Virus genome (UHGV): UHGV-0060065 | Strand: one strand, 5' to 3' | From: a virus | Length of the DNA stretch: 24,468 nucleotides | Shown: positions 1 through 24,468 of the stretch, one piece after another | How the letters are laid out: each line of letters begins with the position of its first letter | Numbering within the stretch: position 1 is the first letter of the stretch | Notes under the pieces: generated by a model | Database searches by the model: none | The model's input: only the letters and a program-made list of their open reading frames with translations | Told to the model about the DNA's origin: nothing | Made by a program: the position numbers and the translations under genes

Positions 1-404
1 CCTGAACGCCGGGCTTCGGTTAGTAAGGGTTTTTTTATGCCCGCGATAAATAAACTCTCTATTCCACCATCATTATTCTCAGCGGTTGCAAGGCTTGAAC
101 GGTAAGAACAAGCAAACCCGACCACCATTTTGCTGTTCATAGCCACTTGCTGGAAGTTAGCCGACCTCACTCATACTCACCGTTCAAAGCGTGCCCCCGT
201 TTTACCCCTGCACATTTGTGAACGCCAGCAGAGTTTTTTATGCGATTGCAGATATGGAAAGCGGCTCGGAGAGAAAAGCAAAAGATGGAAAAGTTACAAA
301 AAAAAATCGCGAGATACATCGCATAAAACAACGCCACCCGAAGGTGACATGAAGGAGGCCGAGCACACTGGCCTCCCTTTGATATATCAAATAGTTACAT
401 TAAT

Positions 405-440
405 ACACATAGTCTTAAGTGGGCTTATTTAGTCCTATTT
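405..440. other. Candidate attachment-site core / prophage left junction next to the int stop
   Basis: The reverse complement contains AAATAAGCCC, which resembles my recollection of the P2 attP core. It sits at the 3' end of int, as in P2. No host/phage boundary was verified. Confidence 0.25.
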
Positions 441-1435
441 TATGGGCAATATCTGGACAACTCAGCCACAGGATTAAAGCGCACAGCATCCTGTAGATAA
501 TCCGGTGCAAAATGGGCATAAGTCATCGTCTGCTGAATAGTGCTATGTCCAAGTATTCTCTGCAAAGTGATGATATTCCCACCATTAATCATGAAGTGAG
601 TGGCAAAGGTATGCCGTAAAACATGTATCGACTGCCCTTCAGGAAGATCAGGCCTCACCTTTCTGATAGCAGCTCTGACAGCTGCATAACTTGGATAAAT
701 TAAACGACCAGTGGCCTTTGTTTTAATCATGCACTCCAGTTCTGACGATATAGGTATAACGCGACGCTTCCCATTTTTGGTTTCCATAAAAATGACTTTG
801 CCGCTAATAACATGCTCCCCCTTGATATTTGCAACCTCACTCCATCTTCCACCTGTTGCCAGACACAACAAGACGGCTTTTAATTCATCACCAGATAACA
901 ACTCCAGTAATCGTGGAATATCTTCATGATACAAATAAGCCATTTCAGGCTGTTTGATATTAAGTTTTTTCACATCATGAAACGGATTAGCCCCAGAATA
1001 TTCCTCTGCGTCAATTAGTTTTGTGAAGAAACCACTCATCATTGCGCAATAACGATTAACCGTGGATTGTTTTATTCCGCGATTAAGCAACAATAACCGA
1101 TAATTAATTATGTTCTTACGAGTAAGTTGGTCACTGCGTGTAACATTAATACTTTCAAGATCACTAATGACCGCAGAAATACGCACTCGCTCCATCGCAC
1201 CGTAAGGATGATTTTTCCCGTGGTATAGCCACCAACAATCCAGCAACTCCCTCAGCGAGCGCCGTTCTGTTGGCTTATCAACCCAATCTTTGTCGTGGTA
1301 ATGCTGCAATACATGACGCTCATACAAAACAGCCTCACCACGAGTATCAAATCGCCGCCTGAATCTCTTTCCTTCTGATCCAGCTGGCCGCACGTCCACA
1401 CAAAATTTGCCATTAGCGAGCTTCTTAATCGACAT
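440..1435 (-). CDS. int: Phage tyrosine integrase (P2 Int-like)
   Basis: The translation has HxLRHTFATHFMINGG and LGHSTIQQTMTYAHF catalytic-region motifs and aligns along its length with remembered P2 Int. The ORF track starts at a GTG at 1471 with no RBS; the ATG at 1435 (MSIKKLANGKF) has a GGAGGG RBS and matches the P2 Int N-terminus. Confidence 0.9.
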   Translation of the reverse strand: MSIKKLANGKFCVDVRPAGSEGKRFRRRFDTRGEAVLYERHVLQHYHDKDWVDKPTERRSLRELLDCWWLYHGKNHPYGAMERVRISAVISDLESINVTRSDQLTRKNIINYRLLLLNRGIKQSTVNRYCAMMSGFFTKLIDAEEYSGANPFHDVKKLNIKQPEMAYLYHEDIPRLLELLSGDELKAVLLCLATGGRWSEVANIKGEHVISGKVIFMETKNGKRRVIPISSELECMIKTKATGRLIYPSYAAVRAAIRKVRPDLPEGQSIHVLRHTFATHFMINGGNIITLQRILGHSTIQQTMTYAHFAPDYLQDAVRFNPVAELSRYCP

Positions 1436-1501
1436 AAGGAAGCCCTCCAATGAAAACATCATCTTGATCACAGCTCTGGGAAATAAATGCCTGGTGAACC
1501 G

Positions 1502-1801
1502 TTAACCAGTTTTCTTGCCGGAGCGGGATGATTCCGCTTCGCCTTGCCCAATGTGTGCGAGAGCCGGTACAACCTGCCCGGCCTTGGGTTCAACTTCATC
1601 AAACAAAAACCAGTCGCGGTACTTACGGAACATGGGGGCTTTCAGAAGCTTTTTTGTTGACTCAAGGTTGGGTTCATTTCGTCCTTGCTCATATTGCCTT
1701 AATGCAGCAAGAGTAAGCCCAGTAATCTCTGCCATTTTTTCTTGTGTAAGCATTTCTGACTTCCGCATGATGCGAATTTTCATAGCTACGGTAGTTGACA
1801 T
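1502..1801 (-). CDS. C: Immunity repressor (P2 C-like), 99 aa
   Basis: Same length as P2 C. The N-terminal HTH (EKMAEITGLTLAALRQYEQGRNEP) and the PALAHIGQ...SGKKTG tail match remembered P2 C. It is divergent from cox and upstream of int. Confidence 0.85.
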   Translation of the reverse strand: MSTTVAMKIRIMRKSEMLTQEKMAEITGLTLAALRQYEQGRNEPNLESTKKLLKAPMFRKYRDWFLFDEVEPKAGQVVPALAHIGQGEAESSRSGKKTG

Positions 1802-1909
1802 AGTAAGTTAACTCACTTAGTTTATACATCAATTAACACACAACGAATTGCGCTAACTAGTTCTTAATGGTGCTAGTTAGAAGAAAGCACCAATAGCGGA
1901 GGATATCAG
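1802..1909. promoter_or_regulatory. Divergent lysogenic/lytic switch region (Pc/Pe-type promoters and operator repeats)
   Basis: AT-rich 108-bp gap between divergent C and cox. It contains direct repeats of CTAGTT (about 1857 and 1873) and TTAAC motifs. The exact -35/-10 elements are not confidently assigned. Confidence 0.45.
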
Positions 1910-2335
1910 ATGCAAGAAAGCACTCAAAACGCGCCTGAGTCACTTTGCGGAACACGATGCGATCACCTGTCAGAAATGCCAGAAGGTGAGCATCAAAAAA
2001 CAGGACGCAAAGCACGTGAACGTGAAGAAATTCGACTTTCAGAAAATCCCTCGCATCTCCTGTCAAAAGAAGGATTTGCGATGTATATCGGAAAGACCGT
2101 TGATGCCATCGTAAGCATGGCAAAAGCAGGAAAGCTACCTGCGGTGTATATGGCGGACCCTCTCAAGCCAGGCGGAAACGCTGAACTCTACATCAACAGA
2201 AAAGCGTGGGATGAAGCATGCGATCGCCTCATCGAAAACGCACCTCAGGAATGGCACGACTGGGAAAACCGTCTGTTTTTGTTTAAGCCAACAAGTGGCA
2301 GACGAAACAGAAATATCAGCGGTAAAGCAGCATAA
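1910..2335 (+). CDS. cox: Cox/Apl-like excisionase and lytic-switch regulator
   Basis: A strong RBS (GCGGAGGA) precedes the ATG at 1910. The C-terminal 85 aa (from the internal ATG at 2081, MYIGKTVDAIVSMAKAGKLPAVYMADP...) align with remembered P2 Cox (LIGKSTGAVRRMIDKGKLPVIDMTDP). It is the first gene rightward of the switch. The true start (1910, 1976 or 2081) is uncertain. Confidence 0.7.
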   Translation: MQESTQNAPESLCGTRCDHLSEMPEGEHQKTGRKAREREEIRLSENPSHLLSKEGFAMYIGKTVDAIVSMAKAGKLPAVYMADPLKPGGNAELYINRKAWDEACDRLIENAPQEWHDWENRLFLFKPTSGRRNRNISGKAA

Positions 2336-2372
2336 CTCAAACCATTATTCATTTTAGGCGGAGTATTTTGAT

Positions 2373-2723
2373 ATGAAGGAACGTCGCAATTCTTCACAGC
2401 AGCGCTTCCGCAACGGGGCGGAACGCCATGCTAACCGTTTCGCTACCAGTGCATCACGTAGCAACTCTCGCTACAGCCTGAGCGAAACACACGCAACGCC
2501 GGATGGCTACCCAGTAAAACAAATCGGCGAGCACGCCTGGTTGATTGAGAAAGCTGGAATCGTGGTCCACAAATGCCCACGCAATCCGTTTACCGGAAAC
2601 CGCATTTTTGCACTGAGCAGCGGCGACAATCAGTTCGGGCAGGATTTCACATTATACGAAGCACTTCGCACGGTTGATCGTCTGCTTCGCGGACAAAGTT
2701 TTATTAAACAGGTTGATTTATAA
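2373..2723 (+). CDS. Hypothetical early-operon protein (116 aa), basic N-terminus
   Basis: ORF with an RBS (GGCGGAG) in the rightward early operon. No family was recognised. Confidence 0.55.
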   Translation: MKERRNSSQQRFRNGAERHANRFATSASRSNSRYSLSETHATPDGYPVKQIGEHAWLIEKAGIVVHKCPRNPFTGNRIFALSSGDNQFGQDFTLYEALRTVDRLLRGQSFIKQVDL

Positions 2724-2733
2724 CAGGTGATTT

Positions 2734-3012
2734 ATGACCAAAGAGTATGCACAAGGTGTATTTATCCGTTTTATTGATTTTCGCGGTGAACTGTTATTAC
2801 GTGCATCAGCTATTGATGCTGTAGCCCAGGCAGAAAAAAAAGCAGTTACTCACGTTTATGCGAACAACGCACAACTGATCGTGGAGCTTCCGTACCAGAC
2901 CGTTCGCGAAGCCATTAACGAAGCTGAAAAAGCGCGCCAAGCTAATGGCGATGAACCCTATATCGAAATTATTTGTATGGATTCAGAAGCTGAAATTAAG
3001 AAAGCAGATTAA
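2734..3012 (+). CDS. Hypothetical early-operon protein (92 aa)
   Basis: ORF with an AGGTGA RBS, tightly packed after the previous gene. No family was recognised. Confidence 0.55.
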   Translation: MTKEYAQGVFIRFIDFRGELLLRASAIDAVAQAEKKAVTHVYANNAQLIVELPYQTVREAINEAEKARQANGDEPYIEIICMDSEAEIKKAD

Positions 3013-3020
3013 AGGGCGTT

Positions 3021-3266
3021 GTGATGGGCAAAGAATATAAAACTCTCATTAACAAAGCACTTGAGCGTTTTTATTTTCGCTTAAGCGCATCAGGCGCTCA
3101 TGCTGAACGTGCAGCCCGTGACTCATTGACCAGGGCAATCCGGAGTCTGTATGACGTGGCTTTTTACGCTGATGATCTGGATGCACTTAACGAACTTTCC
3201 GAGCTGATCTGTGCCGCAGAATGCGGGGAACATATTGAACCGTATAAGCTGGGGAATATTGCATGA
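3021..3266 (+). CDS. Hypothetical early-operon protein (81 aa)
   Basis: ORF with an RBS, co-directional and tightly packed. No family was recognised. Confidence 0.55.
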   Translation: MMGKEYKTLINKALERFYFRLSASGAHAERAARDSLTRAIRSLYDVAFYADDLDALNELSELICAAECGEHIEPYKLGNIA

Positions 3267-3376
3267 GTATATTTATCTCATGGCTTGTTCTGATTATTTC
3301 GGTGGCCTGCGCCATTGGGATTATGCGAATTATTCATTCAGTAAAAAAGATTGAACGCTTTTTCACTGGCGAATAA
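3263..3376 (+). CDS. Putative small single-pass membrane peptide (37 aa: MSIFISWLVLIISVACAIGIMRIIHSVKKIERFFTGE)
   Basis: The ATG overlaps the stop of the upstream gene (ATGA coupling). It has one hydrophobic helix followed by a basic tail. It is absent from the ORF track because it is short. Confidence 0.35.
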   Translation: MSIFISWLVLIISVACAIGIMRIIHSVKKIERFFTGE

Positions 3377-3462
3377 CAGAGCAAATAAAACCACAGGTTA
3401 AATAAGAAAATGTAAAAACAATCCGCATTCGCGGAGGTATTCGCACACGCCAAGGAGGCGCA

Positions 3463-3666
3463 ATGGCAATTAAGCGATTTACCGTCGTTCGTTTCACTTC
3501 CAGAGGACGTGAATACGAAGTTGACGAACGGCTGATTAAAACGCTCGACCGTCACCGTTCGCAACCTGACGCGCATCACATTTATCTCACTGACGACACT
3601 TACTTCTGCGCCACCAACGTGGTGCAGGTGAATCTTATCAGACAGGTACAGGAGTCACGCAGATGA
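3463..3666 (+). CDS. Hypothetical early-operon protein (67 aa)
   Basis: A strong RBS (AAGGAGG) lies 6-7 nt upstream of the ATG. The stop overlaps the next start. Confidence 0.6.
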   Translation: MAIKRFTVVRFTSRGREYEVDERLIKTLDRHRSQPDAHHIYLTDDTYFCATNVVQVNLIRQVQESRR

Positions 3667-3908
3667 CCATTCTGGACTACATCGCCGCCAATCCGGGTTG
3701 TAGCGGTGGAGAAATCGCCGCAGCACTGAATACCCCAACCACAGCCATTAATGCGGAGTTACGCCGACTCTGGCGCAGCGGTTCAGTCATAAGAAAAGAG
3801 CGCAAAACAGGCGGTCGCTTTTCTTACCAGATAAACCCGATGCCGTTCGGGTGCGGCAATCCACTTACCAACACGTTTAACCAGCTACTGAAGGAAGCCA
3901 GAGCATGA
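3663..3908 (+). CDS. Putative winged-helix DNA-binding protein (81 aa)
   Basis: Overlapping start/stop coupling. The sequence (ILDYIAANPGCSGGEIAAALNTPTTAINAELRRLWRSGSVIRKER) looks like a winged HTH. This is inference only. Confidence 0.5.
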   Translation: MTILDYIAANPGCSGGEIAAALNTPTTAINAELRRLWRSGSVIRKERKTGGRFSYQINPMPFGCGNPLTNTFNQLLKEARA

Positions 3909-4219
3909 GCGCCATCAACCACCAGGAATTACGCGAACTGGCGACTGACCTGCAACGAATGGCAACGCCTCAAAAATTACTGGCGTTTCGCGCAATGCTC
4001 TCGCCGTCTGCTGTGCTGGCGCTGCTGGATGAGCTGGAGCACGCCAGAACCATGGCTCCAGCCATTCGCCTGACGCTCCATCATGAAATCAAGGATTTCT
4101 GCGCGACGCTGGAGTCACCAGGCGAACCAGAAACGCCGGAAGCAATGCAACAAGTGCTGCTGCAACGCATCGACAACGTTTTCGATTTTTTCCTTAACCA
4201 GCAAGGGACCACAGCATGA
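3905..4219 (+). CDS. Hypothetical early-operon protein (104 aa), acidic/helical
   Basis: Translationally coupled ORF. No family was recognised. Confidence 0.55.
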   Translation: MSAINHQELRELATDLQRMATPQKLLAFRAMLSPSAVLALLDELEHARTMAPAIRLTLHHEIKDFCATLESPGEPETPEAMQQVLLQRIDNVFDFFLNQQGTTA

Positions 4220-4419
4220 ACAAAAAGACCTGGTTTCGCGCATACATGTGGGCGCTGGTATGCGTCATCGTCTCTCTCATTCTGTATGCAGGACTACTCC
4301 CCCGAATGATTTCATCAGACAGCTCCTTCCTGGTATTGCTGGGCATTTTCATTGCCATGCTGTACCCGGCAGGCGTTGTTCGCCTTTTCAGTAAGTACAT
4401 CAAGGAAATCAAACAATGA
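4216..4419 (+). CDS. Small two-helix inner-membrane protein (67 aa), likely partner of the downstream SPFH protein
   Basis: Two hydrophobic segments (WALVCVIVSLILYAGLL and FLVLLGIFIAMLYPAGVV). ATGA overlap with the upstream gene and with the SPFH gene start. Confidence 0.6.
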   Translation: MNKKTWFRAYMWALVCVIVSLILYAGLLPRMISSDSSFLVLLGIFIAMLYPAGVVRLFSKYIKEIKQ

Positions 4420-5246
4420 AGAAATTCAAACTCTTTCAGATTCTCCCGCTTTTTGCCGCCATCCTGCTGGTTGGCTGCGATCGCGTTGAGCCAGGTAATG
4501 TGGGCATCAAAGTCAACAAGCTGGGCGACGACAAAGGCGTTGGCGAAGTGGTTGGCGTTGGCCGCTACTGGACTGGCTGGAATACAGAGGTTTACATCTT
4601 CCCGACCTTCAAACAAATGAAGACCTACGATGAGCCGTTCAGCTTCCAGATGAGTGACGGCACAACCATCGGCTATCACATCGGCGTGGCTTACAAGGTT
4701 GATCCATCCAAAGTTACCACAGTGTTTCAGACCTACCGCAAAGGCGTGGATGACATTACCGACACTGACCTGCGCCAGAAGATCGCCGATGCACTCAACC
4801 GACTGGCCAGCAAAATGACCACCGATAAGTTTATCGACGGTGGTAAGTCTGAACTGCTGGATTCAGCACTTAAAGATATTCAGGAAGAGATGACCCCCAT
4901 CGGCATTCAGGTCATGAGCCTCTCTTATGTCGGTAAACCGGAATATCCGCCAACCGTTATCGACAGCATTAACGCCAAAGTCACGGCAAACCAGAAAACC
5001 CTGCAACGCGAACAGGAAGTCAAGCAACGCGAAGCTGAAGCCAACATGTTGCGCGCAGAAGCTGCCGGACAGGCTGATGCCATTCGCACAAAAGCCCAGG
5101 CTGAAGCTGACGCCATTCGTTTACGCGGTGAAGCTCTGCGCCAGAATCCCGGCGTTATGGAGCTGGAAGCAATCAACAAATGGAACGGCACGCTGCCGCA
5201 ATACATGACCAGCAATACTGCTGTTCCGTTTGTTCCGGTGAAGTAA
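4416..5246 (+). CDS. SPFH/band-7 (stomatin-prohibitin-flotillin-HflK/C) family lipoprotein
   Basis: Signal peptide with lipobox (AILLVGC). The body resembles a band-7 domain, and the C-terminus is an Ala/Glu/Arg-rich coiled coil (QREQEVKQREAEANMLRAEAAGQADAIRTKAQAEADAIRLRGEALRQ) typical of SPFH proteins. Confidence 0.75.
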   Translation: MKKFKLFQILPLFAAILLVGCDRVEPGNVGIKVNKLGDDKGVGEVVGVGRYWTGWNTEVYIFPTFKQMKTYDEPFSFQMSDGTTIGYHIGVAYKVDPSKVTTVFQTYRKGVDDITDTDLRQKIADALNRLASKMTTDKFIDGGKSELLDSALKDIQEEMTPIGIQVMSLSYVGKPEYPPTVIDSINAKVTANQKTLQREQEVKQREAEANMLRAEAAGQADAIRTKAQAEADAIRLRGEALRQNPGVMELEAINKWNGTLPQYMTSNTAVPFVPVK

Positions 5247-5413
5247 TTAAACCCGGCCAGTGAAAACCGCTGGCCGGAGCAGTATCAGGATTTTTTAGTA
5301 TGTCGTTCTCACAAAAAAACCGCTTGCCATGCCGCAATCAGTCAGGTTACATTTCCGCTGCACCTCATAAAACGGGTGCCGGGATTTCCACCCCGCTGAC
5401 AACTACAGCGCAC

Positions 5414-5434
5414 AACCGCGCCAGCGGTTTTTTT
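5414..5434 (+). terminator. Putative intrinsic terminator (AACCGC-GCCA-GCGGTT followed by a T-run)
   Basis: 6-bp GC-rich stem with a 4-nt loop followed by about 7 T, roughly 170 nt downstream of the SPFH gene. A second hairpin (CCGGCCAG...CTGGCCGG, about 5253-5277) lies directly after the SPFH stop. Confidence 0.4.
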
Positions 5435-5613
5435 GTGCGTACTGTATCGCCACGTCTTTTTCGCACACGAATTATGGTGGGGCGTACGGGGCCGACTTCG
5501 GTCGGGCCGGGTTCTGTAGTTGCCGGTTGTGGAAACCCTGTACGTCTCACCACCCCGAGTTTTCCACCTCTGGATGGTGAGTTTTCAAAACTTGCAACTA
5601 CAGAGGCCACACC

Positions 5614-5844
5614 ATGGCAAACCGCAAACAGCACCGCGCTATCGCGGAGCGTCGTCACATCCAGACTGAAATCAACCGCAGACTTTTCCGCGCATCACGC
5701 GTCGCGCAAATCATGCACATCAATATGCTGCATGAGCGCAGCCACGCACTATCAAACATCTATTCCGCCGCTGTTTTCAGCTATCTGGCGGATGATCTGC
5801 ACGAGCTTCAACAGCTCATCCAGCAGCAAAACAAACTCCATTAA
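5614..5844 (+). CDS. Hypothetical small basic protein (76 aa)
   Basis: ORF with a weak RBS, co-directional and immediately upstream of the A-proximal gene. Coding status is uncertain. Confidence 0.4.
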   Translation: MANRKQHRAIAERRHIQTEINRRLFRASRVAQIMHINMLHERSHALSNIYSAAVFSYLADDLHELQQLIQQQNKLH

Positions 5845-5916
5845 TTCCTGTTCCGGGCCTTTCCTGCACCTTGCGGCGGGAGGCCTTCGCACATCTGTAA
5901 CAAGAGGATTGCCGCA

Positions 5917-6282
5917 ATGATTCTCGCCAACGACTTTCTTGAATACCTGCTCAACACAGAACGTGATCTTGCCGCTCGCGTGCGTGAACGTTATGACATG
6001 TACCTGAAATCCCTGCCTGTACCGCAGCTCGCTGACGGAAAGATTGTTATTGATGGTCGCTACATGATTGACAGCCACGAGGGAAATTACAGGCTTTACC
6101 GCATTGAAGGTGGCACCCCGTCCGTTATTGGCATTTACCAGCGCCCATCCTCTTCAATCGTCGATGTGATTGCCGACAGCATCCGCATCACACATCGCCA
6201 TGCCGACACAGAAGACACCGTGCTGGAAATTCAGCGGCTGGCTACAGTCTGCCGCGACACCCTGAATGGCATGACGAAGTAA
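5917..6282 (+). CDS. Hypothetical protein (121 aa) directly upstream of replication gene A
   Basis: ORF ending 6 nt before the A start. No family was recognised. Confidence 0.55.
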   Translation: MILANDFLEYLLNTERDLAARVRERYDMYLKSLPVPQLADGKIVIDGRYMIDSHEGNYRLYRIEGGTPSVIGIYQRPSSSIVDVIADSIRITHRHADTEDTVLEIQRLATVCRDTLNGMTK

Positions 6283-6288
6283 ATCACT

Positions 6289-9111
6289 ATGACGGCAGAG
6301 TACATCAGGGACTGGCAACAACCGCGCCACGCAGTGGGGCGTGAAGGAACGGGGATCCCCGCTCCTGAATCCGCGCTTTCCTCCTGGCTGGATGCCTACC
6401 GGGCAGAGAACGAGCGCCGCCAGGAAATGGCTGATGCGGCGTTCTCCGCCACGCCGCTGGGCAACCTGATTAATAAAAGCCTGGACGCACAGGAAAAACA
6501 GGACAAAACCATCACACTGGCAGGAGACGCCAGAAAACAGGCACGCGGCGCGGTGGATGAAGCCATGGCCTCGCTGCGCCTGCTGCCGTCCTATCTGCGC
6601 GATCCGCTTATTCGCCACCTCTCCTTCCTTCGCAAAAAACAGGAAGCCGATCGCCGGAAAGGCAAAAAGAGCTGGCAGGCGGAACGCTATGCACGCGGAA
6701 CCCTGCGCAAAATATTCGAACGTCTGGATCGCACTGACGGACGCTGGCTGACACCGGGTTATCGCTCCCTTGCCGGACGCGAACGCCTGGACGATTTGCT
6801 TTACCTGCCGCAGCTCAACAAACACCAGATACAGACGCTGGCCACCATGACGGCAGCGATGTTCAGCAGCACCTTCGAAAAACTCTGCGATGGCTTTGGC
6901 GCGACTGATGGCGAACTGACCATGGATGTAACGCTGAAGGCGTATCAGATGCTGGCCCGCATGGCGTTACACCTGCACGCCATGCCTCCACATTATGACG
7001 CACTGACAACAGACAAAGACCGGAGGAACGAACCGGACACAGAGCTGCTGCCGGGCGCAATCCTTCGCCTGACCTGTGCGGAATGGTGGAAACGCAAACT
7101 GTGGCTGTTACGTTGCGAGTGGAGAGAAGAACAACTCCGCGCCGCCTGTCTGGTTTCCAGAAAAACATCGCCCTATCTGAGCCAGGACGCGTTAAGCGAG
7201 TTTCGCGCACAGCGCGAGAAAACACGCGATTTCCTGAAAAGTTTCATGCTGGAAAACGAAGACGGGTTCACGATTGATCTCGAGACAGTGTATTACGCGG
7301 GAGTAAGTAACCCGGTTCACCGTAAGGCAGAAATGATGGCCACCATGAAGGGACTGGAACTTCTGGCCGAAGCCCGTGGCGACAGAGCGGTGTTTCTGAC
7401 TGTCACCTGCCCGTCAAAATACCACGCAACAACGGAGAACGGTCATCCGAACCCCAAATGGAACGGGGCCACCATGCGCGACTCCAGCGATTACCTGGTT
7501 AACACGTTTTTTGCGGCGGTCCGCAAAAAACTGAACCGCGACGGCCTGCGCTGGTATGGCATCCGCACGGTGGAGCCTCACCATGACGGCACCGTGCACT
7601 GGCATATGATGGTCTTTGCTCATCCGGAAGAAATCGACAGCATCGTGGCCATCACCCGCGATATTGCCATTCAGGAAGACCGCCACGAGCTGGGCAATGA
7701 TATTACTCCGCGCTTTAAGGTGGAGTATGTCGACGGCTCAAAAGGCACACCAACCAGCTATATCGCGACCTACATCGGAAAAAACCTGGACAGCCGCGCC
7801 GTGGATGGCATCGACCCGAAAACGGGCAAGCCACGCGTTGACCACGAAACCGGAAAATCAATGGCCGAGAGCGTGGAGCGCGCCATCGGCTGGGCGCGTC
7901 TTCACCGGGTCCGCCAGTTCCAGTTCTTTGGCATCCCCTCCCGTCAGGTATGGCGTGAACTCCGCCGCCTTGCCAGCCAGATGGCACGCAACCCGGAAGG
8001 CCCGCAACGGCTGAAGGATGATGCAATGGATGCGGTACTCGCTGCCGCTGATGCCGGGTGTTTTGCCACCTACATTGAAAAACAGGGTGGCGTACTTGTT
8101 CCACGCAAGGACTACCTGATTCGCACAGCCTACGACCTCGCAGATGAGCTGAACGATTACGGCGAACAGAGTGTACAGATTTACGGGATCTGGTCGCCAC
8201 TCATCGGGGAATCCTCCCGTGTGTGCACGCACCCGGATAACTGGAAGCTGGTAAGACGTAAACCGGAAGCGGAAGACAGCACCCACGAAAATGGTTTTGA
8301 CCTTCAGGGCGGCCCTGCCGCCCCTTGGACTCGTGGCAATAACTGTCCCCGTGTACAGGAAACGGACAACAACGGGACAGAACAGCCGGAAGAACGGCCA
8401 GCACCGTGGCCGCAGCTCCCTGACGGCGTTGAAGTGAACGAATGGATGCGCTCACTGAAACGGCACGAACGCCGGGCGCTGATGCGTTCGCTTCGTGACA
8501 AACAGGCAAAAAACAGCAGCGATGAAATGCAGAGCTGGACACAGAGCCGCAAACAGCAGCGGCCTTTGCCTGATAACCACGAATTACTCGCTAAAGAATG
8601 GCGGGAGTCTGCCGAATCTCTCGGCCTGCATATCGGTGAACAGCAGATGCAGCACCTGTTACGGGGCGGCAGCCTGTACGTTGACGGCAGCATCATTGCA
8701 CCGCAGGGGTTTGAAATTGTACGCAAACCGGATACCCGACCGGACAGCCGGATCACGCAGCTCTGGCAGCGCCTGAGCCGTAACCACGGCGTAAGCAGCA
8801 CGGAGATCCGCCATAACCCGGTCGCAAGCTATCTGGAACAGCTGGGGGCATCAGACCCCGAAGCCGCCGCACGCCTGGCATCCACACTTCAGCAAGACCA
8901 GAACACCATGAAAACACCCGTTACCGTGCTTTCTGACATGCTGCGTGCCATCCGCGACGCAGAGCACGCACAGAGAATCAGTGAAACCACTGAACGCGCC
9001 CGCCGCAAAGCAGACCTGCTGCGGGGTGGCCTGACCATTGGAAACAAAAAACAGACAGAAACGGGATTCACAAATCCCGTAAATGAGCAAAAAACGCGCC
9101 GCGATATATGA
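6289..9111 (+). CDS. A: Rolling-circle replication initiator (P2 gpA-like HUH endonuclease), 940 aa
   Basis: HUH motif (GTVHWHMMVFAH) and paired catalytic tyrosines (TSYIATYIGKN) are present, and the position matches P2 gene A. It is longer than I recall P2 A to be (about 760 aa), with a long C-terminal extension. Confidence 0.88.
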   Translation: MTAEYIRDWQQPRHAVGREGTGIPAPESALSSWLDAYRAENERRQEMADAAFSATPLGNLINKSLDAQEKQDKTITLAGDARKQARGAVDEAMASLRLLPSYLRDPLIRHLSFLRKKQEADRRKGKKSWQAERYARGTLRKIFERLDRTDGRWLTPGYRSLAGRERLDDLLYLPQLNKHQIQTLATMTAAMFSSTFEKLCDGFGATDGELTMDVTLKAYQMLARMALHLHAMPPHYDALTTDKDRRNEPDTELLPGAILRLTCAEWWKRKLWLLRCEWREEQLRAACLVSRKTSPYLSQDALSEFRAQREKTRDFLKSFMLENEDGFTIDLETVYYAGVSNPVHRKAEMMATMKGLELLAEARGDRAVFLTVTCPSKYHATTENGHPNPKWNGATMRDSSDYLVNTFFAAVRKKLNRDGLRWYGIRTVEPHHDGTVHWHMMVFAHPEEIDSIVAITRDIAIQEDRHELGNDITPRFKVEYVDGSKGTPTSYIATYIGKNLDSRAVDGIDPKTGKPRVDHETGKSMAESVERAIGWARLHRVRQFQFFGIPSRQVWRELRRLASQMARNPEGPQRLKDDAMDAVLAAADAGCFATYIEKQGGVLVPRKDYLIRTAYDLADELNDYGEQSVQIYGIWSPLIGESSRVCTHPDNWKLVRRKPEAEDSTHENGFDLQGGPAAPWTRGNNCPRVQETDNNGTEQPEERPAPWPQLPDGVEVNEWMRSLKRHERRALMRSLRDKQAKNSSDEMQSWTQSRKQQRPLPDNHELLAKEWRESAESLGLHIGEQQMQHLLRGGSLYVDGSIIAPQGFEIVRKPDTRPDSRITQLWQRLSRNHGVSSTEIRHNPVASYLEQLGASDPEAAARLASTLQQDQNTMKTPVTVLSDMLRAIRDAEHAQRISETTERARRKADLLRGGLTIGNKKQTETGFTNPVNEQKTRRDI

Positions 9112-9156
9112 AGCGCGCATAAAACAGGCAAAAACGGGATTTCAGAATCCCGTAAA
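9059..9156. repeat. Two 25-bp near-identical direct repeats, each an 8-4-8 palindrome (ACGGGATT-N4-AATCCCGT); candidate parC/operator
   Basis: Copy 1 (about 9059-9083) lies in the last codons of A. Copy 2 (about 9132-9156) lies in the A-parM intergenic region about 30 bp upstream of the parM RBS. The copies match at 21 of 25 positions and start 73 bp apart. Confidence 0.5.
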
Positions 9157-9187
9157 CGATTAATTAATCAACATAAGGAAAAGCGAC

Positions 9188-10147
9188 ATGAAAATTTGTA
9201 TCGACGACGGCTCCACCAACATCAAGCTGGCATGGACTGAGAACGGCGAACGCCGCAACGCCATCAGCCCGAACAGCTTCAAGTCGGAATGGTCTGCGCC
9301 GTTCGGTGGCACGCAGCCCGCGAACTACATGCTTGATGGCGTGCGCTATGGTTTTGATCCGGTCAGCGATCGCTTTGTCCAGACGACCGACACGCAATAC
9401 CAGTACAGCGATGTGAATGTCATTGCCATTCATCACGCGCTGGTCAAATCAGGCATCACGCCACAGGAGGTGGATGTGGTTGTCACCCTGCCACTGAGCG
9501 AGTATTTCGACACAAACGCACAGCCGGACATGGCCAACATCAACCGCAAAAAAGCGAACGTTATGCGTCCGGTGGAGTACCAGAACGGCGAAGCATTCAC
9601 TATCCGTAACGTGCGGGTTATGCCTGAATCCATTCCGGCTGGCTTTAAGGCACTGGCTGACATGAGTCCGTTTGAATCCCTGCTGATTGTGGATTTGGGC
9701 GGAACCACGCTGGATGTGGCAAAGGTTCAGGGACAACTGGCAGGTATCAGCCAGGTGTTTTGCGATCCACACGTAGGCGTTTCCCTGATGGCCGATGCCG
9801 TACTGTCGGTGATGGCCACTAACGGTATGCGTACCAGTCACCACATCGCCAACACCATTATCGAACATCGCCATGATGAAGCCTGGCTGCGCCAGCACAT
9901 CCACAATGGCGCGCATTACGACAGCCTGATGGCGGTTATTCGTGAAAAGGAAGAGACACTGAAACAACGCGTGATCCGCGCGCTGGCGGTTTTTTCGGGT
10001 TACGGGCGGGTGATGGTTGTAGGTGGAGGAGCAGAGATTGTGGCACCCGCTATCCGCGAAGCCTGCGGAGTTAATGCGACTTTCATCGCGGACGGGGTGC
10101 CACAGTTTGCTCTGGTTAATGGGCTGTACGCAATGGACAAGGAGTAA
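9188..10147 (+). CDS. parM: Actin-like segregation ATPase ParM/StbA family
   Basis: The translation matches remembered plasmid R1 ParM along its whole length (MKICIDDGSTNIKLAW, ISPNSFK, QYSDVNV, HHAL, VMPESIPAG, LLIVDLGGTTLD, VMVVGGGAE, LVNGLYAM). RBS AAGGAAAAG. Confidence 0.85.
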   Translation: MKICIDDGSTNIKLAWTENGERRNAISPNSFKSEWSAPFGGTQPANYMLDGVRYGFDPVSDRFVQTTDTQYQYSDVNVIAIHHALVKSGITPQEVDVVVTLPLSEYFDTNAQPDMANINRKKANVMRPVEYQNGEAFTIRNVRVMPESIPAGFKALADMSPFESLLIVDLGGTTLDVAKVQGQLAGISQVFCDPHVGVSLMADAVLSVMATNGMRTSHHIANTIIEHRHDEAWLRQHIHNGAHYDSLMAVIREKEETLKQRVIRALAVFSGYGRVMVVGGGAEIVAPAIREACGVNATFIADGVPQFALVNGLYAMDKE

Positions 10148-10151
10148 ACCA

Positions 10152-10463
10152 ATGACGACACCAACCAGACGGATAAGTTTCTATCTGAAGCCCGCCGCCG
10201 TCAAGAACGAAGGCGAAGCATGCGCCTGGCTGGACAGCCTTACACCAGAAGCCCGCAAAAACGGCCAACGTGTGGCTTTTCTGGCCGGGCTGGCACTTCT
10301 GAAAATGAATCCGGCAGAGGCTTACCGACTGGCTGCATGGGCTGACGATGAGGCGTTGTCGGTGACACAAACCAGGACAGAACGCCCCGCGTCACAGCCA
10401 GTATCAACCGCACAGATAACCAGTCAGATGGCCGGAAATATCCGGGCGTTATTTCCCGAATAA
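10152..10463 (+). CDS. parR: ParR/StbB-like ribbon-helix-helix centromere-binding protein (103 aa)
   Basis: An AAGGAG RBS sits 7 nt upstream of the ATG at 10152, which lies 5 nt after the parM stop. The N-terminus (RRISFYLKP...LDSLTPEARKNGQRVAFLAGLALL) and C-terminus (NIRALFPE) resemble R1 ParR. The ORF-track entry 10023..10463 includes a spurious N-terminal extension overlapping parM. Confidence 0.6.
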   Translation: MTTPTRRISFYLKPAAVKNEGEACAWLDSLTPEARKNGQRVAFLAGLALLKMNPAEAYRLAAWADDEALSVTQTRTERPASQPVSTAQITSQMAGNIRALFPE

Positions 10464-10468
10464 CACAA

Positions 10469-10492
10469 CATCAGGGCGCATCCGCCCTGATG
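10469..10492 (+). terminator. Hairpin after parR (CATCAGGGCG-CATC-CGCCCTGATG), terminator-like with a weak U-tract
   Basis: Perfect 10-bp inverted repeat with a 4-nt loop, 6 nt after the parR stop. The following T-tract is poor (ACTTTAAT). Confidence 0.35.
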
Positions 10493-10526
10493 ACTTTAAT
10501 CCGGGAACATAAACAAGGGGGACACA

Positions 10527-10862
10527 ATGCAACACATTGACAGAGAAAAAGCGCAGCGACTGATTGAGCGAATGGAAGCGCTGGCGAAAGAAGAAAATGT
10601 CAGCATCCAAAAAATAGCTGAATGTGGCCAGATAGTTCTTCGTCGTGAAAAAGACATCAAGCAACTGATGTCTGGCGAAATCAGCAAAACATGGACTTCA
10701 GGCAAGAAGACGATTTATTGCAGCTTCTGCAATAAATCCCAGCACAAAGTCATAAAGGTGATTGCCGGACCGTCTGTTTACATCTGCAATGAGTGCGTGG
10801 ATTTGTGCAATGAAATTATCAAGGGAGAAGTGACAGACCATGAAGAAAAAACGCATGAATGA
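10527..10862 (+). CDS. Small protein with a C-terminal ClpX-type C4 zinc-binding domain (zf-C4_ClpX-like), 111 aa
   Basis: Residues about 73-106 ([36 protein letters not shown]) are nearly identical to the E. coli ClpX N-terminal zinc-binding domain ([36 protein letters not shown]), with all four Cys conserved. The preceding 60 aa are unrelated to ClpX. Strong RBS (AAGGGGGA). Confidence 0.75.
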
Positions 10863-10922
10863 CGAATTTGACGGCTTTTAATTTTATCGGGGTGCACTGT
10901 CGCCCCGCACGAGGAAAACACG

Positions 10923-11447
10923 ATGAAAAAATACGAATACATGCTAATGAAAGAAGCACTGCGGGCTGGTCTGGCTCCCTGTCCTGTATCCGTAGAAGCT
11001 GTTGTTGGGAACACGATTTTCCGAACGCTGCGAAATCGCGTATCCGTGAAGATGATTCACCAACCACCCAAATCTACCAGCATGATCTATCTGCCGCTGC
11101 CCGAGGCTATCAAACTTATGCGTTCGCTGAAATTTGCGATTTGGATGCAGACACAACTCAACAAAGCGGTGCAAAACACCTTCGTTAAGAAACTGATGCC
11201 GGAGCTTGCTGCCAGAAGTGCAAAATGTACCAGACCCGCACTTCAATTTGATCTGTCATTGATTCAACAAGCTACGGAGGCAGAACTGTACCGCCTGTCA
11301 CCTCTCCATGATGCTCACACGGAAGCCTCAGAAATGTTCCGGCTCATGTTTCAATTTAATTTTGCCGTTCGACGCACACGCATTCAGGTCAATCGCATGA
11401 TGCAGGCGCAGGAAGAGCTGACGCAACACAAAGGAGGCAACCAGTGA
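10923..11447 (+). CDS. Hypothetical protein (174 aa), predicted mostly helical; likely co-transcribed with the ZBD protein
   Basis: ORF with a GAGGA RBS, 60 nt downstream of the ZBD gene. No motif was recognised. Confidence 0.55.
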   Translation: MKKYEYMLMKEALRAGLAPCPVSVEAVVGNTIFRTLRNRVSVKMIHQPPKSTSMIYLPLPEAIKLMRSLKFAIWMQTQLNKAVQNTFVKKLMPELAARSAKCTRPALQFDLSLIQQATEAELYRLSPLHDAHTEASEMFRLMFQFNFAVRRTRIQVNRMMQAQEELTQHKGGNQ

Positions 11448-11619
11448 GCAAAATTGACTATCAGGCATTACGCGAGGCGGCACAAAACTATCAATCGACG
11501 CTGGCGTGGTATGAGGTTGACGCGGGCTAGTTTTGCCGCAAGGATAATTCGTTTCAGCGGGTGATTTTTTGCGCTATCATTCCGGCAGTGGTTCACGATT
11601 ATTGGCAGGAAAGGCAATT

Positions 11620-12213
11620 ATGAGCAGTAAAAAAAATAAAATAACATCTATGGCCGCAGCGCTGGCGGTGGCTCTCGCCCCTGTTCCTGCCAGTAGCATT
11701 GTGCATCATGACTTATCAATCTCCCGGCACAGTACGTCTACGCTATCCCTCCAGGACGTAAAGGATTCTGTGGCATACCTTCCTATTGATGAGGCCACCA
11801 GTTATATGCTTAACCTGGCTGATAGGATGAAGACACACAGGGCAAACCTTCGCATCGAATGGGAAGAAAAGCAGATCCCTATTATTCTGAAAAATCAGAA
11901 AAAAGAGACTCAGGAAGGGTTTGAAAGCCTTTTCCGTCATATTGCGGTATGTGCAAGTTTTGTCGAGGCTGCAAGGGTTGCGCTGAAAAGCGTACCTGAA
12001 AGTAACGCGGAACTGAGAAAAGAGATTGTCGCTTTTGCTCGTTCCGCTGCGACGCTCCGCTATACGATTGAAGATATTTTATCCTTCATTGAAAGCACGC
12101 ATGTGCCGAAGAAAACTTCAGATGCTGATCTGGGTGTTACCGCCGATCAGGTTCGCGCACTTATCCGCAGTGAACATAAAAAGCTGGGCCTTAAAGATCC
12201 AACGTTCCATTAA
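11620..12213 (+). CDS. Hypothetical protein (198 aa) with hydrophobic Ala-rich N-terminus; candidate partner/antitoxin of the downstream YafO-like toxin
   Basis: The internal ATG at 11620 has an AGGAAAGG RBS; the ORF track starts earlier at 11569. The N-terminus (MSSKKNKITSMAAALAVALAPVPASS) is signal-peptide-like. It ends 9 nt before the toxin start. Confidence 0.5.
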   Translation: MSSKKNKITSMAAALAVALAPVPASSIVHHDLSISRHSTSTLSLQDVKDSVAYLPIDEATSYMLNLADRMKTHRANLRIEWEEKQIPIILKNQKKETQEGFESLFRHIAVCASFVEAARVALKSVPESNAELRKEIVAFARSAATLRYTIEDILSFIESTHVPKKTSDADLGVTADQVRALIRSEHKKLGLKDPTFH

Positions 12214-12222
12214 GGCAGGGCC

Positions 12223-12603
12223 ATGATTAAAGTCTCTGTCCACAATGACATAGAACTCCCCGCAGTTGCTCGTAAATATGCACATGCTTTGCAGTCATGG
12301 AAAAACGGCGGATCTTTACCCTCAGTCTTTGGCAACGAAGGGCAGTGGGAAGATAGCGGGCGTCTTCGTGATTCTTTTGTTTTTAAGATTCACATTCGTT
12401 TACCTGATGAACAGCCGTGGCCTGCAAAGCTACCTGCCGCCTCGCGTAAATCAAACAGTTATCTTGTTTACTCCCGCCATTTCTTATATCCAGATAAGTA
12501 TCAGCTAATCAGCATTATGACACCCAATGCGCATGAGTTAGCCCGTACATCCTACATGGCAGAAATTGAGCGCAGAGCAGAAGAGTTCCAGTCTTCTTTT
12601 TGA
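12223..12603 (+). CDS. YafO-like toxin (type II TA, ribosome-dependent mRNA interferase family), 126 aa
   Basis: Similar length to E. coli YafO, with shared motifs: GSLPSVFG vs GVLPDIFG, KIHIRLP vs HIHLANE, SYLVYSRHF vs AHLVYCQGAF, LISIMTPNAHELAR vs LIAILKPEPHKLAR, and the AEEF C-terminus. The alignment is from memory. Confidence 0.6.
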   Translation: MIKVSVHNDIELPAVARKYAHALQSWKNGGSLPSVFGNEGQWEDSGRLRDSFVFKIHIRLPDEQPWPAKLPAASRKSNSYLVYSRHFLYPDKYQLISIMTPNAHELARTSYMAEIERRAEEFQSSF

Positions 12604-12645
12604 GTTTTGCGACGACTATCTATCAATCCCTTACTAATCTGAAAA

Positions 12646-12672
12646 GCTGCCTTTTGAAGGCGGCTTTTCTTT
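12646..12672 (+). terminator. Intrinsic terminator after the YafO-like gene (GCTGCC-TTTTGAA-GGCGGC followed by TTTTCTTTC)
   Basis: GC-rich stem with one G-U pair followed by a T-rich tract, about 40 nt after the stop. An A-run precedes it, so it may act in both directions. Confidence 0.5.
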
Positions 12673-12759
12673 CTTCCTGGCCTTCTTTCTCTGTTGCACA
12701 ATAGTGCACAAATTTGCACAATTTTTTTGAACGACTTTTTACCCTTCCGGCCCGCATGG

Positions 12760-13000
12760 CGGCTGGATCCGTCAAGGATCCGTGCGCGCACAAAAAAACG
12801 CGCTTTTTCTGCGCGCAGGTGACGGGGGAACAGCCCGCGTTTCAGGGGGTAAATAGCATCCCCTGAATGATGTCGCAGCGACACAACAGAATGGCTGTCT
12901 TTCTCACGCTGAGCGTGAAGAATACGTGAGGGATTCTGATTTGATGGAGTGAAAGGTAAGGCCGTCAAAATCGCACTGAGGCGGCGAGAACATGCAGTCA
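12760..13000. other. cos / packaging region (candidate cohesive-end site and terminase-recognition repeats)
   Basis: The position between the cargo and the Q stop matches P2 cos. It is dense in repeats: GGATCCGT direct repeat, GTGCGCGCAC palindrome, a 13-bp imperfect inverted repeat GCGCGCACAAAAA/TTTTTCTGCGCGC, and TTCAGGGG-N11-CCCCTGAA. A GC-rich motif GAGGCGGCGAGAAC at about 12978-12992 partly resembles the P2 cos core as I remember it. Confidence 0.4.
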
Positions 13001-13094
13001 GCGCAGTGGGATTGCGTAAGAGTCTGACCGTCGATGATGGCAATAAGCAGGAAAGCGTCGTGAAATTATCTGACTGATACAGGAGCTGGAGAGT

Positions 13095-13119
13095 CGGGGC
13101 ATAAATTTTTTATGCCCCG
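13095..13119 (-). terminator. Perfect 11-bp inverted repeat (CGGGGCATAAA-TTT-TTTATGCCCCG) just downstream of Q; probable terminator of the P-Q operon
   Basis: Palindrome about 30 nt beyond the Q stop on the minus strand. The stem-loop is AT-rich in the middle. Confidence 0.4.
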
Positions 13120-13145
13120 GCGAAGCAGCAGACAAGCGAAGCGCG

Positions 13146-14192
13146 TCAGGATGTGGGCTGGGTATCTAACAGTGCGTAAGGGTTAAAGCGGATCACCTCT
13201 TCGCCAAGCCAGTCATTGATGTGCTTCATGGCCTCCATGACGGGCATCAGCTCGTTAATTGCGTAAACCCGCGCGGCCTTCTCCACATCACCAAACGCAC
13301 TTTTTTCGCCCGGCATCGCCCCCATCAGTTGCGGCGGAACGCGGTGCGCAGCCAGCACATCATCACGGGATGCCGCCTTAACATTCATGAACTCATCTTT
13401 TGCGGTGATCTGCTGGAACGGCAAAATTTGCACCCCCTCTTTGCCCCCGTTGGGCGCATGAATGAGCACGTTTTTAAACGCACCACCACCACGTGCCCCC
13501 TGTAGCGTTTCTTTCAGGGAGTCCATGCTTTCGCGGTTTACCTGCGCTGCACCGATGTAGATGATGCACCCGGCGTGGGATCCGTTGTCGTAGTACAGTT
13601 TTCTGAACATGTCCGCCGAATGAGAAAGGCTGGCCGAGAGTAATGCGCCAAGATATTCCGGCATGCCGTAGATTTCCTGGTTAATATCCGGATTCATCAG
13701 GTGGCACACTTTGCCAGGACGAAACTGGAACGCGTCCTTGCCATCCTGCACATACCACCATGATTCAAGATCGCTTCCGCGTCGCATGTATTTCGCCAGG
13801 GCGTGCCGTAATTTAAGCGGTTCGCCGAGCATATTGCTTCGAAGCTCAAGGAATGCGTTACCGAACACAAACCAGTCCAGCGCCAGCGCCGAGAAATCCT
13901 GCCGGGAAAGCAGCGGGTGCGGGATGTAGCAACCGAGTAATACATTGCGCTTAAAGTAAAGCGCAGACTGATGCCAGGACGTTTGCCGGGCAGCTCTTGC
14001 CAGACCGTACCAGTCCACCGGGGTTTCATACCACCGCCCGTTATCAGCACAGTACATATTGTCCAGCAGGTCATGCCCGGTCAGGCGATAAGGACCATCA
14101 AATGTGAATGCACTGAGCGATGATTCTTTCCTGAGCGCATCAGCGAGATCAATGCGTGAACTCATGCGCACTTTTTTATTTTTTCTGCTCAT
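13146..14192 (-). CDS. Q: Portal (capsid vertex) protein, P2 gpQ-like
   Basis: 348 aa, close to P2 Q in length. It sits immediately downstream of and overlapping terminase P on the minus strand, adjacent to cos. Confidence 0.88.
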   Translation of the reverse strand: MSRKNKKVRMSSRIDLADALRKESSLSAFTFDGPYRLTGHDLLDNMYCADNGRWYETPVDWYGLARAARQTSWHQSALYFKRNVLLGCYIPHPLLSRQDFSALALDWFVFGNAFLELRSNMLGEPLKLRHALAKYMRRGSDLESWWYVQDGKDAFQFRPGKVCHLMNPDINQEIYGMPEYLGALLSASLSHSADMFRKLYYDNGSHAGCIIYIGAAQVNRESMDSLKETLQGARGGGAFKNVLIHAPNGGKEGVQILPFQQITAKDEFMNVKAASRDDVLAAHRVPPQLMGAMPGEKSAFGDVEKAARVYAINELMPVMEAMKHINDWLGEEVIRFNPYALLDTQPTS

Positions 14193-15943
14193 CAGAACTC
14201 CATAACCGTGAAACGCTCGTTTTCTCCTTCGCCGCCAATCGGTTCGTTAATGACAGCAAGCATGGTTGCCCACGCAAGGTCGCCGTGGCTGATCCCCCTC
14301 GCTCGGTCCGTTTCGTAAGTGATAAAGCCGCCCGGTGTTTTCACCTTACGCACGGCGTTAAAGGCCGCGACCAGCTCGCGTTCGGCGCGATCGTATTCCC
14401 ACCGCCCGGCACGCATTATTTGCAGCATTTTCAGTACCAGCGACCGTTTTGATGACAGCGTGAAGGTGTACGGAATAGCAGCAGGGAAAAACCGCTTCAC
14501 TATCTGATAAACAGCCTCCCCGTTCCCGCCCGTCACATCAATGCCGATGTGTTCCACGTTGTAGCGATACGTGAACTCTTCAATGACTCTGGCCTGTTCT
14601 TCAAACTCCAGCCCCTGAACGCGTCGCGTCTCCACCGTTCGAAAACGGCCACCAGGAACAGCCGGAGGAACCACCACGGACACAGCGCCGCTGTCGCCGT
14701 TGCCACTACTGCCGTTTGCGTCATACCCAATCCATACCGGACGATTCCCCATCGGGCGGGGAGCAAAAGGTTTCCAGTCTTTCCAGTCGTCGTATCCGTC
14801 AACACCGCAGCCAATCAGGATATTCAGGTTAAATGCCGATTCCCCTTCGCGGACAAACTCACACATATAGAGATTGAGGAACTCGTCTTCGGTGTTTTCA
14901 TCACGAATTTCGTCGATATCGGTGTGTTTCCAGCCGTGATTAACCACATCTTCCAGCGTGACAATTTGCCGCCACGTCCGGTCAGGACAGATAAGCCCGT
15001 TATGCAGCGTTTTCCAGTCTACAGAAAAACGCTGGCGTTTATGCGCGGCCTTTTTCTCGTTCCAGCGGTCGCCGTTCCAGTAGACGTATGCCTCGTGCGT
15101 TTCGGTGGATGGCGTGGAGAAGTAGGTGCGCCGCAGTCCGCTGAGGGTTGCCATAGCGCCAGCCACCTTGCGCAGTTCAGCAAAGCGACTGACCCAGAAA
15201 AATTCATCAAAATAAAAATTGCCTGTGTAGGACTGTGCCGTCGCAGCAGAAGTACCGAGAAAATGCAGTTCTGCGCCGTTGGAGAGGATGATTTTATCGC
15301 CCCCTTTCAGCTCCACATCAACTTCAGCCGCGGCCTTCTGAATAATGCTTTTAAACTGGAACGCCTGACGACGCGACGCAGACAAAAAAATCTGGTTACG
15401 CTGGTAAGGTTGTGCCACATCGTCACGCAGCGCCATCAGCAGTGCTTCCTGTGCAAAATACCAGGTCGCCCCAATCTGTCGGGATTTCAGGATCATCCTG
15501 TTACGTATCCCGGCTTCACTGCAAAGGGTCAGGGAGTCAAACCAGCCCCGCTGATGCCACTCCAGCCTGCTGATGATTTTTTCCCGCAGTGCGGCAATCT
15601 GCTCCGGCGTGAAATGATTTTTAAGTTTTTTCGCCCGGCCTTTCTTTCCTGTGGCCGTCGCATCCGGCTGGCCATCATGCAGTTTTTTAAGCTGCCGGGT
15701 CAGCAGGTCTATTTCCTTAAAGTCACCACCTGTTTTATTCTGTTTTTCAGTAAGCTGGATGAGGCGCGCATCGATGGACTGCGTGACACGCTGCACGGGT
15801 GGCGTTTCATCCCACTGGTCGCGTTTTTTCCACGCATAAATCGTGTTCGGGTTTATTCCCATCAGACGTGATATTTCTGCGGGCGGATAACCCTGCCAGT
15901 AAAGTTGCCGCGCACGCTGGCGCACAAAAGCGTCCTGAATCAT
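14192..15943 (-). CDS. P: Terminase large (ATPase) subunit, P2 gpP-like
   Basis: 583 aa. The N-terminal HTH segment (YWQGYPPAEISRLMGINPNTIYAWKK) matches the P2 gpP family. It is upstream of Q and divergent from O. Confidence 0.9.
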   Translation of the reverse strand: MIQDAFVRQRARQLYWQGYPPAEISRLMGINPNTIYAWKKRDQWDETPPVQRVTQSIDARLIQLTEKQNKTGGDFKEIDLLTRQLKKLHDGQPDATATGKKGRAKKLKNHFTPEQIAALREKIISRLEWHQRGWFDSLTLCSEAGIRNRMILKSRQIGATWYFAQEALLMALRDDVAQPYQRNQIFLSASRRQAFQFKSIIQKAAAEVDVELKGGDKIILSNGAELHFLGTSAATAQSYTGNFYFDEFFWVSRFAELRKVAGAMATLSGLRRTYFSTPSTETHEAYVYWNGDRWNEKKAAHKRQRFSVDWKTLHNGLICPDRTWRQIVTLEDVVNHGWKHTDIDEIRDENTEDEFLNLYMCEFVREGESAFNLNILIGCGVDGYDDWKDWKPFAPRPMGNRPVWIGYDANGSSGNGDSGAVSVVVPPAVPGGRFRTVETRRVQGLEFEEQARVIEEFTYRYNVEHIGIDVTGGNGEAVYQIVKRFFPAAIPYTFTLSSKRSLVLKMLQIMRAGRWEYDRAERELVAAFNAVRKVKTPGGFITYETDRARGISHGDLAWATMLAVINEPIGGEGENERFTVMEF

Positions 15944-16097
15944 TGCTCCCCCTGAGTAATTACAGGAAGATTACCCGCGCGCGAAACCGTTCTCCTTAAC
16001 CCCCTGTTCTGGCCGTTTTCTTACAACAAAAGCCCTTTGTATCAGCCTGTTACGCTTTGCCATCATGACTGAAGAACCAGTCAGAGGGGCAAAAACT
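15944..16097. promoter_or_regulatory. Divergent late-promoter region between P and O (expected Ogr/Delta-type activator sites)
   Basis: 154-bp gap between divergent late operons, as in P2. It contains TGT...ACA dyad-like elements (for example TGTTCTGGCCGTTTTCTTACA), but no exact TGT-N12-ACA site was confirmed. Confidence 0.4.
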
Positions 16098-16934
16098 ATG
16101 GCTAATGAAAAAAAGACATCCCGCAAAAAGTTTCGCGTGGCTGTCTCCGGATCAACTGTTGATGGCCGTGAAATCAGTCCGGTGCATCTGCGTGAAGCCG
16201 CCGAGAACTTCAACCCGGATGTTTACGCTGCCCGCGTGAACGTTGAGCACTATCTCTCGCCATGCCCGTCAAGCGAATTTTCCGCAATGGGCGATGTCAC
16301 CGCACTGAGTACGGAAGACATTACGGAAGGTCCGCTGGCCGGACGTACTGCGCTGTATGCAGAAATCGAACCGACCGAGCGCATGAAGCAGCTTGTCGCG
16401 GACGGCAAGAAAATCTATTCCAGTATCGAACTGCACCCGCAGTTCTCCGTTAACGGGCGCGCCTATCTGGTCGGGCTGGCGATGACCGACACCCCGGCAA
16501 GCCTGGGCACTGAGCGCCTGAAATTCACGGCACAGCAACGTCAGGCGGTGATGACGTTCAACAGTGTCCAGGGTGAAGCACCGCTCATTTCCGAAGCCAT
16601 CGAGTCTGAAATCATCGAAATGGCAGAACAACGCCAGGAAGAAGGCACCCAGTGGTTTAACCGCGTAATGGGGATTATTGGTCGTGGCCGCAAAGCGGAT
16701 GACGCCAGTTTCTCCCGTATTCAGGAAGCGGTGGAAGGCGTCGCAACGTCACAGGCCGACATTATCGACCGTTTTAATGTGCTGGAAACCCGCCATCAGC
16801 AGGACCGCCAGAAAATCACGTCACTGACCACAGAGCTGACAGCACTGAAGGAAAAACTGCGCACGCAGGACGGCGATCCGCAGAACCGCTTCACCGCAAC
16901 GGGCGCAGCCTCCGACCAGCTGGCTGACTTCTGA
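16098..16934 (+). CDS. O: Capsid scaffolding protein, P2 gpO-like
   Basis: Start at the internal ATG (MANEKKTSRKKFRVAVSGSTVDGREI) with an AGAGGGG RBS, matching the remembered P2 gpO N-terminus (KFFRIGVEGDTCDGRVI). The ORF track begins earlier at 16065. Confidence 0.85.
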   Translation: MANEKKTSRKKFRVAVSGSTVDGREISPVHLREAAENFNPDVYAARVNVEHYLSPCPSSEFSAMGDVTALSTEDITEGPLAGRTALYAEIEPTERMKQLVADGKKIYSSIELHPQFSVNGRAYLVGLAMTDTPASLGTERLKFTAQQRQAVMTFNSVQGEAPLISEAIESEIIEMAEQRQEEGTQWFNRVMGIIGRGRKADDASFSRIQEAVEGVATSQADIIDRFNVLETRHQQDRQKITSLTTELTALKEKLRTQDGDPQNRFTATGAASDQLADF

Positions 16935-16957
16935 TAAGACAAAGGAGCAAATTTTTT

Positions 16958-18010
16958 ATGAATCTGGTGATGTCAGATATTACCCGCAACAAGCTGGGTT
17001 GCTATATGGCGCAGCAGGCGTCGCTTAACAATATCCCGGTATCTGCACTGGTATCGCGATTTACCGTGGAACCCTCGGTGCAGCAGCGTTTTGAAAACGC
17101 AGTAAAGGAGAGCACTGAATTTACAAAAAAAATTAACGTGTTCGGTGTGACTGACCAGAAAGGCGAAAAAATCCTCCTGGACACCACCGGGCCGATTGCG
17201 CGCACGAATACCAGTTATGACGGCACAAAACGCCGTAACCCGAATAACGTGGTTGATCTGAAAAACCGCAAATACCAGTGCGAACAGGTGAACTACGACA
17301 CGTTTATTTCGTATCCGCAGCTTGATGCCTGGGCGGCACACCCTGATTTTCAGTCCCGCGTCAGCACACAGATTGCCCGGCAGGTGGCGCTTGACCGCAT
17401 CATGATCGGTTTCAACGGCACGTCTCACGCGGATGAGTCCAACTTCAGCACTAACAAGCTGCTTCAGGACGTTAACGTGGGATGGCTGGAGCACATCAGA
17501 ACCGACGCCAGCGAGCGCGTTATGAATGATGTAACGCTGACCTCCCGCAACATGGACAACACCGTGGCGCACGCGGGTAAATATGCGAACGCTGATGCAC
17601 TGGTACAGGACGCGCGCTCATCCCTGCTGGATGAATGGCACAAGGAAGCTGACGACCTCGTGGTGATTATGGGGCGCAACCTGTTTAACTCGCTGCGTCT
17701 GCCCGTGCTGAACAGCATCAGCGGCCAGAATCCCAATGCGGAATTACTTGCCGGACAGCTCATCCTGTCATCGCGCGCCATTGGCGGGCTGGATGTATTC
17801 CTTGCGCCGTTCTTCCCGGATGCAACGATGCTGATCACCTCGTTCAACAACCTGTCAATTTACTGGCAGAAAGGAACAATGCGTCGCCTGATGAAAGACG
17901 AGCCGGAATACAACCGCATCGCCACCTACCAGTCCATCAATGACGCTTATGTCGTTGAAGACTATGGCAAGTGCGCGATGGTCACTGGCCTGAAGTTCGC
18001 CGACAGTTAA
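16958..18010 (+). CDS. N: Major capsid protein, P2 gpN-like
   Basis: 350 aa with motifs shared with P2 gpN (FTVEPSVQQ, NKYQCEQVNYD, IMIGFNG, GWL, NLSIY, VVEDYG). AAGGAG RBS. Confidence 0.9.
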   Translation: MNLVMSDITRNKLGCYMAQQASLNNIPVSALVSRFTVEPSVQQRFENAVKESTEFTKKINVFGVTDQKGEKILLDTTGPIARTNTSYDGTKRRNPNNVVDLKNRKYQCEQVNYDTFISYPQLDAWAAHPDFQSRVSTQIARQVALDRIMIGFNGTSHADESNFSTNKLLQDVNVGWLEHIRTDASERVMNDVTLTSRNMDNTVAHAGKYANADALVQDARSSLLDEWHKEADDLVVIMGRNLFNSLRLPVLNSISGQNPNAELLAGQLILSSRAIGGLDVFLAPFFPDATMLITSFNNLSIYWQKGTMRRLMKDEPEYNRIATYQSINDAYVVEDYGKCAMVTGLKFADS

Positions 18011-18019
18011 TCACCTCAC

Positions 18020-18038
18020 GGCGGGCATCATGCCCGCC
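18020..18038 (+). other. Palindromic hairpin GGCGGGCAT-C-ATGCCCGCC between N and M
   Basis: Perfect 9-bp inverted repeat 10 nt after the N stop with no U-tract. It could be an attenuator or processing site. Confidence 0.35.
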
Positions 18039-18055
18039 TGTAACGGAGAGAAAAA

Positions 18056-18856
18056 ATGATTACTCCTGCACAGCAACACTGGCAGAACGTGATGGCACAG
18101 CGCGCAGGCCGGGCGAATGAAGGCGTGGACCACGCCGCGCGTACCGCGCATGAAGAGGTGCTGTATCGTCTGCGTCTGGCACAGGCCCGGCTTAAGGGCG
18201 TACAGGCCAGAAGCGCGAAAGCCGCCATCAAAAAAGAGTTGTTGCCGGACTTTTCCGGCTGGATTGAGGGAACGCTGGAGGCTGAGGGCGGGCAGCAGGA
18301 TGAAGTGATTGCCACGCTGATGGTGTGGGCGATTGACTGCGGCGATCTTCCGCTGGCGCTGCGTATTGGTGCATATGTGGTCCGTCACAACCTCATCATG
18401 CCGGATAACTTTGGACGTACTGCTGCCACGGTACTGACCGAAGAAATCTGTAATCCGGTACTGACGCAGGCCGGGACGGATGCCGACGCGGATTTGTCCG
18501 CCTTTATCGAACCACTGGACACCCTCCGGGAGATTGTCACCGACCAGGACATGCCGGACGAAGTGCGCGCCAAATTATGCAAAGCGTGCGCCTTTGCCCG
18601 CCGTGGCCTGACCGATGCGGACAGCATGGCCTCATCACTGAAGCTGCTGCGCGAAGCGATGCACCTGAACCCGAACGCAGGTGTGAAACGCGAGATTGCA
18701 ACCCTTTCCCGCGCCCTGAAAAAAGCCGATTCCGCAGCCGCACCAGAAGATGCCAGCACACCGCAGGCGCAGGACGAAAGCAGCAAAAGTAAAAAGACAA
18801 CGCGGAAGCCTGCAACACGAAAAACCACCGCGACGCAGAAGGCGAAGCGCGGTTAA
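18056..18856 (+). CDS. M: Terminase small subunit, P2 gpM-like
   Basis: The DMPDEVRAKL motif and overall similarity match remembered P2 gpM. Basic Lys/Arg-rich C-terminus. RBS ACGGAGAG. Confidence 0.85.
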   Translation: MITPAQQHWQNVMAQRAGRANEGVDHAARTAHEEVLYRLRLAQARLKGVQARSAKAAIKKELLPDFSGWIEGTLEAEGGQQDEVIATLMVWAIDCGDLPLALRIGAYVVRHNLIMPDNFGRTAATVLTEEICNPVLTQAGTDADADLSAFIEPLDTLREIVTDQDMPDEVRAKLCKACAFARRGLTDADSMASSLKLLREAMHLNPNAGVKREIATLSRALKKADSAAAPEDASTPQAQDESSKSKKTTRKPATRKTTATQKAKRG

Positions 18857-18958
18857 CGACTGACCCCGTCAGCGGGCGGCGTGCGCGGTGTTCCGGTTTG
18901 ACTCCGTGACCGTTTACACCGCGCACCCACCGCCCGATTTTTTTCAGGAGTGAACCCC

Positions 18959-19453
18959 ATGAGTATGGTTGCCAGAACCAACCCCGGACCCGCAGAGGAC
19001 GACATCACCGATACCGATGATGGTGATACCCGTATTTCAGCGGGCGCATTCTGGCCGGATATTGTGCTGCGTGAGCTGCGTCTGGCGATACGACTGCCGG
19101 GCCGTGTGACCACCTCCCGCCTGCTGCATACCGCCACCGGGGCCGTGGCACACGTTACCCGCGAGCTGGAAGCGTGGCAGCAGGAACAACAGGCGGCTGG
19201 CCATCAGACGCTGGCCGATGTTCCGGCACCCGTAATTAACGGAGAAAGCGTCAATCTCTGGCACTGGCGCAATGCCGTTTATACCGCCACACGCGCCCTG
19301 ATTCTGGAGCGTTACCGCGATGCGGACACAACGGATAAGGGCGACCGCCGCGCGGACGCACTGGATATACAGACATCGGATTTGTGGCGCGATGTGAGCT
19401 GGGCCATCTCTGACATTCTGCGCCGCCCGCGAATCTTTGCGGAGCTGTGCTGA
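18959..19453 (+). CDS. L: Head completion/stabilisation protein, P2 gpL-like
   Basis: LADVPA...GES, ERYRD and DLWRD motifs shared with P2 gpL. Start chosen at the ATG at 18959 with an AGGAG RBS; the ORF track starts at a GTG at 18950. Confidence 0.8.
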   Translation: MSMVARTNPGPAEDDITDTDDGDTRISAGAFWPDIVLRELRLAIRLPGRVTTSRLLHTATGAVAHVTRELEAWQQEQQAAGHQTLADVPAPVINGESVNLWHWRNAVYTATRALILERYRDADTTDKGDRRADALDIQTSDLWRDVSWAISDILRRPRIFAELC

Positions 19454-19653
19454 TGAAAGTGAAGGCACTGGAAGGCGACACCGTGGATTCGCTCTGTTTC
19501 CGGTACTACGGCACGACGCAGGGCGTCACCGAAAAGGTGCTGGATGCCAACCCCGGACTCTGTCAGCAGGTATTTCTGGACGCCGGGCAGGAAGTGGAGA
19601 TTCCGGAGCCGGAGAAGAAGAAACGAGAAATGATTCAGTTGTGGGGGGAGTAG
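19453..19653 (+). CDS. X: Tail protein X, P2 gpX-like (LysM-like)
   Basis: MKVKALEGDTVDSLCFRYYGTTQGVTEKVLDANPGL resembles P2 gpX (MKTFALQGDTLDAICVRYYGRTEGVVETVLAANPGL). The start overlaps the L stop. Confidence 0.8.
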   Translation: MKVKALEGDTVDSLCFRYYGTTQGVTEKVLDANPGLCQQVFLDAGQEVEIPEPEKKKREMIQLWGE

Positions 19654-19655
19654 CA

Positions 19656-19979
19656 GTGAGCACCATTCAAACAGGGATCACAGAGCAGGTTATTGCGTGG
19701 CTCTTTGACCACCTGCCAACGGTGTATGCAGTAGGCGCGGCAGTCAGCATTTCCGCGCTGATGAGTCTTTATGACGGACGAACACTGGTTCAGACCGTAA
19801 CGGGATCGCTGGCGTGCGGCGTTCTTGCCATGGCCGTGGCCGGGTCGTTGCGCTTCTTCGGGTTTCCTGAAGATGCCGTGACGTTTATCGGCGCATCAAT
19901 CGGTTTTATGGGCGCAGAGAAAGCACGCGACAAGGTTATTGCGGCCTTTAATCGCAGGGTGAAGGAGAAGGACGAATGA
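19656..19979 (+). CDS. Putative holin (three hydrophobic segments)
   Basis: GTG start with a GGGGGGAG RBS directly after X. Three hydrophobic helices. It sits immediately upstream of, and overlapping, the endolysin. Confidence 0.6.
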   Translation: MSTIQTGITEQVIAWLFDHLPTVYAVGAAVSISALMSLYDGRTLVQTVTGSLACGVLAMAVAGSLRFFGFPEDAVTFIGASIGFMGAEKARDKVIAAFNRRVKEKDE

Positions 19980-20368
19980 GCAACACATTTAAATTCAGCA
20001 GCCGGAGCGAAAAGAATTTGCAGGGCGTAAATCCTGATCTGGTGAAAGTGACCCGACGGGCACTGGAAATTTCGGAAGTGGATTTTGGTATCACCGAAGG
20101 GTTGCGCAGCCGTTACCGCCAGAAGCAACTTGTGGCCACAGGTAAGAGCCAGACCATGAACAGCCGCCACCTTACGGGACATGCCGTGGATGTTGTGGCT
20201 TATATCGGCAGCCAGGTGTCATGGGAATGGCCGCTGTACGAAAAAATCGCAGCAGCATTCAGACAGGCCAGCCGGCAACTGAATATTCCGGTGGAATGGG
20301 GCGGCGACTGGAAGACCCTGAAAGACGGACCGCATTTTCAGTTACCACACGGAGCCTATCCGGCATGA
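19976..20368 (+). CDS. Endolysin, peptidase M15 (VanY/L-alanyl-D-glutamate endopeptidase-like) family
   Basis: HLTGHAVDV zinc-binding signature and a GPHFQLPH terminal motif. Its size and position in the lysis cassette fit an endolysin. It is not the P2 gpK lysozyme type. Confidence 0.75.
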   Translation: MSNTFKFSSRSEKNLQGVNPDLVKVTRRALEISEVDFGITEGLRSRYRQKQLVATGKSQTMNSRHLTGHAVDVVAYIGSQVSWEWPLYEKIAAAFRQASRQLNIPVEWGGDWKTLKDGPHFQLPHGAYPA

Positions 20369-20772
20369 AGCTCTGGCCCACGCTGGGTGTCGCTTCCCTT
20401 CTGATTGCCGCATGGGGAACATCCATGCGTCTGTCATGGTCGCTTGGCCGGGAGAACGCCAGAAACGAAGCACAGGCCAGCACCCTGAAAAGTACCGTCG
20501 ACACACTGAATATCATCAGTGCCGGGGTACAGGATATGCAGCAGGTGCTGGCGCAACTCCGCGTGGAAAATCAACAGCGAAATCAGGACGGAGAGGCCAG
20601 ACGTGAACAGCTACGCAACGATATTGCAAAAGATGAATGCGCCCACGCTTTGCCTGACGCTCGTTTTACTGACAGGTTGCGCAGGCACGCAGAACGCGCC
20701 ACGGCCAGCGCCGTCAGTCCGGCTTATACCGCAGACGCTGACCATACCGGTAACGCCTCCCCCCTTCCCTGA
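20365..20772 (+). CDS. lysB: i-spanin (Rz / LysB-like)
   Basis: N-terminal TM (MKLWPTLGVASLLIAAWG) followed by a coiled-coil periplasmic domain. ATGA overlap with the endolysin. The ORF track begins earlier at 20221. Confidence 0.7.
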   Translation: MKLWPTLGVASLLIAAWGTSMRLSWSLGRENARNEAQASTLKSTVDTLNIISAGVQDMQQVLAQLRVENQQRNQDGEARREQLRNDIAKDECAHALPDARFTDRLRRHAERATASAVSPAYTADADHTGNASPLP

Positions 20773-20923
20773 CACTCCCACATGGGGAAATCTCGGTATA
20801 TGGGGCGACCGCCTTCTGGATGCACTGGAAACCTGTAACGCTGATAAACGGGCCATTGAATTACTGGAACAGCGCAGGCTGCAACGACTGAACAACGAGG
20901 ATAACAACCATGCTGAAAACTGA
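20633..20923 (+). CDS. lysC: o-spanin lipoprotein (Rz1 / LysC-like), 96 aa, embedded in the +1 frame of lysB
   Basis: Internal ATG gives MNAPTLCLTLVLLTGCAG with an LTGC lipobox and a Pro-rich mature region. It starts inside lysB and extends beyond it. Confidence 0.7.
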   Translation: MNAPTLCLTLVLLTGCAGTQNAPRPAPSVRLIPQTLTIPVTPPPFPDTPTWGNLGIWGDRLLDALETCNADKRAIELLEQRRLQRLNNEDNNHAEN

Positions 20924-21377
20924 TTCCCTGCGTGAAGCCATGACCCGTTCATGCCGATGGTGTCAGGCTAACCCGGAAAAATTCACCATTTTCGTGGAGA
21001 GCGGCAACATTGAAACGACCGGAGAAACGCCCTCGTTTGTTTACCGCTATCAGATGGTGATGTTTGTCATGGATTACGCCGGGGAGCTGGACGACCTCAC
21101 GCTGCCGCTGCTGGCGTGGTTATCCGAAAATCAGCCACAGTTGTTGCTCAATCCGGAGCGTAATCAGGACATCAAATTCTCCGCCGTTATCAATGACGAT
21201 GACAGCGCCGATCTCCTGTTTACGCTCCCCCTGCGGGAACGCGTTCGCATTACGCGCAACAGTCAGGGCACACCGCAGGCAGAACACCTGCCGGAGCCAA
21301 AACCCCGCCTGCCATCTTCCGAAGGCGACTGGTCGCATGTATTCCAGGATGTGACGTGGGGTGAAAGCGATGGATAA
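20910..21377 (+). CDS. R: Tail completion protein, P2 gpR-like
   Basis: 155 aa, the same length as P2 R, and the expected position after the lysis genes. Confidence 0.8.
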   Translation: MLKTDSLREAMTRSCRWCQANPEKFTIFVESGNIETTGETPSFVYRYQMVMFVMDYAGELDDLTLPLLAWLSENQPQLLLNPERNQDIKFSAVINDDDSADLLFTLPLRERVRITRNSQGTPQAEHLPEPKPRLPSSEGDWSHVFQDVTWGESDG

Positions 21378-22005
21378 GGCATTCACCCGCGTGGATGAAA
21401 CCTTTGAGGCCATCCGCGACAGCCTGAATCAGCAGGCCATCAATAACATCGCCAGAAAGCTGGCACAGGATTTACGTCGCGCCCAGCAGGCACGTATCCG
21501 GTCACAGAAAGCGCCGGACGGGACCGCATGGACACCACGCAGACGCCGCGTAACCCGGATACAGGAACGCATTCGCTTTATCTGGAATAACGAAGCACGC
21601 ACGCTGAAAAACTGGCATCACGGCACGGGGAAATACGGGCGAACCATCACCGGGTGGGATGAGGATAAAAACAACATCCGCACGTTTTACCGGGATGACA
21701 TCGACCGCTTTCTGGAAATACGCACCCGGCGCATCAACCAGGACAGCACAAAGCGCGTCCCCATGTTCGTAAAACTGCGCACCGCCCGCTACCTGAAAGC
21801 CCGTGCGGATACTTCCGGTGTGACGGTGGGTTACAGCGGCGTGGCTGCACGTATTGCACGCGTTCATCAGTTCGGTGAGCGCGATCAGGTTGCGCCGGGC
21901 ATTTTCACCGATTACCCGGTACGTGAGCTGTTGGGCATCAGTCAGGCAGATGAACGCCTGATTTATAACACGGTGCTGGGCCGGATTGCGGAGGCTGTAC
22001 GGTGA
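21370..22005 (+). CDS. S: Tail completion / virion morphogenesis protein, P2 gpS-like
   Basis: Position between R and V. Start ambiguous between the GTG at 21361 and the ATG at 21370. It is longer than I recall P2 S to be. Confidence 0.75.
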   Translation: MDKAFTRVDETFEAIRDSLNQQAINNIARKLAQDLRRAQQARIRSQKAPDGTAWTPRRRRVTRIQERIRFIWNNEARTLKNWHHGTGKYGRTITGWDEDKNNIRTFYRDDIDRFLEIRTRRINQDSTKRVPMFVKLRTARYLKARADTSGVTVGYSGVAARIARVHQFGERDQVAPGIFTDYPVRELLGISQADERLIYNTVLGRIAEAVR

Positions 22006-22583
22006 GCGCAGAACTCATGCGACTGCTGAGCAATATCATCCGCACCGGGATCATCTCTGAAGTTGATGAGAAGTCCTGGCGCGTGCGCGTTCGCAGCGGC
22101 GAACTGGAGACAGGCTGGTTGCGCTGGAACACCACGCGCGCGGGAGCCTTCAATGTGTGGCTGCCGCCATCACCAGGCGAACAGGTGGTAATTGCCTGCA
22201 TTGGCGGCAACCCGGAAACCGCCATGATAATTGGCAGCCTGTGGAGTGATGCCAATCCGGCCCCCGGCAAAAGCCTGAAAGAAATCGTGATCAGCGCGCC
22301 GGACGGCGCGGTGTTCCGCTACGACGCGGACGCAGGCGCACTGAGCGCCAGCGGCATGAAAACGGCCACTTTACAGGCATCCGTCAGCGTGACACTGGAC
22401 ACGCCCGTCGTGGAATGCACAAACCTTCTGAGAACGGCGACGCTTGACGTCACAAAAGGGGGAAAGATGAGCGGCAATATCACGCACAGCGGCGGCGATT
22501 TCACCTCAAACGGCATTACCGTGCATACGCATAAACACGGTGGCGTGAAAGGTGGCAGCGATTCGACAGGAGGCCCGCAGTGA
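22002..22583 (+). CDS. V: Baseplate spike/assembly protein, P2 gpV-like
   Basis: Gly-rich C-terminus (HTHKHGGVKGGSDSTGG) and position. GTG start with a GGAGGC RBS overlapping the S stop. Confidence 0.85.
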   Translation: MSAELMRLLSNIIRTGIISEVDEKSWRVRVRSGELETGWLRWNTTRAGAFNVWLPPSPGEQVVIACIGGNPETAMIIGSLWSDANPAPGKSLKEIVISAPDGAVFRYDADAGALSASGMKTATLQASVSVTLDTPVVECTNLLRTATLDVTKGGKMSGNITHSGGDFTSNGITVHTHKHGGVKGGSDSTGGPQ

Positions 22584-22930
22584 CAACCCGCTACACAGGA
22601 ATGAACCCGGACGGAACGGGAAACCTGAACGATATGGAGCACCTGAAACAGTCAGTCAGGGACATCCTGACCACCCCACTGGCAAGCCGGGTTATGCGAC
22701 GGGAATATGGCAGCCTTGTGCCTGATTTGATTGACGAACCCATGAATAACACCACGCGTCTGCAATGCATGAGTGCTGCCGTGATTGCGCTGACACGATG
22801 GGAACCCCGCATTGCCCTGGATGCCATCGACGTTGTCTGGAAAGCGGGAGGCCGCGCCGGGGTGACGCTGTCGGGCACTGTCATGCAGACCATGCAGAAT
22901 GTTGAATTAACCATCACGCTGAGGGAGTAA
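22580..22930 (+). CDS. W: Baseplate wedge protein, P2 gpW-like (gp25/lysozyme-like fold)
   Basis: 116 aa, with GSLVPDLIDEPMN motif and position. GTG start with an AGGAGG RBS overlapping the V stop. Confidence 0.85.
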   Translation: MTTRYTGMNPDGTGNLNDMEHLKQSVRDILTTPLASRVMRREYGSLVPDLIDEPMNNTTRLQCMSAAVIALTRWEPRIALDAIDVVWKAGGRAGVTLSGTVMQTMQNVELTITLRE

Positions 22931-22933
22931 ATC

Positions 22934-23830
22934 ATGCCCGCCGTTGACCTTTCACAGTTACCGGACCCCGCCATCATCGCGGAGCCTGACTTTGAGGCAA
23001 TTCTGGCTGACACAAAGGCCATGATGATTGCGGCTTATCCCGCCGAACAGCGTGAAGCCGTTTCCGCCGCGCTGGAGCTGGAATCGGAACCCCTTAACGT
23101 TATCGCTCAAACCATGTCGTTTCGTGAAATGCTGTTACGCCAGCGGGTTAACGAGGGGGCACGCGCCTGCATGTTAAGCCACAGCGCCGGGACAGACCTG
23201 GACAACCTCGCGGGCAATATGAACACAAAACGCCTGGTTATCACTCCGGCAACGGATACCACCGACGCGGTGATGGAGAGCGACACCTCGCTGAGACTGC
23301 GGGCGCAGCGGGCGTACGACGGCCTGAGTGTTGCTGGCCCGTCAGGTGCATACGAGTATTTTGCACGCAGCGCCAGCGGTCTGGTGCGTGATGCGCGGGC
23401 TATCAGTCCGTCTCCGGCAAATGTGACGGTTTCCATCCTGTCCACTGAAGGCGACGGCACAGCAACGGAGGCGTTGCTTAATACCGTTCGCGTCGTTCTG
23501 AATGCAGAGGATACCCGCCCGGTGGCCGACCGCCTGACCGTACAGAGCGCCAGAATCGTGACATGGCGGCTGAATGCAAAACTGTACTTTTACCCCGGCC
23601 CGGAATCCGAACCTATTCTGGCCGCGGCTGAATCGTCGTTCAGGAAGTGGCTGGCTGAGCAGGGGCTTATCGGTCAGGACGTGGCGTTGTCCGCCATTGC
23701 TGCCGCACTGCATGTGCACGGTGTGCAACGCGTGGAGATAATCGAACCCACACAGAATATGGCCATCAGCGACATACAGGCGGCGCGCTGTGAGTCATTC
23801 ACCATCAGCGAAGGTGGACGCAATGAGTAA
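22934..23830 (+). CDS. J: Baseplate assembly protein, P2 gpJ-like
   Basis: 298 aa, following W and coupled to I. Confidence 0.85.
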   Translation: MPAVDLSQLPDPAIIAEPDFEAILADTKAMMIAAYPAEQREAVSAALELESEPLNVIAQTMSFREMLLRQRVNEGARACMLSHSAGTDLDNLAGNMNTKRLVITPATDTTDAVMESDTSLRLRAQRAYDGLSVAGPSGAYEYFARSASGLVRDARAISPSPANVTVSILSTEGDGTATEALLNTVRVVLNAEDTRPVADRLTVQSARIVTWRLNAKLYFYPGPESEPILAAAESSFRKWLAEQGLIGQDVALSAIAAALHVHGVQRVEIIEPTQNMAISDIQAARCESFTISEGGRNE

Positions 23831-24431
23831 TTCGTTGTTACCACCATCAGCCAGCAATTTCATGCGTTGTGCCGAAGCCGTCGGAACACGCATTACAGAC
23901 ATTCCGGTAGACCTCAACACGCTGTGGTCGCCGGACACCTGCCCGGTGCATCTGCTGCCTTATCTCGCCTGGGCGTTTTCCGTTGACCGCTGGGATCGCA
24001 ACTGGCCGGAAGAGACAAAGCGACAGGTGATTCGTGATGCATGGCTGATACACCGACACAAAGGGACCATCAGCGCACTGCGAAGAGCCGTGGAGCCTCT
24101 CGGCTACCTGATTGAAGTAAAGGAGTGGTGGCAACTCAACGAGGAGCCGGGAACATTTCGCATTGTTGTCGGAGTACTTGATCAGGGCATCACCGATGAA
24201 ATGTATCAGGAACTTGAGCGCCTTATTGCGGATGCAAAACCAGTAAGTCGCCATCTGACGGGGCTGGCGATCAGCCTGAGTGTGAACGGAAAGATTTTCG
24301 TTGGTACGGGATGCTATCACGGCGATGCCCTGACGGTTTATCCCTACACCCCGGAGTCCATTATTGTCGAAGGGGATTATTTCCCTGCCCCGGCCATTCA
24401 TTTAATTGATAATCTGAGAGTAAACGCATGA
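23823..24431 (+). CDS. I: Baseplate/tail protein, P2 gpI-like
   Basis: Internal ATG (MSNSLLPP) overlaps the J stop (ATGAGTAA). Position is conserved. The ORF track starts upstream at 23790. Confidence 0.8.
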   Translation: MSNSLLPPSASNFMRCAEAVGTRITDIPVDLNTLWSPDTCPVHLLPYLAWAFSVDRWDRNWPEETKRQVIRDAWLIHRHKGTISALRRAVEPLGYLIEVKEWWQLNEEPGTFRIVVGVLDQGITDEMYQELERLIADAKPVSRHLTGLAISLSVNGKIFVGTGCYHGDALTVYPYTPESIIVEGDYFPAPAIHLIDNLRVNA

Positions 24432-24468
24432 CAGTGAAATACTACGCCATTCTGACTAATCAGGGCGC
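24428..24468 (+). CDS. H: Tail fibre protein (P2 gpH-like), 5' end only; truncated by the window edge
   Basis: ATG overlaps the I stop (ATGA). Translation MTVKYYAILTNQGA; the position after I matches P2 H. Confidence 0.5.
   Translation, partial: MTVKYYAILTNQG

Follow-up and report, generated by a model that had tools for sequence, protein, structure and literature searches.

What would a phage use an SPFH scaffold for? Although recent work has solved the cages built by this superfamily (HflK/C, prohibitin, stomatin, flotillin and erlin) in many systems, their role is still debated, and the locus analyzed here places a gene for an SPFH/Band-7 lipoprotein, together with one for a small membrane protein, in the early operon of a phage. 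The window, i.e. the whole stretch of 24,468 nucleotides of viral DNA that was analyzed (UHGV-0060065), is 100% identical to NC_026014 and is Escherichia phage P88, a P2-like Xuanwuvirus. A preliminary description of the sequence had read the locus in the frame of phage P2, which has to be corrected to P88. Its placement of the two genes between cox and A in the early operon agrees with both the gene calls and the Pfam matches: the pair is flanked by cox (1910..2335) on one side and by the gene for the A replication protein (6289..9111; Phage_GPA, E 1.6e-130) on the other.

A mobile two-gene cassette

A cassette of 1087 bp, located at 4223..5309 on the plus strand, is missing from the sibling phage Xuanwuvirus P884B11. 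Window positions 3400-4222 were aligned with L004 1501-2322 and positions 5310-6300 with L004 2323-3313, and as these two L004 segments adjoin in P884B11 the difference is a clean 1087-bp indel. The junction alignment shows the microhomology ACAAAAA at each end of the cassette (4220-4226 and 5311-5317), and in Shae_phiSM the same slot is occupied by an unrelated HTH gene. Relative to sibling genomes the cassette is the kind of discrete insertion expected of a moron, and a moron would also carry a promoter and a terminator of its own: here a crude promoter scan found no sigma-70-like site upstream, and the hairpin that follows the gene has no T-run next to it. No compositional anomaly was found in the cassette, which has a GC content of approximately 0.50-0.53 like its flanks.

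Approximately 1 in 6 P88-like E. coli prophages have the cassette, which was found in 145 genomes compared with 874-1045 genomes carrying the backbone flanks, and the module is present in approximately 13% of complete E. coli genomes. The pair is also found in lambdoid phages of the Stx/phiP27 type and in P1-like and SSU5-like phage-plasmids, with enrichment of the cassette seen among Stx-converting phages and E. coli isolates from pigs and humans. A homologue is present in 385 of 50,697 phage records (~0.8% of sequenced phage genomes), and the family occurs in virulent phages as well (N4-like KpCHEMY26, rV5-like PVP-SE1, FelixO1-like Erwinia M7, Bruynoghevirus, and phiCbK). It extends to environmental bacteria, and in Dyella species a syntenic, non-phage copy lies in the chromosome next to genes for a BlaR1-like peptidase and hemerythrin and to nrdAB. 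The pair is a mobile two-gene accessory module.

The larger gene encodes an SPFH protein resembling HflK

The larger gene (4416..5246, plus strand) encodes a lipoprotein of 276 aa, which was identified from PF01145, PHROG 200, an AF2 model and Foldseek. The SPFH domain proposed in the preliminary description is borne out by the profile search: residues 23-209 match Pfam Band_7 (PF01145) from position 2 to position 176 of the 176-position profile, with E 5.7e-31 and a score of 108.4 bits, the cut-off being 23.6. PHROG 200, annotated as “lipoprotein”, is matched at E 1.8e-112, and judged by these profiles the SPFH assignment is far above chance. The AF2 model (mean pLDDT 92.2) consists of the SPFH domain proper (aa 23-209 by the Pfam envelope; 4482..5042, plus strand), where pLDDT is 91-98, and a single Ala/Glu/Arg-rich helix of 65 residues (aa 179-243 by DSSP; 4950..5144, plus strand). 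The protein thus combines a profile match above the gathering score with the alpha/beta SPFH fold and the long helix following it, which together define the superfamily. The long helix is followed by a tail conserved in the family alignment, KWNGxLP...PF(V/I)xVK.

Among known structures the best Foldseek match to the model is HflK (7vhq_E, 2.3e-14), and prohibitin, erlin, stomatin, flotillin and QmcA are matched as well, all six over the full length and with a probability of 1.00 (240-310 columns). The top matches, with HflK in front, are all cage-forming SPFH proteins, and from the model the helix at aa 179-243 would be the counterpart of the wall-forming coiled-coil helix in such cages. HflK is also the sole significant sequence match in the PDB, with phmmer aligning aa 115-241 to HflK residues 180-306. 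Orthology is a different matter, as the NCBIfam equivalogs score far below their cut-offs (25.7 vs 134.4 bits for hflC and 23.5 vs 159.4 for hflK), and instead of the N-terminal TM anchor and the K/C pair the P88 protein has a signal peptide and is encoded by a single SPFH gene. By these profiles it is not an orthologue of HflK or HflC.

A small hairpin protein is the almost constant companion of the SPFH protein

The smaller gene was described beforehand as coding for a two-helix membrane partner, and the sequence analysis agrees: the ORF list has a 67-aa ORF at 4216..4419 on the plus strand, for which PHROG 1130 (“membrane protein”) gives E 1.2e-22. Two helices, TM1 at approximately aa 9-28 and TM2 at approximately aa 38-58, account for nearly the whole protein. 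Both termini are basic (MNKKTWFR at the N-terminus and SKYIKEIKQ at the C-terminus), and by the positive-inside rule the predicted topology is N-in/C-in with the connecting loop facing the periplasm. The loop is short and conserved (P29-RMISSDSS-37; 4300..4326, plus strand), with the family motif LLPxxISSxS in the homologue alignment. Across the phiP27, P1-like and SSU5-like homologues the invariant residues are Y10, Y24, L27, P29, I32, S33, V40, G43 and P51, which concentrate in the loop region P29-S37, and the motif was recovered at 57 of 79 genome loci spread over several phyla and in fused proteins. Five partner variants were compared with the Pfam families, including NfeD, holin and Imm; none reached a cut-off, and no NfeD/OB-fold domain was seen in them.

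The two genes overlap, since the stop codon of the partner gene and the start codon of the SPFH gene share ATGA at 4416-4419, suggesting that they are translationally coupled. The co-occurrence of the pair, raised as a check in the preliminary description, holds from both sides. A hairpin ORF lies directly upstream of the SPFH gene at 84 of 85 related phage loci, and seen from the partner a Band_7 gene follows directly downstream in all nine of the nine places shown. Of the 79 genome loci where this could be tested (Proteobacteria, Bacteroidota and Leptospira), 66 have a separate upstream hairpin ORF and at least three more carry the hairpin fused in frame to the SPFH domain; such in-frame fusions make up 15 of the approximately 140 full-length family clusters formed at 50% identity. 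The conserved adjacency with a membrane partner is a feature of SPFH-NfeD operons. A recognizable hairpin partner was not found at some distant phage members (Erwinia M7, PaCe and phiCbK). In PhiSH19 the SPFH gene has as its true neighbor a two-helix ORF that lacks an annotation and whose loop is basic, and the “superinfection exclusion protein” annotated beside it was rejected as a partner, being a soluble protein of the gp17 family.

The small ORF is a real gene, as follows from its PHROG 1130 match, its adjacency to the SPFH gene at all but one of the phage loci, a pN/pS of 0.43 among 41 P88-type alleles, and the natural in-frame fusions. The PHROG class of the partner is “moron, auxiliary metabolic gene and host takeover”. 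Identity between lineages is 22-46% for the partner vs 77-93% for the SPFH protein; judged from these identities the partner evolves much faster, which is unusual for an obligate structural subunit.

A predicted lipid anchor and a predicted periplasmic SPFH domain

The N-terminus of the SPFH protein reads MKKFKLFQILPLFAAILLVG followed by C-D, i.e. a basic n-region, a hydrophobic core and a canonical lipobox. The signal peptide (aa 1-20), the lipobox LLVG-C and Asp22 are encoded at 4416..4481 on the plus strand, with the Cys21 codon at 4476-4478 and the codon for Asp22, the +2 residue, at 4479-4481. Written as MKKFK-LFQILPLFAAILLVG-C, with its basic n-region and hydrophobic h-region, the sequence conforms to the lipobox pattern [LVI][ASTVI][GAS]C, and the strict pattern was found in 86 of approximately 140 full-length family representatives, with further representatives recognized by eye. 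C-D-R-V-E-P-G is kept in the phiP27, Stx2a, P1-like and SSU5-like copies, and Asp at +2 is present in P88 and all of these enterobacterial copies. The nucleotide similarity to the same copies starts at 4467-4473, just ahead of the Cys codon.

Asp at +2 is the signal for inner-membrane retention (Lol avoidance) in E. coli, although Lol-avoidance studies indicate that an Arg at +3 after Asp may weaken the retention. Some family members have an uncleaved N-terminal TM anchor at the place where the lipobox would be. In the fused members the order is hairpin, basic linker, a third TM with lipobox, and SPFH, and as this order fits solely an outward-facing SPFH domain, it supports a periplasmic placement. 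From the lipobox, Asp at +2 and the TM-anchored and fused homologues, the SPFH domain is predicted to lie on the periplasmic side of the inner membrane.

Expression setting

The ATG of the partner gene (4216) overlaps the stop codon of the preceding Ead/Ea22-like ORF (3905..4219), and a simple scan, which can miss real promoters, found no sigma-70-like site on the plus strand between 3300 and 5320. Lacking a promoter of its own, the pair would be read as part of the early lytic operon (Pe: cox to A) and translated in register with it. Being read with the early operon, it should be made after infection or induction and not in the quiescent lysogen. Elsewhere, too, the module sits with early genes: the pair is placed between repressor and xis/int in Stx and phiP27 phages and within the C1-controlled ban operon in P1-like elements, and in virulent phages the family gene is found amid genes for polymerase, ligase, dUTPase and exonuclease.

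Seven nucleotides past the SPFH stop codon, and within the insert, is a ten-pair GC-rich hairpin (5253..5277, plus strand) with a folding energy of -21.1 kcal/mol and a z of -3.3; none of 200 shuffles folds as well. It was not called as a canonical intrinsic terminator on the plus strand, and the T-run begins 13 nt downstream. The hairpin could attenuate the early transcript ahead of gene A, an unexpected effect if the inserted gene is a passenger.

Selection

When the mature SPFH protein of P88 was compared with the phiP27, Stx2a and P1-like copies, dN/dS was 0.008-0.058 at dS values of 0.43-1.0. These ratios indicate very strong purifying selection of the housekeeping level. Together with the synteny in Dyella we count them as suggestive of a conserved target or of self-assembly.

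Relation to known systems

The HflK/HflC-FtsH system of E. coli (PDB 7vhp, 7vhq, 7wi3, 9cz2) resembles the P88 protein in having an SPFH domain, a long wall-forming helix and a C-terminal tail; it is its closest PDB match in both structure and sequence, and the position predicted for the P88 protein, at the inner membrane with a periplasmic SPFH domain, would be that of HflK/C. The structure-based identity to HflK is approximately 17%, however, and whereas HflK/HflC have an N-terminal TM helix and form a K/C pair, the P88 protein has a predicted lipid anchor and a single SPFH gene, and the 67-aa hairpin protein is absent from the HflK/C system. In the SPFH-NfeD operons (QmcA-YbbJ, PDB 8z5g; YqiJ-YqiK; FloA-NfeD) a scaffold is inherited with an adjacent small membrane partner, and fusions occur, as here. 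QmcA is also among the structural matches mentioned above, but the SPFH-NfeD partner has an NfeD/OB-fold where the P88 partner is a two-helix hairpin only and belongs to no Pfam family, and QmcA and YqiK face the cytoplasm while the P88 SPFH protein is predicted to be exported.

The pair is an already known and annotated family with no assigned function. PHROG 200 and PHROG 1130 are annotation-level families containing phiP27 L05, PVP-SE1 gp117, the phiCbK “band 7 lipoprotein” and phiE125 gp43. Our literature search for functional studies of the phage SPFH/band 7 family turned up none, only speculation, the work on PM0222 and table entries, and we came across no description of how the two genes are paired and fused, of the protein topology or of the selection acting on the family. 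The “band 7” of the phiCbK paper is a gel band and not the protein family. The sole prophage SPFH protein with experimental data that we found is PM0222 of Pasteurella multocida, a HflK/C-like protein that is similar in size, was investigated for its part in virulence and as an agonist of TLR1/2 (PMC9872710), and is likened to the P88 protein by description. Early small inner-membrane proteins and/or periplasmic lipoproteins are also known from T4 (Imm and Sp), T5 (Llp) and phi80/N15 (Cor). The likeness is one of layout only, as these proteins are small and phage-specific while the P88 protein is a 276-aa cage-type scaffold with cellular orthologues, and Pfam and PADLOC showed no sequence or profile similarity to them.

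Proposed role and alternative explanations

On balance we lean towards a reading where the mobile pair makes, early on, an SPFH scaffold at the periplasmic surface of the inner membrane, conditioning the envelope for lytic development. The SPFH protein would be exported and lipid-anchored at Cys21, and Asp at +2 would hold it on the periplasmic face of the inner membrane, where the hairpin might touch it via the short conserved periplasmic loop. The complex could then oligomerize to a ring or cage like that of HflK/C, setting a patch of the inner membrane apart. The module would in effect be a host-derived auxiliary scaffold, whose target may be a conserved component of the inner membrane or the membrane as such, and which may thereby condition the envelope for lytic development. 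The finding of PM0222, likened by description, in outer-membrane vesicles (PMC9872710) counts against the inner-membrane placement. The best-precedented target would be a membrane quality-control protease of the FtsH type, and by analogy with HflK/C FtsH itself is a tentative candidate, the choice of which we regard as doubtful.

Several other explanations have to be weighed against this scaffold reading. The preliminary description had suggested that the pair might tune FtsH, remodel membrane microdomains or act in superinfection exclusion. Block of secondary-phage DNA entry or of envelope damage by the early hairpin and the periplasmic lipoprotein, in the manner of T4 Imm/Sp, T5 Llp or Cor, would agree with a small inner-membrane protein and a periplasmic lipoprotein made early from variable accessory slots, with the presence of the module in virulent and temperate phages alike, as is the case for exclusion genes, with the fast evolution of the partner, and with its PHROG class. 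We nevertheless find superinfection exclusion or envelope shielding unlikely. PADLOC gave no match to catalogued defence or exclusion profiles in the pair and its neighbors, the SPFH protein being without a match and the partner having just a 14-bit match of chance level, and no Pfam match to Imm, Sp, Cor or SieB-type families was obtained. The SPFH dN/dS of 0.01-0.06 is of the housekeeping level and unlike that of an arms-race protein, conserved chromosomal orthologues exist in Dyella, and the PhiSH19 protein annotated for superinfection exclusion is, as mentioned, a soluble gp17-family protein and not a homologue of the partner. A role in lysogeny control, where the phage SPFH protein mimics or competes with HflK/C, alters the turnover of regulators by FtsH and so sets the frequency of lysogenization or induction, draws on HflK being the top structural and sole significant PDB sequence match and on the predicted periplasm-facing topology, which the P88 protein would share with HflK/C and not with the cytoplasm-facing QmcA and YqiK; the authors of another phage genome, in the CSP3 paper, speculated along similar lines (PMC10269572). 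A role limited to the lysogeny decision is, however, quite improbable, because the family is found in obligately virulent phages and at a core chromosomal locus in Dyella, where there is no such decision to make. The low NCBIfam HflK/HflC scores and the lack of a TM anchor and of a K/C paralogue pair also speak against it, and we know of no dependence of the P2-like switch (C/Cox) on an FtsH-labile CII.

The pair might also encode a lysogenic-conversion lipoprotein, expressed from the prophage, displayed on the surface or in vesicles and acting on the animal host; PM0222, which is HflK/C-like, of 25-35 kDa and found in outer-membrane vesicles, and whose deletion attenuates virulence (PMC9872710), is likened to the P88 protein by description, and the enrichment of the cassette in Stx-converting phages and in porcine and human isolates points the same way. 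With the P88 pair lacking its own promoter inside a repressed early operon, Asp at +2 predicting retention in the inner membrane, and family members in virulent phages and environmental bacteria, a virulence function appears very unlikely. Furthermore, any triacylated lipoprotein activates TLR1/2, and the TLR1/2 assay of PM0222 is thus non-specific. We give equally little credence to a function in lysis timing, where the partner would be a class II holin or antiholin and the SPFH lipoprotein a spanin-like or holin-corralling factor. The size, the N-in/C-in two-helix layout and the charged C-terminus of the partner are typical of class II holins, and a lipoprotein with a long periplasmic helix loosely recalls a spanin, but the spanin and holin readings were rejected because P88 encodes a dedicated late lysis cassette elsewhere, at 18194..19310, made up of holin/antiholin, endolysin and a DUF2570 protein. 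Besides, the pair belongs to the early operon, Pfam returned no holin or spanin family for it, and the Dyella chromosomal copy and the natural fusions argue for the hairpin being a structural subunit. Finally, the SPFH product is annotated as a serine protease in phiP27, the Stx2a phages and others. That it is one we regard as practically untenable, since Band_7 is the sole significant Pfam domain, no peptidase family was matched and the model is all SPFH domain and helix; most likely the label goes back to an old COG name, “membrane protease subunits, stomatin/prohibitin homologs”.

The scaffold reading can be taken a step further, to the speculation that many different phages, temperate and virulent, build their own periplasm-facing SPFH cage early, using a lipid-anchored scaffold and a hairpin replacing NfeD, and so enclose or exclude a conserved inner-membrane machine of the host such as FtsH. 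We offer this as an idea that is more probably wrong than right. If it is true, the pair represents a viral takeover of membrane proteostasis or compartmentation, and the first functionally defined viral SPFH system with a new SPFH-partner architecture. Genes that many phages keep so conserved usually signal a vulnerability or a requirement of the host. The viral version is compact, one lipoprotein of 276 aa and one hairpin of 67 aa moving between unrelated phage backbones, and as P88 and P884B11 form a natural isogenic pair with and without the insert, the purpose of an SPFH cage can be tested directly in a two-gene system. With respect to annotation, the “serine protease” label on genes of this family should be removed.

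Gene layout and expression of the pair in phage P88

Over a 2.9-kb stretch around the pair there is 100% identity with Escherichia phage P88 (NC_026014), a P2-like temperate phage of the Peduoviridae, genus Xuanwuvirus (window coordinates are P88 coordinates + 332), and the window carries in order the integrase, the C repressor, cox, the early operon, gene A and then head, lysis and tail genes. The preliminary description had placed an SPFH lipoprotein and a two-helix membrane protein at 4216-5246, and two ORFs were indeed found there, both on the + strand: a 67-aa hairpin partner (4216..4419) and a 276-aa SPFH ORF (4416..5246). The partner stop and the SPFH start share an ATGA overlap, and the partner ATG overlaps the TGA of an upstream Ead/Ea22-like ORF (3905..4219). 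This 5' junction leaves no room for a promoter, and a consensus scan of the + strand from 3300 to 5320 found no sigma-70-like site, the only match of the scan being located at 5324-5353, downstream of the pair and before isrK. The pair is therefore most simply read, from its sequence context, as belonging to the Pe early transcript; it would stay off in the lysogen and be produced once the phage infects or is induced. After the SPFH gene a stable RNA hairpin is found at 5253-5277 (-21 kcal/mol, z = -3.3) without an adjacent T-run.

A cage-type SPFH lipoprotein

The larger ORF matches Pfam Band_7 (PF01145) over the whole profile with 108.4 bits against a cut-off of 23.6 (E 5.7e-31), which bears out the proposed SPFH domain, and PHROG 200 “lipoprotein” with E 1.8e-112. 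The N-terminal sequence MKKFKLFQILPLFAAILLVG-C-D has all the marks of a lipoprotein signal peptide, lipobox included. An exhaustive HMMER search returned homologues forming 2906 clusters at 50% identity (E <=1e-3), or 221 at E <=1e-30, and 88 diverse homologues were aligned for modelling. In the AlphaFold2 model, which is confident (mean pLDDT 92.2), an alpha/beta SPFH domain leads into one 65-residue helix (179-243), after which come a short helix and a tail with less order. When compared with the PDB by Foldseek, the top matches were all cage-forming SPFH proteins, namely HflK (7vhq_E, 2.3e-14), prohibitin, erlin, stomatin, flotillin and QmcA, in alignments spanning essentially the full length at approximately 15-18% identity. 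By sequence, only HflK and a prohibitin-2 fragment were matched in the PDB at E <=0.01, HflK being the best (E 1.2e-4, residues 115-241), and the NCBIfam equivalog models for HflK and HflC gave 23-26 bits against cut-offs of 134-159. By these matches and scores the protein is of the cage-type architecture but is not orthologous to HflK or HflC. The label “serine protease” on several records was found to be without any support.

In every enterobacterial copy an Asp directly follows the predicted lipidated Cys. Asp at this position is the classical inner-membrane retention signal in E. coli, and Arg at +3 may weaken it. Some members of the family start with a TM helix that is not cleaved, where others have the lipobox, and this again locates the family at the inner membrane, its SPFH domain on the outer side.

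The hairpin is an obligate partner

The 67-aa protein matches PHROG 1130 “membrane protein” (E 1.2e-22) and none of the Pfam families searched. It has two hydrophobic helices, as originally described, with a short polar loop and basic ends, from which the positive-inside rule predicts an N-in/C-in hairpin with a periplasmic loop. A two-helix ORF of 62-78 aa, usually with a start overlap, lies immediately 5' of the SPFH gene in each of the other backbones compared (Stx2a/Stx2d, phiP27, P1-like, ~110-kb plasmids and a lambdoid prophage). Identity to the P88 partner is only 22-46%, and nine residues, concentrated near the loop motif LLPxxISSxS, are invariant.

Co-occurrence, which the preliminary description had proposed to check, was found from both sides. 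The partner is present in 84 of the 85 phage loci examined, and in the single exception a contig end leaves too little upstream sequence. In a collection with one genome per species, a separate two-helix ORF precedes the gene in 66 of 79 testable loci (57 of these 66 with the loop motif), and at least three more carry an in-frame hairpin-SPFH fusion; among the carriers are Enterobacterales, Xenorhabdus, Morganella, Sutterella, Dyella, Cupriavidus, Bacteroidota and Leptospira. Searching from the partner side with two variants, a 275-aa Band_7 gene overlapped the partner stop in 9/9 places shown. Natural in-frame fusions make up 15 of approximately 140 full-length representatives and start with the hairpin, continue with a basic linker and a third hydrophobic helix that closes with a lipobox, and end with SPFH; the structure model of one is confident, with three N-terminal helices. 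Since gene fusions are classic “Rosetta stone” evidence, we take them to indicate a physical partnership, and with both hairpin ends cytoplasmic the third helix can only take the SPFH domain to the outer side. Collectively, these data show that the hairpin is an obligate partner of the SPFH protein.

Further small ORFs were seen around the pair. In phiP27 (L002 2628..2735) and Stx2a (L006 2631..2738) an unannotated 35-aa single-helix mini-ORF lies just 5' of the hairpin gene, and PVP-SE1 and KpCHEMY26 have additional small membrane ORFs. In Salmonella phage PhiSH19 an unannotated 72-aa two-helix ORF (L175 1932..2150, - strand) overlaps the start of the Kuttervirus SPFH lipoprotein gene; its strongly basic inter-helix loop suggests a topology opposite to that of the P88 partner. 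The “superinfection exclusion protein” adjoining the PhiSH19 SPFH gene is a soluble gp17-family protein.

A mobile cassette in many backbones

In the sibling Xuanwuvirus P884B11 (locus L004) window 3400-4222 matches 1501-2322 and window 5310-6300 matches 2323-3313. As these flanks are contiguous, 4223..5309 (1087 bp) is a clean insertion or deletion; the heptamer ACAAAAA is found at both junctions. In a third sibling, Citrobacter phage Shae_phiSM, an unrelated helix-turn-helix gene occupies the slot. P88-type flanks occur in 874-1045 of 5426 complete E. coli genomes and the full cassette in only 145, i.e. about one in six P88-like prophages. The SPFH gene in all its versions is present in 714 of the 5426 genomes (13%), with 389 of its 806 places plasmid-borne.

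In Stx2a/Stx2d-converting phages and phiP27 the pair is part of the early-left region, with the repressor on one side and xis/int on the other. P1-like phage-plasmids carry it between trnT and trnI (L003 1844-3874), in the C1-controlled ban operon, where reference P1 has plp-upl-tciABC (L177 13349-15009), which makes this tRNA-gene-flanked slot a variable cargo site. It is also carried by a lambdoid prophage of Klebsiella and other Enterobacteriaceae, and by ~110-kb plasmids, beside recA and a RepB-family replication gene, which we take to be SSU5-like phage-plasmids. On contigs of ~55-95 kb (L178-L182) with a 72-aa partner variant, a gene ~700 bp downstream of the pair (~5730-6305) encodes a Thoeris anti-defence Tad2-like domain (PF11195, E 6e-7).

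A protein search found the family in 385 of 50,697 phage records, many of them virulent phages: rV5-like (PVP-SE1 and its Klebsiella and Cronobacter relatives), N4-like (KpCHEMY26, Fifi051, Pokken) and FelixO1-like Erwinia phages, Pseudomonas Bruynogheviruses, phiCbK, Lak megaphages and jumbo phages. In virulent phages the neighbours are early or DNA-metabolism genes (polymerase, ligase, dUTPase, exonuclease, RNA polymerase). A partner is recognisable in PVP-SE1 (gp115), KpCHEMY26 (gp28) and phiE125 (gp44); in Erwinia M7, PaCe and phiCbK none was recognisable. Species of Dyella have the pair on the chromosome at a syntenic position, next to genes for a BlaR1-like M56 peptidase, hemerythrin, nrdAB and a DPP-IV peptidase, and phage genes are absent from the surroundings. 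This type of locus was seen at L126 and at 12 other Rhodanobacteraceae loci, mostly Dyella (L106-L148).

Selection on the SPFH protein

Nucleotide similarity between P88 and phiP27, Stx2a and P1-like copies starts abruptly just before the Cys codon (window 4467-4473) and ends at or near the SPFH stop codon. For the mature protein, P88 compared with Stx2a gave dS 0.43 and dN/dS 0.058, with phiP27 0.53 and 0.038, and with the P1-like copy 1.01 and 0.008. Such low ratios at these dS values mean that the 93% protein identity results from very strong purifying selection and not from recent transfer. Compared with the mature protein, both the partner and the signal peptide are free to diverge, and in 41 P88-type alleles the partner has a pN/pS of 0.43 against 0.02 for SPFH (pairwise sums, which are non-independent). 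In the same alleles the SPFH gene has a pS of 0.12, some four times the 0.03 of the neighbouring partner gene, which together with the abrupt start at the lipobox Cys suggests that the mature-SPFH segment recombines as its own module. Such constraint would suit a protein whose entire surface serves to self-assemble, to bind a conserved component of the host, or both, and does not suit an arms-race protein.

Possible function

The analysis establishes a cage-type SPFH protein with a lipoprotein signal, carried on a mobile cassette in an early-gene context in many phage types and with a cellular counterpart in Dyella. We propose that its lipid anchor sits on the periplasmic face of the inner membrane, that it would contact the hairpin through the conserved periplasmic loop of the latter and oligomerise into an HflK/C-like ring or cage, and that this complex may act on a conserved inner-membrane target in lytic development. 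To our knowledge HflK/C is the only bacterial SPFH cage with periplasmic orientation and a known client, and FtsH is therefore the best-precedented candidate target; by this analogy we regard it as a tentative one, somewhat unlikely to be correct. The specific link to lysogeny control drawn in the preliminary description is weakened by the family members in virulent phages and on chromosomes. Superinfection exclusion, also proposed there, would make the pair a barrier to other phages, and we keep it as a live though unlikely alternative: it is disfavoured by the selection pattern and by the cellular orthologues, and known exclusion or defence families were unmatched.

The family is already annotated (PHROG 200 and 1130, “SPFH domain-containing protein”, “band 7 lipoprotein”, and “putative SPFH domain protein” in the P88 record), so the bare observation is not new. 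In the literature searched we found no paper assigning the family a function. The nearest studied case is PM0222 from a Pasteurella prophage (PMC9872710), a possible member of the family, which is described as a virulence factor and TLR1/2 agonist. Compared with the literature searched, several points appear to be new: a protein predicted to be lipid-anchored and to face the periplasm, a hairpin partner other than NfeD that also occurs fused to it, the movement of the module between phage backbones, its presence in virulent phages and the housekeeping-level selection on the protein.

Elements downstream of the cassette

Directly 3' of the cassette lies isrK (Rfam, 63.6 bits; 5360-5434, + strand), followed by a C4 antisense RNA (Rfam, 80.5 bits; 5470-5557, + strand) and a “derepression protein” ORF (5614..5844, Pfam PF25738). 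The RNA pair is also present in P884B11 and Shae_phiSM and thus belongs to the backbone. The block resembles a P1/P7 immI-type (c4-icd-ant) module for antirepressor control, here in a P2-like phage. The ORFs annotated on top of the RNA genes, at 5365..5553 on the - strand (P88 gp13) and in P884B11 (gp51 “transcriptional regulator”, L004 2316..2933), are probably spurious gene calls. Just after gene A, a ParM-like segregation ATPase and a partition protein are encoded (~9188..10463, + strand); these are partition genes of the plasmid type, carried by an integrating P2-like phage.

Follow-up and report, generated by a model that had tools for sequence, protein, structure and literature searches.

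Type II partition systems are known from textbooks as plasmid machinery, as in the ParMRC (StbA/StbB) system of R1/R100. In the SXT/R391 integrative conjugative elements, which are normally integrated, the type II partition system SrpMRC has a centromere that consists of a small number of short repeats, both direct and inverted (four of 13 bp), its expression is linked to the excised state, it stabilised a test plasmid, and no recognisable domain was reported for SrpR (PMC4489591). In the Corynebacterium prophage CGP3, the actin-like filament protein AlpC, the DNA-binding adaptor AlpA and the alpS cis sites form a system that was reported to be necessary for efficient phage DNA replication and transport (PMC4446434, PMC5539076). 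Among deposited phages, a ParM homologue (48% identical, with ParR after ParM) is otherwise known only from the P1-like plasmid prophage D6, whose annotators had noted the similarity to StbA of phage P88.

The window analysed here, the whole stretch of 24,468 nt (UHGV-0060065), is a P88-like prophage (Xuanwuvirus, P2 family). Positions 8996-10492 of it are read here, with moderate confidence, as a self-contained type II (ParMRC-type) module, adapted to the phage and perhaps acting on the circular extrachromosomal phage genome. The genes themselves are known and already annotated. What is added here is the tie between two upstream palindromes and the cassette, its synteny across genera, and a dyad layout that is conserved without conserved hairpin stability.

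Distribution of the cassette

A preliminary description of this DNA had regarded a ParMR pair as unexpected in a P2-like phage. The cassette is in fact standard in P88-like phages, where its genes are publicly annotated as ParM and partition protein, and it was found in 1366 of the 5426 complete E. coli genomes (~25%). Within E. coli, 1535 of the 1537 copies are chromosomal, and stable carriage as an episome is therefore rare at best; the one 34.4-kb circular record, which comprises the whole phage, may be no more than DNA of an induced phage. Four other genera, Hafnia, Plesiomonas, Serratia and Enterobacter, have P2-like prophages with the order A - parM - parR - portal, and their ParM proteins are 54-62% identical to that of the window.

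The cassette forms the start of the variable cargo region that extends from A to the portal gene, beside toxin-like and other accessory genes. A real ParMR might thus be carried as passenger cargo with a role other than segregating the phage's own DNA, e.g., interference or incompatibility with same-site plasmids or superinfecting phages, action on the host chromosome from the site of integration, or a ParR that serves mainly as a transcription factor. The chromosomal location of nearly all copies would agree with this, as would the report of genome-encoded ParMs with non-plasmid roles that are not yet known (PMC12270681) and the phiSM paper, in which the gene is listed only as a possible fitness factor (PMC6456863). 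However, unlike the neighbouring cargo, the cassette has a constant position and orientation over five genera, and one Hafnia phage has nothing else between A and the portal gene. Furthermore, ParM, ParR and six neighbouring ORFs matched none of the PADLOC defence models, and no close plasmid relatives of ParR were found, which leaves no obvious plasmid target. We consider passenger cargo unlikely.

ParM and ParR

The parM gene (9188..10147, plus strand) encodes an actin-like ATPase of 319 aa with Pfam matches to StbA_N (1.8e-82) and the ParM C-terminal domain (1.7e-68). Over its full length it shares 47% identity with ParM of plasmid R1, the sequence of the R1 ParM structure (PDB 1mwk) matches it from end to end (E 4.5e-92), and it also matches phrog_691 (partition protein; 1.6e-90); the nucleotide-binding motifs DDGST, MPESIPAG, DLGGTT and GGGAE are intact. 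The profile search that had been named beforehand as a possible refutation of its ParM identity thus returned a full-length ParM. ParM is under purifying selection, with a diversity of 0.006 at codon positions 1+2 and of 0.062 at 4-fold sites (a ~10-fold difference).

The adaptor gene parR (10152..10463, plus strand) encodes 103 aa and matches PF10784 (2.2e-24), a family in which R1 ParR itself scores 2.6e-30, and phrog_2515. In an alignment of the alleles, residues 1-65 (the N-terminal domain) and the C-terminal tail NIRALFPE are conserved, and the linker that joins them (66-95) is hypervariable. Both PF10784 and hhalign of the N-terminal domain against R1 ParR (97.5% probability) place the protein in one family with R1 ParR, in line with the ParR-like nature noted before. 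An N-x-x-x-L-F-P motif at the C-terminus, after the variable linker, is present in all phage alleles, in ParR of other P2-like lineages and in IncL plasmid ParR, and is kept only in part in R1 and phage D6. The AlphaFold monomer of ParR was poor (pLDDT 55.7), with helices at 20-61 compatible with a ribbon-helix-helix fold and the N-terminal strand absent from the model; a PDB sequence search with ParR gave no match. Taken together, the window almost certainly encodes a ParM/ParR pair.

Palindromes upstream of parM

The pattern ACGGGATT-N4-AATCCCGT occurs exactly twice upstream of parM, as palindrome 1 (ACGGGATTCACAAATCCCGT, 9061-9080) and palindrome 2 (ACGGGATTTCAGAATCCCGT, 9134-9153). Both are perfect 8-4-8 palindromes that become 25-bp repeats with their AA...AAA flanks, and their starts are separated by 73 bp, as previously described. 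A repeat search extended them to a 42-nt direct repeat (9045-9086 and 9118-9159, 81% identical). Repeat unit 1 (9045..9086) comprises an A-rich flank and palindrome 1 with the core GGG-N10-CCC at 9063-9078, and repeat unit 2 (9118..9159) comprises the flank CAGGCAAAAA and palindrome 2 with its core at 9136-9151. Conservation, judged by alignment with a Hafnia relative, is lowest in the central spacer between them (9087..9117), where the stop codon of A is located. Palindrome 2 ends 34 nt before the ATG of parM (9188), and the intervening region 9160..9187 (plus strand), with a ATTAATCAA box (9163-9171) and the parM Shine-Dalgarno sequence AAGGA (9175-9179), is conserved among the window, Hafnia, Plesiomonas and Salmonella sequences. 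The search for the palindrome elsewhere in the genome, suggested in the preliminary description, gave no third copy, either in the 24.5-kb window with three mismatches allowed or in the complete P88 genome.

Palindrome 1 lies 10-17 codons ahead of the stop of the replication gene A (6289..9111, plus strand, 940 aa; Pfam Phage_GPA 1.6e-130), in which the Pfam domain covers only residues 179-503. Residues 1-911 of A are 96.7% identical to A of a cassette-less relative, and the sequences diverge beyond. DNA homology to the cassette-less strain cS51a stops at ~8995, and the last ~29 codons of A, from ~8996, lie in cassette DNA. The left junction itself (8996..9044, plus strand), where the cS51a alignment breaks, also encodes the non-conserved A tail, and its nucleotide diversity (0.048) is approximately at the neutral level. 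Since the relative with the 96.7% identical A has neither the cassette nor the palindromes in its 6.1-kb locus (gene A and flanks), the palindromes belong to the cassette and not to gene A, and the overlap with the end of A, which had been pointed out earlier, is incidental: A merely reads into cassette DNA.

It had also been proposed that the C-terminus of A, which is long in this clade, binds the repeats, one of which lies within its reading frame. This is contradicted by the relative, in which an A that is nearly identical over 911 residues occurs without such sites. In one Hafnia lineage, moreover, the sites lie inside a different upstream ORF, and they accompany parMR. That the repeats bind A or some other phage or host protein rather than ParR is therefore highly improbable.

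Conservation of the dyads

The pair of GGG-N10-CCC dyads, 72-73 bp apart, is kept in all four lineages with the same ParR N-terminus, with ParM identity down to 62% and upstream DNA only ~60% identical in the two most distant lineages. In the three other lineages, dyad 1 is located at -124 to -131 and dyad 2 at -51 to -59 from the parM start. Scanning 2.9 million viral contigs for the double-core pattern yielded 93 stretches, and a ParM match was present in 91 of the 92 that were checked (in 89 of these the parM start was 37 nt downstream); the single stretch without a ParM match is a parM deletion derivative. In the Serratia/Enterobacter clade, which shares the flank CAAAAACGGGA of repeat unit 2, the arrangement is different and consists of one large inverted repeat. 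Systems with a different ParR beta-strand (phage D6, L198, R1, IncL) also have different repeats, i.e., the two covary.

The variation within the P88-like population weighs against a ParR site: both palindromes are perfect in only 18 of 77 sequences, the common variants are uncompensated, and there is no extra conservation of the palindrome arms (diversity 0.058 compared with 0.062 at synonymous sites). Arms as diverse as synonymous sites are also what a chance occurrence or a neutral duplication without function would give. Nevertheless, the two occurrences compare with a chance expectation of 0.09 in the window (two or more in 0 of 100 shuffles), and the two-dyad layout persists where the surrounding identity has fallen to ~60%, and in no lineage did more than 1 in 10,000 shuffles give a dyad pair so spaced. 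We regard a functionless origin as extremely improbable.

The palindromes could also act as nucleic-acid hairpins, either as antisense terminators or as stabilising or processing stem-loops in an A-parM mRNA. On the minus strand both are terminator-like, an 8-bp stem followed by a T-run, and each folds at -10.7 kcal/mol (z about -4). However, stem stability is not kept across lineages (-7.1, then -3.3 to -4.9 kcal/mol in the Hafnia and Plesiomonas lineages, which retain only GGG and CCC at the fixed 10-nt distance). The common variants break the pairing on opposite strands at palindromes 1 and 2. In addition, there is no U-run on the plus strand, no minus-strand gene enters the site, and another hairpin already closes the cassette (10469-10492, see below), all of which makes a hairpin function very unlikely. 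The conserved dyad layout points instead to ParR sites, and we consider it likely that the dyads are such sites and the best candidate for the centromere.

Transcription of the cassette

No sigma-70-like promoter with 9 of 12 matches was found in 8700-10700, and at 8 of 12 matches none was found at any conserved position in eight lineages (an atypical promoter may be present). No plus-strand terminator was found between A and parM. The right end of the cassette is marked by a GC-rich hairpin with a 10-bp stem (10469..10492), which is terminator-like mainly for the minus strand, and in many relatives homology stops at 10463-10492. Because there is neither an own promoter nor a plus-strand terminator after A, the cassette is most likely read as the promoter-distal part of the early operon. 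The earlier proposal of a ParR operator/centromere layout thus stands in part: the palindromes are linked to the cassette, are conserved in distant lineages and fit a ParR site, but they do not form a canonical parC (no 10-11-bp iterons, no promoter found), and a classical operator role is unsupported in view of the missing promoter.

Proposed function

From the sequence data we infer ParR binding, co-transcription with A and the biological role as follows. The module has become stably established in one subfamily of P2-like temperate phages, in which ParM may act as a filament-forming actin-like ATPase and ParR as an adaptor that holds DNA with its N-terminal domain (of the R1 ParR family) and ParM with its conserved C-terminal tail. 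The putative cis site is the pair of dyad-symmetric elements with the core GGG-N10-CCC; a separation of 73 bp corresponds to about seven helical turns and would place both dyads on the same face of the DNA, and each dyad would probably be occupied by a dimer of ParR dimers. The cassette would be expressed from the early (replication) operon while the phage genome is a free circle, i.e., once the phage has infected a cell or been excised, or in the course of P2-type replication. Sister circles could then be pushed apart by ParM filaments with ParR-DNA complexes as caps, so that replicating genomes would be spread or both daughter cells would receive a copy before integration or lysis. Whether the cassette acts on extrachromosomal phage DNA we judge to be an even question.

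A further suggestion, which we put forward tentatively and hold to be possible rather than probable, is that ParMRC with a minimal two-dyad centromere has long been selected, in a prophage family that is among the commonest of E. coli and in its relatives in at least four other genera, because integrating P2-like phages have an important plasmid-like phase. This phase might be a carrier state in which the phage is inherited as an episome, before it integrates or once it has been excised, or it might consist in the filament-driven spacing of the monomeric replication circles used by P2-type packaging. If true, an ordinary integrating coliphage would use a bacterial actin in its normal life cycle.

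In integrating P2-like phages, type II partition takes the form of a module that is conserved, syntenic and under selection. With about a quarter of the complete genomes carrying it, the prophage-borne ParM may rank among the commonest ParM genes in E. coli. The comparison yields a precise candidate cis site (two GGG-N10-CCC dyads 72-73 bp apart), and the reason why an integrating phage keeps a segregation motor is directly addressable in the tractable P88 or phiSM lysogens. The finding also bears on the blurred boundary between prophages, phage-plasmids and integrative elements.

Comparison with known systems

ParMRC of R1/R100 and the phage cassette share the order site - parM - parR, a 4-nt gap between the genes, and repeated (in the phage putative) cis elements upstream of parM that fall into two groups. 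The architecture of the site is different: R1 parC has five 11-bp direct iterons in each of two arrays, one on either side of the promoter, whereas the phage site consists of two isolated 20-bp palindromes, and autocorrelation gave a z of 0.7 at 11 bp for the phage site compared with 4.8 at 11 bp for R1 and 4.8 at 10 bp for IncL. The R1 centromere contains the autoregulated parMR promoter, whereas in the phage site no promoter was found. The DNA-facing residues of the ParR beta-strand also differ between the phage and R1, and the host replicon is a plasmid in R1 but an integrating phage here.

SrpM and SrpR are only distantly related to the phage proteins, and SrpMRC is borne by a conjugative element rather than a phage. 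AlpC of CGP3 belongs to a different actin-like family that is not close to ParM; its host is Gram-positive, and the cis sites are unrelated in sequence. In D6, the upstream repeats are of the TCTCA type and the ParR beta-strand is different from that of the window phage; D6 lives as a plasmid and therefore needs partition, whereas the phage of the window integrates.

ParM and ParR

The 319-aa ORF at 9188-10147 (plus strand; parM) contains both ParM Pfam domains end to end (1.8e-82 and 1.7e-68), is matched over its full length by the sequences of R1 ParM crystal structures (E 4.5e-92) and shares 47% identity with R1 ParM, which bears out its identification as a ParM homologue in the preliminary description. 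The motifs for phosphate binding, catalysis and adenosine (IDDGST, MPESIPAG, DLGGTT and GGGAE) are intact. In the P88-like diversity sample of 75 sequences (74 loci and the window), parM diversity was 0.006 at codon positions 1 and 2 vs. 0.062 at 4-fold degenerate sites; this 10-fold skew towards silent sites shows clear purifying selection on ParM and a gene that is used rather than decaying.

The downstream gene, parR (10152-10463, plus strand; 103 aa), starts 4 nt past the stop codon of parM, and the proposal that it encodes a ParR-like protein held, as its product belongs to PF10784 (2.2e-24), the family of the experimentally characterised ParR of R1 (2.6e-30). The N-terminal domains of the two proteins align at 97.5% probability in a profile comparison. 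The AlphaFold monomer model of ParR was poor (pLDDT 55.7) and did not confirm a ribbon-helix-helix fold, and a PDB sequence search with ParR returned no match. Aligned phage ParR alleles are conserved in the N-terminal domain (residues 1-65) and again in the tail, NIRALFPE, and the linker between them (66-95) is hypervariable. The tail motif N-x-x-x-L-F-P also occurs in ParR of other P2-like lineages and of an IncL plasmid, and is kept in part in R1 and D6 ParR; in R1, the C-terminal tail of ParR is the part that docks on ParM. Within Escherichia the alleles are many and range from 96% down to about 50% identity (window 10152-10463; locus L005 3753-4067), with conservation in the first ~18 codons, across the N-terminal domain and in the final 8 residues, and with a linker that is almost unalignable. 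In many genomes the match to the window breaks off near 10206, a sign that recombination may have had a breakpoint within parR.

Host phage and distribution

The window contains the integrase (440-1471, minus strand) and C-type repressor (1502-1801, minus strand) of a P2-family temperate phage, together with replication gene A (6289-9111, plus strand; Phage_GPA 1.6e-130), and DNA searches placed it with the P88-like phages (genus Xuanwuvirus, family Peduoviridae), P88 and PhiR44_2 being 98% identical to it over 8900-10600. Among 5426 complete E. coli genomes, 1366 match this region and carry at most three copies each, and 1535 of the 1537 matching places in E. coli were chromosomal; it was also found in Salmonella, E. 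albertii, Citrobacter (phage phiSM), Cronobacter and Hafnia. Record NZ_CP148288.1 (locus L185), labelled as a circular E. coli "plasmid" of 34,461 bp, is a complete P88-like phage genome with integrase, repressor, A, parMR and structural genes. It shows that a circular form of the phage can be assembled and does not imply stable plasmid maintenance; its source may be excised or induced phage DNA captured by the assembly, or a rare episome. The only matches in a plasmid search for ParR (tblastn) were the same prophage in plasmid-labelled records. A ParM scan of genome contigs found three near-identical loci only, and scans of viral contigs with the Hafnia and Plesiomonas ParMs gave almost no matches. 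A contig labelled 'Vagococcus sp.', a Gram-positive (L003, NZ_JBQPOM010000071.1), encodes a ParM with 97% identity to that of the E. coli prophage, most likely through contamination or mislabelling of the assembly.

Directly after the cassette lies a gene for a 111-aa ClpX-type C4 zinc finger protein (10527-10862, plus strand; PF06689 3.1e-17, phrog_6797), which carries the odd label 'carboxylate-amine ligase' in the P88 record. The cargo region before the portal gene also includes a YafO-family toxin ORF (12223-12603, plus strand; PF13957 2.3e-27), preceded by a 214-aa ORF (11569-12213, plus strand) with no family match that could be its toxin-antitoxin partner. PADLOC reported no defence-system match for ParM, ParR or six neighbouring ORFs.

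The palindromic site and the borders of the cassette

Direct reading of the sequence confirmed the two-copy palindrome upstream of parM exactly as first described: palindrome 1 at 9061-9080 (ACGGGATT-CACA-AATCCCGT) and palindrome 2 at 9134-9153 (ACGGGATT-TCAG-AATCCCGT), with starts 73 bp apart. Each is enclosed by a 42-nt direct repeat unit (9045-9086 and 9118-9159; 81% identical). With up to three mismatches allowed, these two were the only matches in the window (chance expectation 0.09; two matches in 0 of 100 shuffles of the window), and the complete 35.8-kb P88 genome has no extra copy.

In a variant sample of 77 sequences, gathered via ParR and not via the palindrome motif, the 73-bp spacing was kept in 73 sequences and both palindromes were perfect in only 18. 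Purifying selection on the arms found no support in the P88-like population, as their diversity (0.058) is at the level of synonymous sites and uncompensated variants (GGGACT, GCGGG, AATCCT) are frequent; the P88-like sample is too shallow to inform on arm selection either way, and only distant lineages gave a useful signal. The most invariant upstream part in the population sample is the A-rich stretch at 9045-9060 (CAAAAAACAGACAGAA; diversity 0.003, 2 of 16 sites variable), which is more conserved than the palindrome arms.

Palindrome 1 overlaps the end of gene A, and the preliminary description had offered, as an alternative to a ParR site, that the repeats are bound by the extended C-terminus of A. 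In cS51a, a relative without parMR, the A protein is 96.7% identical over residues 1-911 and then diverges completely, and DNA homology stops near 8995; in the window, the final ~29 codons of A are thus cassette DNA read through by the A frame. This stretch evolves at a neutral rate (diversity 0.048), and the 6.1-kb cS51a locus (gene A and flanks) has no palindrome. In one Hafnia relative the stop codon of A falls inside the loop of palindrome 1, and a second Hafnia lineage has another ORF here, of 167 aa, which spans dyad 1 and stops within dyad 2. The absence of the palindrome from cS51a and the Hafnia arrangements contradict a role for the A C-terminus, and the palindromes belong to the cassette rather than to gene A. 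Upstream ORFs routinely read through the dyads (L008 2917-2936; L187 3453-3961; L189 3868-3897), their C-terminal tails being dictated by the cis site. On the right, homology with many relatives stops at 10463-10492, at a hairpin directly after parR (10469-10492; perfect 10-bp GC-rich stem, 4-nt loop) with a terminator-like score mainly on the minus strand; the two ends delimit a module of about 8996-10492.

Comparison with distant lineages

We searched 2.9 million viral contigs for GGGATT-N4-AATCCC occurring twice, 45-70 nt apart. The pattern was found in 93 stretches, with a ParM match in 91 of the 92 checked, and parM started 37 nt downstream of the double core in 89 of these; the lone stretch lacking a ParM match comes from a derivative that has lost parM beyond about codon 16. 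Two such deletion derivatives (L162 6300-6700 from IMG/VR, and E. coli E54, H99) keep both palindromes and the first ~16 parM codons; beyond that point unrelated phage sequence takes over, which in E54 is labelled a terminase domain protein.

The nearest non-P88 ParMs (54-62% identical) come from Hafnia, Plesiomonas, Serratia and Enterobacter, all in P2-like prophages, and in each of the four genera parM has gene A on one side and the portal/terminase genes on the other, with a gene for a PF10784 protein after it. Two GGG-N10-CCC dyads were present in every lineage with a ParR starting TRR(I/V)SFYL, at -125/-52 from the parM start in the window, -124/-51 in Hafnia 1 and -128/-55 in Hafnia 2 (spacing 73 bp in all three), and at -131/-59 in Plesiomonas (72 bp). 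Over the upstream 140 nt, identity is no more than about 60% in Hafnia 2 and Plesiomonas, and a dyad pair spaced in this way turned up in a fraction of at most 0.0001 of the 20,000 shuffles made for each lineage. In the Serratia/Enterobacter clade, with ParR starting NRKISFYL, the site is related but rearranged, forming one large inverted repeat with 20-nt arms (GGGAACGA(A/T)ATAGAAAAAT) 26-28 nt apart, sharing the left flank CAAAAACGGGA with unit 2 of the window. This repeat encloses a short GC-rich palindrome (L190 3880-3945; L191 3883-3950; L195; L196), and in two of these prophages the cargo after parR differs (HicAB in Serratia, L190; a KAP NTPase in Enterobacter, L191).

Different ParR beta-strands go with different repeats: TCTCA-type units in phage D6 and locus L198, A/C-rich 11-mers in R1 and GTATTTTTC 10-mers in IncL plasmids. 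A plus-strand GGGA occurs at -117 to -131 in 6 of 6 lineages; an unbiased cross-lineage k-mer count is dominated by A-rich words, and GGGA/TCCC, the sole G/C-rich 4-mer in all, is weak evidence when taken alone. For a putative functional link between the dyads and ParR, the deep comparisons are decisive, and the signal from within the P88-like population is weak.

Other readings of the site were weighed. The 42-nt units could be degenerate R1-like 11-bp iterons; autocorrelation rejected this, since R1 shows 11-bp periodicity (z 4.8) and IncL 10-bp periodicity (z 4.8), whereas the phage region has z 0.7 at 11 bp and no 10-11-bp periodicity at all, its only periodic signal being the 73-bp repeat (z 6.1). 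The candidate site is not an R1-type parC. Function as a hairpin is unlikely: the predicted stem has -10.7 kcal/mol in the window but only -7.1, and further out -3.3 to -4.9, in distant lineages, the weakest of which retain just the GGG and CCC triplets at fixed distance. The minus-strand terminator-like score of the palindromes is due to the A-rich sequence on their left, and the minus strand has no gene running into the site. G-U-compatible variants point to opposite strands at the two sites and lend no support to an RNA element.

Discussion

The identification of parM and parR is correct but not new, because the PHROG families of both proteins are already named 'partition protein' and RefSeq lists ParM and a 'plasmid partitioning/stability family protein'. 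Our literature searches found no study of this cassette, the sole mention being a table entry for phiSM ORF35 (PMC6456863), and turned up no account of either the cis site or the conserved A-parM-parR synteny across genera; the main text of a 2025 paper on genome-encoded ParMs (PMC12270681) does not cover prophages or phages. The present comparisons show a ParM/ParR pair under selection, together with two dyads that are conserved and linked to the cassette. We place the cassette in the type II partition family, where its minimal candidate centromere is atypical and its host element unusual. The system itself is of known type, and the cassette poses a clean, testable question in a very common prophage.

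Among ribbon-helix-helix proteins, Arc, CopG and pSK41 ParR form dimers of dimers on DNA, with half-sites about one helical turn apart, and by analogy each dyad would bind one ParR tetramer. The dyads, seven helical turns apart, would then place the ParR tails on one face of the DNA, where they could cap a ParM filament. The parMR genes are probably the distal part of the early replication operon, because no promoter (sigma-70-like scan of 8700-10700; none at a conserved position in a relaxed-threshold scan of eight lineages) and no plus-strand terminator follows A, and because extra same-strand ORFs lie between A and parM in two lineages; their products would then be made while the phage DNA exists as a free circle. 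The phage may benefit either through inheritance of an unintegrated copy or through spacing of replicating circles. Published parallels to this proposal are the type II system srpMRC of the SXT/R391 ICEs, which has four short direct and inverted repeats, is expressed only alongside the excision/transfer regulon and stabilises the excised form (PMC4489591), and AlpC/AlpA/alpS of prophage CGP3, which is needed for efficient phage DNA replication (PMC4446434, PMC5539076).

Follow-up and report, generated by a model that had tools for sequence, protein, structure and literature searches.

Several bacteriophages encode proteins which modulate the AAA+ proteases of their hosts, such as PinA of T4 and Gp4.5 of T7 (Lon), CIII of lambda (FtsH) and Gp53 of SPO1 (ClpC). 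These share with the protein described here the concept of a phage product tuning host proteolysis, but they concern other proteases and are unrelated in sequence, and to our knowledge none of them is a captured domain of the protease itself. The anti-adaptors IraP, IraM, IraD and IraL, which are small and often horizontally acquired, spare sigma-S from ClpXP by blocking its delivery, leaving the protease itself uninhibited. The mode of action proposed below is analogous, although there is no kinship in sequence or fold: the Ira proteins bind RssB through folds of their own, whereas here a mimicry of the ClpX docking site is proposed, through which several adaptors or substrates could be affected. 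No homology to anti-adaptor or protease inhibitor families (Ira, PinA, CIII) was found with Pfam, PHROG or NCBIfam. Another comparison is offered by CsfB from Bacillus subtilis (PDB ID: 5N7Y), also a small treble-clef zinc-finger protein, which is dimeric and acts by binding only (PMC5890618); it is about 20% identical to ClpX, has a different interface chemistry and no known role in the ClpX pathway. In ClpX, the hydrophobic region around F16 and I46 of the zinc-binding domain (ZBD) is the binding site for lambda O, SspB, RssB and trigger factor (PMC7804408), and the N-domain is required for the recognition of MuA, FtsZ and adaptors, but not of the ssrA tag (PMC5415555). The isolated E. coli ZBD, supplied in trans, inhibits RssB-mediated breakdown of sigma-S by ClpXP (PMC7226468). 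With regard to phages, Mu replication is impossible in clpX null hosts (PMC3325207), and ClpXP controls prophage induction in S. aureus (PMC10584840).

The stretch of DNA analysed here (the window, 24,468 nucleotides) is a prophage from E. coli, P2-like and of the Xuanwuvirus P88 type (Peduoviridae). Its region 9100-13200 is 99% identical to a prophage located beside pheA in E. coli CDE6306 (L001), and the stretch 10400-10950 matches phage P88 at about 95% identity as far as the stop codon of the gene under study (the ZBD gene). The gene order leads from the integrase, past an SPFH protein and an Ash-like gene, to the gpA replication endonuclease (6289-9111), ParM (StbA; 9188-10147, + strand), a StbB/ParR-like gene (10152-10463, +), the ZBD gene, and ORFs of 174 aa (10923-11447, +) and 197 aa (11620-12213, +), then to a YafO-family toxin (12223-12603, +; Pfam E = 2e-27), after which come the portal gene gpQ (13146-14192, −) and the terminase gene, both on the opposite strand. 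This integrated P2-like prophage thus has a plasmid-type partition pair (ParM/StbB-ParR-like) immediately 3' of gpA. With 9100-13200 as the query, the ParM-ParR region has matches in about 1,480 of 5,426 complete E. coli genomes. In P2-like phages, the stretch from gpA to gpQ is known as a variable hotspot, where P2 itself has old and tin and where many defence systems are found in other cases (PMC9122126). The location in prophage cargo given in the initial annotation is in agreement with this, as the ZBD gene lies between gpA and the portal gene, in an interval whose content varies across E. coli genomes. Table S5 of Rousset et al. 2022 (PMC9122126) lists this exact cargo arrangement, with the 197-aa ORF and YafO as system 123 (“YafO_toxin”, 24 loci) and the ZBD gene left out, and there is no sign of an assay of the ZBD gene in that study. 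The 174-aa ORF has no match in Pfam, PHROGs, NCBIfam or PADLOC. The 197-aa protein has a hydrophobic N-terminal stretch and is far bigger than the YafN antitoxin, and the YafO gene starts 9 nt downstream of it.

Both edges of the cargo are marked by predicted hairpins. On the left, a 10-bp GC-rich hairpin (10469-10492, strand not set; fold of −23.6 kcal/mol, z = −3.7) separates the ParR-like gene from the ZBD gene, and the homology with prophages which do not carry the ZBD gene ends at this hairpin, at about position 10489. It is followed by only a weak T-tract on the + strand, and may be an attenuator, a recombination boundary or a minus-strand terminator. On the right, two convergent hairpins resembling intrinsic terminators (12641-12669 on the + strand and 12798-12816 on the − strand) separate the cargo from the portal gene, and presumably insulate the rightward transcription of the cargo from the leftward Q-P late operon. 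The SPFH/Band_7 protein (4416-5246, + strand; Pfam E = 6e-31) has a lipoprotein signal peptide (MKKFKLFQILPLFAAILLVGC, lipobox LVGC), and its gene belongs to the conserved backbone of P88-type P2-like phages, not to the hotspot cargo. It had been paired in the initial annotation with the ZBD protein as a second modulator of host AAA+ proteases; the pairing is not retained, as we found nothing linking this backbone lipoprotein to FtsH or to the ZBD protein.

The ZBD gene (10527-10862 on the + strand, stop codon included) is complete and intact according to the ORF list, PHROG 6797 and the names of the NCBI orthologues. It starts with ATG and codes for a standalone ClpX-ZBD protein of 111 aa; a Shine-Dalgarno-like AAGGGGGA, read from the sequence, is found at 10515-10522 on the same strand, 4 nt before the start codon. 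Four parts can be distinguished, all encoded on the + strand: a family-specific N-terminal helical hairpin (10542-10670; helices at aa 6-23 and 27-48), a linker of variable length and low confidence (aa 49-62; 10671-10712), the ClpX-type C4 zinc-binding domain (aa 63-101; 10713-10829), and an acidic C-terminal tail (10830-10859). The tail differs between alleles (...TDHEEKTHE or ...TDKKGKNA), the latter form being found where the downstream gene overlaps. The AlphaFold2 (AF2) model, built from nine sequences, has a mean pLDDT of 74 and consists of two helices, the low-confidence linker and a zinc ribbon, followed by a C-terminal helix. The protein ends 10 residues past the ZBD helix, and no AAA+ module is present anywhere in the ORF, so that the absence of an ATPase, already remarked upon before this analysis, is not in doubt. 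Likewise, the models for full-length ClpX (TIGR00382 / PRK05342) reach 48.5 bits against NCBIfam cut-offs of 359-371, and the match is limited to model positions 3-53. Compared with ClpX, then, the ZBD is placed C-terminally in a phage-encoded protein of 111 aa which lacks the linker-AAA+ module, the pore loops and the IGF loop, and which therefore can neither unfold substrates nor dock ClpP.

Judged by profile and structure comparisons, residues 63-101 are a genuine ClpX ZBD and a bona fide member of PF06689. The zf-C4_ClpX profile matches aa 64-99 (model positions 2-38 of 39) with E = 3.1e-17 and 62.6 bits against a cut-off of 27, so the assignment to the ClpX type that had been made by eye is also significant by profile. 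A phmmer search of the PDB returned the E. coli ClpX ZBD structures 1OVX and 2DS5 (E of about 1e-18 to 5e-19). With Foldseek, the AF2 model of the domain (pLDDT of about 77-82 in this region) was superimposed on 2DS5, 2DS6 and 2DS8 with an rmsd of 0.7-0.8 Å, a target TM of 0.88-0.91 and 75% identity. The model shows a predicted ClpX-type treble clef in which the zinc ligands, the hydrophobic core and the F16/I46-type patch are retained, that is, the same domain as the N-terminal ZBD of E. coli ClpX (1OVX, 2DS5-2DS8), with its four cysteines and hydrophobic patch. The zinc-ligand cysteines (C65, C68, C87 and C90) are all kept and are invariant across the family alignments. The counterparts of ClpX F16 and I46 are F67 and I97, of which the former is invariant and the latter nearly so in the alignment of the subfamilies.

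A codon-by-codon comparison with E. coli K-12 ClpX gives 30 identical residues out of 39 in the core (77%) and 78 identical nucleotides out of 117, while the nucleotide identity to clpX is 70% over 104 nt. The domain had been described as a nearly exact copy of that of ClpX, which holds for its identity and for the four cysteines, but overstates the closeness, given the nine core residues that differ. Within the Y13-I47 core of ClpX, the differences are limited to G18N, E23K, R25I, L27V, D37N and D45E, all of which are at the surface or conservative. Only 12 of the 30 third positions at identical degenerate residues match K-12 clpX. It is the protein sequence, and not the DNA, that has been kept relative to clpX, and 77% amino acid identity in spite of saturated synonymous sites indicates long-term selection on a ClpX-like surface. 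The possibility of a pseudogenised fragment of the host clpX was considered and ruled out on the grounds of these third positions, the intact ORF, the conserved N-terminal fusion and the position of the gene, which is in the gpA-gpQ hotspot of a P2-like prophage with a pheA-side integration and not in tig-clpP-clpX-lon.

The family to which the protein belongs is already known. It is a full-length member of PHROG 6797 (E = 5.4e-56, aa 1-105 on profile positions 5-106 of 107), with no structural difference from the other members; the window allele is a mosaic (see below). Its orthologues, such as AIZ95127 of phage P88 (88% identity) and orf93 of phage D6 (49-51%), carry the NCBI name “ClpX C4-type zinc finger protein” (formerly “carboxylate--amine ligase”), and the arrangement is found in Table S5 of Rousset et al. 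2022; no function is assigned in any of these sources. The novelty of a standalone ZBD protein was therefore overstated at first, and what is new is the functional hypothesis, not the gene. On the other hand, the remark that no characterised phage protein has this architecture agrees with our searches of the literature readable without subscription, which yielded no paper on a characterised standalone ZBD or on a phage inhibitor of ClpX.

Among 5426 complete E. coli genomes, 112 (about 2%), UTI89 being one of them, carry the P88-type gene. The stretch 10400-10950, into which the 3' end of the ParR-like gene extends, has matches in 491; this difference indicates that the ZBD gene is cargo and not backbone. 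Homologues with 38-57% identity occupy the same slot between gpA and the portal gene in Salmonella and other P2-like phages without ParMR, and in the Salmonella phages they are the sole or near-sole cargo. In D6-like phage-plasmids, homologues are found among early accessory genes of the ea22/eaA type. In one of the phage-plasmids, PhiR41_1 (L007 7820-8209), the ZBD homologue is followed at a distance of about 3.5 kb by a UmuD homologue, which may be a coincidence; UmuD delivers UmuD' by docking on the ClpX ZBD. A scan of genome contigs for the host range mostly returned genuine betaproteobacterial ClpX.

Taken together, we consider that the protein probably interferes with ClpX-dependent proteolysis. 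Our leading proposal, held tentatively and with somewhat less than even confidence, is that it would act in trans as a decoy for the ligands of the ClpX N-domain, selectively dampening the adaptor- or N-domain-dependent action of ClpX. We infer this from the inhibition exerted in trans by the isolated E. coli ZBD (PMC7226468) and from the retention of the F16/I46 equivalents. Expressed from the prophage, the protein would compete with ClpX for N-domain ligands, namely the XB-type motifs of SspB, RssB and UmuD, and substrates of which MuA, lambda O and FtsZ are examples. The effect would be to lower those ClpX(P) activities that depend on adaptors or on the N-domain, while direct degradation of the ssrA type would be spared. 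The hairpin could provide self-association, and hence avidity, or an added specificity contact. Candidate pay-offs are a block of Mu-type replication, the stabilisation of sigma-S in the manner of an anti-adaptor, or the stabilisation of a ClpXP-labile regulator or antitoxin; since the gene occupies the P2 gpA-gpQ hotspot as a single-gene cargo, the benefit would probably lie in phage-phage or phage-host conflict.

The absence of a constant neighbour and the independent recurrence of small ZBD-only proteins in other phages are in favour of such a decoy. Against it, the affinities between the ZBD and its ligands are weak (micromolar), and a decoy would for this reason need substantial expression or avidity; a promoter scan gave no sigma-70-like site between 10100 and 13200, and the models of PADLOC-DB 2.0 do not recognise the protein (zero matches for it and for its three downstream neighbours). 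The defective copies discussed below, which suggest that some lysogens can dispense with the gene, also count against it, as does the conserved N-terminal hairpin, which has no obvious use in a pure decoy.

This hairpin is specific to the family. It is modelled with a pLDDT of 76-89 over aa 11-40, compared with less than 50 for the linker at aa 53-59, where relatives from Salmonella and from L081/L082 carry insertions of up to about 11 residues. Its residues E17, E23 and R40 are nearly invariant across subfamilies. A phmmer search with aa 1-60 against 1.8 billion representative proteins returned 10 clusters, every one of the same family, in line with the initial view that this part is unrelated to ClpX. 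Pfam gave only noise for the N-terminal 60 aa (NAF, E = 0.16), NCBIfam nothing extra, and Foldseek no fold match for the hairpin in the PDB or BFVD; the only PHROG match is the unannotated full-length family 6797 itself. Conservation of the hairpin across subfamilies goes beyond the needs of a simple decoy, and speaks for a plug-in adaptor or poison subunit, although we consider it unlikely. The ZBD would then form heterodimers with the ZBDs of ClpX, as the dimer-forming core is identical and the changes in the Y13-I47 core are all at the surface or conservative, and would tether the hairpin to the ClpX hexamer, with the result that ClpXP is redirected to a target bound by the hairpin, or that the three native ZBD dimers are disrupted. 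The combination of a constant ZBD with a variable, unrelated extension in the viral-contig proteins described below resembles the logic of adaptors and speaks for the same explanation. The native ZBD dimer, however, is reportedly tight and constitutive (work attributed to Wojtyra and Donaldson, 2003), so exchange may be slow, and any target of the hairpin is hypothetical.

Standalone ClpX ZBDs are not restricted to this family. Pseudomonas lambdoid phages carry a ZBD-only protein of 65 aa in the nin region (L009 2492-2689; examples are QVJ12445 of PSA04 and A0A9E7CCK4 of PP9W2). Contigs from IMG/VR (L093-L104), whose viral origin is as stated in the database, code for at least 10 proteins of 86-183 aa that combine PF06689 with an unrelated N- or C-terminal extension, none of which contains a second Pfam domain. 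The feature in common with the window protein is a standalone ClpX ZBD in the accessory regions of temperate phages; the difference is that these proteins lack the N-terminal hairpin or have unrelated extensions, and they appear to be independent captures. The small PF06689-only proteins on IMG/VR contigs and in phage records are not homologous outside the ZBD. The resemblance of these ZBDs to the ClpX of their likely hosts, judged by inspection, suggests repeated capture. A broader reading would be that phages repeatedly capture the ClpX N-domain and fuse diverse small domains to it, giving either plug-ins which form heterodimers with ClpX subunits and so change the choice of ClpXP targets, or single-gene exclusion factors which starve ClpX-dependent competitors such as Mu-like transposable phages. 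The window protein would then be the enterobacterial representative, of the P2/P1 type, in the P2 defence hotspot. We regard this generalisation as decidedly improbable.

The neighbourhood of the gene bears on whether the protein works on its own, as the favoured decoy would, or as one component of a multi-gene cargo, for example by modulating the 174-aa protein or the adjacent toxin-antitoxin. The neighbour differs from locus to locus: an overlapping ORF of 104-112 aa in P88-type loci, and elsewhere an XF1762/Mom-like gene, a convergent Phd/Doc pair, or the set of the 174-aa ORF and YafO. Some of these arrangements would suit a module. In the window, the two ORFs and YafO follow the ZBD gene up to the terminator at 12641-12669, the variant with the adjoining Phd/Doc pair brings in Phd, which is a ClpXP substrate, and the next gene overlaps the ZBD gene by ATGA in P88-type and PhiR41_1 loci. 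A further sign, of co-travel, comes from L021, a P2-like locus with a divergent allele. Between it and the window, which stand for two P2-like lineages, there is a breakpoint within the gene, at the boundary of the linker and the ZBD (window 10700-10862 against L021 5180-5333): the 5' half, which codes for the hairpin, is only about 55% identical, whereas from the first ZBD codons through the 174-aa gene the nucleotide identity is about 95% (94% for the 174-aa ORF itself). The window allele is thus a mosaic in which the half coding for the ZBD is nearer to the L021-type allele, and cargo exchange seems to use the conserved coding sequence of the ZBD for crossing over. In L021, however, the 174-aa gene is the only shared downstream gene, and it is in one recombination block with the ZBD half. 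A conserved partner gene was looked for and rejected, the downstream proteins of the window, P88-type, PhiR41_1 and Salmonella loci being mutually unrelated. Moreover, the gene is essentially alone in Salmonella P2-like phages, and the curation of Rousset et al. treats the 197-aa protein and YafO as a system without it. We therefore hold a cargo module to be very doubtful.

A marginally smaller probability is given to a binder of a target other than ClpX, in which the ZBD would serve as a dimeric module of the anti-sigma or anti-repressor type, or as a regulator of phage early functions or partition. There is a precedent in CsfB, the treble-clef dimer closest to the ClpX N-domain, which inhibits sigma factors (PMC5890618), and the gene comes directly after the early gpA-ParM-ParR block in P88-like phages and is among early “ea” genes in D6 and PhiR41_1. 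The low identity of CsfB to ClpX (about 20%) is nevertheless far from the 77% observed here, where the ligand patch is kept as well, and a core regulatory role is unlikely since most ParMR-bearing P88-like prophages do not have the gene (112 against 491 E. coli genomes).

Least probable of all is a near-neutral moron in decay, without a function at present in this lysogen. In the 99%-identical prophage of E. coli CDE6306, codon 72 of the sister copy of the ZBD gene is a nonsense codon (L001 13269-13457), and truncated or frameshifted versions are found in databases (P0010, P0017, P0018, P0123 and P0124), from which it follows that some lysogens at least can do without the gene; the window copy is nonetheless intact with all its cysteines, and both domains persist in Escherichia, Salmonella and other hosts even where the identity has fallen to 38-44%. 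In the L001 prophage, a decaying copy of the same prophage, gpA is frameshifted as well and IS66 is inserted in the integrase. Compared with the majority P88 allele, the changes of the window allele are mostly non-synonymous (H73, K74, I76 and others), which could be taken as a sign of decay but is explained by the intragenic recombination with the L021-type allele; the counts in the dN/dS table of alleles are tiny and the excess is due to recombination, so no selection is read from them.

The reading as a decoy for N-domain ligands may have consequences beyond the locus itself. ClpXP controls sigma-S, SOS mutagenesis proteins, several antitoxins, lambda O and Mu replication, and a phage copy of the adaptor-docking domain of ClpX would, if the proposal is true, be a compact and mechanistically transparent way of rewiring the ClpXP network. 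It would also be the first protease modulator described which acts by domain mimicry of the protease. As it concerns a single small ORF for which off-the-shelf assays exist, the idea can be tested cheaply. By inference, it could possibly be general beyond P88-type phages, and the presence of the gene in about 2% of E. coli genomes, UTI89 among them, and in Salmonella means that it may influence the stress physiology or the phage susceptibility of clinical strains.

Follow-up and report, generated by a model that had tools for sequence, protein, structure and literature searches.

Between parMR and a YafO-like pair in the DNA of a P2-related prophage lie a gene for a ClpX-type zinc-binding domain (ZBD) protein, a gene for a 174-aa protein and a 28-codon ORF, and the question raised by this locus is whether the three form one dedicated system or are separate pieces of cargo. 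A first-pass annotation of the stretch analyzed here (UHGV virus genome UHGV-0060065, 24,468 nucleotides, hereafter the window) had read them as one candidate operon of unknown function, suggestive of a multi-component anti-phage or superinfection-exclusion module. All of its coordinates and sequence details were present in the window, including the gap of exactly 60 nt (10863-10922) between the ZBD gene and the 174-aa ORF, the GTG at 11444 that overlaps the preceding TGA stop (GTGA), and the AAGGAGG (11431-11437) placed 6 nt upstream of this start codon (Table 1). We conclude that a P88-like P2-family prophage very probably carries this interval as mosaic accessory cargo at its gpA-gpQ hotspot, and not as a dedicated three-gene system.

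Table 1. Features of the cargo interval and its borders (positions in the window).
Feature	Position	Strand	Evidence or remark
parM	9188-10147		ORF map of the window
parR	10149-10463		ORF map of the window
G+C-rich hairpin, 10 bp	10469..10492	.	Terminator-like match; right after the parR stop; left edge of the variable cargo
Hypervariable cargo segment, three sub-cassettes	10492..12690	+	BLAST of the window vs L002, L003, L004
Stand-alone ClpX-type ZBD protein, 111 aa	10527..10862	+	Pfam PF06689
63-nt leader of the 174-aa gene	10860..10922	+	Cross-locus conservation
174-aa protein gene, WP_000759757 type	10923..11447	+	dN/dS; no domain match
ead/Ea22 5' junction block: AAGGAGG, GTG overlapping the upstream stop, first 24 ead codons	11427..11516	+	Pfam, PHROG, alignment
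28-codon ORF, a pseudogene: the first 24 codons from ead, then 4 foreign ones (VDAG) before a cassette-supplied stop	11444..11530	+	PGAP, alignments
1.17-kb cassette that cut ead	11517..12690	+	Breakpoint alignments
197-aa protein	11620-12213	+	ORF map; part of the inserted cassette
YafO-family toxin	12223-12603	+	Pfam YafO_toxin, E=2e-27
Terminator-like hairpin of the cassette	12641-12669	+	Terminator scan
Portal gene (gpQ)	13146-14192	-	ORF map of the window

Setting of the cargo in a P2-family prophage

The host element of the window is a parMR-carrying, P88-like P2-family prophage of E. coli. Upstream of the cargo are parM and parR, and the flanking ORFs agree with the PGAP annotation of a prophage that is ~98% identical over the shared region. 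When the window was compared by BLAST with three sister prophages (L002, L003, and L004), the conserved backbone stopped at ~10491 and resumed at 12691-12695; the backbone is 97-98% identical on either side, and the content between 10492 and 12690 is unrelated, different gene sets being carried between the two borders by the sister prophages. Homology to L003, a cargo-poor sister, stops at 10491.

The gpA-gpQ region, which is the site of old/tin and of several validated defence systems in the P2 family, is a documented hotspot (Rousset 2022; PMC9122126). The first-pass annotation had placed the three genes in the tin/old region of P2, between parMR and the YafO-like pair, and this placement was confirmed: the site lies between gpA and gpQ, and its content varies on a conserved backbone. 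This hotspot also takes up cargo unrelated to defence, partition systems and toxins for example, and a partition system is present in about a quarter of P2-like phages (Rousset 2022; PMC9122126). The arrangement of our locus has already been catalogued, down to the exact gene string, StbA + Plasmid_stab_B + zf-C4_ClpX + WP_000759757 + WP_000095653 + YafO (Table S5A of Rousset 2022; PMC9122126), and the PGAP proteins here are exactly the last two of this string, WP_000095653 and YafO. The pair of the 197-aa protein and YafO is hotspot system 123 in the same work (Table S5B). Our locus thus shares with the hotspot cargo described there its gpA(+parMR)-gpQ position, its variation among near-identical prophages and its gene string, but among the entries listed in the accessible part of that source no curated or tested one matches the ZBD, 174-aa, or ead sequences, and the hotspot systems that this part reports as assayed are others than this one. 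An Rfam scan of 10300-12800 gave no match.

The 28-codon ORF is the stub of an ead/Ea22 gene

The 28-codon ORF (translation VSKIDYQALREAAQNYQSTLAWYEVDAG) had been taken for a distinct mini-gene coupled to the 174-aa gene. Judging from the alignments, it is instead the leftover 5' start of a truncated ead/Ea22 gene, cut by the YafO cassette, and not a new mini-gene. Pfam Ead_Ea22 (PF13935) matched it at positions 1-23 of 139 only, with E=1e-5 and a score of 26.6 bits against a gathering score of 27, and both phrog_250 and phrog_368 matched as well. The segment 11445-11516 shows 94% nucleotide identity to the intact ead gene of L003, with two amino-acid differences over 24 codons, and nucleotide alignments placed the breakpoint of ead at 11516/11517. 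In CDE6306 and DSM 103246, PGAP called the ORF a pseudogene ("ead/Ea22-like, incomplete, missing C-terminus"), and intact ead genes of 144-196 aa begin from an identical AAGGAGG-N6-GTGA junction in ETEC4090, RM11911, UMNF18, and 210205630. The ORF carries the N-terminal motif (SKIDYQALREAA...) and the usual 5' junction of the Ead/Ea22 family (lambda Ea22, P22 Ead), but the coiled-coil and the C-terminal domain described for Ea22 (PMC10834534), which belong to full-length members of ~140-200 aa, are missing.

A block equivalent to the Shine-Dalgarno sequence, the start codon and the first ~15 codons was present in 1523 of 5426 E. coli genomes, behind widely differing upstream genes, and the first part of the junction block (to ~11487) was also found in Stx and mEpX1 phages. 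That a short ORF here has a Shine-Dalgarno sequence and an overlapping start is not a matter of chance, because these were inherited from a real ead gene; since ead cassettes as a rule have this Shine-Dalgarno sequence, GTG and overlap at their 5' junction, the 28-residue peptide may still be made as a by-product. The remnant arose when the ead gene beyond codon 24 was replaced by the cassette encoding the 197-aa protein and YafO, an insertion carried by seven of the 5426 complete E. coli genomes.

It is conceivable that the peptide has a function of its own, the retained N-terminal Ead domain serving as a micropeptide that is, for example, dominant-negative against the Ead/Ea22 proteins of co-resident or incoming lambdoid phages, although we consider this exceedingly unlikely. 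With its Shine-Dalgarno sequence, start codon and coupling intact, the peptide is probably translated, and no part of the family is better conserved than the segment that it retains; the ORF, however, keeps just 24 codons out of 144 or more, and the domains that define the Ea22 architecture are gone. A 38-codon ead-like ORF following a distant homologue of the 174-aa gene in locus L005 would be in line with a functional micropeptide, but with a contig end 98 nt away it may be a truncation too. All copies of the YafO-cassette arrangement that were annotated or parsed carry the same stub; they share one breakpoint and are nearly identical, which points to a single recent event, so that the retention of the stub is uninformative on selection. 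This case shows that a mini-ORF may look well coupled and yet be a scar of recombination: the strong Shine-Dalgarno sequence here and its GTGA overlap come from a junction block found in ~1,500 E. coli genomes.

A near-copy of the ClpX zinc-binding domain

Judging from its sequence and its predicted structure, the ZBD protein is a private two-helix hairpin (residues 6-48) fused through a flexible linker to a near-copy of the zinc-binding domain of the host ClpX (C4 ZBD, residues 63-100). Pfam zf-C4_ClpX (PF06689) matched the protein with E=3e-17 and 62.6 bits (gathering score, 27), and its PHROG match was phrog_6797. The protein aligned with the E. coli ClpX ZBD chains 1OVX and 2DS5, its ZBD region being 71-80% identical to the E. 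coli domain. The four cysteines (C65, C68, C87, and C90) were invariant in the ZBD alignment, and ClpX residues F16 and I46, which lie in the hydrophobic patch where lambda O, SspB, RssB, and TF bind (PMC7804408), were both conserved when the protein was aligned to the ClpX chains. The AF2 model had a pLDDT of 80.5 overall and 84-90 over the domain, and Foldseek superimposed it on 2DS5, 2DS6, 2DS7, 2DS8, and 1OVX with an rmsd of 0.5-1.8 A.

While the protein is like the ClpX N-terminal ZBD (PF06689; 1OVX, 2DS5-2DS8) in its zinc cysteines, in a fold superimposing at ~1 A and in F16 and I46, it differs from ClpX in having no AAA+ module and in its private N-terminal two-helix extension of ~50 residues. 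The ClpX models TIGR00382/PRK05342 were matched only at positions 3-53 of ~415, with 48.5 bits against cut-offs of 359-371. The ZBD gene has a dN/dS of 0.24-0.32 at depth and was present in 112 E. coli genomes. Prophages and phage-plasmids, P88, PhiR44_2, and D6 among them, encode homologues; those of D6 are full-length and adjoin an ead gene within a run of other small accessory genes.

The 174-aa gene and its conserved leader

The 174-aa protein had been described as unrecognized, and it indeed had no match in Pfam, PHROGs, NCBIfam, or PADLOC. It is predicted to be beta-rich at its N-terminus and to continue with three long helices. The AF2 model was poor (pLDDT 51.5, pTM 0.29) with no interpretable fold, and its Foldseek comparison with the PDB gave nothing below E=2. 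No match was obtained by tblastn against 50,697 phage records. The family comprises only 8 clusters at 90% identity and 3 at 50%, and a profile search over 1.84 billion representatives matched only 3 clusters, all of this same small family. The gene was found in 29 E. coli genomes with a dN/dS of 0.19-0.30; it is a real gene under purifying selection, lineage-restricted and travelling with its own conserved 63-nt leader. A 109-aa ORF that lies out of frame over it (10859-11188) was judged spurious because its frame relative to the 174-aa gene differs between loci.

The leader begins at the stop codon of whichever gene is upstream, here that of the ZBD gene, and holds a 7-bp hairpin (10888-10907) and a GAGGA Shine-Dalgarno sequence. 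Its first ~37 nt are identical or carry at most two substitutions in all loci compared, and it is conserved even in L005, whose coding sequence has saturated synonymous sites. The leader was present in 46 E. coli genomes. Its conservation is far above that of synonymous sites, and the cassette model alone is not a sufficient explanation for it. Three candidate roles were examined and rejected: as a structured RNA, its folding was not exceptional (z=-0.2) and no Rfam family matched; as a sigma-70 promoter, none was found in a scan of 9100-13200, and no acceptable -10 element was seen by eye; and as a mini-ORF (MNDEFDGF) or uORF, its start codon and frame vary across loci, with too few substitutions for a test.

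Linkage of the three genes

Among the 29 genomes with the 174-aa gene, the ZBD gene was upstream in 10 and absent in 19, in which the intact 174-aa gene is 96-100% identical; an ead annotation was downstream in all 29. An intact 174-aa gene was found in only ~10 of the 112 ZBD genomes. In UTI89-type prophages the ZBD gene is followed by four unrelated genes, in C7-type prophages by the leader, an inactivated 174-aa stub and a Doc/Phd pair, and in CDE6306 the ZBD gene is a pseudogene next to an intact 174-aa gene. In some viral contigs the 174-aa gene is followed or interrupted by a non-ead gene, a methyltransferase-like insert or an IS element, and ead is replaced, interrupted, or truncated in several lineages. 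As for conservation of the three-gene arrangement, a trio of ZBD, 174-like and intact ead genes does recur in two diverged allele sets (ZBD ~42-53% and 174-aa protein ~70-78% identical), but the three genes do not co-occur consistently across genomes. Short 3' remnants of the ZBD gene lie ahead of the leader in L005 and L013, loci now without the gene, and the adjacency of the ZBD and 174-aa genes may therefore be ancestral and functionally meaningful.

The proposal of one operon holds in part. The genes are spaced on one strand by the 60-nt gap and then a 4-nt overlap, and a promoter and terminator scan gave no sigma-70-like or plus-strand terminator-like site between 10527 and 12640. Because the genes are co-oriented and tightly spaced with no such intervening site, their co-transcription is plausible, and it would probably extend to parMR; an obligate unit they are not, as shown by the 19 genomes without the ZBD gene. 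The interval is assembled from modules that recombine where one gene ends and the next begins, at overlaps of stop and start codons, and the 174-aa gene is normally followed by an ead/Ea22-family gene via the GTGA overlap. The locus resembles the accessory trains of temperate enterobacterial phages (lambda exo-xis/ea, D6 orf88-orf102), in which small, overlapping or coupled same-strand genes, including ead/Ea22 and ZBD homologues, are shuffled at their boundaries. It differs from them in lying in a P2-family genome downstream of parMR, and in having the 174-aa gene, which is absent from the phage collection searched.

Could the prophage nevertheless express the ZBD protein, the 174-aa protein, and the 28-residue peptide together as a single multi-component system for anti-phage defence or superinfection exclusion? 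They do sit in a hotspot that is home to old/tin and several validated defence systems, but this hotspot also takes up partition systems and toxins. The shared strand, the short gaps, the absence of a plus-strand terminator-like site between the genes and the recurrence of the trio with an intact ead in two diverged versions would suit such a system; the third component here, however, is a truncated pseudogene, the components occur independently, and ZBD and ead homologues are also found in the ordinary accessory trains of D6 and lambdoid phages. The role assigned to Ea22 in published work is pro-lysogenic and not defence (PMC7093339, PMC10834534), and PADLOC-DB v2 gave no match at E<=1 for the ZBD, 174-aa, stub, 197-aa, YafO, or intact ead protein. 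On this evidence the defence module of the first-pass annotation appears highly improbable.

We also regard as quite unlikely a functional pair of the ZBD and 174-aa proteins, for example with the ZBD protein as a ClpXP adaptor or anti-adaptor for the 174-aa protein or a partner, ead being only loosely attached and the ZBD-less copies degenerate. Adjacency is kept across diverged alleles, the remnants in L005 and L013 suggest an ancestral ZBD-174 unit, and the first triplet of the conserved leader is the ZBD stop codon, but the 19 genomes in which the 174-aa gene is intact on its own, together with the ~90% of ZBD genes that have other downstream partners, argue against a dependence of one gene on the other, as does the inactivation of the ZBD gene alone in CDE6306 and of the 174-aa gene alone in C7-type prophages. 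Mosaic accessory cargo thus remains the reading that we prefer.

Possible functions and significance

While the anatomy of the interval, the truncation of ead, the modularity and the purifying selection are direct observations, the functions of all the proteins are those that we infer. The 174-aa protein may be an early accessory protein working with or beside its Ead partner. The ZBD protein lacks the AAA+ motor but appears to preserve the surface by which the ClpX N-domain dimerizes and binds its ligands, and it would most likely act as a decoy or competitor in trans, competing for substrates and adaptors that depend on this N-domain, such as lambda O, MuA, SspB, and RssB. Alternatively, it might pair with the N-domain of ClpX itself. 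By either route, the set of proteins degraded by ClpXP would be altered. A literature search for stand-alone phage ClpX zinc fingers found nothing relevant. We propose tentatively, as a rather doubtful reading, that the ZBD protein is a phage mimic that titrates or heterodimerizes with the ClpXP docking site used by lambda O, MuA, SspB, and RssB and so reprograms host proteolysis for the benefit of the prophage. If this were true, ClpX-dependent phages such as Mu might be excluded, ClpXP-labile antitoxins or replication proteins might be stabilized, and the 174-aa protein, whose gene has the ultra-conserved leader, could serve as client or regulator in this scheme.

As a three-gene defence module, the locus deserves little weight, since it is not conserved as a unit and one of its members is a remnant flagged by standard annotation. 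What has been isolated is two uncharacterized cargo genes. One encodes a near-copy of the domain at which ClpX docks its substrates and adaptors, and it occurs in more than 100 E. coli prophages as well as in phage-plasmids; the other is the narrowly distributed 174-aa gene. The possible mimicry of a ClpX domain is the one lead worth testing; it would be cheap to pursue and could reveal a phage strategy that manipulates ClpXP.

Anatomy of the Locus

The first-pass annotation had proposed that a stand-alone ClpX-type zinc-binding-domain (ZBD) gene, a 174-aa gene, and a coupled 28-codon ORF form one candidate operon, suggestive of a multi-component anti-phage or superinfection-exclusion module, and its ORFs, spacing, GTGA overlap, and AAGGAGG are all present exactly as claimed. 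The gene order agrees with the PGAP annotation of the Escherichia coli CDE6306 prophage (~98% identity over the shared region), and the prophage belongs to the P2 family, specifically to the P88 type that carries parMR. The CDE6306 prophage, the closest full-length relative of the window arrangement, is a decaying copy with two pseudogenes: a frameshift disrupts the replication endonuclease and an internal stop the ZBD gene. Both genes are intact in the window. A complete actin-type partition system lies between gpA and the cargo of this integrated P2-family prophage. Partition systems are carried by about a quarter of P2-like phages, for which plasmid-like maintenance was suggested (Rousset et al., 2022).

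Coordinates of the features in the window and in the loci compared with it
Feature	Position	Details
Upstream neighbors		940-aa replication endonuclease (gpA type), parM, parR
parM/parR	9188-10463
ZBD ORF	10527-10862	111 aa
Spacer, ZBD ORF to 174-aa ORF		60 nt
Leader of 174-aa gene	10860-10922; L005:5933-6003; L006:5933-6003; L013:3499-3568	63 nt in the window; L006 and L013, further loci compared
174-aa ORF	10923-11447
Junction block of ead	~11427-11487	Shine-Dalgarno, start codon, first ~15 codons
Shine-Dalgarno AAGGAGG	11431-11437	six bases 5' of GTG
28-codon ORF	11444-11530	GTG overlapping the TGA stop of the 174-aa ORF
Cassette replacing the ead 3' part	11517-12690	1.17 kb: 197-aa gene, YafO gene, terminator-like hairpin
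197-aa/YafO pair	11620-12603
Downstream neighbors		197-aa ORF, YafO-family toxin; then portal and terminase genes on the opposite strand
CDE6306 prophage	L001:1886-4712; 6269-6457	endonuclease and ZBD pseudogenes
E. coli C7, cargo swap with inactivated 174-aa fragment	L012:3463-4381
38-codon ORF of GCA_035793495.1	L005:6522-6638
Phage-plasmid D6, ead-ZBD neighborhood	L039:3312-4300

The 28-Codon ORF and the Inserted Cassette

The 28-codon ORF is a pseudogene remnant of ead. It matches Pfam Ead_Ea22 at positions 1-23 of 139 only (E=1e-5), as well as the N-termini of two ead-type PHROGs, and the identical sequence in CDE6306 and DSM 103246 is labeled by PGAP as an [quoted passage not shown] An intact ead (174-196 aa) opens at the identical AAGGAGG-N6-GTGA junction behind the same 174-aa gene in ETEC4090, RM11911, and UMNF18, while a 144-aa ead gene lies directly 3' of parR in strain 210205630, its first 24 codons differing from the window peptide by two substitutions (94% nucleotide identity). 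The ead homology breaks off at 11516/11517, and the final four codons (VDAG) and the stop are foreign DNA belonging to the cassette. Published work ascribes a pro-lysogenic role to Ea22 and divides the protein into three parts, namely a short N-terminal domain, a coiled-coil, and a C-terminal domain (PMC7093339, PMC10834534); the stub retains the first only.

The consensus Shine-Dalgarno and the coupling are no special feature of this locus. The junction block also occurs in Stx and mEpX1 phages, and 1523 of 5426 E. coli genomes hold an equivalent, some with as many as seven copies; these lead into ead genes and are preceded by a wide variety of genes. In GCA_035793495.1 (L005), the stop of the most diverged 174-aa homologue (44% identity) overlaps, through TAATG, the start of a 38-codon ORF whose N-terminus is ead-like (MGEINYQALREIAKQATQGEW...). 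The contig ends 98 nt beyond this ORF, which may be another, independent truncation of ead.

Backbone homology to all sister prophages picks up again at 12691, behind the cassette. Of 5426 complete E. coli genomes, 7 contain the cassette. The same ead stub occurs in every annotated or parsed cassette copy, which points to a single truncation event that spread afterwards. Instead of a YafN-like antitoxin, the YafO-family toxin is paired with the 197-aa protein, which begins with a signal-peptide-like hydrophobic N-terminus (MSSKKNKITSMAAALAVALAPVPASS...) and gave no domain match; type II toxin-antitoxin pairs are not usually built in this way. This pair is listed as untested hotspot system 123 with 24 occurrences (Rousset et al., 2022, Table S5B).

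Do the Three Genes Form a Unit?

The candidate operon first proposed is supported in part. Co-transcription is plausible: the three ORFs lie on one strand with tight spacing, and a scan detected neither a terminator-like site on the + strand nor any promoter-like site between them. Two diverged sets of alleles each show a trio of ZBD, 174-like, and intact ead genes. In loci now without a ZBD gene, the leader is preceded by short remnants of the ZBD 3'-end, and the ZBD-174 adjacency may therefore be old. The genes do not, however, always stay together. The complete E. coli genomes include 29 with the 174-aa gene and 112 with the ZBD gene; the latter is upstream in only 10 of the 29, and parR is fused directly to the leader in 19 of them. 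Most ZBD genes have unrelated genes behind them (e.g., in UTI89), and that of CDE6306 is itself a pseudogene.

Approximately 16 C7-type genomes carry the ZBD gene, the leader, and an inactivated 174-aa stub adjoining a Doc/Phd pair. This swap of cargo is separate from that at ead, and in this prophage family the 174/ead module has been overwritten by toxin-antitoxin cassettes more than once. In E. coli C7, the 5' fragment of the 174-aa gene is inactivated by ATG to ATA and in-frame stops, and Doc/Phd runs on the other strand. Some viral contigs have a non-ead 79-aa gene or a methyltransferase-like insert opening at the junction behind the 174-aa gene, and in one contig an IS element splits the 174-aa gene. 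The pattern is that of cassettes swapped at gene boundaries with stubs left behind, not of a co-selected system. Given this exchange, the truncated third ORF, and the fact that no PADLOC model matches any of the cargo proteins, the reading as a three-component defense module is not supported.

The 174-aa Gene and its Leader

The 174-aa ORF is a genuine protein-coding gene, with pairwise dN/dS of 0.19-0.30 at synonymous divergences from 0.6 up to saturation. The family to which it belongs is tiny, comprising eight clusters at 90% identity and, among 1.84 billion representatives, three at 50% identity, with no match in 50,697 phage records or in Pfam, PHROGs, NCBIfam, and PADLOC. All homologues examined come from P2-like elements and occupy the same site there, flanked by the replication and portal genes. 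The AlphaFold model (beta-rich N-terminus and three long helices) is of too low confidence for use (pLDDT 51.5), and the Foldseek search recommended in the first-pass annotation found no match with it.

The leader starts at the stop codon of whichever gene is upstream (ZBD type 1, ZBD type 2, or parR). In all loci compared, its first ~37 nt never differ by more than two substitutions, even in one where the 174-aa protein is only 44% identical and synonymous sites are saturated. Synonymous sites of the gene behind it change far faster than the leader. The leader matched neither Rfam nor a sigma-70 promoter scan, and its RNA folding is unexceptional. A possible 8-codon mini-ORF (MNDEFDGF) within it is preceded by a good Shine-Dalgarno in part of the loci and lacks a start codon elsewhere. 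The conserved leader is a minor feature of the locus.

Hotspot Cargo and the ClpX-Like Domain

The gpA-gpQ region of P2-like phages is a diversity hotspot with 1,650 arrangements, whose content includes non-defense genes, and exactly the window's arrangement is in Table S5A (Rousset et al., 2022). The parM, parR, 174-aa, 197-aa, and YafO accessions in that table are those given by PGAP to the CDE6306 prophage. ZBD, 174-aa, and ead sequences were not found in the accessible part of the curated systems of the same study. The interest of the locus is low because it is of a known kind, already catalogued down to this arrangement.

The residual lead is a candidate ClpX N-domain mimic. Over residues 59-104, the ZBD protein shares 71-80% identity with the E. 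coli ClpX zinc-binding N-domain, and its model (pLDDT 80.5) superimposes at ~1 Å on crystal and NMR structures of that domain, including the complex with an SspB tail peptide. The hydrophobic region through which ClpX binds lambda O, SspB, RssB, and trigger factor includes F16 and I46 (PMC7804408), both of which are conserved in the alignment. The 111-aa protein has no AAA+ module; residues 6-48 are confidently predicted as a two-helix hairpin. Full-length relatives, hairpin included, were recovered from Escherichia and Salmonella; they are carried by phages P88 and PhiR44_2 as well as by the phage-plasmid D6 and its relatives. In D6, the homologue lies immediately 3' of an ead/Ea22 gene within a long train of small accessory genes; P1/D6-like phage-plasmids (D6 and E. 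coli plasmids of ~106-111 kb) carry full-length homologues (~50% identity) directly after ead/Ea22. The ZBD and ead genes therefore move within one pool of small accessory genes that spans unrelated temperate phage families. We infer only that the ZBD protein could be a competitor or partner of the ClpX N-domain: a motor-less copy of the docking domain would compete or pair with ClpX's own N-domain, and the choice of substrates and adaptors by ClpXP would thereby be altered.

Follow-up and report, generated by a model that had tools for sequence, protein, structure and literature searches.

We propose that two adjacent genes of the window (the whole 24,468-nt stretch of viral genome UHGV-0060065 analyzed here) form a horizontally exchanged, two-gene cassette of the toxin-antitoxin (TA) type, in which the downstream gene would encode a YafO-family toxin and the upstream gene its dedicated neutralizer, drawn from a new superfamily. 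We consider this reading probable, though well short of assured, on the basis of sequence comparisons: strict synteny, an asymmetry in how the two genes decay, a C-terminal motif that recurs from one partner family to another, and the lack of any other candidate antitoxin make it the best supported of the possibilities considered. An earlier note on this DNA had raised the possibility of a YafO toxin served by a new class of antitoxin, and that suggestion is the one that the comparative evidence supports best, but its framing of the pairing as unusual is misleading. We infer toxicity, neutralization, a binding interface, and a role in defense for this pair; the labels of defense cargo or toxin-plus-sensor abortive-infection pair are drawn from genomic position only. 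Both open reading frames (ORFs) lie on the plus strand where they had previously been placed (Table 1).

Table 1. Features of the YafO cassette and its left junction, in window coordinates
Feature	Position	Strand	Basis
ead/Ea22-like gene remnant, 24 codons; left junction of cassette	11444..11515	+	PGAP annotation
Exchangeable cassette, from promoter through partner and YafO genes to terminator and ~180 nt past it	11511..12851	.	DNA identity pattern
Promoter-like element: TTTCAG, 17 nt, TATCAT	11552..11580	+	block conserved across diverged loci
Shine-Dalgarno-like AGGAAAGG, 5 nt 5′ of ATG 11620	11607..11614	+	read from sequence
Partner gene, 197 aa, putative antitoxin	11620..12213	+	ATG 11620; PGAP agrees
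Partner residues 1–24: K-rich start, 13-residue Ala-rich apolar stretch, invariant LAPVPA	11620..11691	+	26 homologues
Partner residues 175–197: C-terminal helix plus motif VRALIRSEHKKLGLKDPTFH, proposed toxin-binding element	12142..12213	+	conservation
YafO-family toxin gene, 126 aa	12223..12603	+	PF13957 match
Intrinsic-terminator-like hairpin, 13 pairs, then T-rich tail; operon end	12641..12669	+	computed

The downstream protein is, judged by profile matches, a member of the YafO family and not an orthologue of K-12 YafO. Its earlier identification as YafO withstood a profile search, in which Pfam YafO_toxin (PF13957) matched residues 25–123 with an E-value of 2.3e-27 and 95.5 bits (cut-off 25), and the protein conforms to a RelE/BECR-type fold. 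Against NF007377, the NCBIfam equivalog model for K-12 YafO, it scores 59.4 bits, below the cut-off of 153. The window toxin and that of K-12 yafN-yafO belong to the same Pfam family and are 34% identical over 106 residues, with the conserved His and Arg positions kept. In a comparison of this YafO subfamily with the K-12, CUS-3, PhiR40, Flyfo, and pJN2 proteins, five residues never vary (G37, H57, L81, I98, and H104) and R75 hardly does, and these residues may be catalytic. The toxin is under purifying selection (dN/dS 0.02–0.03) and changes slowly, retaining 55–62% identity where the partner retains 23–27%. Since we found no solved structure of any YafO-family protein, this pair, if confirmed, would offer the first YafO-family complex for structural work.

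As in K-12 yafN-yafO, the partner gene comes first and the toxin second, with tight spacing (the partner stop occupies 12211–12213 and the YafO ATG lies at 12223, giving the 9-nt gap reported before), but the partners and settings differ. K-12 YafN, which had been described as RelB/DinJ-like, is a 97-aa protein that matches PF02604 and is thus a Phd/YefM-type antitoxin. The window partner is all-helical, has no match to PF02604, and has no similarity to YafN by hhalign (probability 1%), so that the pair lacks the upstream Phd/YefM antitoxin of ~90–100 aa that characterizes yafNO-type systems. Whereas K-12 yafNO belongs to the SOS-regulated dinB operon, the window pair is phage cargo. The length of 198 aa previously given for the upstream ORF is really 197 aa plus the stop codon, as PGAP calls an identical 197-aa protein (WP_000095653.1).

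That the partner has no recognizable antitoxin fold, as the earlier note stated, is borne out by our searches. No family was matched in Pfam, NCBIfam, or PHROG, or among PDB sequences searched with phmmer and a profile, and the Pfam and NCBIfam searches revealed no HTH, RHH, AbrB, or Phd domain. The antitoxin folds of systems such as HigB2-HigA2, RelBE, and YafQ-DinJ (HTH/Xre, RHH, Phd/YefM, and AbrB) are not detectable in this protein. Because the partner has neither a DNA-binding domain nor a likeness to a known antitoxin, classical autoregulation is unsupported. Fold searches returned generic helical bundles only, Foldseek found no BFVD match at E ≤0.001, and tblastn of 50,697 phage records with the window partner and its Salmonella branch yielded no match. 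All 37 matches in an exhaustive profile search of 1.84 billion representatives belong to the partner family itself. A divergent branch of the partner bears the NCBI label "SufA," which we rejected since no Fe-S or SufA model matched. Our literature searches on YafO turned up no description of this partner. A 2025 review of the RelE/ParE superfamily names K-12 YafO as the sole experimentally confirmed PF_YafO member and discusses no other antitoxins for the family (PMC11980606), and YafO appears just as a search category in a survey of Photorhabdus TA systems (PMC13617665).

The association of the two genes is strict. A full-length partner gene is followed immediately 3′ by a YafO-subfamily gene in 26 of 26 loci from more than 15 enterobacterial genera, with genes that overlap by up to 4 nt or lie at most 11 nt apart and partner identity that falls as low as 23%. 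Among IMG/VR viral contigs with a YafO homologue (29–100% identity), an ORF of 179–221 aa lies directly upstream in all 73 evaluable loci and ends ≤16 nt from the toxin start; an upstream ORF of YafN size occurs in none of the 73. The pairing that had been called unusual is therefore the rule among phage YafO genes. Decay of the pair appears to be asymmetric. Every intact toxin in the genome loci that we examined has an intact partner gene, and an intact toxin without an intact partner was seen at none of the five decayed loci, a small sample. In two of these the toxin has an in-frame stop and the partner is intact; in the three without an intact partner, the toxin is 5′-truncated or has lost G37, H57, and H104.

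Unlike the rest of the partner, its C terminus can be followed between families. It is the second most conserved region of the protein, and the motif LI..[SE]H..LG..P.F/W, together with a C-terminal helix, is common to partner families that are otherwise unalignable, among them the CUS-3-type partners. When a C-terminal profile was searched against 6277 ORFs, it picked only the extreme C-termini of another partner family (E 7e-4 to 0.02), and hhalign against that family gave a probability of 76% and an E-value of 2.4e-5; the resemblance between families is weak, with hhalign probabilities of 34–76%, and these E-values refer to single comparisons or to a small ORF set. Pairs of this kind are found in CUS-3, PhiR40_1, Flyfo siphovirus Tbat2_3, and the Klebsiella phage-plasmid pJN2-26, each of which encodes a 179–205-aa hypothetical protein directly 5′ of a YafO homologue. 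Like the window pair, these are phage cargo; the Flyfo and CUS-3 partner types have the C-terminal motif in common with the window partner, and the PhiR40-type partner aligns with it weakly but collinearly. However, the toxins are only ~30% identical, the partner cores are unalignable by ordinary search, and these partners fall into separate function-unknown PHROGs, whereas the window partner family matches none.

The cassette has the generic layout of a type II TA operon, with two small co-oriented genes, tight spacing, and what appear to be its own promoter and terminator. A block of sequence TTTGCG(C/T)TATC(A/C)T lies 40–50 nt 5′ of the partner start in loci L001, L003, L004, L014, L017, and L022, and it is kept even though the partner proteins of these loci are only ~25% identical. 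As a strict scan for the sigma-70 consensus called no promoter, we regard the corresponding element in the window as a putative promoter.

How might such a pair work? The downstream gene would produce a diverged YafO-family mRNA endonuclease of RelE/BECR fold that, when free, arrests translation, and the 197-aa upstream protein would neutralize it as a dedicated partner. This protein would belong to a loosely related superfamily of all-helical proteins of ~180–220 aa that replaces the Phd/YefM-type YafN on phages. The conserved helix and motif at the C terminus of the partner may hold the toxin, and the apolar N-terminal helix and LAPVPA strand, which are as well conserved, could assist. The fast-evolving central three-helix bundle may have another role, such as stability, oligomerization, or sensing. 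No positive selection on this bundle was evident from pairwise dN/dS, and the partner as a whole is under purifying selection (dN/dS 0.14–0.29). The toxin would become active when the partner is depleted or displaced, and the pair probably serves to abort infection by other phages, to retain the prophage, or both. Although YafO is treated as a classical E. coli toxin that works with YafN, the comparisons indicate that its family is tied, on phages, to a separate set of uncharacterized ~200-aa helical proteins. If confirmed, our proposal would establish a new superfamily of antitoxins whose toxin-binding element is short, portable, and C-terminal, and would put right a widespread misannotation.

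The N terminus of the partner raises the question of whether this protein is exported. The protein is laid out as an N-terminal Ala-rich helix, the LAPVPA strand, a disordered linker, a three-helix bundle, a second linker, and the C-terminal helix. The hydrophobic, Ala-rich N terminus pointed out in the earlier note is real (MSSKKNK-ITSMAAALAVALA-PVPA), and it must be translated, as its conservation at the protein level persists down to 23% overall identity; the same conservation led us to reject a later start codon. Residues 1–24 are the most conserved part of the partner, with an entropy of 0.10 for residues 19–24 versus 1.77 overall. This N terminus could prove trivial or mechanistically new.

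One possibility is that the Sec pathway genuinely exports the partner, which would reside in the periplasm once cleaved or occur transiently in the cytoplasm as a precursor, and that export links it to YafO. In one version, the precursor neutralizes YafO and is drained away by export, which instead of proteolysis would supply lability; in another, the exported partner senses events at the envelope. Assessed with a feature table and by inspection, the formal features of a tripartite Sec signal peptide are present in all 26 homologues, which have a net charge of +1 to +5, an apolar stretch of 13–19 residues, and candidate cleavage sites, AVA|LA and VPA|SS, with small residues at −3 and −1. The apolar core differs in sequence between two branches of the family while its hydrophobicity is kept, the N-terminal part is followed by a poorly conserved, disordered 25-residue linker, and PhiR40-type partners, including that of L069 (MKTNSLLKHCFAAILSGGILSVPSYSLA|DV), resemble classical signal peptides. 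A stable transmembrane anchor was rejected, since the apolar stretch is not long enough and has too much Ala and Pro for one (~+6 kcal/mol, calculated by hand on the Hessa 2005 scale), which favors a cleavable signal over an anchor.

Nonetheless, we regard export as unlikely. Conservation peaks in the apolar core and LAPVPA, which is not typical of signal peptides. In the AlphaFold2 model, residues 11–20 have a pLDDT of 92 and residues 19–23 form a strand, whose only possible mate is the one other strand in the model (residues 51–55). A neighboring 174-aa ORF is a paralogue of the N-terminal module of the partner in which the first helix is charged and non-signal-like, which speaks for LAPVPA as an element of the fold and not just a region for cleavage. 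Together, the conservation, the model, and this paralogue argue against a simple cleaved signal. In addition, the CUS-3-type, pJN2-type, and L103 partners occupy the same gene position and have no signal-like N terminus, and a cytoplasmic toxin requires a cytoplasmic neutralizer; if the partner were exported efficiently, it could not sequester such a toxin in the usual way.

A more specific proposal, that the partner is an antitoxin with a working Sec signal, strikes us as less likely still. Here the precursor would neutralize YafO while free partner is exported, so that a block in synthesis would free the toxin with no need for a protease. Were this so, it would constitute a new route to antitoxin lability and a TA switch coupled to protein export, and anything that halts partner synthesis, such as host shut-off by an infecting phage, would release the toxin. 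A conceptual precedent that ties TA systems to the export machinery is the toxin-antitoxin-chaperone system HigBAC, as its chaperone is SecB-like. In this system a RelE-superfamily toxin brings about abortive infection, triggered by destabilization of the antitoxin (PMC11980606). However, HigBAC comprises three genes, with a HigA-type antitoxin and the chaperone, whereas the window cassette has two genes and no chaperone.

It is also conceivable, if more doubtful again, that the two genes are independent morons that travel together, with the partner serving, for example, in superinfection exclusion or at the envelope, and YafO tolerated because it is weak, poorly expressed, or neutralized by the host, for instance through chromosomal YafN. 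It would fit that neither an antitoxin fold nor a DNA-binding domain is detectable in the partner, that its N terminus is signal-like, and that yafN is present in E. coli hosts. Yet adjacency and tight spacing are invariant over ~100 loci in several phage types while the partner diverges to the limit of detection, and the C-terminal motif persists in partner families that otherwise share little. The asymmetric decay fits a dependency, the toxin keeps its invariant His and Arg residues at very low dN/dS, and YafN itself has no similarity to the partner.

Finally, we consider it highly improbable that the true antitoxin is a small ORF, antisense RNA, or type III RNA elsewhere in the cassette, with the partner an accessory chaperone, adaptor, or regulator: although the 5′ leader and the last 180–250 nt or so of the cassette, past the terminator, are without an assigned function, and three-part RelE-superfamily systems of the toxin-antitoxin-chaperone type exist (PMC11980606), we found no Rfam match at a permissive threshold, no tandem repeats in the operon or repeats in the leader, and no third ORF conserved between diverged loci; the two genes are just 9 nt apart, and they are all that loci of other genera have in common.

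The genomic setting is consistent with the position claimed in the earlier note, at a hotspot edge next to cos. The window derives from a P88/Xuanwuvirus-type P2-like prophage of E. coli, in which the pair is flanked by parM/parR-like genes on one side and the portal gene on the other, and a linear P88-type phage record begins ~140 nt 3′ of the YafO stop; the P2 cos 19-mer was looked for and is absent. Other P88-like prophages and phages of E. coli resemble the window up to a point before the cassette and again from ~12686 onward. P2-like prophages of Mixta, Izhakiella, and Serratia marcescens match the cassette DNA at 89.6–95.2% identity, but their portal and terminase flanks are only 69–72% identical to the window. 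The cassette is present in just 7 of 5426 complete E. coli genomes, compared with 1433 for the backbone, and blastn of plasmids with the partner gave no match. These patterns support the view that the cassette is autonomous cargo, swapped between diverged P2-like prophages at a cos-proximal variable locus, and the hotspot claim stands.

P2-like prophage hotspots carry anti-phage cargo, such as Old and Tin in P2 (Rousset et al. 2022, PMC9122126). The cassette resembles this cargo in its location, a variable locus adjoining cos and the portal gene of a P2-like prophage, and in its rare occupancy of a common backbone with exchange between diverged phages. The text of that study makes no mention of YafO, and neither the pair nor four neighboring proteins matched PADLOC-DB v2 at E-values up to 1. 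If confirmed, the pair would add a tractable two-gene candidate to the defense cargo of P2-like hotspots.

At its left junction, the cassette abuts an ead/Ea22-like remnant that PGAP annotates as a partial gene in the CDE6306 prophage (99.2% identical). The ETEC4090 prophage, which has no YafO cassette, carries a full 174-aa ead/Ea22-like gene (PF13935) at this site.

The 126-aa product of the downstream gene matches the Pfam YafO_toxin profile (E = 2.3e-27), bearing out the earlier note's description of it as YafO-like, and also matches PHROG 1651. It is 34% identical to E. coli K-12 YafO. Since it scores 59 bits on the NCBIfam equivalog model for K-12 YafO, which has a cutoff of 153, it is by sequence a diverged member of the family and not the K-12 ortholog. 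The upstream partner gene, which stops 9 nt short of the toxin ATG, encodes 197 aa (not 198, as first counted) and bears no resemblance to YafN. In contrast to this partner, the K-12 antitoxin is a 97-aa Phd/YefM protein, and not RelB/DinJ-like as had been proposed. Searches of Pfam, NCBIfam, PHROGs, PADLOC and PDB sequences gave no match to the partner and fold searches returned only generic helical bundles, in agreement with the claim that it lacks a recognizable antitoxin fold; we also found no description of it in the searchable literature. We consider it probable that the two genes form a prophage-borne type II-like toxin-antitoxin cassette with a new kind of antitoxin for YafO, in which a YafO/RelE-fold mRNase would be neutralized by the partner.

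Features of the prophage window and of the partner protein (residues from the AlphaFold2 model)
Feature	Position	Strand	Remarks
Integrase; gpA replication gene; parM; parR-like gene			gpA intact, 940 aa
Partition genes	9188-10463	+	left bound of stretch holding the pair
111-aa zinc-finger ORF	10527-10862	+
174-aa ORF	10923-11447	+	just upstream of cassette
Promoter-like block	40-50 nt upstream of partner		TTTGCGCTATCAT; conserved
Partner ORF	ATG at 11620	+	Shine-Dalgarno AGGAAAGG ahead of start
N-terminal helix	residues 2-16
Short strand	residues 19-23		LAPVP
Disordered stretch	residues 28-48
Second strand	residues 51-55		AYLPI
Three long helices	residues 56-84, 95-124, 130-159
C-terminal helix	residues 175-188		preceded by linker
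Toxin gene	12223-12603	+
Terminator	12641-12669		downstream frame of operon
Direct repeat	12695-12722		just past terminator
Portal gene	13146-14192	-	right bound of stretch holding the pair
Portal and terminase genes		-	then capsid, lysis and tail genes

The partner family, which comprised 23 clusters initially and 82 by profile, is narrow: a set of 1.84 billion proteins contains just 37 representatives at 50% identity, and every named source belongs to the Enterobacterales. Purifying selection acts on both genes (dN/dS 0.14–0.29 for the partner and 0.02–0.03 for the toxin). Within the partner, entropy is lowest at LAPVPA (0.10), followed by the preceding apolar helix (1.22) and the C-terminal helix and motif (1.47); variability peaks in the central bundle (1.7–2.1). 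A divergent branch (P0080–P0136), exemplified by P0083 of Salmonella (locus L032, 5001–5612), is named "iron-sulfur cluster assembly scaffold protein SufA" by NCBI. These ~206-aa proteins match no NCBIfam or Pfam Fe-S model, and by sequence the name appears to be a misannotation passed from record to record; P0083 by itself accounts for ~3900 indexed blocks in the assembly collection.

Where does the partner act? The main rival to the toxin-antitoxin reading is an export-coupled or envelope-located partner. All homologs have a K/R-rich start, a 13–18-residue apolar core and small residues at -3 and -1, and partners like that of phage PhiR40_1 are also signal-like at the N terminus. A simple cleaved signal peptide is nevertheless disfavored by four observations: this segment is the most conserved of the partner; the AlphaFold2 model (56-sequence alignment; pLDDT 80, pTM 0.68) is confident here and sets the LAPVP strand beside its only other strand; several partner families have no such N terminus; and the neighboring 174-aa ORF carries the same module with a charged, non-signal-like first helix. 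We lean toward a cytoplasmic structural or interface role for the N terminus, with genuine export somewhat less probable. Should the signal-like N terminus prove functional, the finding would gain in interest.

The 174-aa ORF itself matches no family. Its N-terminal module, common to the YafO partner family, reads helix-LAPxPxS-linker-YLPxxEA (AGLAPCPVS ... IYLPLPEA; hhalign probability 67%, E = 5e-5; BLASTP E = 1e-4). Since this ORF overlaps a full ead/Ea22-like gene by 4 nt in other P88-like prophages, the arrangement suggests that this N-terminal scaffold underlies another two-gene module.

Linkage of partner and toxin argues for the toxin-antitoxin reading. In every context examined for partner homologs (Serratia, where the gene caller had missed the YafO gene, Buttiauxella, Erwinia, Salmonella and a second E. 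coli type), a YafO gene lies directly downstream. When YafO-subfamily genes were sampled instead, at one genome per species, a full-length partner was immediately upstream in 21 of 25 loci, at identities down to 23%; one locus, at a contig end, was not evaluable. Raoultella and a Pseudescherichia MAG have an in-frame stop in the toxin and an intact partner. Xenorhabdus bovienii and Proteus alimentorum lack the partner and have a 5′-truncated toxin, and Serratia symbiotica has a partner pseudogene and a toxin without G37, H57 and H104. Thus, in this small sample, no intact toxin was seen without an intact partner, whereas intact partners do occur with dead toxins, the pattern one would expect if tolerance of the toxin requires the partner. 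Less likely alternatives are that the two genes are independent morons or that the cassette holds a hidden third component.

The YafO homologs of CUS-3, PhiR40_1, Flyfo siphovirus Tbat2_3 and Klebsiella pJN2-26 are ~30% identical, and all have a 179–205-aa hypothetical ORF directly upstream that belongs to a PHROG of unknown function. Among 80 IMG/VR loci with YafO homologs, 73 had enough upstream DNA; all 73 carry a ~200-aa-type ORF directly upstream and none a YafN-sized one, and at least five sequence families are represented among the partners. When 6277 six-frame ORFs of other-family loci were searched with a profile of the final 38 positions of the window's partner family, only the extreme C termini of Flyfo-type partners matched (E = 7e-4 to 0.02); a profile covering the remainder of the protein matched none. 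In profile-profile comparison, the 58 columns at the C terminus aligned with the Flyfo type (probability 76%, E = 2.4e-5), and the match to the PhiR40 type was weak and collinear (probability 34%, E = 4e-4); CUS-3-type partners have the same C-terminal motif, ...SHKRFGMEAPKW. From these matches, the partner appears to belong to a loose superfamily whose constant, a short element at the C terminus, is matched to the YafO toxin. Modular layouts are common in antitoxins, and that of the partner may be comparable. Neutralization would involve the conserved ends of the partner, chiefly the C-terminal helix.

In CUS-3, a P22-like phage (L040, 1408–2411), the pair lies between mnt and hkcB, adjoining a DNA-transfer gene. 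Because P22 presumably has its superinfection-exclusion gene sieA at this position, this may be another moron or defense slot. The 179-aa partner in PhiR40_1 (L041, 222–761) is labeled "YafM antitoxin" in the record, apparently an annotation artifact, since we take K-12 yafM to be an unrelated gene.

The cassette is mobile. The backbone of this P88/Xuanwuvirus-type P2-like E. coli prophage is matched in 1433 of 5426 complete E. coli genomes, and the 1.15 kb holding both ORFs in only 7. At the same site, the ETEC4090 prophage has a complete ead/Ea22-like gene, of which the window keeps only the first 24 codons, with the cassette after them. The DNA at 11511–12851 shares 89.6–95.2% identity with P2-like prophages of Mixta mediterraneensis, Izhakiella australiensis and Serratia marcescens (L006, L007, L008), while their portal/terminase flanks are only 69–72% identical to the window, a disparity that indicates recent exchange of the cassette across genera. 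Toxin-gene dS within the cassette is 2.6–5.8 times partner-gene dS, which hints at a mosaic history. A 60%-identical pair occupies the same gpA-to-portal site in Erwinia pyrifoliae, adjoining hicAB, and other members lie after ogr, after tail genes or beside an integrase, always at a prophage edge. With hicA and hicB directly upstream (L004/L005, 4656–6986; only hicA was called in L005), the Erwinia slot stacks two toxin-antitoxin modules.

The proposed location at a hotspot edge next to cos is consistent with these data. Occupancy is rare, and because a linear P88-type phage record starts ~140 nt downstream of the YafO stop, the position fits a cos neighborhood; the P2 cos 19-mer is absent from the window. 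Judging only from position and mobility, the pair may function in abortive infection or prophage retention, and no PADLOC match supports a defense role.

The direct repeat past the terminator is short and imperfect (TGCACAATAG x 2.8) and falls inside the exchanged cassette near the presumed cos end. On the other side, a ParM/StbA actin-like ATPase gene and a Plasmid_stab_B (ParR-like) gene give this integrated prophage a partition system of the plasmid type. The 111-aa ORF that follows consists only of a helical N-terminal part and a ClpX-type C4 zinc finger (PF06689, E = 3e-17; PHROG 6797), with no AAA+ module, and could be a mimic or titrator of the ClpX N-domain; the annotation of strain CDE6306 lists this ORF as a pseudogene that contains an internal stop.
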